The notes under the pieces: generated by a model
Told to the model about the DNA's origin: nothing
Seen by the model: the letters and a program-made list of their open reading frames with translations, nothing else
Database searches by the model: none
From: a virus
Taxonomy: Duplodnaviria > Heunggongvirae > Uroviricota > Caudoviricetes
Length of the DNA stretch: 4,153 nt
IMG/VR virus record: IMGVR_UViG_2703718873_000011
Location: 1-4,153 of that record
Reading direction: 5' to 3' (one strand)
In this document: positions 1 through 4,153 of the stretch, one piece after another
Numbering within the stretch: the first letter of the stretch is position 1
How the letters are laid out: each line of letters opens with the position of its first letter
Translations under genes and position numbers: made by a program

Positions 1-1
1 C

Positions 2-277
2 CTGTTCATTGACGAAATGGCGCATCCGTTACAGCCGGTTCGTCTGTCCGGTGATGAACTTCACGGAGAAGATCCATATTACGTCCTGTACGTCACGCCG
101 CGTCAGTGGAATGACTGGTACACCTCGACGTCCGGTAAGGACTGGAACCAGATGATGGTTCGGGCCGTGAACCGTGCAAAAGGTTTTAATCATCCGCTGT
201 TCAAAGGTGAATGTGCGATGTGGCGCAATATCCTGGTTCGTAAGTATGCGGGTATTATAGCGCGGCGATTTTTTTGA
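2..277 (+). CDS. hypothetical protein, C-terminal fragment (5' end outside window)
   Basis: The frame is open from position 2 (codons L-F-I-D-E precede the ATG at 17 with no in-frame stop) to TGA at 275-277. Codon usage looks E. coli-like (CGT/CTG/CCG-rich). It converges on mom and is followed by a stem-loop at 313-347. No family recognised from sequence alone. Confidence 0.45.
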   Translation: MFIDEMAHPLQPVRLSGDELHGEDPYYVLYVTPRQWNDWYTSTSGKDWNQMMVRAVNRAKGFNHPLFKGECAMWRNILVRKYAGIIARRFF

Positions 278-338
278 TACCGATTTGCATTTCATTTGAT
301 ACCGCTGAAAAACGCCGATACGCAACTTATTTGATACT
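273..338. repeat. Four GATAC-core direct repeats in the intergenic region (TTTGATACC at 273-281 and 295-303, CCGATAC at 314-320, TTTGATAC at 330-337)
   Basis: Seen directly in sequence; spacings between GATAC cores are 22, 18 and 17 bp. The first copy overlaps the stop codon of the left-edge CDS. Function unknown (possible protein-binding sites). Confidence 0.3.
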
Positions 339-347
339 AAATCGGCG
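313..347. terminator. Putative bidirectional terminator-like stem-loop between convergent genes
   Basis: CGCCGAT (313-319) is the exact reverse complement of ATCGGCG (341-347), giving a 7-bp stem. It is flanked by A5 (308-312) upstream and CTTTTCTTTT (348-357) downstream, so a U-tract follows the stem on either strand. The 21-nt loop is longer than in canonical intrinsic terminators, hence low confidence. Confidence 0.3.
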
Positions 348-383
348 CTTTTCTTTTGAGTTTTAGAATGAGTTTTTAAGCGC

Positions 384-1121
384 TCATTCACTCTCTTTCA
401 AACCAGTTTTAACTGTTTGTGGTTTTGGGTAAGGCTGGACTTTGAATAGCTTTGTGTTGAGGCGTTTTCTGGCCCTCTTGTTCAGAAACCGGATGTAACG
501 AAACTGTCGGAACTTATGCACACTGGCTCTGTCGATATTAGCCCTCAGATGTTCACCTCGTTGTCCGCCTCGTTTAATGGCACTCCTGCAAATCTCGTGA
601 TACCACTCGCCATCAAGTTCATAGAATGTTGATTCATGGCTGCCTACATAATCAAAATTGCTTGCCTGATACACGACACCAAGACAGCCACAACGCTCAT
701 CTGCAAACGACTGAACCCACTGTACCTGCGGATAAAGCTGCCTGATTAGCTTGAGCGCGTAACTGATTGCCCTTGATTCGGAGTTTCTCGGCATACAGTC
801 ATGCATCCATAGCCGGTTAAGCTCCATATATTCTCGGTTCTGCGTACCCGTTACGACGCGTGCACCACTGTTTGGGTTAAGGGCGTAACCCCATTGCATT
901 ACGCCAACAAGTTCCCGTTCTGAAAATATACCCAGATGAAGGTAGGAATTATTTACGAAACGGTGGCTGTAATGTTTATTGACGATAACCAGTCTGGCCA
1001 GCCAGCAACTTATTGTCTCAACCCGCAACTCACGGGAGCCATAACCAACGATATTGTCGTTATAGCGAATAAGTTCAGGCGTGCTGATGATACGGGATGT
1101 GACTTGCTTTCTGTTCCCCAC
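384..1121 (-). CDS. mom: Mom-like DNA modification protein (phage Mu Mom family, adenine-modifying, GNAT-like)
   Basis: 245-aa ORF immediately downstream of, and overlapping by 47 nt, a Com-like zinc-finger gene, which is the com-mom operon architecture of phage Mu. Size is close to Mu Mom (about 231 aa). GTG start at 1121-1119 preceded by AAGGAAA 8 nt upstream. The family call rests mainly on context and size; I cannot verify residue-level identity to Mom without a search. Confidence 0.6.
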
Positions 1122-1275
1122 GACAGGATTTCCTTGTGTATGTGGGGTGCTCTGTGGCGCTCGGAGATGTGATTTGATTGAGGGTTTTACAGCGCGGACA
1201 TTTTACTTCCAGATAACTGAAACTGGCCCGTGCCAGTAGCTTATTGCAGTGTCGGCACCGTATGTTTCGATACAT
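1075..1275 (-). CDS. com: Com-like zinc-finger translational activator of mom
   Basis: 66-aa product [30 protein letters not shown]... with C-x2-C at residues 7/10 and C-x2-C at 26/29, matching the phage Mu Com pattern (IRCxxCNKLL ... CPRCK) as I recall it. ATG at 1275-1273 preceded by AGGAGG with 10-nt spacing. TGA stop at 1077-1075 lies inside mom. The TTG at 1320 that opens the track ORF is probably not the real start. Confidence 0.7.
1116..1147 (-). promoter_or_regulatory. Stem-loop sequestering the mom GTG start codon and RBS (candidate translation-inhibitory structure)
   Basis: On the minus-strand mRNA, CCCCAC (from 1147-1142) pairs with GUGGGG (1121-1116), where GUG is the mom start codon. 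The 20-nt loop carries the AAGGAAA Shine-Dalgarno and can form an inner stem (ACAAGG/CCUGU). Complementarity verified by eye; stability not computed. Confidence 0.4.
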
Positions 1276-1320
1276 GGCCGCATAACCTCCTGCTTTGTTG
1301 TTGATGCCTTTCTCATGCAA

Positions 1321-1341
1321 TCGATCGACAAAAACGATCGA
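1321..1341. promoter_or_regulatory. Paired palindromic Dam sites (TCGATCGA ... CGATCGAT) upstream of com
   Basis: GATC at 1323-1326 and 1336-1339, each within a CGATCG palindrome, separated by ACAAAAA; 48-64 bp upstream of the com ATG. Read as analogous to the Dam/OxyR-controlled GATC sites upstream of Mu Pmom, but this is inference. Confidence 0.3.
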
Positions 1342-1440
1342 TTCGATTTGTTTAATTGATACAACAAATAGATTTAAAAGTCATCAACAATGATTCAGGG
1401 CGGTGATTATTTACTTAAAGAAACGAAGAGTTAGGTGGTG

Positions 1441-1462
1441 AAAACGATCATAAAATGATCAT
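1441..1462. promoter_or_regulatory. Second pair of GATC sites in a near-symmetric AT-rich element (AAAACGATCATAAAATGATCATTTT)
   Basis: GATC at 1445-1448 and 1456-1459 within a GATCAT direct repeat flanked by A4/T4; a further GATC at 1492-1495. All in the com / zinc-ribbon intergenic region. Confidence 0.25.
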
Positions 1463-1504
1463 TTTATTGACTTTTTATACAGTGAAGGTAGGATCGCGCG
1501 TATA

Positions 1505-1573
1505 TGTAGTATGTTTCAAATCAACAGGATACTACATAAAAGGGAAACCCAGCATAGCTGGAACTATGCTGGG
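1505..1573 (-). terminator. Tandem perfect hairpins; on the minus strand the second is followed by a U-rich tract (terminator or insulator candidate, alternatively a structured sRNA or operator)
   Basis: Hairpin A: TGTAGTAT (1505-1512) / ATACTACA (1529-1536), 8-bp stem with 16-nt loop. Hairpin B: CCCAGCATAG (1548-1557) / CTATGCTGGG (1564-1573), perfect 10-bp stem with 6-nt loop. On the minus strand hairpin B is followed by UUUCCCUUUUAUG (complement of 1535-1547). Confidence 0.35.
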
Positions 1574-1681
1574 TCAATCTGTAAAAACTTGCATCAATGC
1601 TTTACTTCGAGCTCGTGGCGTATCCTATGATATTCCCCGGTCTCCTGTAAAGCAGAGATGCATAAAAAGGAGATCTTTATC

Positions 1682-1852
1682 ATGGATAAAGAGCCTGTTT
1701 GCCCTGCCTGTAAGACTCCCTTACAGCTCATCTATCGCCGTTCTCGATCTCAAAATGGCAAGACATACAAACCAAAAAATGCTTCCTGTTTCAGGATGCT
1801 GATATGTCCGGCCTGTTCTCCCCGGAGGGAAAATACACAAAACGTGCATTAA
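1682..1852 (+). CDS. Small zinc-ribbon protein (56 aa), putative DNA/RNA-binding regulator
   Basis: ATG at 1682 preceded by AAGGAG (1667-1672) with 9-nt spacing. Product MDKEPVCPACKTPLQLIYRRSRSQNGKTYKPKNASCFRMLICPACSP... has C-x2-C at 7/10 and C-x2-C at 42/45, plus Cys36. Stop TAA at 1850-1852. Transcribed divergently from com. The track ORF at 1658 starts 8 codons earlier with no RBS. Confidence 0.5.
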   Translation: MDKEPVCPACKTPLQLIYRRSRSQNGKTYKPKNASCFRMLICPACSPRRENTQNVH

Positions 1853-1861
1853 CAAATTCAC

Positions 1862-1881
1862 CCGGCAGGGAAACCTGCCGG
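1862..1881. terminator. Putative bidirectional terminator hairpin between convergent genes
   Basis: CCGGCAGG (1862-1869) + GAAA loop + CCTGCCGG (1874-1881), a perfect 8-bp GC-rich stem with tetraloop. It lies 10 nt after the zinc-ribbon stop on plus and 10 nt after the 81-aa ORF stop on minus. Downstream tracts are moderately U-rich on both strands (UCGGUAUUGUU / GUGAAUUUGUU). Confidence 0.45.
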
Positions 1882-1890
1882 TCGGTATTG

Positions 1891-2136
1891 TTACATCATA
1901 GTACCGTCAGTTCCGGGTTGAACCGGCTCTGGTTGCTCTACGGGTTGAGGCTCATTTTCCGTGCTGTTTTCAGCCGGAGAACGACCAACCATTCGGGCCA
2001 GCACTTCATCAACATATGCGTCGATTTGTGCCTCAAAATCCTTGCGAACCTGCGCCTTCAGCACGCGGTTCACTTCTTCAGAATAAAGTGCCTGTTTGAC
2101 AAGCTCTTCAGTAACCGTGCCTTTAATCTCTGGCAT
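1891..2136 (-). CDS. hypothetical small acidic protein (81 aa)
   Basis: ATG at 2136-2134 preceded by AAGGAG with 7-nt spacing; TAA stop at 1893-1891. The N-terminal 50 aa look helical and amphipathic; the C-terminal 30 aa are Pro/Glu/Gln-rich (PQPVEQPEPVQP) and likely disordered. No family recognised. Confidence 0.6.
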   Translation of the reverse strand: MPEIKGTVTEELVKQALYSEEVNRVLKAQVRKDFEAQIDAYVDEVLARMVGRSPAENSTENEPQPVEQPEPVQPGTDGTMM

Positions 2137-2171
2137 GAATATTCTCCTTTCCTTTTCTGGTTCACAAAAAA

Positions 2172-2351
2172 TTAAATCTGACCGGAGTCTTTCGGCTGCG
2201 GCATTACAGCACCGCTTTTTATCTTTTCCTCGGCAGCTGCATCAATTTTATTTCGAAAATAATTGCGAATAATTTTATAACCACCGCTGACAAGCAACAG
2301 ACAACAAACCACCGTGCAGAAATACAGCAGGCAGACGTTTATATATGTCAT
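2172..2351 (-). CDS. Small single-pass membrane peptide (59 aa), not in the supplied ORF track
   Basis: My own translation of the minus strand: ATG at 2351-2349, TAA at 2174-2172, product MTYINVCLLYFCTVVCCLLLVSGGYKIIRNYFRNKIDAAAEEKIKSGAVMPQPKDSGQI. One Cys-rich hydrophobic segment of about 22 residues is followed by a basic then acidic tail (positive-inside topology). GAGG lies 5 nt upstream of the ATG. It fills the otherwise empty 272-bp gap between the esterase gene and the 81-aa ORF. Confidence 0.4.
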   Translation of the reverse strand: MTYINVCLLYFCTVVCCLLLVSGGYKIIRNYFRNKIDAAAEEKIKSGAVMPQPKDSGQI

Positions 2352-2408
2352 ATAAGCCTCACTCTTATTAACTGATGTTACAGCCGGATAAATTCCCGGC
2401 CGTCACGA

Positions 2409-4153
2409 TTATGCCGCAGGGGTATTAACCTCAAGGACAACGCTCTCAAAAGACACGCCATAAGTTGCCCCTTTGGTGACATCTGTCAGTGTCAGCGTAT
2501 CTTTGGCAGGGGAAAGTGCATCTTTCACCATCTGGAATGCCTGGCCCGGAGTGCCATCCAGCACAGGCGTTACCTGGGCACTTCCCGCCGTAAACTTCAG
2601 GACAAGTGTATGCCACTGGTTATTGTAGGCTCCAAATGATCCCAGTTTCGTATTCCCCCCTGTTTTATGGTGCATCAGATTTAACTGGCCGCCTGTTGTC
2701 TGGAGATAATACGCCATCAGGAACGGTGTGCCTGTACCACTCATGGTTACACCTTCCGGGACCGTATCGGTGTGGAGGTAAATACCCAGAGCAAACTGGC
2801 CTTCTTTTACTTCACCTGACAGACGGAATTTACAGGTCAACTGACCACCATGCTTCAGAAGTTCACCGGCTGCATCAGTTCCATGGGTAAGCGTCCAGGT
2901 TTTTCCGCTTTGTTTGGATACGGTCAACGCTTTACCTTCGTCCGTCAGCTGGATTGTACCATCTGTAATTTTCCAGCCCTGAGCCGGGGCTTCTCCTGCT
3001 GATGCTTTAAGTGAAAGCAGCGTACGGAGTGACGGGGATGTCGGATGGGGGGACTCACTGCCTCCTGGCTGACTACCTGTCGGCGCTTCCGGTTTCCCAC
3101 CCGGCGCGGGCTGAGGCAGGGCTTCACCATCAGGGGCCACACCGGCAATAAATGCAGAGGTCAGACCTGCATATTTAAGAATTGCTGATGCAAAACGATC
3201 TGAGACCAGAAAACGGCGCGCCCAGGAGCTAAAATGGGTTGCCCTGGATGCTGTTGTCCAGTTGCCATCTCCCCGTGATTCCGCACCATAATACCCGGCA
3301 GAAGCGATATCCGGGTCGTGCTCCGGCAGGTTGGTCGCGGTTTTATTACCGAACTCATCGTGCATCAGTGGAACAAAGTGAATGTTCTCGGAAGCCCGGT
3401 TTTTATATCCGCTATAAATGGTTTCATATGCCGCCGGGTTCTTCTCTTTCCAGTCATAGGTTGTGTCACCACATAACCACGGCACACTGTCTGATGAACC
3501 ACCAATACACTGACCGGAGAAAGCACCAAGATCCGCACGGAATTTTTTCACCATCGCAGTAAACTGGGCACCATGCTGGGCCGGGGTCGCTTTAAGGTCT
3601 CCTTCCCCCTGAATCCATACGACAGATAACAGCACATTCTTTGGATTCGCCTCAAGTGCCGCTTTAGTTCGACTGACAAGATCCTGATACAGTGGGGTAT
3701 CCACTCCCCAGCGTAGTGACGCCTCGGCTGCACCACTTGCCGGATCGAATGAGCCAACTGCGCCGGTTGTAAAAGCAGAGCCGCCACGGGCACAGGGAAC
3801 CAGTAAAATCCCGGCATCAGCAGGAATCACCGGTAATACTTTTTTCGCAATATGAAGTCCCTGCCCCACACAACCATACTGCCCTTTTTTCAGGTCTGCT
3901 TTTGGATGGTTCAGCAGACTCATATTCTGAACATCATGAAGGCAGTGATCTGCTGGAATGATTTCATTGTATTTGCAGGGAATACCTCCGGGGGTTTGTG
4001 TATTCCTGCGTGCCAGCTGCATAATACGTGGATCAGGACGATCATAAGAATCCGGAAGGGGCAACCCTTCACCATAAGATGAAGCATTGGACTGGCCGGC
4101 TATAACAATCACGTAATACCAGGAAGGGGAGCTGGAAGCAGTTTCATTTCCTG
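2409..4153 (-). CDS. SGNH/SASA-family carbohydrate O-acetylesterase, prophage NanS-p-like (partial; N-terminus outside window), with C-terminal beta-rich putative carbohydrate-binding domain
   Basis: The frame stays open upstream of the GTG at 4112 to the window edge (…GNETASSSPSWYYVIVIAGQSNA…). The GQSN motif after a hydrophobic beta-strand is the block-I signature of SASA/DUF303 sialate O-acetylesterases. A Pro/Ser/Gly-rich linker (PQPAPGGKPEAPTGSQPGGSESPHPTSPS) precedes a C-terminal domain of about 200 aa. At least 581 aa are visible, consistent with prophage NanS-p proteins of roughly 645 aa that carry an extra N-terminal domain (from memory). TAA stop at 2411-2409. Confidence 0.8.
   Translation of the reverse strand, partial: GNETASSSPSWYYVIVIAGQSNASSYGEGLPLPDSYDRPDPRIMQLARRNTQTPGGIPCKYNEIIPADHCLHDVQNMSLLNHPKADLKKGQYGCVGQGLHIAKKVLPVIPADAGILLVPCARGGSAFTTGAVGSFDPASGAAEASLRWGVDTPLYQDLVSRTKAALEANPKNVLLSVVWIQGEGDLKATPAQHGAQFTAMVKKFRADLGAFSGQCIGGSSDSVPWLCGDTTYDWKEKNPAAYETIYSGYKNRASENIHFVPLMHDEFGNKTATNLPEHDPDIASAGYYGAESRGDGNWTTASRATHFSSWARRFLVSDRFASAILKYAGLTSAFIAGVAPDGEALPQPAPGGKPEAPTGSQPGGSESPHPTSPSLRTLLSLKASAGEAPAQGWKITDGTIQLTDEGKALTVSKQSGKTWTLTHGTDAAGELLKHGGQLTCKFRLSGEVKEGQFALGIYLHTDTVPEGVTMSGTGTPFLMAYYLQTTGGQLNLMHHKTGGNTKLGSFGAYNNQWHTLVLKFTAGSAQVTPVLDGTPGQAFQMVKDALSPAKDTLTLTDVTKGATYGVSFESVVLEVNTPAA

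Follow-up and report, generated by a model that had tools for sequence, protein, structure and literature searches.

The com-mom pair found in the window (the whole 4,153-nt stretch of DNA analysed, positions 1 to 4,153 of the IMG/VR virus record IMGVR_UViG_2703718873_000011) is an ordinary, already known feature. Window positions 256-4153 very probably represent the right end (3.9 kb) of an Sp18-type Mu-like prophage that transposed into a 933W-type head gene, with com-mom as a late operon native to the prophage and located where it is canonically found in Mu (Table 1). The first-pass annotation was right about the identity of the two genes and wrong about their context and novelty: it had placed them outside a recognisable Mu context, and they are only 128 nt away from the end of a Mu-like prophage, in the place that they have in Mu.

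Table 1. Position, strand and basis of the features of the window.
Feature	Position	Strand	Basis or remark
933W-type Stx-phage major head gene, fragment	1..255	+	Enters at the left window edge and is broken at 255; insertion target, outside the operon
Right terminus (attR-type end) of the Sp18-like Mu-like prophage	256..356	.	Three direct TTTGATAC repeats
mom, adenine-modifying enzyme (N6-methylcarbamoyl = acetamido), 245 aa, GTG start	384..1121	-	Pfam and comparison with Mu
com, C4 zinc-finger translational activator of mom, 66 aa, ATG at 1275	1075..1275	-	Pfam and comparison with Mu
Predicted hairpin at the mom translation start, CCCCAC pairing with GUGGGG	1116..1147	-	Minimum-free-energy and centroid folds
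Inverted repeat with two GATC sites, AATCGATCG-N7-CGATCGATT	1319..1343	.	Corresponds to two of the three Dam sites that precede Mu Pmom
Hairpin resembling an intrinsic terminator (stem of 13 bp, then a T-rich tail)	1546..1575	-	Terminator scan, strong
DUF826 gene	1891..2136	-	Pfam E = 3.1e-15; annotated at this place in four prophage copies
DUF1378 gene	2172..2351	-	Pfam E = 9.2e-24
SASA/DUF6645 carbohydrate esterase	2409..4153	-	5' end outside the window, about 92 codons missing

Matches of both genes to the Mom and Com families were far above chance. The Mom protein matched Pfam PF25680 over the full profile (E = 8.5e-77, 257.8 bits with a cut-off of 27.1, profile positions 1-202 of 202) and the PHROGs family 'Mom-like DNA modification protein' (E = 1.2e-83), and Com, which contains the motif KCPRCK, matched Pfam Zn_ribbon_Com PF10122 (E = 2e-12, 46.8 bits, cut-off 22.9) and the PHROGs family 'gpCom control of modification' (E = 5e-13). 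When the proteins were compared by BLASTP with those of phage Mu, as had been suggested in the first-pass annotation, the similarity was clear, with 79% identity over 231 aa (E = 2e-140) for Mom and 47% identity (E = 7e-15) for Com. According to the ORF list the pair spans exactly 384-1275 and overlaps by 47 nt (1075-1121), which together with the Pfam and PHROGs matches confirmed the earlier description of a Com-type C4 gene overlapping the 5' end of a longer ORF in the Mu layout. At an alignment offset of +2, identical counterparts were found for all six residues at which mutations of Mu Mom compromise activity or the binding of acetyl-CoA or iron (H48, Y49, R101, S114, D139 and Y149; PMC7261163), and Com cysteines 7, 10, 26 and 29 (CxxC...CxxC) align with Cys6, 9, 26 and 29 of Mu Com, which are zinc ligands (PMC3299994). 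Judged by these sequence features, the com-mom pair looks functional, and the earlier proposal of an anti-restriction module is plausible for this genuine com-mom operon. A scan of Mom, Com and the neighbouring esterase against NCBIfam gave no matches, nor did a PDB sequence search with Com. The mom nucleotide sequence is 100% identical to loci annotated in RefSeq as WP_000528256.1, labelled 'protein mom' or 'Mom family adenine methylcarbamoylation protein'. The same accession is still called 'hypothetical protein' in many assemblies, and RefSeq names Com a 'DNA-binding transcriptional regulator', the literature describing it as an RNA-binding translational activator.

The elements required for control of mom by Com were also recognised around the mom start. 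The GUG start codon (1121-1119) is predicted to lie on the 3' arm of the hairpin stem, with a Shine-Dalgarno-like AAGGAAA in the loop, and an equivalent CCCAC...GUGGG hairpin is predicted in Mu. The gene begins with GTG GGG AAC, and Mu mom with GTG GGA AAA; the stretch GA..GCC...GAGCA.CCCAC upstream of the start is conserved with Mu at the nucleotide level. In Mu, this stretch is the place at which Com binds the mRNA. Because RNA-folding z-scores over the whole stretch around the mom start are unremarkable (-0.16 in the window, -0.66 in Mu), the argument for the hairpin rests on conservation of its stem.

The left edge of the window belongs to a different phage. Positions 1-255 are 99.6% identical to the major head gene in the phage records of 933W, VT2-Sakai and more than 100 other Stx phages, and matched Pfam Phage_capsid_3 (E = 2.9e-15, profile positions 200-274 of 376). 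The Stx-phage match ends at 255, where the 933W gene goes on with gccgatcc..., and positions 256-4153 showed, among the matches listed, 99.6-100% identity to the right end of a complete 38.8-kb Sp18-type prophage. As the 933W match stops exactly where the end of a Mu-like prophage starts, it was very probably a whole Mu-like phage, rather than a cassette, that transposed. The head ORF reads through into the prophage end, with a stop at 277. A search of 5426 complete E. coli genomes and of the phage records did not find this exact junction between head gene and prophage. The interrupted Stx prophage is probably unable to make its own capsids, and the practical value of the analysis lies in the correct annotation of the locus as the junction at which a Mu-like phage breaks a Stx-phage head gene.

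At least 80% of the window was held by 42 of the 5426 complete E. coli genomes, and com-mom together with the right end by 226 of them. The window ends at 4153 inside the esterase gene; the remainder of the prophage was read in copies from other genomes. Three copies were inspected in full, each of 38.8 kb: those of FORC_028 (in ybbA), 2012C-4502 (in melA) and 88.0502 (adjoining gabP). Copies occupy unrelated chromosomal sites (ybbA, melA, next to gabP, fbpC), and the insertion site was different in every genome inspected. Their gene order is end-mom-com-DUF826-DUF1378-esterase-gin-tail-head-lysis-Mor-Gam-MuB-MuA-ner-repressor-end, comprising a gin-like serine recombinase with an invertible tail-fibre segment, baseplate, tape measure, sheath and Mu gpT-type head genes, lysis genes, a Mor-family activator, Gam, a MuB-like ATPase, a Mu-type transposase, and ner-like and repressor-like HTH genes. 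In Pfam checks the transposase matched Mu-transpos_C (E = 1.3e-17) and HTH_Tnp_Mu_1, the gin-like gene matched Resolvase and the activator matched Mor; the Mu-type DDE transposase, the MuB-like ATPase and the head, tail and lysis genes are features of the three complete copies and are not visible within the window. The O157:H7 copy has the order gin-esterase-DUF1378-DUF826-com-mom-end, with 99.0% identity over com-mom. A 'tRNA-OTHER' is annotated between the head-morphogenesis and virion-morphogenesis genes (L007, 20990-21069; L002, 40981-41060). That the window is instead the right-end remnant of a Mu-like prophage cut beyond 4153, with com-mom an orphan that would possibly be silent without a Mor/C-type activator, is very unlikely: although the window reaches no farther than 4153, two frameshifts occur in a + strand ORF at 1390-1852 and some relatives carry IS insertions in the region (H125), all three fully examined copies are full length, window 256-4153 is 100% identical to two of them, and the frameshifted ORF is present in those complete prophages too.

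The esterase, DUF1378 and DUF826 genes lie between gin and com in every Mu-like copy inspected, the O157:H7 copy included, and are resident accessory genes of the Mu-like phage and not of the surrounding Stx phage. The esterase matched Pfam SASA (E = 9.9e-14) and DUF6645 (E = 6.2e-26) and phrog_143 (E = 4e-272), and has a full length of 672-685 aa in relatives. The first-pass annotation had described it as typical of lambdoid and Stx-type prophages, which holds for the family, the best phage matches being Stx-phage esterases with 52-62% amino acid identity, but not for the gene itself, which belongs to the Mu-like phage. It had gone on to suggest that mom was a cassette moved into another phage backbone. 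Recombination of com-mom alone into a lambdoid/Stx backbone, beside that phage's own esterase, giving a new counter-defence module, would accord with the Stx-phage head gene at which the window starts and with three gene families that are typical of Stx phages. However, the Stx-phage match stops at 255, and the following 3.9 kb, esterase included, is nearly or fully identical to Mu-like prophage ends at unrelated sites; moreover, the Stx-phage copies to which the esterase is related at the level given above sit, by the coordinates of the phage records, thousands of bases from the head gene. In lambdoid phages, the trio of esterase, DUF1378 and DUF826 is typically found downstream of stx. Only the 42 genomes mentioned above share the window's esterase allele, compared with 226 for com-mom, and the allele of GenBank record LC727895 is about 70% identical at the DNA level. 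The Mu-like phage bears an anti-restriction module and a sialate-esterase-type accessory cassette.

The structure of the prophage end bears on the same question. Mu's own MuA-site sequence is absent downstream of mom, and the DNA-level alignment to Mu covers mom alone, which would also agree with a transferred cassette. This absence explains why no Mu-end-like motifs were seen there in the first-pass annotation, an observation that stands for the Mu sequence itself but not for end motifs in general, as TTTGATAC occurs three times at both prophage ends. At the right end the copies are located at 273-280, 295-302 and 330-337, all within 82 nt of the terminus (3 copies with 0.18 expected; none of 200 shuffles reached 3), and at the opposite end three copies are present in inverted orientation. 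At either end, the first copy is found 18 nt inside the terminus; the copies form a cluster at the right end and are arranged as one plus two at the left end, as in Mu, and just two further copies occur elsewhere in the 38.8-kb prophage. The TTTGATAC repeats are presumed to be transposase-binding sites, the functional equivalent of MuA sites. Among the matches listed, those to E. coli genomes begin at window 240-256, in most cases at 255-256, and where junctions were read the sequence to the left was unrelated. A target duplication of 4 bp was found in four of four independent insertions (TGCT, CTCT, AACG and CGTG), with junctions at L002 ~19997-20010, L003 ~17140-17156, and L007 and L008 ~97-110 and ~38930-38944; the corresponding junction of the window is at 252-262. 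The annotation of LC727895 also marks a 4-bp duplication. A 5-bp duplication, the Mu value, failed in three of the four insertions with every end shift tried, whereas 4 bp fitted all four. The terminal repeats and target duplications mark position 256 as a transposon end, and transfer of a com-mom cassette alone is extremely improbable. For the transposed Mu-like prophage, the duplicated bases in the window should be GTAT (252-255), with the second copy beyond the window, and the left end should read ...CCTGGTTACA and be separated from 256 by some 38.8 kb of the source contig. The right terminus ends ...GCGCTATA-3' (TA, not CA), and the left end begins 5'-TGTAACC. The 4-bp duplication and the TA-3' right terminus would mean a strand-transfer geometry unlike that of Mu.

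Upstream of com, likeness to Mu was found for some of the regulatory elements. The inverted repeat aligns with Mu AATCGATCGGTAATACAGATCGATT; the flanks are identical, and the GATC-to-GATC spacing is 13 nt in both. Its GATC sites lie at 1323 and 1336, and a second GATC pair is situated about 110 nt farther upstream. Two sites of the three-GATC cluster of Mu Pmom are thereby aligned; across the window GATC is not enriched (16 sites, 15.2 expected). No counterpart of the C-binding site of Mu, or of its TAAGAT -10 element and 19-bp spacer, could be aligned upstream of com, the GATC pair lies about 30 nt closer to com than it does in Mu, and no convincing minus-strand sigma-70 promoter was found directly upstream of com, suggesting that transcriptional control may differ in detail from Mu. 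No shared activator motif could be named when the late-gene upstream regions of one complete prophage copy were read by eye. The terminator-like hairpin, the stem of which is retained in a divergent relative, would end the esterase-DUF1378-DUF826 transcript, so that com-mom would form its own transcription unit with its own promoter. A Mor/C-family activator gene is present in the prophage copies (Pfam Mor). It is the single gene of this family annotated there (L003, 6666-7091); Mu has two such activators, Mor and C. The + strand ORF at 1390-1852 (phrog_26524, a PHROG family of unknown function) ends in a CPAC...CPAC zinc-ribbon-like motif and overlaps both the com upstream region and the terminator hairpin. 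It is intact in the O157:H7 copy (154 aa), carries two 1-nt deletions in the window, and is marked as frameshifted by RefSeq in the identical complete prophages. A role for this ORF as a regulator was set aside as doubtful, the frame being shifted in two of the three lineages compared, and the RNA or DNA structure of the hairpin, rather than the ORF, may be the conserved feature.

The Mu paradigm is the best-supported mechanism for the operon (PMC3378877, PMC7261163), and the sequence prerequisites for Com-gated translation and Mom modification are present, transcriptional control being conserved with Mu in part only. By analogy with Mu, a Mor/C-family activator would switch on a weak promoter upstream of com late in lytic growth, and Dam methylation of the upstream GATC sites would lift OxyR repression. 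The zinc-finger protein Com would then bind the mRNA immediately upstream of the hairpin in which the mom GUG is buried, allowing translation, and Mom, a GNAT-fold protein expected to bind acetyl-CoA and iron, would turn a fraction of the adenines into N6-methylcarbamoyl-adenine, which carries the same -CH2CONH2 group as the N6-(1-acetamido)adenine named in the first-pass annotation. Packaged phage DNA modified in this way would resist many restriction systems. We infer the enzymatic activity, the binding of Com to RNA and the exact promoter from Mu.

A sister lineage, represented by LC727895 and 10 complete E. coli genomes (compared with 226 genomes carrying mom), keeps com (97% nucleotide identity to that of the window) and the start-codon hairpin, and these are followed by a C5-cytosine methyltransferase, not mom. 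The methyltransferase has 350 aa, matched PF00145 (E = 2e-42) and has the same GTG GGG AAC start (L001, 6166-7218, minus strand). The replaced mom body corresponds to window ~357-1110, homology breaking just past the third codon and about 100 nt from the terminus. We tentatively raise the possibility that com and the start hairpin form a fixed, Com-gated 'socket' in Sp18-type phages, behind which whole DNA-modification genes are exchanged; in that case, a cytosine methyltransferase would be translated under the control of Com. The exchange is a minor variation on a published theme, and neither the socket idea nor the transposition geometry alters the verdict on com-mom of the window.

The discovery value of the locus is small, given that com-mom of Sp18-type phages is already in RefSeq and the insertion of such phages into Stx phages is already published. 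Sp18 of E. coli O157:H7 Sakai has been described as a Mu-like phage that is intact and packaged (PMC2669165), and PMC3299994 names it as one of the Mu-like phages in which genes for Mom and its regulators are often found at corresponding positions. In STEC clonal complex 119, Mu-like phages similar overall to Sp18 were found in Stx phages and other mobile elements at variable insertion sites (PMC10132054), and the best phage-database match to the window was one record from that set. The prophage of the window is of the same phage type as these Sp18-like phages, and differs in its insertion site, in the 933W-type head gene at 255, which is absent from the collections searched.

Compared with Mu (AF083977, Mu_52 and Mu_53), in which mom regulation has been described (PMC3378877), the gene order and overlap are alike, and the arrangement gin-com-mom-end and the position at the right end are shared, as are the GUG start in a CCCAC/GUGGG hairpin, two GATC sites with matching flanks and spacing, and the six Mom residues. 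The window differs from Mu in that a 3.2-kb esterase-DUF1378-DUF826 cassette and a terminator separate gin from com, the C-box and -10 element of Pmom cannot be aligned, two rather than three GATC sites are aligned, Mom is longer by 2 residues at the N terminus and by 12 at the C terminus, the prophage end has another sequence and another repeat motif (TTTGATAC), and the target duplication is 4 bp instead of 5 bp. In FluMu (hin1523), Pnm1 (nma1821), Hia5 and B3 (ORF48), com is followed by an N6-adenine DNA methyltransferase that replaces mom (PMC3299994); the enzyme of the sister lineage described above is a C5-cytosine methyltransferase, in contrast to the published N6-adenine enzymes of FluMu, Pnm1 and B3. 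FluMu, Pnm1, Hia5 and B3 share with the window a com homologue controlling a DNA-modification gene at the right end, which in the window is a true mom.

Follow-up and report, generated by a model that had tools for sequence, protein, structure and literature searches.

Background

In bacteriophage Mu, the Com protein is treated as essential for the translation of mom (PMC3378877, PMC6483171). The GUG start codon of mom lies within the stem of a translation inhibition structure (TIS), which is melted by the binding of Com (PMC6483171). The motif recognised by Com, 5′-CC(N)2-3GAG-3′, was defined by SELEX and SHAPE, and in Mu, whose sequence is given as GAAUGCCUGCGAGCAUCCCACGGAG, it is presented in a hairpin adjoining the TIS (PMC6483171). 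Com homologues are also found ahead of the DNA-modification genes of other Mu-like prophages, which encode Com-linked DNA methyltransferases (FluMu Hin1523, Pnm1 Nma1821, Hia5 and phage B3 ORF47/48), and the 5′ ends of those genes were reported to contain possible Com sites (PMC3299994).

In the Mu sequence AF083977, the annotated mom coding sequence starts at a GTG located in the 3′ arm of a CCCAC/GUGGG stem, with GGAG, annotated as the ribosome-binding site, in the 11-nt loop, and com ends 50 nt into mom. The layout is CC-UGC-GAG-CAU-CCCAC-(GGAG loop)-GUGGG. Here we describe the corresponding region of a Mu-like prophage, carried on a stretch of viral DNA of 4,153 nt (IMG/VR record IMGVR_UViG_2703718873_000011, positions 1 to 4,153), referred to below as the window.

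Genomic setting of the com-mom segment

Bases 1-255 of the window share 99.6% identity with the major head gene found in Stx phages, among them 933W and VT2-Sakai. This similarity breaks off at 255; the remainder, from 256 onwards, represents the right end of a Mu-like prophage. Its terminal sequence, TATAGCGCGGCG..., matches the end annotated in LC727895 for the 'inserted Bacteriophage Mu-like phage'. We conclude that the host element is a Mu-like prophage of Shiga-toxin-producing E. coli. The com-mom segment itself was found in 233 of 5426 complete E. coli genomes. [quoted passage not shown] In other strains the Mu-like element sits in different genes, for example in an autotransporter gene in STEC799.

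The gene order on the minus strand is a SASA/DUF6645 esterase (NanS-p-like, 4112-2409), DUF1378 (2351-2172), DUF826 (2136-1891), com and mom. The esterase together with DUF1378 and DUF826 is presumably typical of the region downstream of stx in lambdoid phages, and these genes, located just upstream of com, appear to be cargo swapped between phage types. Between DUF826 and com, the minus strand carries a strong terminator-like hairpin of 13 bp followed by a T tract (1537-1575), which would shield com-mom from read-through from the upstream genes. A short ORF, coding for 64 aa and containing two CxxC pairs, was found on the plus strand, in the opposite orientation to com (1658-1852), followed by a GC-rich palindrome, CCGGCAGGGAAACCTGCCGG, at 1861-1880; RefSeq labels the region of this ORF as a frameshifted hypothetical protein.

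Upstream of com, at 1319-1343 on the minus strand, lies a conserved palindromic block, AATCGATCG-N7-CGATCGATT, which contains two GATC sites and aligns with the Dam/OxyR region of the mom promoter of Mu and with phage Chuche. The role of this block is taken from the Mu literature (PMC3378877). Mu has three GATC sites in the aligned block and the window two, and the window has about 26 nt fewer than Mu between the GATC pair and the ribosome-binding site of com; three more GATC sites are located at 1446-1495, within 170 nt of the block. Scanning of the sequence between the GATC block and the com ribosome-binding site revealed no sigma-70-like promoter, and no C site was identified. To judge by the sequence, the promoter layout may differ from that of Mu.

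The com and mom genes

The com gene (1075-1275, minus strand, with its stop codon at 1077-1075) encodes a four-cysteine zinc ribbon of 66 aa that matches the Pfam family PF10122, Zn_ribbon_Com (2e-12), and is 44-46% identical to Com of Mu. In an alignment of nine Com proteins the four cysteines are invariant, as is the tetrapeptide E-H-P-T. A ribosome-binding site read from the sequence, AGGAGG (1286-1291), is located 10 nt ahead of the ATG at 1275 and aligns with GGAGG before com of Mu. The RefSeq product name of Com in an identical copy (L164:3820-4020) is 'Com family DNA-binding transcriptional regulator'. This name is misleading, as the literature shows Com to be an RNA-binding translational activator.

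The mom gene (384-1121, minus strand) encodes a protein of 245 aa that matches PF25680, Mom (8.5e-77), and is 79% identical to Mom of Mu. Its GTG start (1121-1119) is the first start candidate of the Mom ORF past the upstream in-frame stop, and the N-terminus M-G-N-R-K that follows from it parallels the M-G-K-E-K of Mu Mom. The limits of both genes, including the GTG start of mom, are the same in the RefSeq annotation of the identical copy. The two genes overlap in different frames by 47 nt (1075-1121, minus strand), the last base of the com stop codon lying 46 nt past the first base of the mom GTG. The initial annotation had taken a non-AUG start and a longer com/mom overlap as departures from Mu. 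Neither is one, since Mu mom starts at GTG too (AF083977) and the 47 nt of the window compare with 50 nt in Mu.

The hairpin at the mom start codon

The mom GTG sits within the 3′ arm of a hairpin at 1116-1147 of the minus strand, referred to below as the TIS of the window, in which a 6-bp stem, CCCCAC (1147-1142)/GUGGGG (1121-1116), encloses a loop of 20 nt. The mom ribosome-binding site read from the sequence, AAGGAAA (1129-1135), is located in this loop with a spacing of 9 nt between AAGGA and GUG, and the com reading frame crosses the entire hairpin. An inner helix of the loop (1123-1137) pairs ACA-GG (1137-1132) with CC-UGU (1127-1123).

Folding of the 32-nt hairpin alone gave -11.5 kcal/mol (z = -2.07), which was equalled by 10 of 200 shuffled sequences; by itself, the energy of the TIS is only modestly unusual. 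In contexts of 91 and 101 nt the TIS helix was predicted in both, and the total energy was not unusual (z = -0.48 and -0.70). In a 291-nt context, all six TIS pairs formed at a probability of 0.98-0.99, with the GUG paired at 0.99-1.0. In the same context the GG of the ribosome-binding site (G1133, G1132) paired with CC (C1126, C1127) at 0.97-0.98; the ACA/UGU pairs of the inner helix reached only 0.29-0.58. The sequence of the inner helix is not conserved, and relatives use different inner pairings. The features from which the initial annotation had started, namely the CCCCAC/GUGGGG stem with the mom GTG in its 3′ arm, the AAGGAAA in the loop with extra inner pairing, and a com frame that runs through the structure and ends 46 nt beyond the mom start, are all present in the sequence, and the folding of the minus-strand transcript that it had proposed as a check predicts a stable helix over the start region in every context.

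Such a hairpin is not rare by chance. When the flanks were shuffled 20,000 times, a perfect 6-bp stem with the start codon in its 3′ arm arose in 3.7% of cases, and about 8% of the triplet positions of the window fall in an arm of some hairpin with a perfect 6-bp stem. Since chance hairpins are not negligible and the energy alone is insufficient, the case beyond chance rests on comparative evidence. A search of the whole window against Rfam (E<=1) gave no relevant family and two chance-level matches only; Rfam is without a curated model of the Com site or the TIS. A terminator or attenuator role for the hairpin was also considered and rejected: no U-tract follows GUGGGG, and the terminator scan listed no terminator there on the minus strand.

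Conservation of the start-codon hairpin

For comparison, 160 com loci were collected, taken from genomes as well as from viral contigs. The 11 distinct close copies of the window show 29 variable positions in 1275-1000, none of which falls in 1157-1116. The part of this block from 1157 to 1122 codes only for the Com tail, yet it is invariant among the close copies; the doubly coding 1115-1075 has 7 variable positions. The C-terminal tail of Com is disordered and dispensable for RNA binding (PMC6483171).

A wider alignment comprised 24 distinct enterobacterial sequences of the Mu, window, Salmonella/Citrobacter and Chuche types. All six pairs of the TIS helix form in 24 of the 24 sequences, and RNAalifold recovers the helix unguided. 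Five of the pairs never vary and the basal pair covaries (C-G in 16, U-A in 7 and U·G in 1), so that the direct covariation support for the TIS amounts to one pair and few evolutionary events. The complementary hexamers, whose conservation or covariation had been named at the outset as a check, are conserved and, at the basal pair, covary. Mu, Salmonella, Citrobacter and Chuche-type loci all have this helix at the corresponding position, although their Com proteins are 44-75% identical. The proline codon of E-H-P-T, which lies inside the CCCAC of the 5′ arm, is CCC in all 24 aligned relatives; in Acinetobacter and Neisseria, where the arm is elsewhere, the proline codon of E-H-P is CCG, CCA or CCC.

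The Com recognition motif and a putative Com-binding hairpin

Directly 5′ of the TIS, the window carries a predicted Com recognition motif, CC-ACA-GAG (1157-1150, minus strand), which matches 5′-CC(N)2-3GAG-3′. The window sequence corresponding to that of Mu is GAGCGCCACAGAGCACCCCAC. The motif is followed by CA and then by the 5′ arm of the TIS, which is the spacing of CC-UGC-GAG in Mu, and its CC and GAG are invariant in 24 of the 24 aligned relatives. Alignment with the Mu Com binding site, which had been suggested for this locus, places the motif where Mu has it, and together with the matching Mu layout this supports the original proposal of a Mu-type inhibitory stem-loop at the mom start. 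As the two proteins are only 44-46% identical, an RNA specificity of the window's Com like that of Mu Com is an assumption.

A putative Com-binding hairpin, GCGC (1160-1157)/GCAC (1150-1147) with the loop CACAGA (1147-1160, minus strand), is homologous to the AUGC/GCAU hairpin of Mu. Set in the homologous register, it can form three of the four pairs of the stem, since 1159 and 1148 face each other as a C·A mismatch, and folding gives it only -0.4 kcal/mol, with a core-pair probability of 0.22. Among the 24 sequences the outer pair covaries (G-C in 16, A-U in 6 and G·U in 2), and the second pair is broken in 15, the window among them. A natural variant (L100) with GUGC/GCAC has the full stem.

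One base is common to both hairpins: C1147 can form the outer pair of the Com hairpin by pairing with G1160 or, alternatively, the basal pair of the TIS by pairing with G1116. The Mu bases equivalent to 1147, 1160 and 1116 are U, A and A, and both alternative pairings covary. This sequence pattern hints that the two hairpins may compete for C1147.

Com loci of distant clades

Hairpins unrelated in sequence to that of the window were found at the start of the gene after com in distant clades, with z-scores of -1.5 to -3.9. The AUG is hidden in the 3′ arm in Haemophilus (GCCAUAG/CUAUGGC), in Neisseria (GCAUCC/GGAUGC) and in Snodgrassella (GCAUCG/CGAUGC), the last with a compensatory change relative to Neisseria. 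The ribosome-binding site is hidden in Acinetobacter (CUUACCUG/CAGGUAAG), and both the AUG and the ribosome-binding site are hidden in Methylophaga (GGCCAU/AUGGCC plus CCUCU/AGAGG). In a rough automated survey, 15 of the 33 sequence clusters had a start codon paired at a probability of 0.9 or more, versus 17% of shuffles; the automatic choice of the downstream start over 101 loci was noisy (L153 and L072 were mis-called), so that this count is rough and the curated clades are more reliable.

Among the clades whose start codon is paired, the majority have a com gene that extends 25-71 nt beyond the start of the next gene. Haemophilus is arranged differently: its com gene is already complete 16 nt ahead of the Com motif and 56 nt ahead of the AUG, which leaves the control region intergenic, and despite this earlier stop both the Com motif and the start-codon hairpin are kept. 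The published coordinates are 232-348 for comHia and 413-1255 for hia5 (PMC3299994). In Neisseria (L011, L013 and L071) and Snodgrassella (L019), the 3′ arm of the Com hairpin, GCAU, shares bases with the GCAUCC or GCAUCG that forms the 5′ arm of the start hairpin. As drawn from the sequence, the two structures are mutually exclusive there, a clearer switch design than that of Mu.

The genes after com were surveyed through 38 representatives, 29 of which encode Mom or DNA methyltransferases: 16 D12 m6A methyltransferases, 5 Mom, 5 N6/N4 methyltransferases and 3 C5 methyltransferases. This survey extends the report on FluMu, Pnm1 and B3 (PMC3299994). Among the closer relatives, LC727895 (L003:3155-4204), Citrobacter (L004:1655-2704), a further locus (L002:1343-2131) and Salmonella relatives retain com, the Com motif and CCCCAC/GUGGGG, and a C5 or other DNA methyltransferase replaces mom; the replacement is a C5 methyltransferase in LC727895 and in the Citrobacter and Salmonella relatives. 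The window and LC727895 diverge about 10 nt past the GUG, and the swap point therefore lies directly behind the control element. The Com residues past the TIS vary with the downstream gene, being RGEQETLLSV in LC727895 and different in the window.

Proposed mechanism and alternative explanations

We consider it very probable that the region 1160-1116 of the minus strand is the counterpart of the translational control region of Mu mom, that is, a TIS opened by Com. The anatomy, the homology to Mu and the conservation are seen in the sequences of the window and its relatives; Com binding, opening of the hairpin and Com-dependence of mom we infer from the experiments on Mu (PMC6483171, PMC3378877). 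With the mom GUG held in the 3′ arm of the TIS and the GG of the ribosome-binding site paired, 30S initiation would be blocked and the toxic Mom protein would not be made. Com, which would be translated from the same com-mom mRNA, would recognise CC-ACA-GAG (1157-1150) immediately 5′ of the TIS, and its binding would open the TIS and expose the ribosome-binding site and the GUG. Com binding alone might be insufficient to open the TIS of the window, as its predicted stability is well above that of Mu.

Two explanations deny the hairpin a function. That it covers the start codon by chance would fit the 3.7% of shuffles and the 8% of window positions that give such stems, and the non-significant z-scores of the folding contexts, but the recurrence of the same helix in Mu, Salmonella, Citrobacter and Chuche-type loci, with analogous hairpins in distant clades, makes this extremely improbable. 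The complementary hexamers might instead be a by-product of protein coding, one arm specifying E-H-P-T in Com and the other M-G in Mom, and have no RNA function. E-H-P-T is indeed invariant in the nine aligned Com proteins, and pure protein constraint could also give five of six stem pairs that never vary. Several observations nevertheless speak for constraint on the RNA: in the close copies, it is the tail-only-coding 1157-1122 that is invariant and the doubly coding 1115-1075 that varies; a four-fold degenerate proline codon is fixed as CCC in the stem and variable where the arm is elsewhere; the basal pair covaries; clades whose Com tails are unrelated sequester the start in other hairpins; and the TIS of Mu was probed experimentally (PMC6483171 and work cited there). 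We regard the coding explanation as very improbable.

An explanation of another kind accepts the hairpin and differs in what opens it. By translational coupling, alone or with Com, ribosomes translating com would unwind 1147-1116 in cis, and a 30S subunit would load at the mom start. The com frame does cross the whole TIS, as is true in most clades with a paired start codon, and a very stable TIS next to a weak Com hairpin makes a second opening force conceivable. Coupling by termination and reinitiation has against it the position of the com stop, which, at 47 nt downstream of the mom start, is beyond the reach of that process, and the Com residues past the TIS simply change with the following gene, as the window and LC727895 illustrate. 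Wulczyn et al. in 1989 and Hattman et al. in 1987 reportedly found Com to work when supplied in trans. Moreover, in the Mu literature translation of mom is regarded as requiring the Com protein (PMC3378877, PMC6483171), and coupling cannot be universal, because com of Haemophilus stops before the Com motif and the AUG (PMC3299994). Taken together, we think coupling unlikely. A combination confined to the clade of the window can also be imagined, in which Com would capture the base of the stem while com ribosomes melted the TIS in cis, forming an AND gate on a toxic gene. This two-input reading is suggested by a TIS far stabler than that of Mu, a paired ribosome-binding site, a degenerate Com hairpin and the sharing of C1147; we hold it to be quite unlikely. 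Opening of the TIS by Com, as in Mu, remains the explanation that we favour.

Implications

Judged from sequence and folding, the TIS of the window is real and, by strong homology, functional; it is already understood in principle, and the locus differs from Mu in that its TIS is stronger and its Com hairpin weaker. It is the known Mu switch in another prophage, without the novelties that had been claimed for it. The Mu-like prophages that are common in Shiga-toxin E. coli keep the full Mu safeguard on Mom, a result of little import beyond annotation. Across proteobacterial lineages, a hairpin with clade-specific arms usually contains the start region of the gene after com, whether this encodes Mom or a methyltransferase of one of three classes. 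The comparative survey supports the idea that Com and its RNA target form a portable switch of translation, and the clade-specific hairpins provide natural variants for studies of Com-RNA recognition.

Comparison with known systems

The closest system is that of Mu itself. The gene order, the overlapping frames and the positions of the GUG (3′ arm) and of the ribosome-binding site (loop) are the same in the window, as is the CC-NNN-GAG-CA directly 5′ of the stem at identical spacing. The differences are as follows: the window has six G-C-rich pairs, with a basal C-G where Mu has U-A; its loop is 20 nt versus 11 nt in Mu, and its inner helix pairs the GG of the ribosome-binding site; the predicted stability of the TIS is -11.5 versus -6.8 kcal/mol in Mu; and in the Com-site hairpin the U-A of Mu is replaced by a C·A mismatch.

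The window also resembles the FluMu, Pnm1, Hia5 and B3 loci in having a Com homologue ahead of a DNA-modification gene, but it encodes a true Mom where those loci encode methyltransferases. The control region of Haemophilus is intergenic, whereas that of the window lies inside com.

A more distant likeness is to the RNA phages, in which translational coupling works through the unfolding by ribosomes of an inhibitory hairpin between genes. As there, an upstream frame in the window crosses the structure that hides a downstream start; unlike there, the activator of the Mu system is a dedicated RNA-binding protein.

Follow-up and report, generated by a model that had tools for sequence, protein, structure and literature searches.

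We propose, tentatively and at slightly less than even probability, that the 406-bp interval 1276-1681 upstream of com is a composite, non-coding, divergent control region, in which a segment for com-mom control is combined with an outward promoter, its folded leader and a terminator-like hairpin. The interval belongs to the window, i.e. the whole 4,153-nt stretch analysed here (positions 1 to 4,153 of the IMG/VR record IMGVR_UViG_2703718873_000011), which represents the right end of an Sp18-type Mu-like prophage of E. coli. The predicted outward promoter and the mom-type GATC sites had not been seen in the initial annotation, and they change the most likely reading of the interval. Sp18-type prophages of pathogenic E. 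coli possess the com-mom operon of Mu, but with a different and much longer upstream region, in which a putative divergent promoter, additional Dam sites and a terminator-like hairpin are present. Expression of mom at the wrong time is lethal, and few genes of bacterial viruses are known to be as heavily guarded as mom in Mu. Should the added parts work as proposed, they would provide extra layers of insulation for a toxic gene that adjoins imported cargo. Each part of the interval belongs to a familiar class, and the general understanding of such elements is unchanged.

Genes around the interval

The interval is flanked by the following genes and elements:

384-1121, minus strand: mom, adenine-modification enzyme, 245 aa (Pfam PF25680 Mom, E 8.5e-77; RefSeq "protein mom")
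1075-1275, minus strand: com, zinc-ribbon translational activator of mom, 66 aa (Pfam PF10122 Zn_ribbon_Com, E 2e-12)
1682-1852, plus strand: CPAC...CPAC zinc-ribbon ORF, 56 aa (Shine-Dalgarno sequence AAGGAG, 1667-1672)
1862-1881, no strand assigned: 8-bp GC-rich hairpin that separates the converging zinc-ribbon ORF and DUF826 gene

The com product is 46% identical to Com of Mu, its Shine-Dalgarno sequence is AGGAGG (1286-1291), and its ORF shares positions 1075-1121 with that of mom, so that com overlaps the mom start. The zinc-ribbon ORF is an orphan, whose homologues are exclusively near-identical copies from E. coli; its Pfam matches are weak, and no informative homologues were found. The hairpin at 1862-1881 is terminator-like in both directions (folds of -17.1 and -18.3 kcal/mol), with weak T-tracts. 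A DNA search against phages matched only two Stx-phage records with the same Mu-like insert, and none of the matches was to Mu.

Hairpins and folding of the interval

Three hairpins were found in the part of the interval distal to com:

1503-1512/1529-1538, no strand assigned: hairpin 1, perfect 10-bp stem, 16-nt loop (inverted-repeat search and folds)
1547-1557/1564-1574, no strand assigned: hairpin 2, perfect 11-bp stem, 6-nt loop (inverted-repeat search)
1590-1605/1647-1662, no strand assigned: hairpin 3, imperfect 27-pair stem-loop (inverted-repeat search and folds)

The two perfect tandem hairpins of the initial annotation are indeed present, with stems slightly longer than described there (10 bp rather than 8, and 11 bp rather than 10), and so is the U-rich tract that it placed after hairpin 2 on the minus strand, TTCCCTTTTATGTAG (1546->1532). 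Hairpin 3, two GATC palindromes, a 115-aa plus-strand ORF and the outward promoter in front of the hairpins had been missed.

Both the fold and the inverted repeats of the interval exceed chance. When 1276-1681 was dinucleotide-shuffled, 20 of 2000 shuffles contained a perfect inverted repeat with arms of 10 bp or more and a loop of up to 20 nt; inverted repeats of at least 8 bp number nine against 0.19 expected. The folding z-score is -5.0 (plus strand) and -5.8 (minus strand) for 1400-1685 and -5.9 and -6.4 for 1501-1685, with 0 of 200 shuffles equally stable for either segment. The energies of the hairpins reveal no consistent strand preference. In a scan of Rfam 15 no family reached its gathering score (best in the interval: tsr24, 19.9 bits against a threshold of 50, E 0.22), and a tRNA/tmRNA scan of the whole window returned none.

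The probable com-mom control region

The com-proximal part of the interval and the adjoining GATC sites comprise:

1276-~1400, minus strand: probable com-mom promoter/control region, near-invariant in 16/16 variants including M18 (alignments)
1319-1343, no strand assigned: GATC palindrome AATCGATCG-N7-CGATCGATT, Dam sites GATC at 1323 and 1336
1441-1465, no strand assigned: second GATC palindrome AAAACGATCAT-AAA-ATGATCATTTT, GATC at 1446 and 1457

The mean pairwise difference over 1276-1400 is 0.00-0.04. In Mu, Pmom is equipped with a Dam/OxyR GATC cluster, the activator C and the divergent promoter momP2 (PMC3378877). We suggest that 1276-~1400 would serve as the control region of com-mom, with a Dam-site palindrome that corresponds in position to the GATC cluster by which transcription of mom is controlled in Mu. 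The sites at 1323 and 1336 are 13 nt apart and lie 51 and 64 nt from the com ATG, and the spacing in phage Chuche is identical (51/64/82). A GATC triplet spaced by 18-19 and 13 nt is present in Mu, in Chuche and in six com-mom loci of other species; two of the three sites remain upstream of com in the window, the distal one being mutated. Among Mom-anchored loci from 21 other species, the palindrome at 1319-1343 is the only part of the interval that recurs, so that the hairpin module is restricted to prophages of E. coli. GATC is enriched in the interval, which contains six of the 16 sites of the window within 406 bp (P = 0.003), five of them within 178 bp (P = 0.0004). The homologue of C in Sp18 is ECs_4961; inspection by eye of five Sp18 late-gene upstream regions revealed no obvious shared activator motif.

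A predicted outward promoter and its leader

Beyond the control region, the promoter scan identified a candidate directed away from com:

1467-1494, plus strand: predicted sigma-70-like promoter TTGACT-16 nt-TAGGAT (9/12 matches)

According to this prediction, a sigma-70-type promoter within 1441-1500 would fire away from com, flanked or overlapped by three further Dam sites. The second GATC palindrome lies at approximately -55/-44 relative to the predicted plus-strand start (~1501), and GATC 1492-1495 overlaps the -10 hexamer. The outward promoter is the best-conserved element in the comparison with M18, the one divergent lineage: the UP/-35 block is identical at 20/22 positions (91%), the spacer at 8/16 (50%), and the -10 hexamer with the discriminator at 11/12 (92%), the M18 -10 sequence being TACGATCG. 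The block 1451-1472 is likewise 91% identical in M18. The region has no excess of promoter-like matches (2, with 2.9 expected), so that the prediction rests on this footprint against a single divergent lineage. A search of the literature and of datasets (Sp18, ECs4996-4998, Term-seq, sRNA lists) retrieved no paper or dataset on the interval and no transcript start or end mapped in it.

Positions 1501-1662 would then constitute the leader of the outward transcript, of ~180 nt and with all three hairpins, and this segment is conserved where the ORF that follows it differs from one prophage to another. Homology between the prophages ends at ~1662, the end of hairpin 3, and is followed by three unrelated ORFs, each of which starts ~20 nt further; in L005 and L006 different downstream genes replace the zinc-ribbon ORF. 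Hairpin 1 begins 1-2 nt past the predicted start. A hairpin in such a position is known to protect E. coli mRNAs from 5'-end-dependent decay.

Variation of the hairpins among prophages

Hairpin 1 is kept in all E. coli variants but those of the M18 lineage, where the left arm has undergone a 16-nt deletion. Hairpin 2 occurs as alleles A, B and C, and the stem persists in each of them, with two double compensations as well as a compensated indel in type C. Pairing in hairpin 2 is preserved through compensatory changes; the covariation of hairpin 3 (93% of cells paired, only one compensatory pair) does not go beyond that of shuffles. Identity to M18 amounts to 40% for hairpin 1, 52% for hairpin 2 and 77% for hairpin 3. 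The minimum-energy fold of the M18 plus strand retains hairpin-2-like and hairpin-3 stems, whereas that of the minus strand does not; the homologous M18 region as a whole has no significant structure (z -0.6 and +1.0).

In six alleles of hairpin 2 the wobbles at the stem base (A.C on the plus strand, equivalent to G.U on the minus strand) favour the minus strand, on which 12-13 pairs are kept, with three mismatched cells against eight on the plus strand. The clues to the strand whose RNA would matter are in conflict, the wobble pairs favouring minus and M18 favouring plus.

The variation is concentrated in one segment:

1536-1595, no strand assigned: divergence hot spot formed by hairpin 2 and its flank (mean pairwise difference 0.17-0.25 versus 0.01-0.06 in the flanks)

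In some prophages (L006, L036, L038 and L042) the unit that extends from hairpin 1 (right arm) to hairpin 3 (left arm) has undergone tandem duplication (79 nt). Pattern scans of metagenomes and viral sequences added few new alleles, and five metagenome matches were unrelated. The prophage L043 carries a deletion from 1410 through most of the following plus-strand ORF, from which it follows that the module is dispensable for prophage carriage. We considered this module-free locus as a possible ancestral state and rejected it: its state is secondary, the result of a deletion between two direct repeats of 8 bp by which the neighbouring ORF was truncated too.

Hairpin 2 as a possible transcription terminator

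On the minus strand the terminator scan assigns to hairpin 2 a stem of 13 pairs (6 G-C) and a 4-nt loop, with a folding energy of -21.4 kcal/mol (z -5.6; stem estimates -18 to -21 kcal/mol). It is followed by the tail TTCCCTTTTAT (1546->1536), which points towards com. In a TransTerm-style tail score computed with our own script, the tail of the window, UUCCCUUUUAU, obtains 3.4-4.0; values calculated by hand with the same formula are ~2.1-2.4 for allele B, which is below the usual threshold, and ~2.7 for allele C, which is borderline, and M18 has no U-tract. The suggestion made in the initial annotation, that an intrinsic terminator shields com-mom, is plausible for the window allele in view of its stem and tail score; the T-tract is weak in alleles B and C and absent in M18. 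The nearest minus-strand gene upstream of com, the DUF826 gene ending at 1891, already has its own terminator-like hairpin at 1862-1881.

These features could also be taken to mean that the whole module is an insulator: the hairpins would matter only on the minus strand, where hairpin 2 and its T-tract would block cargo read-through or antisense transcription into the lethal com-mom, and the plus-strand promoter and leader would have no function of their own. The match in the terminator scan and the 12-13 minus-strand pairs maintained by the stem-base wobbles are in line with such a role, and mom is cytotoxic and under multiple guards in Mu (PMC3378877). In phage Chuche a clear terminator precedes com by 121 nt, but most com-mom loci of other genera show no upstream terminator. 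Moreover, no minus-strand gene ends just upstream of hairpin 2, the T-tract varies between alleles as described above, and hairpins 1 and 3 as well as the conserved promoter hexamers are left unexplained. We regard a pure insulator as rather unlikely. In the composite control region that we favour, termination is one of several predicted activities: with the T-rich tail on the opposite strand, hairpin 2 of the window allele would probably also stop RNA polymerase from the cargo side before it reached the toxic com-mom.

Possible small RNAs or DNA-level palindromes

The initial annotation had also mentioned a small structured RNA. A minus-strand RNA of ~78 nt, started from TTTACA-18-TAGGAT (1651->1622) and terminated by hairpin 2, could be an antisense partner of the plus-strand leader, with the cargo ORF or com-mom under its control. 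Alternatively, a stable regulatory RNA could be processed from the plus-strand leader. The arrangement of a promoter-like site followed ~70 nt on by a terminator-like hairpin is the usual layout of Hfq-type sRNAs, and the hypervariable, tandemly duplicated hairpin-2 unit might be compared with the specificity regions of antisense systems. Against this, the minus-strand -10 hexamer loses its key A in M18 (TCGGAT), where the terminator is absent as well, no Rfam family matches (best E 0.22, see above), and the downstream ORF is variable and does not resemble a typical small hydrophobic toxin. The list of Hfq-crosslinking sRNA candidates of strain Sakai (supplement of Tree et al. 2014; one strain, one set of conditions) contains none from the interval. 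The sole candidate assigned to Sp18 is EcOnc37, found elsewhere, in the ECs4993/ECs4994 spacer ~1 kb away (old coordinates 5077340-5077410). In our opinion a small regulatory RNA is improbable. We give equally little credence to the more specific idea that the hairpin-2 unit, which is hypervariable, shows compensation and occurs singly or as a tandem pair, could be the fast-evolving specificity cassette of an antisense RNA pair composed of the plus-strand leader and the ~78-nt minus-strand RNA. If true, it would imply prophage-specific control of the cargo ORF or of the entry of transcription into com-mom, and a regulatory RNA module of Mu-like prophages that has not been described before.

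It is just as doubtful that the repeats act at the DNA level, as sites for a dimeric regulator or as cruciform or recombination-prone sequence, rather than as RNA structures. In the window, hairpins 1 and 2 are palindromes paired perfectly by Watson-Crick rules, and their energies favour neither strand. Indels, duplication and deletion have a hot spot in the region, and the example of Dam/OxyR at the mom gene of Mu (PMC3378877) makes the GATC palindromes plausible sites for proteins. The palindromic operator proposed in the initial annotation is, however, unsupported for hairpin 2: from allele to allele its arms differ in sequence but remain complementary, which would not be expected of a fixed operator unless the regulator co-varied. 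The half-site spacing in hairpin 1 (26 bp centre to centre) would be atypical for a dimeric operator.

Coding potential of the interval

The initial annotation found no convincing ORF in the interval. This is right in substance, albeit not evident from a list of ORFs, which includes a plus-strand ORF of 115 aa (1455-1802). PGAP treats it as part of a frameshifted pseudogene (1391-1853), whose counterpart in O157:H7 is annotated in RefSeq/PGAP as an intact 154-aa protein, ECs_4996. A decaying or young gene of this type (ECs_4996/phrog_26524), with hairpins that are incidental in a frameshifted CDS, would account for the PHROG family match of the ORF (E 2.5e-52) and for open frames of 99-154 codons in 7/16 variants, which is unusual for AT-rich DNA. 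The comparison of variants argues against such a gene. From the ATG at 1391 the window encodes only 14 aa, and across the 16 variants the ORF is 14, 15, 17, 56, 82, 99, 106, 135 or 154 aa long; most variants have frame-breaking indels, and the C-termini are inconsistent, reading the zinc-ribbon gene in differing frames. Substitution in the ORF is neutral: variable sites are distributed over the codon positions as 43/43/41, without a third-position excess, and there are 11 synonymous versus 31 non-synonymous changes, where 21-25% synonymous changes are expected by chance. The ORF is absent from M18, all 36 database matches are E. coli copies of the same locus (at least 78% identity), the N-terminal part matches no family in Pfam, and the conserved promoter would fall within the ORF. 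Judged by these comparisons of sequence, the interval 1276-1681 is non-coding, and a protein-coding origin of the hairpins is improbable. Most likely, the "hypothetical protein" ECs_4996 and its RefSeq/PHROG relatives are not proteins, and we suggest that their annotation should be corrected. On the minus strand, a small ORF of 29 aa (1683->1594) followed by the terminator was rejected after alignment to M18, where the frame and the product differ.

Comparison with known systems

The closest counterpart of the interval is the mom control region of Mu. Both belong to the right end of a Mu-type prophage and immediately precede com and mom genes that overlap, both have a GATC pair 13 nt apart, whose position and spacing are common to com-mom operons, and the divergent promoter predicted here has its parallel in momP2, upstream of Pmom (PMC3378877). 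The segment 1276-1400 is similar in length to the gin-com spacer of Mu together with the OxyR site. However, the gin-com spacer of Mu is 94 nt long and without hairpins, as opposed to 406 nt in the Sp18-type prophage, and the two regions have no detectable similarity at the DNA level. The third GATC is lacking in the window, and the proximal GATC is 78 nt from the com ATG in Mu versus 51 nt here, which implies that the promoter geometry cannot be identical. The divergent promoter of Mu overlaps Pmom, while the one predicted here is ~200 bp away.

Hairpin 2 shares with the intrinsic-terminator insulators of phages a GC-containing stem of 11-13 bp, a short loop and a T-rich tract leading into a tightly controlled operon. 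It differs from them in that the T-tract is broken by CCC and not conserved among alleles, and in that there is no gene immediately upstream on the minus strand. With stem-loop stabilisers of the ompA type the interval has in common a stable hairpin within ~2 nt of the plus-strand 5' end; here this end is a predicted one, and the M18 lineage is without hairpin 1.

Finally, the predicted outward sigma-70-like promoter, the small ORF with its own Shine-Dalgarno sequence and the hairpin at 1862-1881 resemble a phage moron cassette, situated between the cargo block and com-mom and with an ORF that varies among related prophages. Phage morons typically move as a whole, whereas here the putative promoter and the 180-nt structured leader are conserved and the ORF is swapped.

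Prophage setting and genes

The window is the right end of an Sp18-type Mu-like prophage of E. coli. Part of it is matched by 546 E. coli records (543 genomes), mostly from ~255 on; because these matches begin at 240–256 with a host flank that differs each time, we place the prophage end at ~255. Positions 1–277 hold the 3' end of an unrelated ORF, and just inside the prophage end the word TTTGATACY occurs three times (at 273, 295 and 330; 0.07 expected by chance); these repeats (273–338) are probably transposase-binding sites of the right end. The counterpart in Sakai O157:H7 is prophage Sp18, from ECs_4992 (invertase) to ECs_4998 (mom), and the only phage-database matches to 1200–1900 are two Stx-phage records annotated with an inserted "Bacteriophage Mu-like phage". 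The genes are:

384–1121, minus strand: mom (Pfam)
1075–1275, minus strand: com (Pfam)
1682–1852, plus strand, opposite to com-mom: small zinc-ribbon ORF
1891–4112, minus strand, upstream of com-mom: DUF826, DUF1378 and DUF6645 proteins (Pfam and PGAP names)

The last of these entries is a cargo block between the invertase and com-mom, in which the DUF6645 protein carries a QSNASSYGEG motif; the trio presumably adjoins lysis genes of Stx/lambdoid prophages (NanS-p-type esterase region).

We tentatively read the 406-bp interval between com and the zinc-ribbon ORF (1276–1681) as a composite divergent control region. Four parts would make it up: a mom-type control region carrying Dam sites, a sigma-70 promoter that faces outward and has further Dam sites, a folded leader of ~180 nt kept ahead of interchangeable small ORFs, and hairpin 2, which in this allele would probably double as a com-ward terminator.

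Hairpins and their variation

The two tandem hairpins seen in the initial annotation are present and slightly longer than described there; the remaining elements are additional to it:

1319–1343: GATC palindrome
1441–1465: GATC palindrome
1503–1512/1529–1538: hairpin 1, 10 bp
1547–1557/1564–1574: hairpin 2, 11 bp
1590–1662: hairpin 3, imperfect, 27 pairs

Perfect inverted repeats of such size arise in ~1% of dinucleotide shuffles of the interval, and both strands fold 5–6 standard deviations better than the shuffles. The interval holds 6 of the window's 16 GATC sites (P = 0.003), five GATC sites falling inside 178 bp (P = 0.0004).

Throughout the main lineage hairpin 1 does not vary; strain M18, the single divergent lineage, has lost it by a 16-nt deletion. 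Hairpin 2 lies in a local divergence hot spot (mean pairwise difference 0.17–0.25, versus 0.01–0.06 in the flanks) and occurs in the following forms:

Allele A (window): ACCCAGCATAG / CTGGAA / CTATGCTGGGT
Allele B: one bulge, loop CGCGAA
Allele C: GGTCCAGATAG / TTACAG / CTATCTGGACC, perfect 11-bp stem
M18 form: looser

The allele C stem arises by two double compensations and a compensated indel. Hairpin 2 thus keeps its pairing and not its sequence, which argues for a structural role and speaks against a fixed palindromic operator, one of the roles proposed earlier. A 79-nt unit that begins with the right arm of hairpin 1 and ends with the left arm of hairpin 3 (equivalent to ~1531–1612) is tandemly duplicated in four of the compared prophage loci (L006, L036, L038 and L042), where the copies have diverged; alleles with one copy appear to have arisen by recombination among two hairpin types and two flank types. 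Across eight variants 93% of hairpin 3 is paired, and its covariation amounts to one compensatory pair, not beyond shuffles.

Putative outward promoter and exchangeable module

The promoter scan and the comparison with M18 identified conserved plus-strand hexamers, TTGACT-16-TAGGAT. Identity to M18 varies sharply by element:

UP/-35 block, 1451–1472: 91%
Promoter spacer: 50%
-10 plus discriminator, 1489–1500: 92%
Hairpin 1: 40%
Hairpin 2: 52%
Hairpin 3: 77%

The -10 has an overlapping GATC in the main lineage as well as in M18 (TAGGATCG and TACGATCG), and the predicted start at ~1501 lies 1–2 nt ahead of hairpin 1. Judged by this footprint from one divergent lineage, the putative promoter is the best-supported functional element of its module; the scan found no overall enrichment of promoter-like matches in the region.

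The module, 1410–1662, is a separate unit. Its divergence in M18 is 26%, against near-identity of com and the first 125 upstream bases. In L043 as compared with L032, 391 nt were deleted between direct repeats of 8 bp (AGGTGATT), which removed all of the module (from ~1410 onward) together with most of an adjacent 45-aa ORF. Beyond ~1662 homology stops, and three unrelated ORFs, in different prophages, start ~20 nt further.

Coding potential

RefSeq annotates here a 154-aa hypothetical protein in O157:H7 (ECs_4996, NC_002695.2 5078126–5078590, WP_115801860; matching PHROG family phrog_26524) and, in genomes identical to the window, a frameshifted pseudogene at 1391–1853. The initial annotation had found no convincing ORF, and this held after testing. 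The ORF from the ATG at 1391 ranges from 14 to 154 aa among 16 distinct variants, and its C-terminus is either an in-frame fusion to the zinc-ribbon ORF or that ORF read out of frame. Its variable sites are spread evenly over codon positions (43/43/41), and its substitutions outside the hot spot appear neutral (11 synonymous versus 31 non-synonymous; 21–25% synonymous expected without selection). M18 (74% identity) has no counterpart, and the 36 database "homologues" all represent this one locus, with at least 78% identity. Every carrier keeps the zinc-ribbon start, either as MDKEPVC or as MKEPVC. We take the interval to be non-coding and the long ORF to be the product of two 1-nt indels, with the caveat that the open frame is unusually long in some variants; ECs_4996/phrog_26524 looks like an annotation artefact in which these indels fuse non-coding DNA to the zinc-ribbon ORF.

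Strand, possible termination and expression

The indications of strand diverge. Where the plus strand has A.C mismatches at the hairpin 2 base, the minus strand forms G.U pairs, and six alleles have 3 mismatched cells on minus versus 8 on plus, which favours minus; M18 keeps hairpin-2-like and hairpin-3 stems on the plus strand only, and hairpin 3 has two G.U pairs on that strand, which favours plus. Per-hairpin energies show no consistent strand preference.

An intrinsic terminator before com-mom, as suggested earlier, fits this allele: on the minus strand hairpin 2 (-21.4 kcal/mol) is followed by a T-rich tail, UUCCCUUUUAU, which passes a TransTerm-style score (3.4–4.0), and the site also appears in the terminator scan. 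The idea is weakened by the poorer tails of alleles B and C (~2.1–2.7, hand calculation), by the absence of a T-tract at hairpin 2 in M18, by the nearest upstream minus-strand gene having its own hairpin at its end (1862–1881), and by other com-mom loci being mostly without an upstream terminator. The main rival to the composite reading, in which the hairpins serve purely as an insulator, we consider less likely.

We found no published experimental data on the interval itself. An RNA-seq/RIBO-seq supplement shows both transcription and translation of com (ECs4997) in the Sakai lysogen in ordinary growth, with RNA RPKM 82–178 and ribosome-footprint RPKM up to 727 (the latter in LB). Upstream, ECs4994 has RNA RPKM 23–45; the higher level of com fits, indirectly, a nearby promoter rather than read-through. 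One would not expect com to be transcribed and strongly translated in this way, as it belongs to a late operon under tight silencing. Of the sRNA candidates with Hfq crosslinking that are listed for Sakai, one is assigned to Sp18: EcOnc37, in the ECs4993/ECs4994 spacer (Tree et al. 2014). It coincides with a terminator-like hairpin on the strand opposite to the cargo genes; this spacer measures 146 nt in Sakai and 57 nt in the window (~2351–2409).

Comparison with other com-mom loci

Every part of the composite region proposed here is of a known class; the new details are how the parts are arranged, a hairpin unit that is hypervariable and duplicates, and the misannotation of the ORF. From 1276 to ~1400 the sequence is near-invariant across variants, M18 included. 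The GATC palindrome in this mom control region is flanked by a 23-nt imperfect inverted repeat (78%; 1289–1311/1377–1399) with recurring TTGTTG/CAACAA words; the arms of the repeat could be regulator sites. Immediately upstream of com, phage Chuche has a toxin gene of MokW-like (hok) type with a strong terminator (L008 2125–2265); therefore the slot upstream of com-mom there holds a different small cassette. The palindrome at 1319–1343, AATCGATCG-N7-CGATCGATT, is the sole part of the interval detected outside E. coli. Its two GATCs lie 51 and 64 nt from the com ATG, matching the spacing in Chuche (51/64/82), and a GATC triplet with 18–19 and 13 nt spacing occurs in Mu and six com-mom loci of other species. 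The Mu cluster serves as the Dam/OxyR switch of Pmom, a promoter that in addition requires the activator C and with which the divergent promoter momP2 competes (PMC3378877).

Follow-up and report, generated by a model that had tools for sequence, protein, structure and literature searches.

A conserved GATC pair upstream of com-mom in a Mu-like prophage as a putative methylation-sensitive OxyR-type site over the predicted promoter

Control of mom by Dam, OxyR, C, and Com in bacteriophage Mu is a textbook multilayer safety circuit. The window analysed here, a stretch of 4,153 nucleotides from a virus (IMGVR_UViG_2703718873_000011:1-4153), carries com and mom on its minus strand, and a first-pass annotation of the sequence had pointed to five GATC sites within about 175 bp upstream of com, suggesting that the module is gated epigenetically in the manner of Mu. 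The question raised by this locus is whether the five sites belong to a single Dam-dependent switch and, if only some of them do, how such a switch would be arranged. Mom is a toxic DNA-hypermodifying enzyme that was recently shown to be glycyl-tRNA-dependent (PMC13219725), and the Mu promoter Pmom is governed by Dam and OxyR (PMC3378877).

The window is the right end of a Mu-like transposable prophage. Over positions 1 to 255, it matches the major head gene of Stx-converting phages at 99.6% identity. Starting at about position 256, the sole matches in the phage database were regions described as "inserted Mu-like phage" within two Stx prophages, and the prophage end is located at about 256, adjoining the disrupted head gene of the Stx phage. 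Positions 1076 to 1900 match a chromosomal locus of E. coli 2014C-3307 at 100% identity, and the element in that genome is a complete Mu-like prophage of 38 kb with genes for transposase, Gam, a Mor/C-family activator, lysis, head and tail proteins, and gin. The C homologue of this prophage is 39% identical to Mu C. Because of the identity of com, mom, and the Mu-like prophage, the GATC sites concern the region that corresponds to the well-studied mom promoter of Mu. Gene calls (Table 1) were taken from the annotation of the E. coli 2014C-3307 locus and from Pfam scans, and a search of positions 1200 to 1950 against Rfam yielded no family, with one chance-like match below the threshold. The intrinsic terminator between the two gene groups is predicted to insulate com-mom from the upstream esterase-DUF1378-DUF826 genes, and com-mom is adjoined directly upstream by a pair of GATC sites, at the Mu-like phage end.

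Table 1. Features of the window discussed in the text (positions counted from the first nucleotide of the window; promoter hexamers are candidates)
Feature	Position	Strand	Evidence or remark
mom, DNA adenine hypermodification enzyme	384..1121	-	Pfam Mom, E = 8.5e-77; 79% identical to Mu Mom
com, zinc-ribbon translational activator of mom	1075..1275	-	Pfam Zn_ribbon_Com, E = 2e-12; RefSeq annotation
com Shine-Dalgarno sequence AGGAGG	1286..1291	-	Sequence; within invariant block
Inferred -10 hexamer CATCAA	1301..1306	-	Alleles of relatives TATCAA and TATCAT; inferred start near 1294
Inferred -35 hexamer TTGTCG	1326..1331	-	Candidate; 19-nt spacer to the -10
Perfect inverted repeat AATCGATCG-N7-CGATCGATT, 9-bp arms, both proximal GATCs inside	1319..1343	.	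21/26 identical to agn43 GATC-II/III
Proximal GATC, in CGATCG	1323..1326	.	Counterpart of Mu GATC site 3; G is the final base of the inferred -35 hexamer
Second GATC, in CGATCG	1336..1339	.	13 bp from the first; counterpart of Mu GATC site 2
37-bp OxyR-type site ATCAaTtaaAcAAAT-cgaatcg-ATCGtTtttgtCGAT	1324..1360	-	Half-sites 1338..1324 (pair) and 1360..1346 (upstream)
Alternative promoter-like element ATGACT-17-TATCAA	1356..1384	-	Hexamers invariant, spacer partly variable; GATC pair then at about +11/+24
Distal GATCs 1446, 1457, and 1492 around promoter-like TTGACT-16-TAGGAT (1467-1494)	1446..1495	+	Sigma-70 score 10.6
Intrinsic terminator, 13-bp stem and T-run	1537..1575	-	Compensatory changes between loci
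56-aa zinc-ribbon ORF (CPAC...CPAC)	1682..1852	+	Protein-level homologues in loci L048 and L049; no Pfam family
DUF826 gene	1891-2136	-	Annotation/Pfam
DUF1378 gene	2172-2351	-	Annotation/Pfam
Sialate-O-acetylesterase/DUF6645 gene	from 2409	-	Annotation/Pfam

All five GATC sites reported upstream of com were confirmed, at 1323, 1336, 1446, 1457, and 1492, but the window as a whole contains 16 such sites rather than the roughly 13 that had been counted. With 16 observed versus 15.2 expected from shuffled sequences, there is no overall GATC excess, and enrichment of the window for this tetranucleotide is ruled out. The cluster itself is only moderately unusual. The probability of at least five GATCs in any 175 bp was 0.036 in dinucleotide shuffles of the whole window and 0.021 for the intergenic stretch from 1276 to 1657; it was 0.002 when positions 1321 to 1495, an interval picked post hoc, were shuffled alone. 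The unremarkable total and a cluster P value of only 0.036 are what could be expected if GATCs had clustered by chance, and without function, in AT-rich intergenic DNA. However, chance is excluded for the two sites nearest to com by a position and spacing conserved across 53 distinct loci and by homology to functional sites of Mu, and as an account of the whole cluster it is very improbable.

On comparison with related loci, the five GATCs appear to be two separate things, a proximal pair at 1323 and 1336 and a distal set of three. The 175 bp had been treated as a single stretch upstream of com, which they are not: the distal three sites surround a divergent promoter-like element on the plus strand, TTGACT-16-TAGGAT, the best sigma-70 match of the region. 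GATCs 1446 and 1457 are just upstream of its -35, the second of them central in the palindrome AAAATGATCATTTT (1452-1465), and GATC 1492 is the tail of its -10. Divergent hexamers with the same 16-nt spacing and unrelated spacers recur in L048 (TTGACT/TAAGAT) and L049 (TTGACG/TATAAT), two of the related loci. This divergent promoter most probably serves the 56-aa zinc-ribbon ORF and is outside the com-mom switch; other relatives have a different small ORF in place of the zinc-ribbon ORF. PGAP had annotated a "frameshifted" plus-strand gene at 1390-1852, but the long ORF is intact in just one relative and is therefore probably not a gene. A Fur box or other known operator was considered for the distal palindrome, and inspection by eye gave no convincing match.

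The first-pass annotation had regarded all five GATCs as one Dam-gated com-mom unit, and it is true that all of them are located between the upstream terminator and com and that GATCs 1446 and 1457 are invariant in relatives with the distal module. However, relatives that retain the distal sites are at least 94% identical there, so this invariance says little. In L038-type relatives, only about 95 nt upstream of com are common to the window, with unrelated DNA beyond, and the distal three GATCs are absent; in the E. coli matches H49 and H50, homology ends at window position 1370. Both groups retain com-mom and the proximal pair, and in neither is any of the distal module present. GATC 1492 has been lost from L028/L029 and from L049, which has a divergent promoter without any GATC, and the 11-nt spacing of GATCs 1446 and 1457 misfits an OxyR half-site. 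A five-site unit is highly doubtful. Nothing ties the distal three GATCs to com-mom, and for them chance clustering is quite possible. For annotation, the case is a warning that neighbouring GATCs are not to be lumped into one switch.

The minus strand upstream of com reads tATCaattaaacaaatcgaatcGATCGtttttgtcGATCGattgcat, with the proximal GATCs at -64 and -51 from the com ATG. A tandem pair of CGATCG palindromes had been reported 48 to 64 nt upstream of the ATG. The positions were correct (1322 and 1335, with the ATG at 1275 on the minus strand), but the description as a tandem pair was incomplete, as the two palindromes are arms of an inverted repeat. In Mu (AF083977), 95 nt separate the end of gin from com, and three GATCs, cGATCGaatcaattaaatcGATCGgtaatacaGATCGattatgcccc, precede the com ATG at -109, -91, and -78. 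Mu sites 2 and 3 and the window pair have in common the 13-bp spacing, the GATCGATT flank, and an upstream ATCAATTAAA block. The pair is homologous to GATC sites 2 and 3 of the Dam/OxyR control region of Mu.

Conservation of the GATC sites in homologous loci had been set earlier as a test that could refute epigenetic gating, and the proximal pair passed it: GATCs at 13- or 18/19-bp spacing were present in nearly all distinct upstream regions, and the pair itself is invariant in near relatives. The sample comprised 21 genome loci and 80 viral contigs encoding Mom relatives, 81 of which had a recognisable com, and these gave 53 distinct 150-nt upstream regions. At least two GATCs, spaced 13 or 18/19 bp, were found in 51 of the 53; the two regions without any GATC are from non-enterobacterial marine bacteria (Candidatus Endobugula and Parathalassolituus). 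Successive GATCs upstream of com were 13 bp apart in 36 instances and 18/19 bp apart in another 36, versus 4 and 3 of 763 spacings elsewhere in the same loci, and GATC density was 16.4 per kb upstream of com versus 2.6 per kb elsewhere; because the compared loci are kin, such counts and P values overstate independence.

Conservation was also evident at closer range. In 12 distinct near relatives, the block from TATTTGTTG to GATCGATT hardly varies, the 15 nt that follow it occur in at least four alleles, and the final 30 nt before com are invariant again. The 13-bp pair is unchanged in all near relatives, though the adjoining 15 nt vary. Of 5426 complete E. coli genomes, 215 contained the 70-nt region, in 217 matching records of which 204 were at least 99% identical. 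Across the loci, three layouts were distinguished. Layout A, the Mu type, has GATCs at -109/-91/-78 from the com ATG and is found in Mu, D108, SfMu, and Yersinia phage vB_YpM_5. Layout B has two GATCs 18 bp apart in a perfect palindrome (-98/-80), and layout C, the window type, has the 13-bp pair at about -64/-51. Across the sample, a GATC module appears to be near-universal in enterobacterial com-mom loci, in at least three layouts.

A precedent for two closely spaced GATCs is found in gtr(P22), where two sites 13 bp apart lie within one OxyR dimer half-site (ATAGnTnnnAnCTAT) and methylation abolishes OxyR binding (PMC2909390). In the window, the half-site formed by the pair, ATCGtTtttgtCGAT, matches the OxyR consensus at 7 of 10 positions and has G at position A10. 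Exactly 22 nt upstream, a second half-site, ATCAaTtaaAcAAAT, matches at 6 of 10 (background P = 0.018) and contains a degenerate TATC where the third GATC would be. The resulting 37-bp site fits the consensus ATAGnTnnnAnCTAT-N7-ATAGnTnnnAnCTAT at 13 of 20 positions, a score reached in 62% of shuffled windows; in the same alignment, Mu scores 13/20 and agn43 14/20. The Mu and agn43 sites are both reported to be bound by OxyR. The consensus scan was rejected as stand-alone evidence: its top matches are at 1324-1391, yet chance attains the same score often, several overlapping registers in this AT-rich stretch score 13 to 14 against a loose consensus, and the match is partly circular, with ATCG...CGAT supplied by the GATCs themselves.

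The pattern of conservation is more specific. The 37-bp block is nearly invariant in 12 distinct relatives. Among 18 distinct pair elements with the 13-bp spacing, both GATCs are constant, unspecified positions in the interior drift, and the positions specified by OxyR are enriched (T6 in 13/18, P = 3e-4; A10 in 12/18, P = 1e-3; G4 in 12/18; C12 in 13/18). Such a pattern is what selection for Dam sites within an OxyR half-site would leave, and it is unlike that expected of a phage-specific operator. L003, L049, and L050, which are distant loci of the window type, retain a GATC in the upstream half-site (ATCGtTaaaAcAAAT), and this half-site is identical at 12 of 15 positions to the degenerate copy in the window. 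The half-sites of these three loci are 31 nt apart versus 22 nt in the window, close to the spacing of 32 nt that the opvAB study describes as canonical for reduced OxyR (PMC4856963). Taken together, these results support, through homology, the pair as a putative methylation-sensitive OxyR-type site, and the Dam/OxyR idea holds for two of the five sites. Of the Mu-like Dam/OxyR gating originally suggested for the module, the part that concerns the proximal pair is supported by Mu homology, conservation, and consensus fit, and the part that concerns the distal three sites is not.

As would be anticipated for a mom promoter, sigma-70 scans detected no strong minus-strand promoter between the terminator and com. 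The Mu mom promoter is weak and C-dependent, with a suboptimal 19-nt spacer (PMC3378877). The com-mom promoter candidate of the window, TTGTCG-19-CATCAA, combines a 19-nt spacer with a poor -10 in which the conserved T1 and T6 are missing; a C homologue is encoded by the prophage. In allele L035, TTGTCG-19-YATCAW scored 8.97 on a simple sigma-70 matrix, versus 5.68 for the 99.9th percentile of the window minus strand. All alleles retain the 19-nt spacer, the sole indel (L025, +6 nt) being located downstream of the -10. Nearly all other classes examined have their best or near-best -10-like hexamer 31 to 42 nt before the com ATG: TAAGAT at -34 in Mu (the real -10), TGnTAGATT at -41 in L003, TATACT in L048/L049, TATAGT in L050, TAGAAT in L016, TAAACT in L006, and TATCAT at -31 in L035. 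The proximal GATC is 16 to 20 nt from the -10-like hexamer versus 40 nt in Mu. A further candidate, TTGAAA-18-GATCCT (1519..1490), scores well but was rejected as the reverse face of the plus-strand -10.

With a start near 1294, the GATCs of the window would be at about -45/-32 and the 37-bp OxyR-type site at about -66 to -30. A published Mu oligonucleotide spans -58 to +20 of the mom promoter (PMC3378877), so that the Mu start lies 22 nt ahead of the com ATG and the Mu GATCs are at -87/-69/-56. We infer that the OxyR-type site of the window covers the -35, about 24 bp nearer com than in Mu and over the stretch that is occupied in Mu by the C box. A comparison with the OxyR-binding region of Mu Pmom had been recommended, and it held in so far as the pair aligns with Mu sites 2 and 3 at the same spacing; it failed in that there are two GATCs, not three, and that they are about 24 bp nearer the predicted start.

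The same Dam/OxyR site would have a different position if the real promoter were ATGACT-17-TATCAA (1384..1356). The site would then extend from -10 to about +26, and OxyR would block initiation or early elongation, as proposed for agn43. The hexamers of this upstream element are invariant and its 17-nt spacing is kept, with 5 spacer positions differing between window-type and L038-type loci, and its -35 improves to ATGACA in L038. Furthermore, the RefSeq 5' end of IsrC/flu coincides with GATC-I of agn43, which makes the agn43 OxyR site promoter-proximal or downstream. However, the upstream element has a low score (3.6 to 5.0 on the simple sigma-70 matrix) and a -10 without T6, and it has no equivalent in the distant window-type loci L003 and L048-L050, in which strong -10 hexamers (TATACT, TATAGT, and TGnTAGATT) closely follow the pair instead. 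It would also produce an unusually long leader compared to the 22 nt of Mu. This placement is possible, though on balance unlikely.

The palindrome AATCGATCG-N7-CGATCGATT might instead be the operator of a phage regulator, for example a C/Mor-family late activator bound at about -36, with the GATCs incidental. The inverted repeat is perfect over 9-bp arms, it is found at the place of the Mu C box beside a weak promoter whose spacer is 19 nt long, and a regulator of the appropriate family is encoded by the prophage. The late promoters lys and I of the prophage, however, have a different box in common, the 21-nt TGAnATyCCGCAAArCCyGCC, which precedes a TAyGCT hexamer by 30 nt. Neither promoter has the palindrome or any intergenic CGATCG, and the palindrome was rejected as a C site because of this absence. 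Conversely, nothing similar to the lys/I-type box was found at the corresponding place before com. Diverged loci keep only the GATC tetranucleotides and the OxyR-specified positions, not the palindrome arms, and in Mu-type loci the same GATC module is upstream of a separate C box. An operator of this kind is rather improbable.

One other sequence in this region resembles a C box. ATAATCACCGCCC (1410-1398), with GACTTT 28 nt downstream, follows the Mu spacing rule, and CCGCCCTGAA is common to the I promoter. As a C box it was rejected, as it is not conserved in L038-type loci and is inconsistent in geometry.

The model that we favor, with a probability of roughly 0.6, is that OxyR occludes the -35 of com-mom unless both proximal GATCs are methylated; the start, the binding, the methylation sensitivity, and the direction of the effect are inferred from sequence. 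The GATC pair would constitute one OxyR dimer half-site, G-ATCGtTtttgtCGAT-C, and together with the second, GATC-less half-site 22 nt upstream it would form the 37-bp OxyR-type site (1324-1360). When the pair is unmethylated, host OxyR would bind, and hemimethylated DNA may also permit binding, to judge from the title of a cited paper on Mu. Because the site covers the -35 (TTGTCG-19-CATCAA, start near 1294), bound OxyR would keep RNA polymerase off the promoter, and the toxic com-mom module would be silent. Full Dam methylation of both GATCs would expel OxyR and open the promoter. The logic would be that of Mu Pmom, and the geometry that of GATC3/GATC4 of gtr(P22).

Dam could also act without OxyR. 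Methylation of the GATC that overlaps the -35 might alter the affinity of RNA polymerase, or SeqA might bind the hemimethylated pair, which would tie com-mom to replication. The proximal GATC shares its G with the predicted -35 hexamer, mutations in GATC3/4 directly affected promoter activity in the gtr study (PMC2909390), and SeqA was an ancillary factor in the opvAB study (PMC4856963). Such a role for Dam alone nevertheless leaves unexplained the conserved 13-bp spacing, the enrichment of T6, A10, G4, and C12, and the second half-site, and the homologous sites of Mu act through OxyR (PMC3378877). It seems improbable.

Occlusion of the -35 by OxyR would make the locus a known switch in a rearranged layout, one that is absent from the four named Mu-like phages checked (Mu, D108, SfMu, and vB_YpM_5). 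A more far-reaching and quite speculative possibility, to which we give a small chance, is that the Dam/OxyR site was moved onto the core promoter and displaced the C box. Expression of com-mom would then be freed from the late lytic cascade and, similarly to gtr and agn43, would depend mainly on whether two GATCs are methylated; phase variation in lysogens would become a possibility. If this were true, a subpopulation of lysogens could switch Mom on, which would amount to phase-variable, prophage-encoded hypermodification of host DNA, and the -10 allele series CATCAA/TATCAA/TATCAT would tune the leak.

The window layout, in which a putative methylation-sensitive site is located on the predicted promoter, is found in about 4% of complete E. 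coli genomes, with strains of O157:H7, O111:H8, and O103:H2 among the records. Confirmation of this layout would make it a natural experiment in which an epigenetic repressor site replaces an activator-dependent architecture. The methylome literature yielded no site-level data for a Mu-like prophage, including a published O111 STEC methylome that mentions one, and the analysis provides a concrete GATC pair to inspect in existing SMRT and nanopore methylomes.

Among known systems, Mu Pmom is related by descent. In both cases a transposable phage carries com-mom at its right end, on homologous DNA. The Mu promoter and the one predicted for the window are both weak and have a spacer of 19 nt, and the OxyR fit is 13/20 in each. 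In contrast to the window, Mu, D108, SfMu, and vB_YpM_5 have three GATCs with spacings of 18 and 13; the window has two, and the counterpart of the third is a TATC that is 22 rather than 18 nt upstream. The GATCs of Mu and the other named phages are upstream of the C-activator box and the -35 (-87 to -53 in Mu), whereas those of the window are at about -45/-32 from the predicted start, with no room for a C box and none recognisable. Furthermore, gin abuts the region in Mu and the other named phages, whereas in the window a 3-kb esterase/DUF1378/DUF826 cassette and a divergent small gene are located between gin and com.

In arrangement, the window resembles gtr(P22) and gtr(LT2_I), in which 13-bp GATC pairs are found inside one OxyR half-site, gtr(P22) being phage-borne as well. 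The gtr(P22) pair at -46/-33 overlaps the -35, and the OxyR-bound state is OFF; the predicted position of the window pair is almost the same (PMC2909390). However, gtr has three half-sites and two GATC pairs, from which either an activating (AB) or a repressing (BC) site is formed and switching is heritable, compared to one pair and two half-sites in the window, and there is no sequence homology beyond the motif. The GATCs of agn43 (flu) are spaced 19 and 13 bp, GATC-II/III (atcGATCgtttatatcGATCgataag) is identical to the window pair at 21 of 26 positions, and a single OxyR site acts as a repressor site near or over the transcription start. Unlike the window, agn43 is a chromosomal (CP4-44) adhesin gene with three methylatable sites, and its OxyR site is at or downstream of the start as marked by the RefSeq IsrC 5' end.

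The opvAB locus of Salmonella has four OxyR half-sites with 7 to 10 of 10 matches, some of which overlap GATCs, and a GATC half-site beside the -35, which is similar to the window. It differs in that OxyR activates and methylation patterns alternate between lineages, and the window has a compact 22-nt offset. Common to agn43, gtr, and opvAB is a GATC in an OxyR half-site over the core promoter, and the window would fit this type, with the site over the -35 on the start favored here, or from -10 to +26 if the upstream promoter is the real one.

Over the 15 nt from GATCGATT to the -10-like hexamer of the inferred com-mom promoter (positions 1304-1318, minus strand), at least four alleles were found in prophages that hardly differ elsewhere in this region. 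The hexamer itself (1301-1306, minus strand) forms the allele series CATCAA, TATCAA, TATCAT. The allele in the window, CATCAA, is the weakest-looking of the series and is dominant in E. coli, in which 204 of 217 records were ≥99% identical to the window in this region. Across the 41-kb prophage locus, the gene-coding strand holds just two copies of the 10-mer CCGCCCTGAA, one farther upstream of com and the other within a putative late promoter. This 10-mer may be what is left of the activator box, or one half of it; the surrounding geometry is not the same at the com and I-like promoter copies.

A third layout for the control of com-mom, besides the Mu type and the window type with its 13-bp GATC pair, was found in class B loci (L061, L062, L065, and others), which have only two GATC sites, 18 bp apart, at -98/-80 from the com ATG. 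Both sites lie within a perfect palindrome with 11-bp arms, GACGATCGATA-N6-TATCGATCGTC, which in a hand alignment was a poor fit to the OxyR half-site model (∼5/10 per half). In five contigs from Yersinia, Serratia, and Sphingomonas (L011, L013, L014, L015, and L019), there was no com upstream of the Mom homologue (63 to 71% identity), and in L004 and L007 com was absent and a 13-bp GATC pair was retained upstream of mom. Three distant loci of the window type (L048, L049, and L050) have a leader hairpin ∼35 to 20 nt upstream of the com start codon, with a stem that varies while its pairing is kept (GCCAC...GTGGC in L048 versus GCCG...CGGC in L050); this hairpin is missing in the window lineage.

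Features of the com-upstream region and of the prophage locus L104
Feature	Position	Strand	Remarks
Esterase (SASA + DUF6645)/DUF1378/DUF826 cassette	window 1891-4112; L104 1777-4313	- (window)	between gin and com
CPAC...CPAC zinc-ribbon ORF, 56 aa	1682-1852	+	good Shine-Dalgarno; divergent from com
Promoter-like element for zinc-ribbon ORF	1467-1494	+	
"Frameshifted hypothetical protein"	1390-1852	+	RefSeq/PGAP annotation
Putative small RNA unit	1651-1537	-	TTTACA-18-TAGGAT; ∼45 nt on, 13-bp hairpin and T-run
10-mer CCGCCCTGAA	window 1394-1403; L104 20456-20465	-	upstream of com; within putative late promoter of protease/scaffold (I-like) gene
"tRNA-OTHER"	L104 21123-21202	+	RefSeq annotation

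The zinc-ribbon ORF, which had no Pfam family, behaves like a swappable cassette, because protein-level homologues are present in L048 and L049 and an unrelated ORF of 68 to 76 aa takes the same position in other relatives. The "frameshifted" gene is probably an annotation artefact around this small ORF, since among the relatives its long frame is intact only in L030 and passes through the terminator hairpin. The unit on the opposite strand looks like a small RNA of roughly 80 nt, antisense to the 5' untranslated region of the zinc-ribbon gene. Both hexamers are kept in L048 and L049, the hairpin has compensatory changes at four pairs, and L026, L027, L047, and L091 carry the unit as a tandem duplicate. 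It had no Rfam family.

The "tRNA-OTHER" of L104 is situated within the prophage, between the genes for virion morphogenesis and head morphogenesis, and is in reverse orientation relative to every adjacent gene.

The window starts in the interior of an Stx-converting phage's major head gene (positions 1-255), with 99.6% identity to the head gene of 933W, VT2-Sakai, and others. At the junction (∼255/256), this gene is cut off by one end of the Mu-like prophage; thus, a Mu-like phage transposed into an Stx prophage, and the insertion presumably inactivated it. Comparable insertions are annotated in GenBank records LC727895 and LC727881.

The esterase of the cassette is similar to the NanS-p esterases of Stx phages, and the cassette as a whole is typical of Stx/lambdoid phages. 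In Mu, gin directly adjoins the mom promoter, whereas in the window prophage this cassette separates gin from com.

What the first reader, a model, noticed from the sequence alone, without database searches (positions are those of the whole stretch)
1891..2351. Two-gene cassette: unannotated 59-aa Cys-rich membrane peptide followed by an 81-aa acidic protein
The 59-aa ORF is below the ORF-track length cut-off but has an ATG, an upstream GAGG and one strongly hydrophobic Cys-rich transmembrane segment (INVCLLYFCTVVCCLLLVSGGY) with a basic cytoplasmic tail. It is followed 35 bp later by an 81-aa protein with a strong RBS, an amphipathic helical N-terminus and an acidic Pro-rich tail. This small membrane plus small soluble pairing is typical of holin/antiholin-like, membrane toxin / antitoxin, or superinfection-exclusion modules. 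It sits where a lysis cassette (S, R, Rz) would follow a NanS-p gene in Stx-type prophages, but neither protein resembles lambda S or an endolysin.
Basis: partly seen in the sequence, partly recalled or inferred. Interest (0 to 1): 0.55.

Follow-up and report, generated by a model that had tools for sequence, protein, structure and literature searches.

The report
Two small phage genes after nanS-p
The two small genes are real and already catalogued (Pfam families DUF1378 and DUF826, function unknown); they follow the nanS-p esterase gene in hundreds of Shiga-toxin phages and, as here, in Mu-like prophages, and probably act late in infection at the inner membrane.

Summary
Observation confirmed. 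On the minus strand, a 59-aa ORF (2351..2172) and an 81-aa ORF (2136..1891) lie 35 nt apart, each with a Shine-Dalgarno site. Both are genuine genes: Pfam DUF1378 (E 9e-24) and DUF826 (E 3e-15), reading frames open in every allele examined, median dN/dS 0.19 and 0.25.

They are not unannotated. RefSeq already lists identical proteins.

The element is not an Stx-type prophage but the right end of a Mu-like prophage (gin, nanS-p, DUF1378, DUF826, com, mom), itself inserted into the major head gene of a 933W-type prophage. In lambdoid and Stx phages the same trio sits directly upstream of the pinholin gene S, so nothing is missing here.

DUF1378 is predicted to be a single-pass membrane peptide (N-terminus out, C-terminus in) with a conserved basic cytoplasmic helix. 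DUF826 is an acidic two-helix protein with a disordered tail.

Relatives also occur alone, in reversed order, or overlapping the last gene of a lysis cassette. No holin, antiholin, toxin-antitoxin or defence family matches.

Function remains untested. My best guess (about 0.35-0.4) is a late-expressed accessory pair that modulates lysis or release. The rivals are an exclusion moron or a NanS-p helper. Sequences already known; modest interest.

The parts
2172..2351 (-). DUF1378 gene, 59 aa. Predicted single-pass inner-membrane peptide, N-out/C-in: TM about residues 4-24, conserved SGGY-K.IR.Y...KID.AA.EK cytoplasmic helix, variable disordered tail.
   Evidence: Pfam PF07125 E 9.2e-24; phrog_494; identical to WP_000221106.1; frame open in 31/31 alleles, dN/dS 0.19; AF2 single helix 2-45; hydropathy and charge.
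2357..2360 (-). Shine-Dalgarno GAGG, 5 nt before the DUF1378 ATG.
   Evidence: Read from the sequence; SD-like motifs upstream in most alleles.
2137..2171 (-). 35-nt spacer holding the AAGGAG Shine-Dalgarno site (2149..2144) of the DUF826 gene. Also a recombination joint between alleles.
   Evidence: The spacer is 19-40 nt in 81 loci. Identity to L004 jumps from about 72% to 97% at about 2150.
1891..2136 (-). DUF826 gene, 81 aa. Acidic cytoplasmic protein: helix 10-17, long helix 20-50, disordered acidic Pro-rich tail ending in a conserved hydrophobic MM/ML.
   Evidence: Pfam PF05696 E 3.1e-15; phrog_311; identical to WP_001114107.1; frame open in 35/35 alleles, dN/dS 0.25; AF2 pLDDT above 90 for residues 20-50.
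2409..4153 (-). NanS-p-type sialate O-acetylesterase gene (SASA + DUF6645 domains), 5' end outside the window. First gene of the conserved nanS-p/DUF1378/DUF826 cassette.
   Evidence: Pfam. Upstream of DUF1378 in all 84 trio loci where the contig allows.
2352..2408 (-). 57-nt nanS-p/DUF1378 spacer with a hairpin. No promoter-like site, so co-transcription is likely.
   Evidence: Fold -17.5 kcal/mol, z -2.6; promoter scan found nothing on this strand.
1862..1881 (.). Perfect 8-bp GC-rich hairpin with a tetraloop, 9 nt after the DUF826 stop, between convergent genes. Possible bidirectional terminator.
   Evidence: Fold -21.2 kcal/mol, z -3.9, 0/200 shuffles. The tail is only moderately U-rich, so the terminator role is inferred.
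1546..1575 (-). Strong terminator-like hairpin (13-bp stem, UUUCCCUUUUAU tail) on the cassette's strand, about 320 nt downstream of DUF826.
   Evidence: Scan; fold -21.4 kcal/mol, z -6.4.

Best explanation
SHOWN. The two ORFs are genuine, co-oriented protein-coding genes, almost certainly co-transcribed, belonging to Pfam DUF1378 and DUF826. With the upstream nanS-p esterase gene they form a conserved three-gene cassette found in two unrelated phage backbones. In lambdoid and Stx phages it lies in the Q-dependent late operon just upstream of the pinholin gene S. In Mu-like prophages, as here, it lies between gin and com-mom.

PREDICTED FROM SEQUENCE AND MODELS. DUF1378 is a bitopic inner-membrane peptide, N-terminus out and C-terminus in. 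A face of small residues lines its TM helix (C12, C16, S22-G23-G24), and a conserved basic amphipathic helix lies on the cytoplasmic side. DUF826 is a cytoplasmic acidic two-helix protein with a disordered acidic tail.

INFERRED, about 0.35-0.4. The pair is a late-expressed accessory module acting at the cytoplasmic face of the inner membrane. The acidic DUF826 would dock on the basic juxtamembrane helix of DUF1378, on the similarly basic cytoplasmic tails of holins, or on both. This would tune when the membrane is permeabilised, and hence when cytoplasmic cargo that lacks a signal peptide (NanS-p, and Stx in Stx phages) is released. On this reading it works like an antiholin or lysis-timing pair. 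It is not itself the holin-endolysin system, nor a toxin-antitoxin.
For: Genes are real.

Cassette synteny: 49 lambdoid and 34 Mu-like loci all read nanS-p, DUF1378, DUF826. A divergent trio sits in L086 and a trio next to a Phage_holin_2_3 holin in L090. Phage database counts are 347 (NanS-p), 309 (DUF1378) and 306 (DUF826) records.

The pair is linked independently of nanS-p: seven loci carry Tfa, DUF826, DUF1378, Dam, in reversed order and with no esterase.

Lysis link:
- In six loci the DUF1378 ATG overlaps (ATGA) the stop of the last gene of an S21-holin, SAR-endolysin, spanin-like cassette.
- Short DUF826 homologues lie directly after Rz in 36/54 loci, and downstream of three different holin families.

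Late expression:
- No promoter-like site between nanS-p and DUF1378.
- Hairpins close the cassette.
- nanS-p rises 1-2.4 log on mitomycin C (PMC10462455).

NanS-p N-termini show no signal peptide (read).

Charge complementarity: pI 8.8 against 4.4. Structure.
Against: No experiment exists for either family; only one paper mentions them, as unknowns.

Every position they occupy is also a classical moron hot-spot: between Q and S, after Rz, after the tail-fibre assembly gene, and at the Mu right end. Context alone therefore cannot prove a lysis role.

In the Mu-like setting of this window the pair is far from the lysis genes.

Phages 434 and YYZ-2008 carry nanS-p and an S21 pinholin without the pair, and no remnants remain, so the pair is dispensable for lysis.

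Each gene also occurs alone.

Alleles of the two genes reassort freely, with joints at gene boundaries, so no allele-specific co-evolution is visible.

There is no similarity to T4 RIII or to any holin family.

Confidence: 0.38

Rival explanations
1. Moron or lysogenic-conversion genes. The membrane peptide, with or without its soluble partner, acts on the host envelope to exclude superinfecting phages or otherwise benefit the lysogen, unrelated to lysis.
For: All contexts are known moron insertion sites. These include Tfa, DUF1378, then a convergent O-antigen-type acyltransferase, then Dam, and the stx/nanS-p region. The short DUF826 gene is preceded by a 166-nt spacer with a hairpin and a palindrome, which suggests its own regulation. 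Distribution is narrow: nearly all hits carrying a source name are Escherichia or Shigella, the one-genome-per-species scan found only Cedecea neteri, and there are only 60 clusters at 50% identity among 1.84 billion proteins. Small single-pass membrane proteins such as HK97 gp15 do mediate exclusion (general knowledge).
Against: No promoter-like site lies ahead of DUF1378 in the window. In six loci it is translationally coupled to a spanin-like gene. There is no PADLOC match. Selection is purifying rather than diversifying.
Confidence: 0.25
2. NanS-p helpers. The pair serves the esterase specifically, for example by tethering it to the membrane, releasing it, or regulating it.
For: The order nanS-p, DUF1378, DUF826 is invariant in 84 loci across two phage backbones despite about 50% protein divergence. 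The phage database counts nearly match.
Against: About 38 phage records, including 434 and YYZ-2008, have nanS-p without the pair. The window's own NanS-p core is closest (62%) to that pair-less type. DUF1378, DUF826 and the reversed pair all occur with no esterase nearby. Alleles reassort at gene boundaries. Recombinant NanS-p is reported to be active on its own (general knowledge, not checked here).
Confidence: 0.12
3. Membrane toxin plus antitoxin. DUF1378 would be a Hok- or TisB-like depolarising peptide and DUF826 its neutraliser.
For: Small hydrophobic peptide next to a small acidic soluble protein.
Against: The gene order is unusual for a protein antitoxin. Each gene is often found alone. 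No antisense RNA or Rfam match was found. There is an ordinary SD site and operon position behind a 2-kb enzyme gene. No toxin-antitoxin or defence profile matches.
Confidence: 0.04

Closest known systems
Pfam DUF1378 (PF07125) / PHROG 494 and Pfam DUF826 (PF05696) / PHROG 311: the ORFs between nanS-p and S of Stx phages (933W, VT2-Sakai)
   Same: Direct members. The window proteins score well above the gathering cut-offs, are identical to RefSeq proteins, and share order, spacing and upstream nanS-p with more than 300 Stx and lambdoid phage records (PMC10462455).
   Different: Here the cassette sits in a Mu-like prophage and is followed by com-mom rather than by S-R-Rz. The proteins share only 39-48% identity with the Stx2-phage versions.
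T4 RI / RIII antiholin pair
   Same: Architecture only: a small membrane-anchored protein plus a cytoplasmic helical protein of about 80 aa, encoded by a phage and, in T4, tuning the holin.
   Different: No homology: hhalign of the DUF826 profile against RIII gives probability 0.08%. The soluble domain of RI is periplasmic, whereas the DUF1378 tail is predicted to be cytoplasmic. No functional data exist.
Holins (generic definition), including the S21 pinholin
   Same: Small size, at least one TM segment, charged C-terminal tail, and location in or beside lysis cassettes in relatives.
   Different: No holin Pfam or PHROG match. A bona fide holin is already present next to it in lambdoid relatives. 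No endolysin gene is nearby in this window.
Exclusion morons encoding small inner-membrane proteins (e.g. HK97 gp15; the P2 Z/fun position)
   Same: A small single-pass membrane protein at the end of a tail-fibre or late operon, in prophages.
   Different: No sequence relation, no own promoter detected, and exclusion untested.

Membership tests
Pfam DUF1378 (PF07125) | Profile score above the gathering cut-off over the whole domain | tested here: met
   83.8 bits against 25, residues 1-48 of the 59-position profile; phrog_494 E 4e-29.
Pfam DUF1378 (PF07125) | Peptide of about 50-70 aa with an N-terminal TM helix and the conserved SGGY...R.Y...KID.AA.EK motif | tested here: met
   Alignments A2 and A4: invariant S22 G23 G24 Y25 R29 I36 D37 A40 E42 K43.
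Pfam DUF826 (PF05696) | Profile score above the gathering cut-off | tested here: met
   56.5 bits against 25; phrog_311 E 5e-30.
nanS-p / DUF1378 / DUF826 cassette of Stx and lambdoid phages | Same three genes, same order and strand, short spacers | tested here: met
   84 loci; spacers of 19-40 nt.
Holin | Small protein with at least one TM segment and a charged hydrophilic C-terminus | tested here: met
   These criteria are very permissive.
Holin | Belongs to a recognised holin sequence family | tested here: not met
   Only DUF1378 matches in Pfam, and the PHROG has unknown function.
Holin | Gene adjacent to an endolysin gene | tested here: not met
   The window neighbours are nanS-p, com and mom. 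In relatives a separate S21 holin is present. In six loci DUF1378 follows the spanin-like gene.
Holin | Forms lethal membrane lesions at a set time | not testable with these tools
   Needs expression experiments.
T4 RIII-type cytoplasmic antiholin | Sequence or profile similarity to RIII | tested here: not met
   hhalign probability 0.08%, E 0.64.
T4 RIII-type cytoplasmic antiholin | Binds a holin's cytoplasmic domain and delays lysis | not testable with these tools
   No multimer modelling or experiment was available.
Type I toxin-antitoxin (Hok/TisB-like) | Overlapping or antisense regulatory RNA and stand-alone locus organisation | tested here: not met
   No Rfam family matches. Promoter-like sites are at chance level. 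The gene lies in an operon behind nanS-p.
Known anti-phage defence systems (PADLOC) | Match to a defence-system profile | tested here: not met
   0 families at E up to 0.1 for both proteins.

The most novel reading that the evidence does not exclude
DUF1378 and DUF826 together form a previously unrecognised class of lysis or release regulator: a bitopic membrane adaptor plus an acidic cytoplasmic cofactor. It would be carried by most Stx phages and by Mu-like and P2-like prophages, and would set when pinholin/SAR-endolysin lysis fires, and so when Shiga toxin and NanS-p are released.
Probability: 0.25. Interest if true: 0.6.

Novelty: already known. Interest (0 to 1): 0.33.

Why it matters
These two genes sit immediately before the lysis genes in more than 300 sequenced Shiga-toxin phages and have never been studied. 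If they tune lysis timing they would affect how much toxin and esterase an induced STEC population releases.

Two results narrow the hypotheses and point to simple deletion experiments. First, the nanS-p/DUF1378/DUF826 cassette is shared with Mu-like prophages. Second, the two small genes also occur together in reversed order, or fused onto lysis cassettes, without nanS-p.

As it stands, the finding is a correct sighting of two annotated genes of unknown function.

Tried and rejected
- NCBIfam and PADLOC scans: no hits.
- PDB sequence search with both family profiles: nothing below E 0.08.
- Foldseek of the DUF826 model against the PDB: nothing. A helix pair is uninformative.
- Rfam scan of the window: only chance-level hits.
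- Literature searches by locus tag (L0106, Z1467, ECs1208...), by peptide strings and by 'NanS-p' plus 'Mu-like': nothing relevant.
- Apparent DUF1378-DUF826 fusion proteins (P0142, P0161, P0164) are frameshift or read-through gene calls, not real fusions.
- Exhaustive HMMER hits of DUF826 to a 4219-aa tail-fibre-repeat protein and to two other repeat proteins are sums of 4-8-bit matches to repeated units. I judged them spurious.
- The long antisense ORF 1804..2175(+) over DUF826 is not conserved: that frame is open in 14/35 alleles.
- T4 RIII homology: rejected.
- Remnants of the pair in the nanS-p-to-S gap of phages 434 and YYZ-2008: none.

Full report
**1. What is in the sequence**

The finding's coordinates span two minus-strand ORFs. 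The first is 59 aa (2351..2172): ATG start, GAGG five nt upstream. The second is 81 aa (2136..1891): ATG start, AAGGAG seven nt upstream. They are 35 nt apart.

Segment 4-22 of the 59-aa protein has a mean hydropathy of 2.46. The flank after that segment is basic (+3) while the four N-terminal residues are uncharged, so the positive-inside rule predicts an N-out/C-in bitopic topology. The 81-aa protein has pI 4.4, seven prolines, and a tail with net charge -5.

AlphaFold models built from family alignments agree. The 59-aa protein is one long helix (residues 2-45) with a disordered tail. The 81-aa protein has helices 10-17 and 20-50 (pLDDT above 90) followed by a disordered tail.

**2. Are they genes?**

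An ORF of this size is not evidence in itself: the window has 44 ORFs of 30 aa or more. These two are nevertheless real.
- They match Pfam DUF1378 (83.8 bits) and DUF826 (56.5 bits), both against a cut-off of 25, and PHROGs 494 and 311.
- Among loci fetched from public collections, the sense frame is uninterrupted in all 31 and 35 distinct nucleotide alleles. The antisense frame is open in only 2 and 14 of them.
- Every informative pairwise dN/dS is below 1, with medians 0.19 and 0.25.

RefSeq already annotates identical proteins, WP_000221106.1 and WP_001114107.1. 'Unannotated' is therefore wrong in general. It does hold for older records such as VT2-Sakai. There the DUF1378 ORF is missing and the DUF826 gene is over-extended to 139 aa.

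Of the four cysteines, only C12 and C16 recur in the family, and both are replaceable by Ser.

**3. Where the window comes from**

Downstream on the same strand lie com (1275..1075) and mom (1121..384; Pfam Mom, E 8e-77). Upstream is a NanS-p-type esterase with SASA and DUF6645 domains.

In complete genomes the order is tail fibre, gin-type invertase, nanS-p, DUF1378, DUF826, com, mom, then host DNA. This is the right end of a Mu-like prophage.

All alignments to such prophages stop at about position 256. Window 1-255 is 99.6% identical to the major head gene of 933W and VT2-Sakai (Pfam Phage_capsid_3). So the window is the junction of a Mu-like prophage that has inserted into the capsid gene of an Stx-type prophage. 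GenBank records LC727881 and LC727895 describe comparable insertions.

**4. The cassette in other phages**

In lambdoid and Stx phages the same three genes lie in the late operon: Q, (stx), nanS-p, DUF1378, DUF826, pinholin S, R, Rz. The one paper that mentions these DUFs says only that such ORFs occur between nanS-p and S (PMC10462455).

I fetched 84 loci through DUF1378. Of these, 49 are lambdoid and 34 Mu-like, and all show nanS-p, DUF1378, DUF826 wherever the contig reaches.

Two further cases show the same arrangement. L086 is a divergent trio in a Mu-like prophage. L090 is a trio next to a different holin family, Phage_holin_2_3.

Among 50,697 phage records, NanS-p is found in 347, DUF1378 in 309 and DUF826 in 306.

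DNA identity between the Mu-like and lambdoid versions is only about 66% at best. Alleles reassort with joints at gene boundaries. Against L004, identity rises from about 72% to 97% at position 2150, inside the 35-nt spacer. Against L009, the change comes at 2329. The cassette is therefore old, mosaic, and repeatedly exchanged between the two phage types.

**5. The pair is not tied exclusively to nanS-p, nor the two genes to each other**
- Phages 434 and YYZ-2008, and about 38 records in all, have nanS-p followed by about 450 nt of non-coding DNA and then the pinholin gene. No remnants of the pair remain.
- The window's own NanS-p core is closest (62%) to this pair-less type.
- DUF1378 occurs alone between a tail-fibre or tail-fibre-assembly gene and a Dam methylase, in Cedecea neteri and at least 16 other loci.
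- A short DUF826 subfamily (about 60 aa, no acidic tail) occurs without DUF1378.
- Seven loci carry Tfa, DUF826, DUF1378, Dam. There the two genes are adjacent but in reversed order, and no esterase is present.

Adjacency kept through a change of order and context is the best evidence here that the two genes work together.

**6. Links to lysis**

Short DUF826 genes lie directly after the Rz spanin gene in 36 of 54 loci. Lysis genes lie within 2.5 kb upstream in 41 of 54. These cassettes use three different holin families (HP1-type, lambda-S-type, holin_8) and two endolysin types, and a terminase gene follows.

In six loci a 50-aa DUF1378 gene starts with an ATG that overlaps the stop codon (ATGA) of the last gene of an S21-holin, SAR-endolysin, spanin-like cassette. 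An AGGAG sits inside that upstream gene, which implies translational coupling.

In the window, no promoter-like site separates nanS-p from DUF1378. A -21 kcal/mol hairpin follows the DUF826 stop, and a stronger U-tailed terminator lies 320 nt further on. In Stx2a phages nanS-p rises 1-2.4 log on mitomycin C induction. The pair is thus most likely expressed late, together with nanS-p.

NanS-p N-termini show no signal peptide (sequences), so the esterase depends on envelope disruption to leave the cell.

**7. Mechanism, and how sure**

Shown:
- The genes are real and belong to the two families.
- The cassette is conserved, and operon-like organisation is likely.

Predicted from sequence and models: the N-out/C-in membrane peptide and the acidic helical partner.

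Inferred, about 0.38: the pair is a late accessory module at the cytoplasmic face of the inner membrane that tunes lysis or release. DUF826 would bind the basic helix of DUF1378, the basic tails of holins, or both.

The main weakness is that every location these genes occupy is also a known moron hot-spot. In addition, phages without the pair lyse normally, and in this Mu-like prophage the pair is far from the lysis genes.

Rivals:
- Exclusion or lysogenic-conversion moron, about 0.25.
- NanS-p helper, about 0.12.
- Toxin-antitoxin, about 0.04.

**8. Comparison with known systems**

Membership of DUF1378 and DUF826 is established. The generic holin criteria are met only in their permissive part (size, TM segment, charged tail). 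There is no holin-family match and no adjacent endolysin here.

The T4 RI/RIII pair is an analogy only: the DUF826 profile against RIII gives an hhalign probability of 0.08%. There are no PADLOC, NCBIfam, Rfam, PDB-sequence or fold matches.

The DUF826 family is tiny, with 60 clusters at 50% identity among 1.84 billion proteins. Nearly all hits that carry a source name are from Escherichia or Shigella. A scan of one genome per species found only Cedecea neteri.

**9. Verdict**

Function is still unknown.

What the context analysis adds: a cassette shared between lambdoid and Mu-like phages, reversed-order pairs without nanS-p, and DUF1378 coupled to lysis cassettes. This makes a lysis or release role the leading testable hypothesis.

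Interest is modest (0.33). If the lysis-regulator reading proved true it would deserve about 0.6.

Noticed in passing
window 1-256: Positions 1-255 are 99.6% identical to the major head protein gene of 933W (L0116) and VT2-Sakai, and the Mu-like prophage homology begins at about 256. So a Mu-like prophage has inserted into, and disrupted, the capsid gene of an Stx-type prophage. None of the best-listed complete E. coli genome matches extends left of about 240, so this insertion site was not seen among them.
   Followed up: yes
window 273-338: Three direct copies of TTTGATAC(C/T) just inside the prophage end, plausibly transposase-binding repeats of the Mu-like right end.
   Followed up: no
window 2409-4153 (-) and L001:9994-12012: NanS-p of Mu-like prophages carries its own N-terminal domain of about 95-105 aa (no Pfam match) in place of the DUF1737 domain of lambdoid NanS-p. 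The catalytic and C-terminal parts are mosaic: the window's is closest to the phage 434 type (62%), L004's to the Sakai type (75%). An N-terminal domain specific to phage type, joined to exchangeable enzymatic parts, recalls tail-fibre and tailspike modularity. No open paper mentions both NanS-p and Mu-like phages.
   Followed up: partly
window 1390-1852 (+), especially 1658-1852: A convergent 64-aa zinc-ribbon ORF (CxxC...CxxC) lies within what RefSeq calls a frameshifted hypothetical gene. It is 97-100% conserved in many Mu-like loci and absent from others. It shares the 1862-1881 hairpin with the DUF826 gene.
   Followed up: partly
window 384-1275 (-); L004:7237-8289: com-mom at the prophage end. 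In some otherwise near-identical Mu-like prophages (L004, L023, L063, L065) mom is replaced by a C5-cytosine-methyltransferase-like gene. In the P2/Mu-like relatives that carry DUF1378 alone, a Dam methylase occupies this position.
   Followed up: partly
L002 (VT2-Sakai NC_000902) 4001-4466; PhiR12 phages; phiXuzhou21: Annotation problems in public records. The DUF1378 ORF is not annotated in VT2-Sakai. The DUF826 gene is over-extended there to a 139-aa 'orf43' that overlaps DUF1378 in another frame. In several recent records DUF826 is labelled 'head completion protein', with no support found here.
   Followed up: yes
L095:5760-6000 and L087:1-206: The 166-nt spacer between Rz and the short DUF826 gene holds a GC-rich hairpin and a conserved palindrome (GTAACCAGACG.TAAAAACTGGTAC), possibly an operator or promoter region for that gene.
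   Followed up: no
all DUF826 alleles of the trio type (alignment A3): The otherwise variable acidic tail always ends in a hydrophobic dipeptide or tripeptide (TMM, MMM, TML, MML) preceded by an acidic or Pro-Gly motif. The short subfamily lacks this tail. It may be a short docking or degradation motif.
   Followed up: no

Follow-up and report, generated by a model that had tools for sequence, protein, structure and literature searches.

A predicted NanS-p-type sialate O-acetylesterase at the right end of a Mu-like prophage lying within an Stx-type phage head gene

Described NanS-type esterases and the Sp18-type locus

The NanS-p esterases of Shiga toxin (Stx) phages, among them 933W L0105 (z1466) and phi24B vb_24B_21 (gp84), consist of a four-block SASA/SGNH catalytic domain, a flexible linker and a jelly roll of the 6YP6 type, preceded by a DUF1737 N-terminus. 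NanS-p is believed to assist Shiga-toxin-producing E. coli in subsisting on the O-acetylated sialic acids of mucus, and several copies occur per genome. The enzymes of EDL933 and O104:H4 are described in one review as active on Neu5,9Ac2 and mucin (PMC8065619). The Stx-phage genes are carried by lambdoid prophages, and in PA2, BP-4795 and 933W the order is Q, stxAB, esterase, small open reading frames (ORFs) and holin. The initial annotation of the present sequence had correctly placed such genes of Stx phages directly downstream of stxAB in the Q-dependent late operon. The chromosomal NanS (YjhS, 3PT5) is a single domain of about 330 residues, homologous over its full length to the catalytic domain and with GQSNA, RGGSAF, QGE-D and R-x-(S/T)-HFS in common, and it is without the N-terminal domain, the linker and the lectin-like domain. 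A further relative is ECs_4993 of Sp18 in E. coli O157:H7 Sakai, which is annotated as a "hypothetical protein" and is encoded in the order invertase, esterase, DUF1378, DUF826, opposite-strand ORF, com and mom (ECs_4992-4998).

The DNA analyzed here, referred to as the window, is a 4,153-nucleotide stretch (positions 1 to 4,153 of IMG/VR record IMGVR_UViG_2703718873_000011), and its esterase gene occupies the same slot as ECs_4993. Judged from the sequence, the window very probably encodes a functional NanS-p-type sialate O-acetylesterase within a Mu-like carrier. The enzyme family is a known one, present here in a variant whose architecture and genomic setting have not been described. Like Stx-phage NanS-p, the enzyme is prophage-borne and its gene is followed by DUF1378 and DUF826 genes, but the carrier is a Mu-like transposable myovirus rather than a lambdoid phage, neither stx nor Q precedes the gene and no holin follows it, and the DUF1737 N-terminus is replaced by an all-beta unit of about 80 residues. 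NanS-p-type enzymes are thus also carried by a transposable Mu-like phage that can insert almost anywhere, including inside Stx phages, and such a carrier lies outside late control of the Q/stx type and can spread independently of toxin phages. Counts of nanS-p that are limited to genes downstream of stx or to DUF1737 searches miss the Mu-borne copy.

Domains of the esterase and its possible role

The esterase gene (positions 2409 to 4151, minus strand; 1743 nt, or 580 codons plus stop) has no stop between the window edge at 4151 and the terminal TAA at 2411-2409. It is 5′-truncated by the window end, so that the window encodes the last 580 of 682-685 residues, and the missing 5′ part of about 310 nt, which encodes the N-terminal domain, lies past that end. 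The encoded protein is 100% identical to WP_052067829.1 (685 residues) of strain FORC_028 and belongs to a cluster of 535 member sequences, and the nearest other clusters are at most about 67% identical to this allele. The GQSN signature, the Pro/Ser/Gly-rich linker and the C-terminal domain of about 200 residues on which the initial annotation had based its assignment are all present on the minus strand, and the NanS/NanS-p-type identity that it proposed is upheld by 50-61% identity to the NanS-p of Stx phages and by a phmmer match against the PDB to E. coli NanS (3PT5, E = 3.7e-110, residues 108-432 of the full protein). Together with this match, a Pfam SASA match (PF03629, E = 1e-13, above the cut-off) and a comparison of sequence blocks place the SGNH/SASA catalytic domain at positions 3171 to 4145 (minus strand). 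The four SGNH blocks are all kept, namely GQSNA (residues 19-23, nt 4083-4097, including the catalytic Ser21 in window numbering), RGGSAF (nt 3771-3788), IQGEGD (nt 3597-3614) and RATHFS (nt 3228-3245, including His306), and they are invariant in an alignment of six alleles and agree with those given for the 3PT5 structure in a published account (PMC10792757). By analogy with alleles of demonstrated activity, the substrates would be O-acetylated sialic acids such as Neu5,9Ac2.

The catalytic domain is followed by a linker recognized by its composition (residues 339-374; positions 3030 to 3137, minus strand), in which 10 Pro, 6 Gly and 5 Ser make up 58% of the 36 residues, compared with 26% for these three amino acids protein-wide, and whose length and sequence differ among alleles. 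The C-terminal domain (residues 376-577; positions 2421 to 3026, minus strand) is a lectin-like jelly roll, delimited by PDB and Pfam matches and by a structural model. It matches the NanS-p structure 6YP6 (E = 9.7e-42) and Pfam DUF6645 (PF20350, E = 6e-26), and its AF2 model (pLDDT 89.6) has 6YP6 as the best Foldseek match (TM 0.90), followed by L-type lectins and the sialic-acid-binding domain of the V. cholerae sialidase. The residues proposed to form the sugar site of vb_24B_21 (Y510, Y515, Y540 and F611) correspond here to F, Y, Y and P, such that three of the four are aromatic and the fourth is adjacent to an indel. This domain had been suggested to be a lectin-like module that sets substrate specificity, and the homology to 6YP6 and the L-type lectin neighbours bear out the lectin-like part of that suggestion; as to its role, the domain probably holds the enzyme on sialoglycans.

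The sequence past 4153 was inferred from loci identical to window positions 256-4153. In these the full-length protein starts with an all-beta domain (from the model) of about 80 residues, not with the DUF1737-type domain that had been suggested there. Even at E ≤ 10, Pfam does not match the full-length protein to DUF1737 (PF08410), which is detected in the 933W control with E = 7e-20, and profile-profile alignment of the N-terminal domain with DUF1737 (hhalign) returns a probability of 0.4%. The DUF1737 fold is a helix with three strands (bioRxiv 10.64898/2026.04.10.717836), in contrast to the all-beta model obtained here. The idea that the N-terminal domain is strictly tied to Mu-type phages was rejected on the evidence of one contig (L009), a short metagenome assembly, which makes the exception uncertain.

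In the mechanism that we favor, a Ser-His SGNH hydrolase domain would O-deacetylate sialic acids such as Neu5,9Ac2 while the flexible Pro/Gly/Ser linker connects it to the lectin-like domain. Because the esterase protein has no signal peptide, release would depend on phage lysis or on the virion, and the enzyme would reach mucus on lysis of the induced cell or possibly on the virion itself. O-acetylated sialic acids would in this way be made usable by the surviving lysogen population. The homology, the conserved catalytic blocks and the fold are direct observations, as are the gene order and the mobility of the element described below, and from these we infer the substrate, the timing of expression, the release route and the benefit to the host.

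DUF1737 has newly been reported as a capsid anchor, and therefore its replacement raises the testable question of whether the enzyme serves the particle or the lysogen. It is conceivable, if rather unlikely, that the N-terminal domain serves to attach the esterase and lectin parts to the particle of the Mu-like phage, in which case mucus adhesion or access, and not lysogen feeding, would be the primary function. The precedent is phi24B gp84, a capsid decoration protein that is attached via DUF1737 and subsequently loses its enzyme part by cleavage (bioRxiv 10.64898/2026.04.10.717836), and an SSP motif in the linker after the N-terminal domain resembles the cleavage motif proposed for gp84. Consistent with display on the virion, the esterase gene comes directly after the fibre and gin region, the N-terminal domain is found solely as a fusion to NanS-p-type esterases, and it is conserved along with the Mu backbone (96-100% identity) even where the catalytic and lectin parts have been exchanged. 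Display of this kind is compatible with the same esterase chemistry.

We consider it improbable that the protein is instead a tail accessory that modifies receptors, an SGNH deacetylase acting on O-acetylated bacterial surface polysaccharide (O-antigen or a sialic-acid capsule) and so aiding adsorption in the manner of tailspike or tail-fibre deacetylases. A review has put this idea forward for NanS-p (PMC8065619), and the idea would fit with the proximity of the gene to tail-fibre genes, with a relative (P0029) that carries a tail-collar domain, and with a weak match (E = 1e-6, spanning about 100 residues) to a family that PHROG labels "tail protein". However, the PHROG NanS-p family is matched at E = 2e-273, Gin lies between the esterase gene and the fibre operon, and no trimerisation or fibre-attachment domain was detected in the esterase. 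Best matches to tail-fibre or tailspike deacetylases, which the initial annotation had named as the outcome that would speak against its assignment, were looked for, and NanS and NanS-p are by far the best matches. Even less probable is a passenger gene that is decaying or inactive and currently serves no function, as might be suggested by the frameshift in the adjacent plus-strand ORF and by one strain in which a rearrangement has split the esterase gene, given that the frame is unbroken (580 codons in the window and 685 in the full loci), the catalytic blocks are all conserved, the C-terminal model is confident, and about 40 complete genomes and 535 database sequences have the gene in identical form.

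The Mu-like carrier and the interrupted head gene

The functional NanS-p-type enzyme that we favor is encoded within bases 256-4153, which make up the right end of a transposable Mu-like prophage of the Sp18 type. About 40 complete E. coli genomes contain this segment at 100% identity, inserted at a wide variety of sites, with the identity beginning at 255/256 and the flanks differing. The exact Mom protein is encoded at 10 places, with the same gene order in all 10 and ten different host flanks, and the Mu-type gene order is common to 12 of 12 IMG/VR loci. The prophage of FORC_028 is complete, with repressor, ner, MuA, MuB, gam, mor, lysis, head, contractile tail and G segment, a right part that reads G segment, gin, cargo, com and mom, and a short TGCT repeat flanking the copy, and the annotation of Sakai Sp18 conforms to the same Mu type.

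In the identical loci the order is Gin invertase, esterase, DUF1378, DUF826, Com and Mom, and we propose that the esterase is the first gene of a three-gene cargo module (esterase, DUF1378, DUF826) between gin and com-mom. The right end of phage Mu has gin (70% DNA identity), the Dam-site dyad, com, mom and the transposon end in common with this locus, but its gin-com gap is 95 bp, compared with about 3.3 kb of cargo here, which has the gin stop and the Dam-site motif as its exact boundaries. The second cargo gene (positions 2172 to 2351, minus strand) encodes a DUF1378 protein of 59 residues (Pfam E = 9e-24) with one N-terminal hydrophobic helix by hydropathy, and homologues are also found 3′ of the esterase in BP-4795 and PA2. 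The third (positions 1891 to 2136, minus strand) encodes a DUF826 protein of 81 residues (Pfam E = 3e-15) that is 99% identical to Sp18 ECs_4995 and has a homologue downstream of the esterase in PA2. Just past its stop, a GC-rich hairpin can be read from the sequence (CCGGCAGG-TTTC-CCTGCCGG, positions 1862 to 1881, minus strand), with a fold of −20.6 kcal/mol, flanks included. It was not called by a consensus terminator scan, and it is possibly a terminator common to DUF826 and the converging plus-strand ORF. The latter is a frameshifted copy of Sp18 ECs_4996 (positions 1390 to 1852, plus strand; "frameshifted" in PGAP, tblastn matches in two frames, phrog_26524) that carries a C-terminal CPAC...CPAC zinc ribbon.

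Upstream of com, a Dam-site dyad (ATCGATCG-N8-GATCGATT, positions 1319 to 1342, minus strand) aligns locally with the Mu sequence directly after the gin stop and is, on this alignment, the counterpart of the Mu Pmom control region. The com gene (positions 1075 to 1275, minus strand; Pfam Zn_ribbon_Com E = 3e-12, and PGAP) encodes a zinc-ribbon translational activator of 66 residues, and mom (positions 384 to 1121, minus strand; Pfam Mom E = 8.5e-77; 71% DNA identity to Mu mom) encodes a DNA modification enzyme of 245 residues. The right terminus of the prophage, with repeated GATACCG motifs, occupies positions 256 to 383 and is defined by the identity boundary and the differing flanks. Promoter sites predicted upstream of the esterase are no commoner than in shuffled sequence, the upstream regions of the esterase and com have no common motif, and an Rfam scan of the window gave no matches.

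The remaining bases (positions 1 to 255, plus strand) are a fragment of the major head gene of an Stx-type phage (933W L0116), identified by DNA match, PHROG and a frame check. They are 99.6% identical to 186 Stx-phage records (933W coordinates 35251-35505) and match the major head protein family phrog_334 (E = 3e-177), and the frame is interrupted after about codon 301 of 404. The Mu-like prophage has here transposed into the major head gene of an Stx-type lambdoid prophage, which should stop the latter from making its own capsids, and insertions of Sp18-like phages into Stx phages are already documented (PMC10132054). The unique 43-nt junction between head gene and prophage was found in none of the viral, genome and metagenome contigs searched, nor does any complete E. 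coli genome span it. Toxin genes, if any, would lie to the left of base 1, with stx some 12 kb to the left by the coordinates of 933W.

Past 4153, where toxin or antiterminator genes had been considered possible, the identical loci continue instead with the N-terminal domain, followed by gin and by an invertible segment of tail-fibre genes of the Mu-like type, and stxAB and Q are absent there; such upstream tail genes had been named beforehand as evidence against a Q-regulated late-region context. A canonical Stx-phage nanS-p, downstream of stxAB in a Q-dependent late operon and with a DUF1737 N-terminus past 4153, would be the usual Stx-phage arrangement (PMC10462455) and an Stx-type phage gene is indeed present in the window, but that reading has next to no chance of being correct, as bases 256-4153 are an unbroken run of Mu-like DNA that closes with com, mom and a transposon end, gin and fibre genes lie upstream in all the identical loci together with a domain other than DUF1737, the fragment of the Stx phage occupies the other window end with the esterase on the strand opposite to it, and the lambdoid phages of the phage collection have no DNA-level similarity across esterase, DUF1378 and DUF826.

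Exchange of the esterase cassette

Comparison of the Mu-borne enzyme with its Sp18 counterpart indicates how such genes diversify. The N-terminal domain of ECs_4993 is 97-98% identical to that of the window type and the flanking DNA is 95-100% identical, whereas the catalytic domain, linker, lectin domain and DUF1378 represent a different allele with about 54% amino acid identity, and across this swapped segment the DNA identity drops from about 70% down to less than 40%. The breakpoints are near window positions 4115 and about 2150, and this sharply bounded cassette swap shows a route by which enzyme and lectin are diversified. A recent lambdoid donor of the cassette was considered and rejected, as the phage collection contains no DNA-level match.

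On a more speculative note, and with doubt, architecturally unrelated temperate E. coli phages might draw on one exchangeable "mucus tool" cassette about 2 kb long, comprising the esterase, its lectin domain and DUF1378, with each phage fusing it to an N-terminal anchor specific to its lineage. Recombination where the conserved part of the catalytic domain starts would then shuffle the cassette, and the Mu-borne enzyme would be displayed on the particle. If true, lambdoid podoviruses would use DUF1737 for their capsids and Sp18-type Mu-like myoviruses the all-beta domain. Among complete E. coli genomes, the cassette of the window type is found only on the Mu-type backbone or on a rearranged remnant thereof.

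The esterase and its domains

The esterase reading frame occupies positions 2409-4151 of the minus strand as 580 codons ending in TAA at 2411-2409. It is open to the window edge with its 5′ end beyond it, and loci identical to positions 256-4153 give a full-length protein of 685 aa. The initial annotation had described a NanS/NanS-p-type enzyme with a GQSN esterase signature, a Pro/Ser/Gly-rich linker and a C-terminal domain of about 200 aa that might be lectin-like, and this protein-level reading holds on the basis of structure matches, SGNH blocks, a lectin-like model and identity to NanS-p. On the minus strand, GQSNA lies at residues 19-23 (nt 4083-4097), the 36-residue interdomain linker (nt 3030-3137) is 58% Pro, Gly and Ser versus 26% for the whole protein, and the C-terminal domain of about 200 residues spans nt 2421-3026. 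Pfam recognizes SASA (E = 1e-13) and, for the C-terminal domain, DUF6645 (E = 6e-26). In comparisons with solved structures, E. coli NanS/YjhS (3PT5, E = 3.7e-110) aligns with residues 108-432 of the full-length esterase, and the crystallized C-terminal domain of phi24B NanS-p (6YP6, E = 9.7e-42) aligns with residues 481-682. The SGNH blocks reported for 3PT5, GQSNA, RGGSAF, MQGEFD and R-x-SHFS (PMC10792757), appear in the window esterase as GQSNA, RGGSAF, IQGEGD and RATHFS, and an alignment with 933W, BP-4795 and three further alleles shows no variation in the four blocks.

AlphaFold models the C-terminal domain with confidence (pLDDT 89.6), and the top structural match of the model is 6YP6 (TM 0.90, E = 3e-21), followed by L-type lectins (VIP36, ERGIC-53 and legume lectins) and by the domain of V. 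cholerae sialidase that binds sialic acid. At the positions aligned to four aromatic residues that are reportedly proposed to bind sugar in phi24B NanS-p (vb_24B_21; PMC10462455), the window allele has F, Y, Y and then Pro, the last being next to an indel. The protein shares 50-61% of its residues with Stx-phage NanS-p, and its identity to other 90% clusters does not exceed about 67%. Activity on Neu5,9Ac2 and mucin has been reported for the NanS-p alleles of EDL933 and O104:H4 (PMC8065619), and the window allele is, judging from its sequence, probably an active sialate O-acetylesterase. By homology and the proposal of Franke et al. (as relayed in PMC10462455 and PMC8065619), it would hydrolyze sialate O-acetyl esters through Ser-His SGNH chemistry, and the lectin-like domain would be expected to raise the local substrate concentration. 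The N-terminus of the esterase has no hydrophobic signal-like segment, and hence phage lysis is the simplest route of release.

A Mu-like carrier within an Stx-type phage

While the enzyme was identified correctly by the initial annotation, its genomic context was not. A DUF1737-type N-terminus had been suggested past position 4153, possibly together with toxin or antiterminator genes. The first 106 residues of the full-length esterase have no Pfam match even at E ≤ 10, whereas the N-terminus of 933W, used as a control, returns DUF1737 at E = 7e-20, and profile-profile comparison of the N-domain (the N-terminal unit of about 80 residues) with DUF1737 gives a probability of 0.4%. The AlphaFold model of this domain (residues 1-78, pLDDT 80-89) is all-beta, whereas DUF1737 is described as a helix and three strands (bioRxiv 10.64898/2026.04.10.717836). 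Upstream of it, the identical loci encode Gin and tail-fibre genes, with no stxAB and no Q. The placement of the esterase directly downstream of stxAB is correct for the Stx phages PA2, BP-4795 and 933W, in which the order is Q, stxAB, esterase, small ORFs and holin, but not for the window locus. The window esterase fits the NanS-p family by function but departs from what is usual there in two respects, having neither a DUF1737 N-terminus nor a place in a lambdoid late region.

Positions 256-4153 form a single block shared, at 99.6-100% identity, by over 40 complete E. coli genomes. In E. coli FORC_028 it makes up the right end of a complete Mu-type prophage of ∼38.7 kb in ybbA, which encodes a repressor, ner, MuA, MuB, gam, mor and lysis genes, followed by head, contractile tail, baseplate, an invertible fibre segment and Gin, and then the esterase, DUF1378, DUF826, Com and Mom. 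The same gene order is found in 12 of 12 IMG/VR loci and in all ten places that encode the exact Mom protein, no two of which share a host flank. It is also the layout of Sp18, the Mu-like prophage of O157:H7 Sakai, in which the esterase (ECs_4993) is labelled "hypothetical protein." No description of a Mu-borne NanS-p was found in the searchable literature; the gene itself entered the databases with the Sakai genome. The fibre-assembly gene upstream of gin is found in either orientation among near-identical prophages (L013, L021, L022, L030 and L031 versus the others), which is direct evidence for an active G-type invertible segment. In one Mu-like prophage (L001:40981-41060) PGAP calls a "tRNA-OTHER" within the head-gene region. 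In E. coli 2014C-3011 (L035, NZ_CP027591.1 4578180-4598003) a Mu-like prophage and its esterase gene are split in two by rearrangement, with one part adjoining Gin and the other located beside IS elements and a partial integrase.

Over bases 1-255 the window matches an Stx-phage structural gene at 99.6% identity; this stretch corresponds to 933W 35251-35505 within L0116, which encodes the major head protein (phrog_334, E = 3e-177). The fragment is in frame on the plus strand, and the Mu-like insertion interrupts the head gene after about the 301st of its 404 codons, so the resident lambdoid prophage should fail to make its own capsid. A fusion ORF (1-277, plus strand) enters the Mu end by a few codons and stops at 277. 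From 933W coordinates, stx and the nanS-p of the Stx-type phage itself are expected outside the window, about 10-12 kb leftward of base 1. Insertion of Sp18-like phages into Stx phages has been reported (PMC10132054), and the exact prophage/head-gene junction had no match in searchable viral, genome and metagenome contig collections. Two of the loci compared (L005 and L002) are Mu_JNE phages within Stx phages LC727881 and LC727895; these retain com, have no detectable mom, and carry the same N-domain joined to another catalytic/lectin allele, with about 60% amino-acid identity. The right terminus of the Mu-like prophage (256-330) begins TATAGCGCGG, while that of Mu begins TG, and it contains repeats of the motif GATACCG, which are possible binding sites for the transposase. 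The FORC_028 prophage is flanked on both sides by the 4-bp TGCT, and a 4-bp duplication is likewise annotated in LC727895, whereas Mu makes 5 bp.

Cargo between gin and com, with an exchangeable cassette

Downstream of the esterase, Pfam identifies genes for DUF1378 (2172-2351) and DUF826 (1891-2136), com (1075-1275) and mom (384-1121), all on the minus strand. In an alignment with Mu only gin (70%) and mom (71%) match, and in Mu the gap between gin and com is only 95 bp and includes Pmom. A dyad with two GATC Dam sites upstream of com (ATCGATCG-N8-GATCGATT, 1319-1342) matches the Dam/OxyR control region of Mu Pmom and is about 43 nt from the com ATG, compared with about 72 nt in Mu. Since its Mu counterpart is directly 3′ of the gin stop, the cargo of about 3.3 kb occupies precisely the interval between gin and the control region of mom.

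No terminator-like site separates gin from the esterase, so that read-through from gin or late tail transcripts is possible, and no convincing promoter was identified in the esterase upstream region. Two strong minus-strand hairpins follow DUF826 and precede the com control region, one at 1546-1575 (13-bp stem, U-rich tail, ΔG about −22 kcal/mol with flanks) and a GC-rich one at 1862-1881 (ΔG about −21 kcal/mol with flanks), and they suggest that esterase-DUF826 and com-mom are separate transcription units. The second lies between DUF826 and a converging plus-strand ORF (1390-1852) that runs toward the esterase operon. This ORF is a frameshifted version of Sp18 ECs_4996, whose intact product has 154 aa; it carries a CPAC...CPAC zinc ribbon at the C-terminal end and has no Pfam family.

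Lambdoid Stx phages have the esterase, DUF1378 and DUF826 in the same order with 45-59% protein identity (see also PMC10462455) but with no DNA similarity across the three genes. Compared with Sp18, DNA identity is 95-100% across gin, the intergenic region and the N-domain, drops sharply, to about 70% and further on to less than 40%, from the start of the catalytic domain (about 4115), and returns to 98-100% just ahead of DUF826 (about 2150). The esterase coordinates therefore nearly match an exchangeable cassette of ∼2 kb. At least four catalytic/lectin alleles are found on one Mu-type backbone, with identities of 96-100% in the N-domain, 67-100% in the catalytic domain and 33-100% in the C-terminal domain. 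The window allele is carried by 43-47 of 5426 complete E. coli genomes, and in the inspected subset of these matches it sits on the Mu-type backbone or on what is left of that backbone after rearrangement. In a 752-aa NanS-p relative (cluster P0029) a phage tail-collar domain (PF07484) either interrupts the C-terminal domain or extends it, suggesting that some NanS-p alleles are fused to fibre-like modules.

The N-domain and the virion

The NanS-p of phi24B plugs capsid hexons with its DUF1737 domain, and subsequent cleavage removes the enzyme part (bioRxiv 10.64898/2026.04.10.717836). By analogy, the all-beta N-domain might anchor the esterase to Sp18-type particles, although we consider this unlikely. 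The domain is known only in fusion with these esterases (five matches in 1.84 billion representatives) and stays with the Mu backbone while the remaining esterase parts are swapped, but that pattern is expected regardless of anchoring because lambdoid alleles have no homologous partner for the N-domain segment. Fold searches with the domain return generic cupin-like matches only. Also against an anchoring role, a 60%-identical version occurs on a short metagenome contig from ENA (L009, 3149 bp) in which the esterase is followed directly by a lambdoid lysis cassette (holin, DUF1327 and lysozyme), without DUF1378 or DUF826; this contig may represent the lambdoid source lineage of the N-domain or an assembly chimera.
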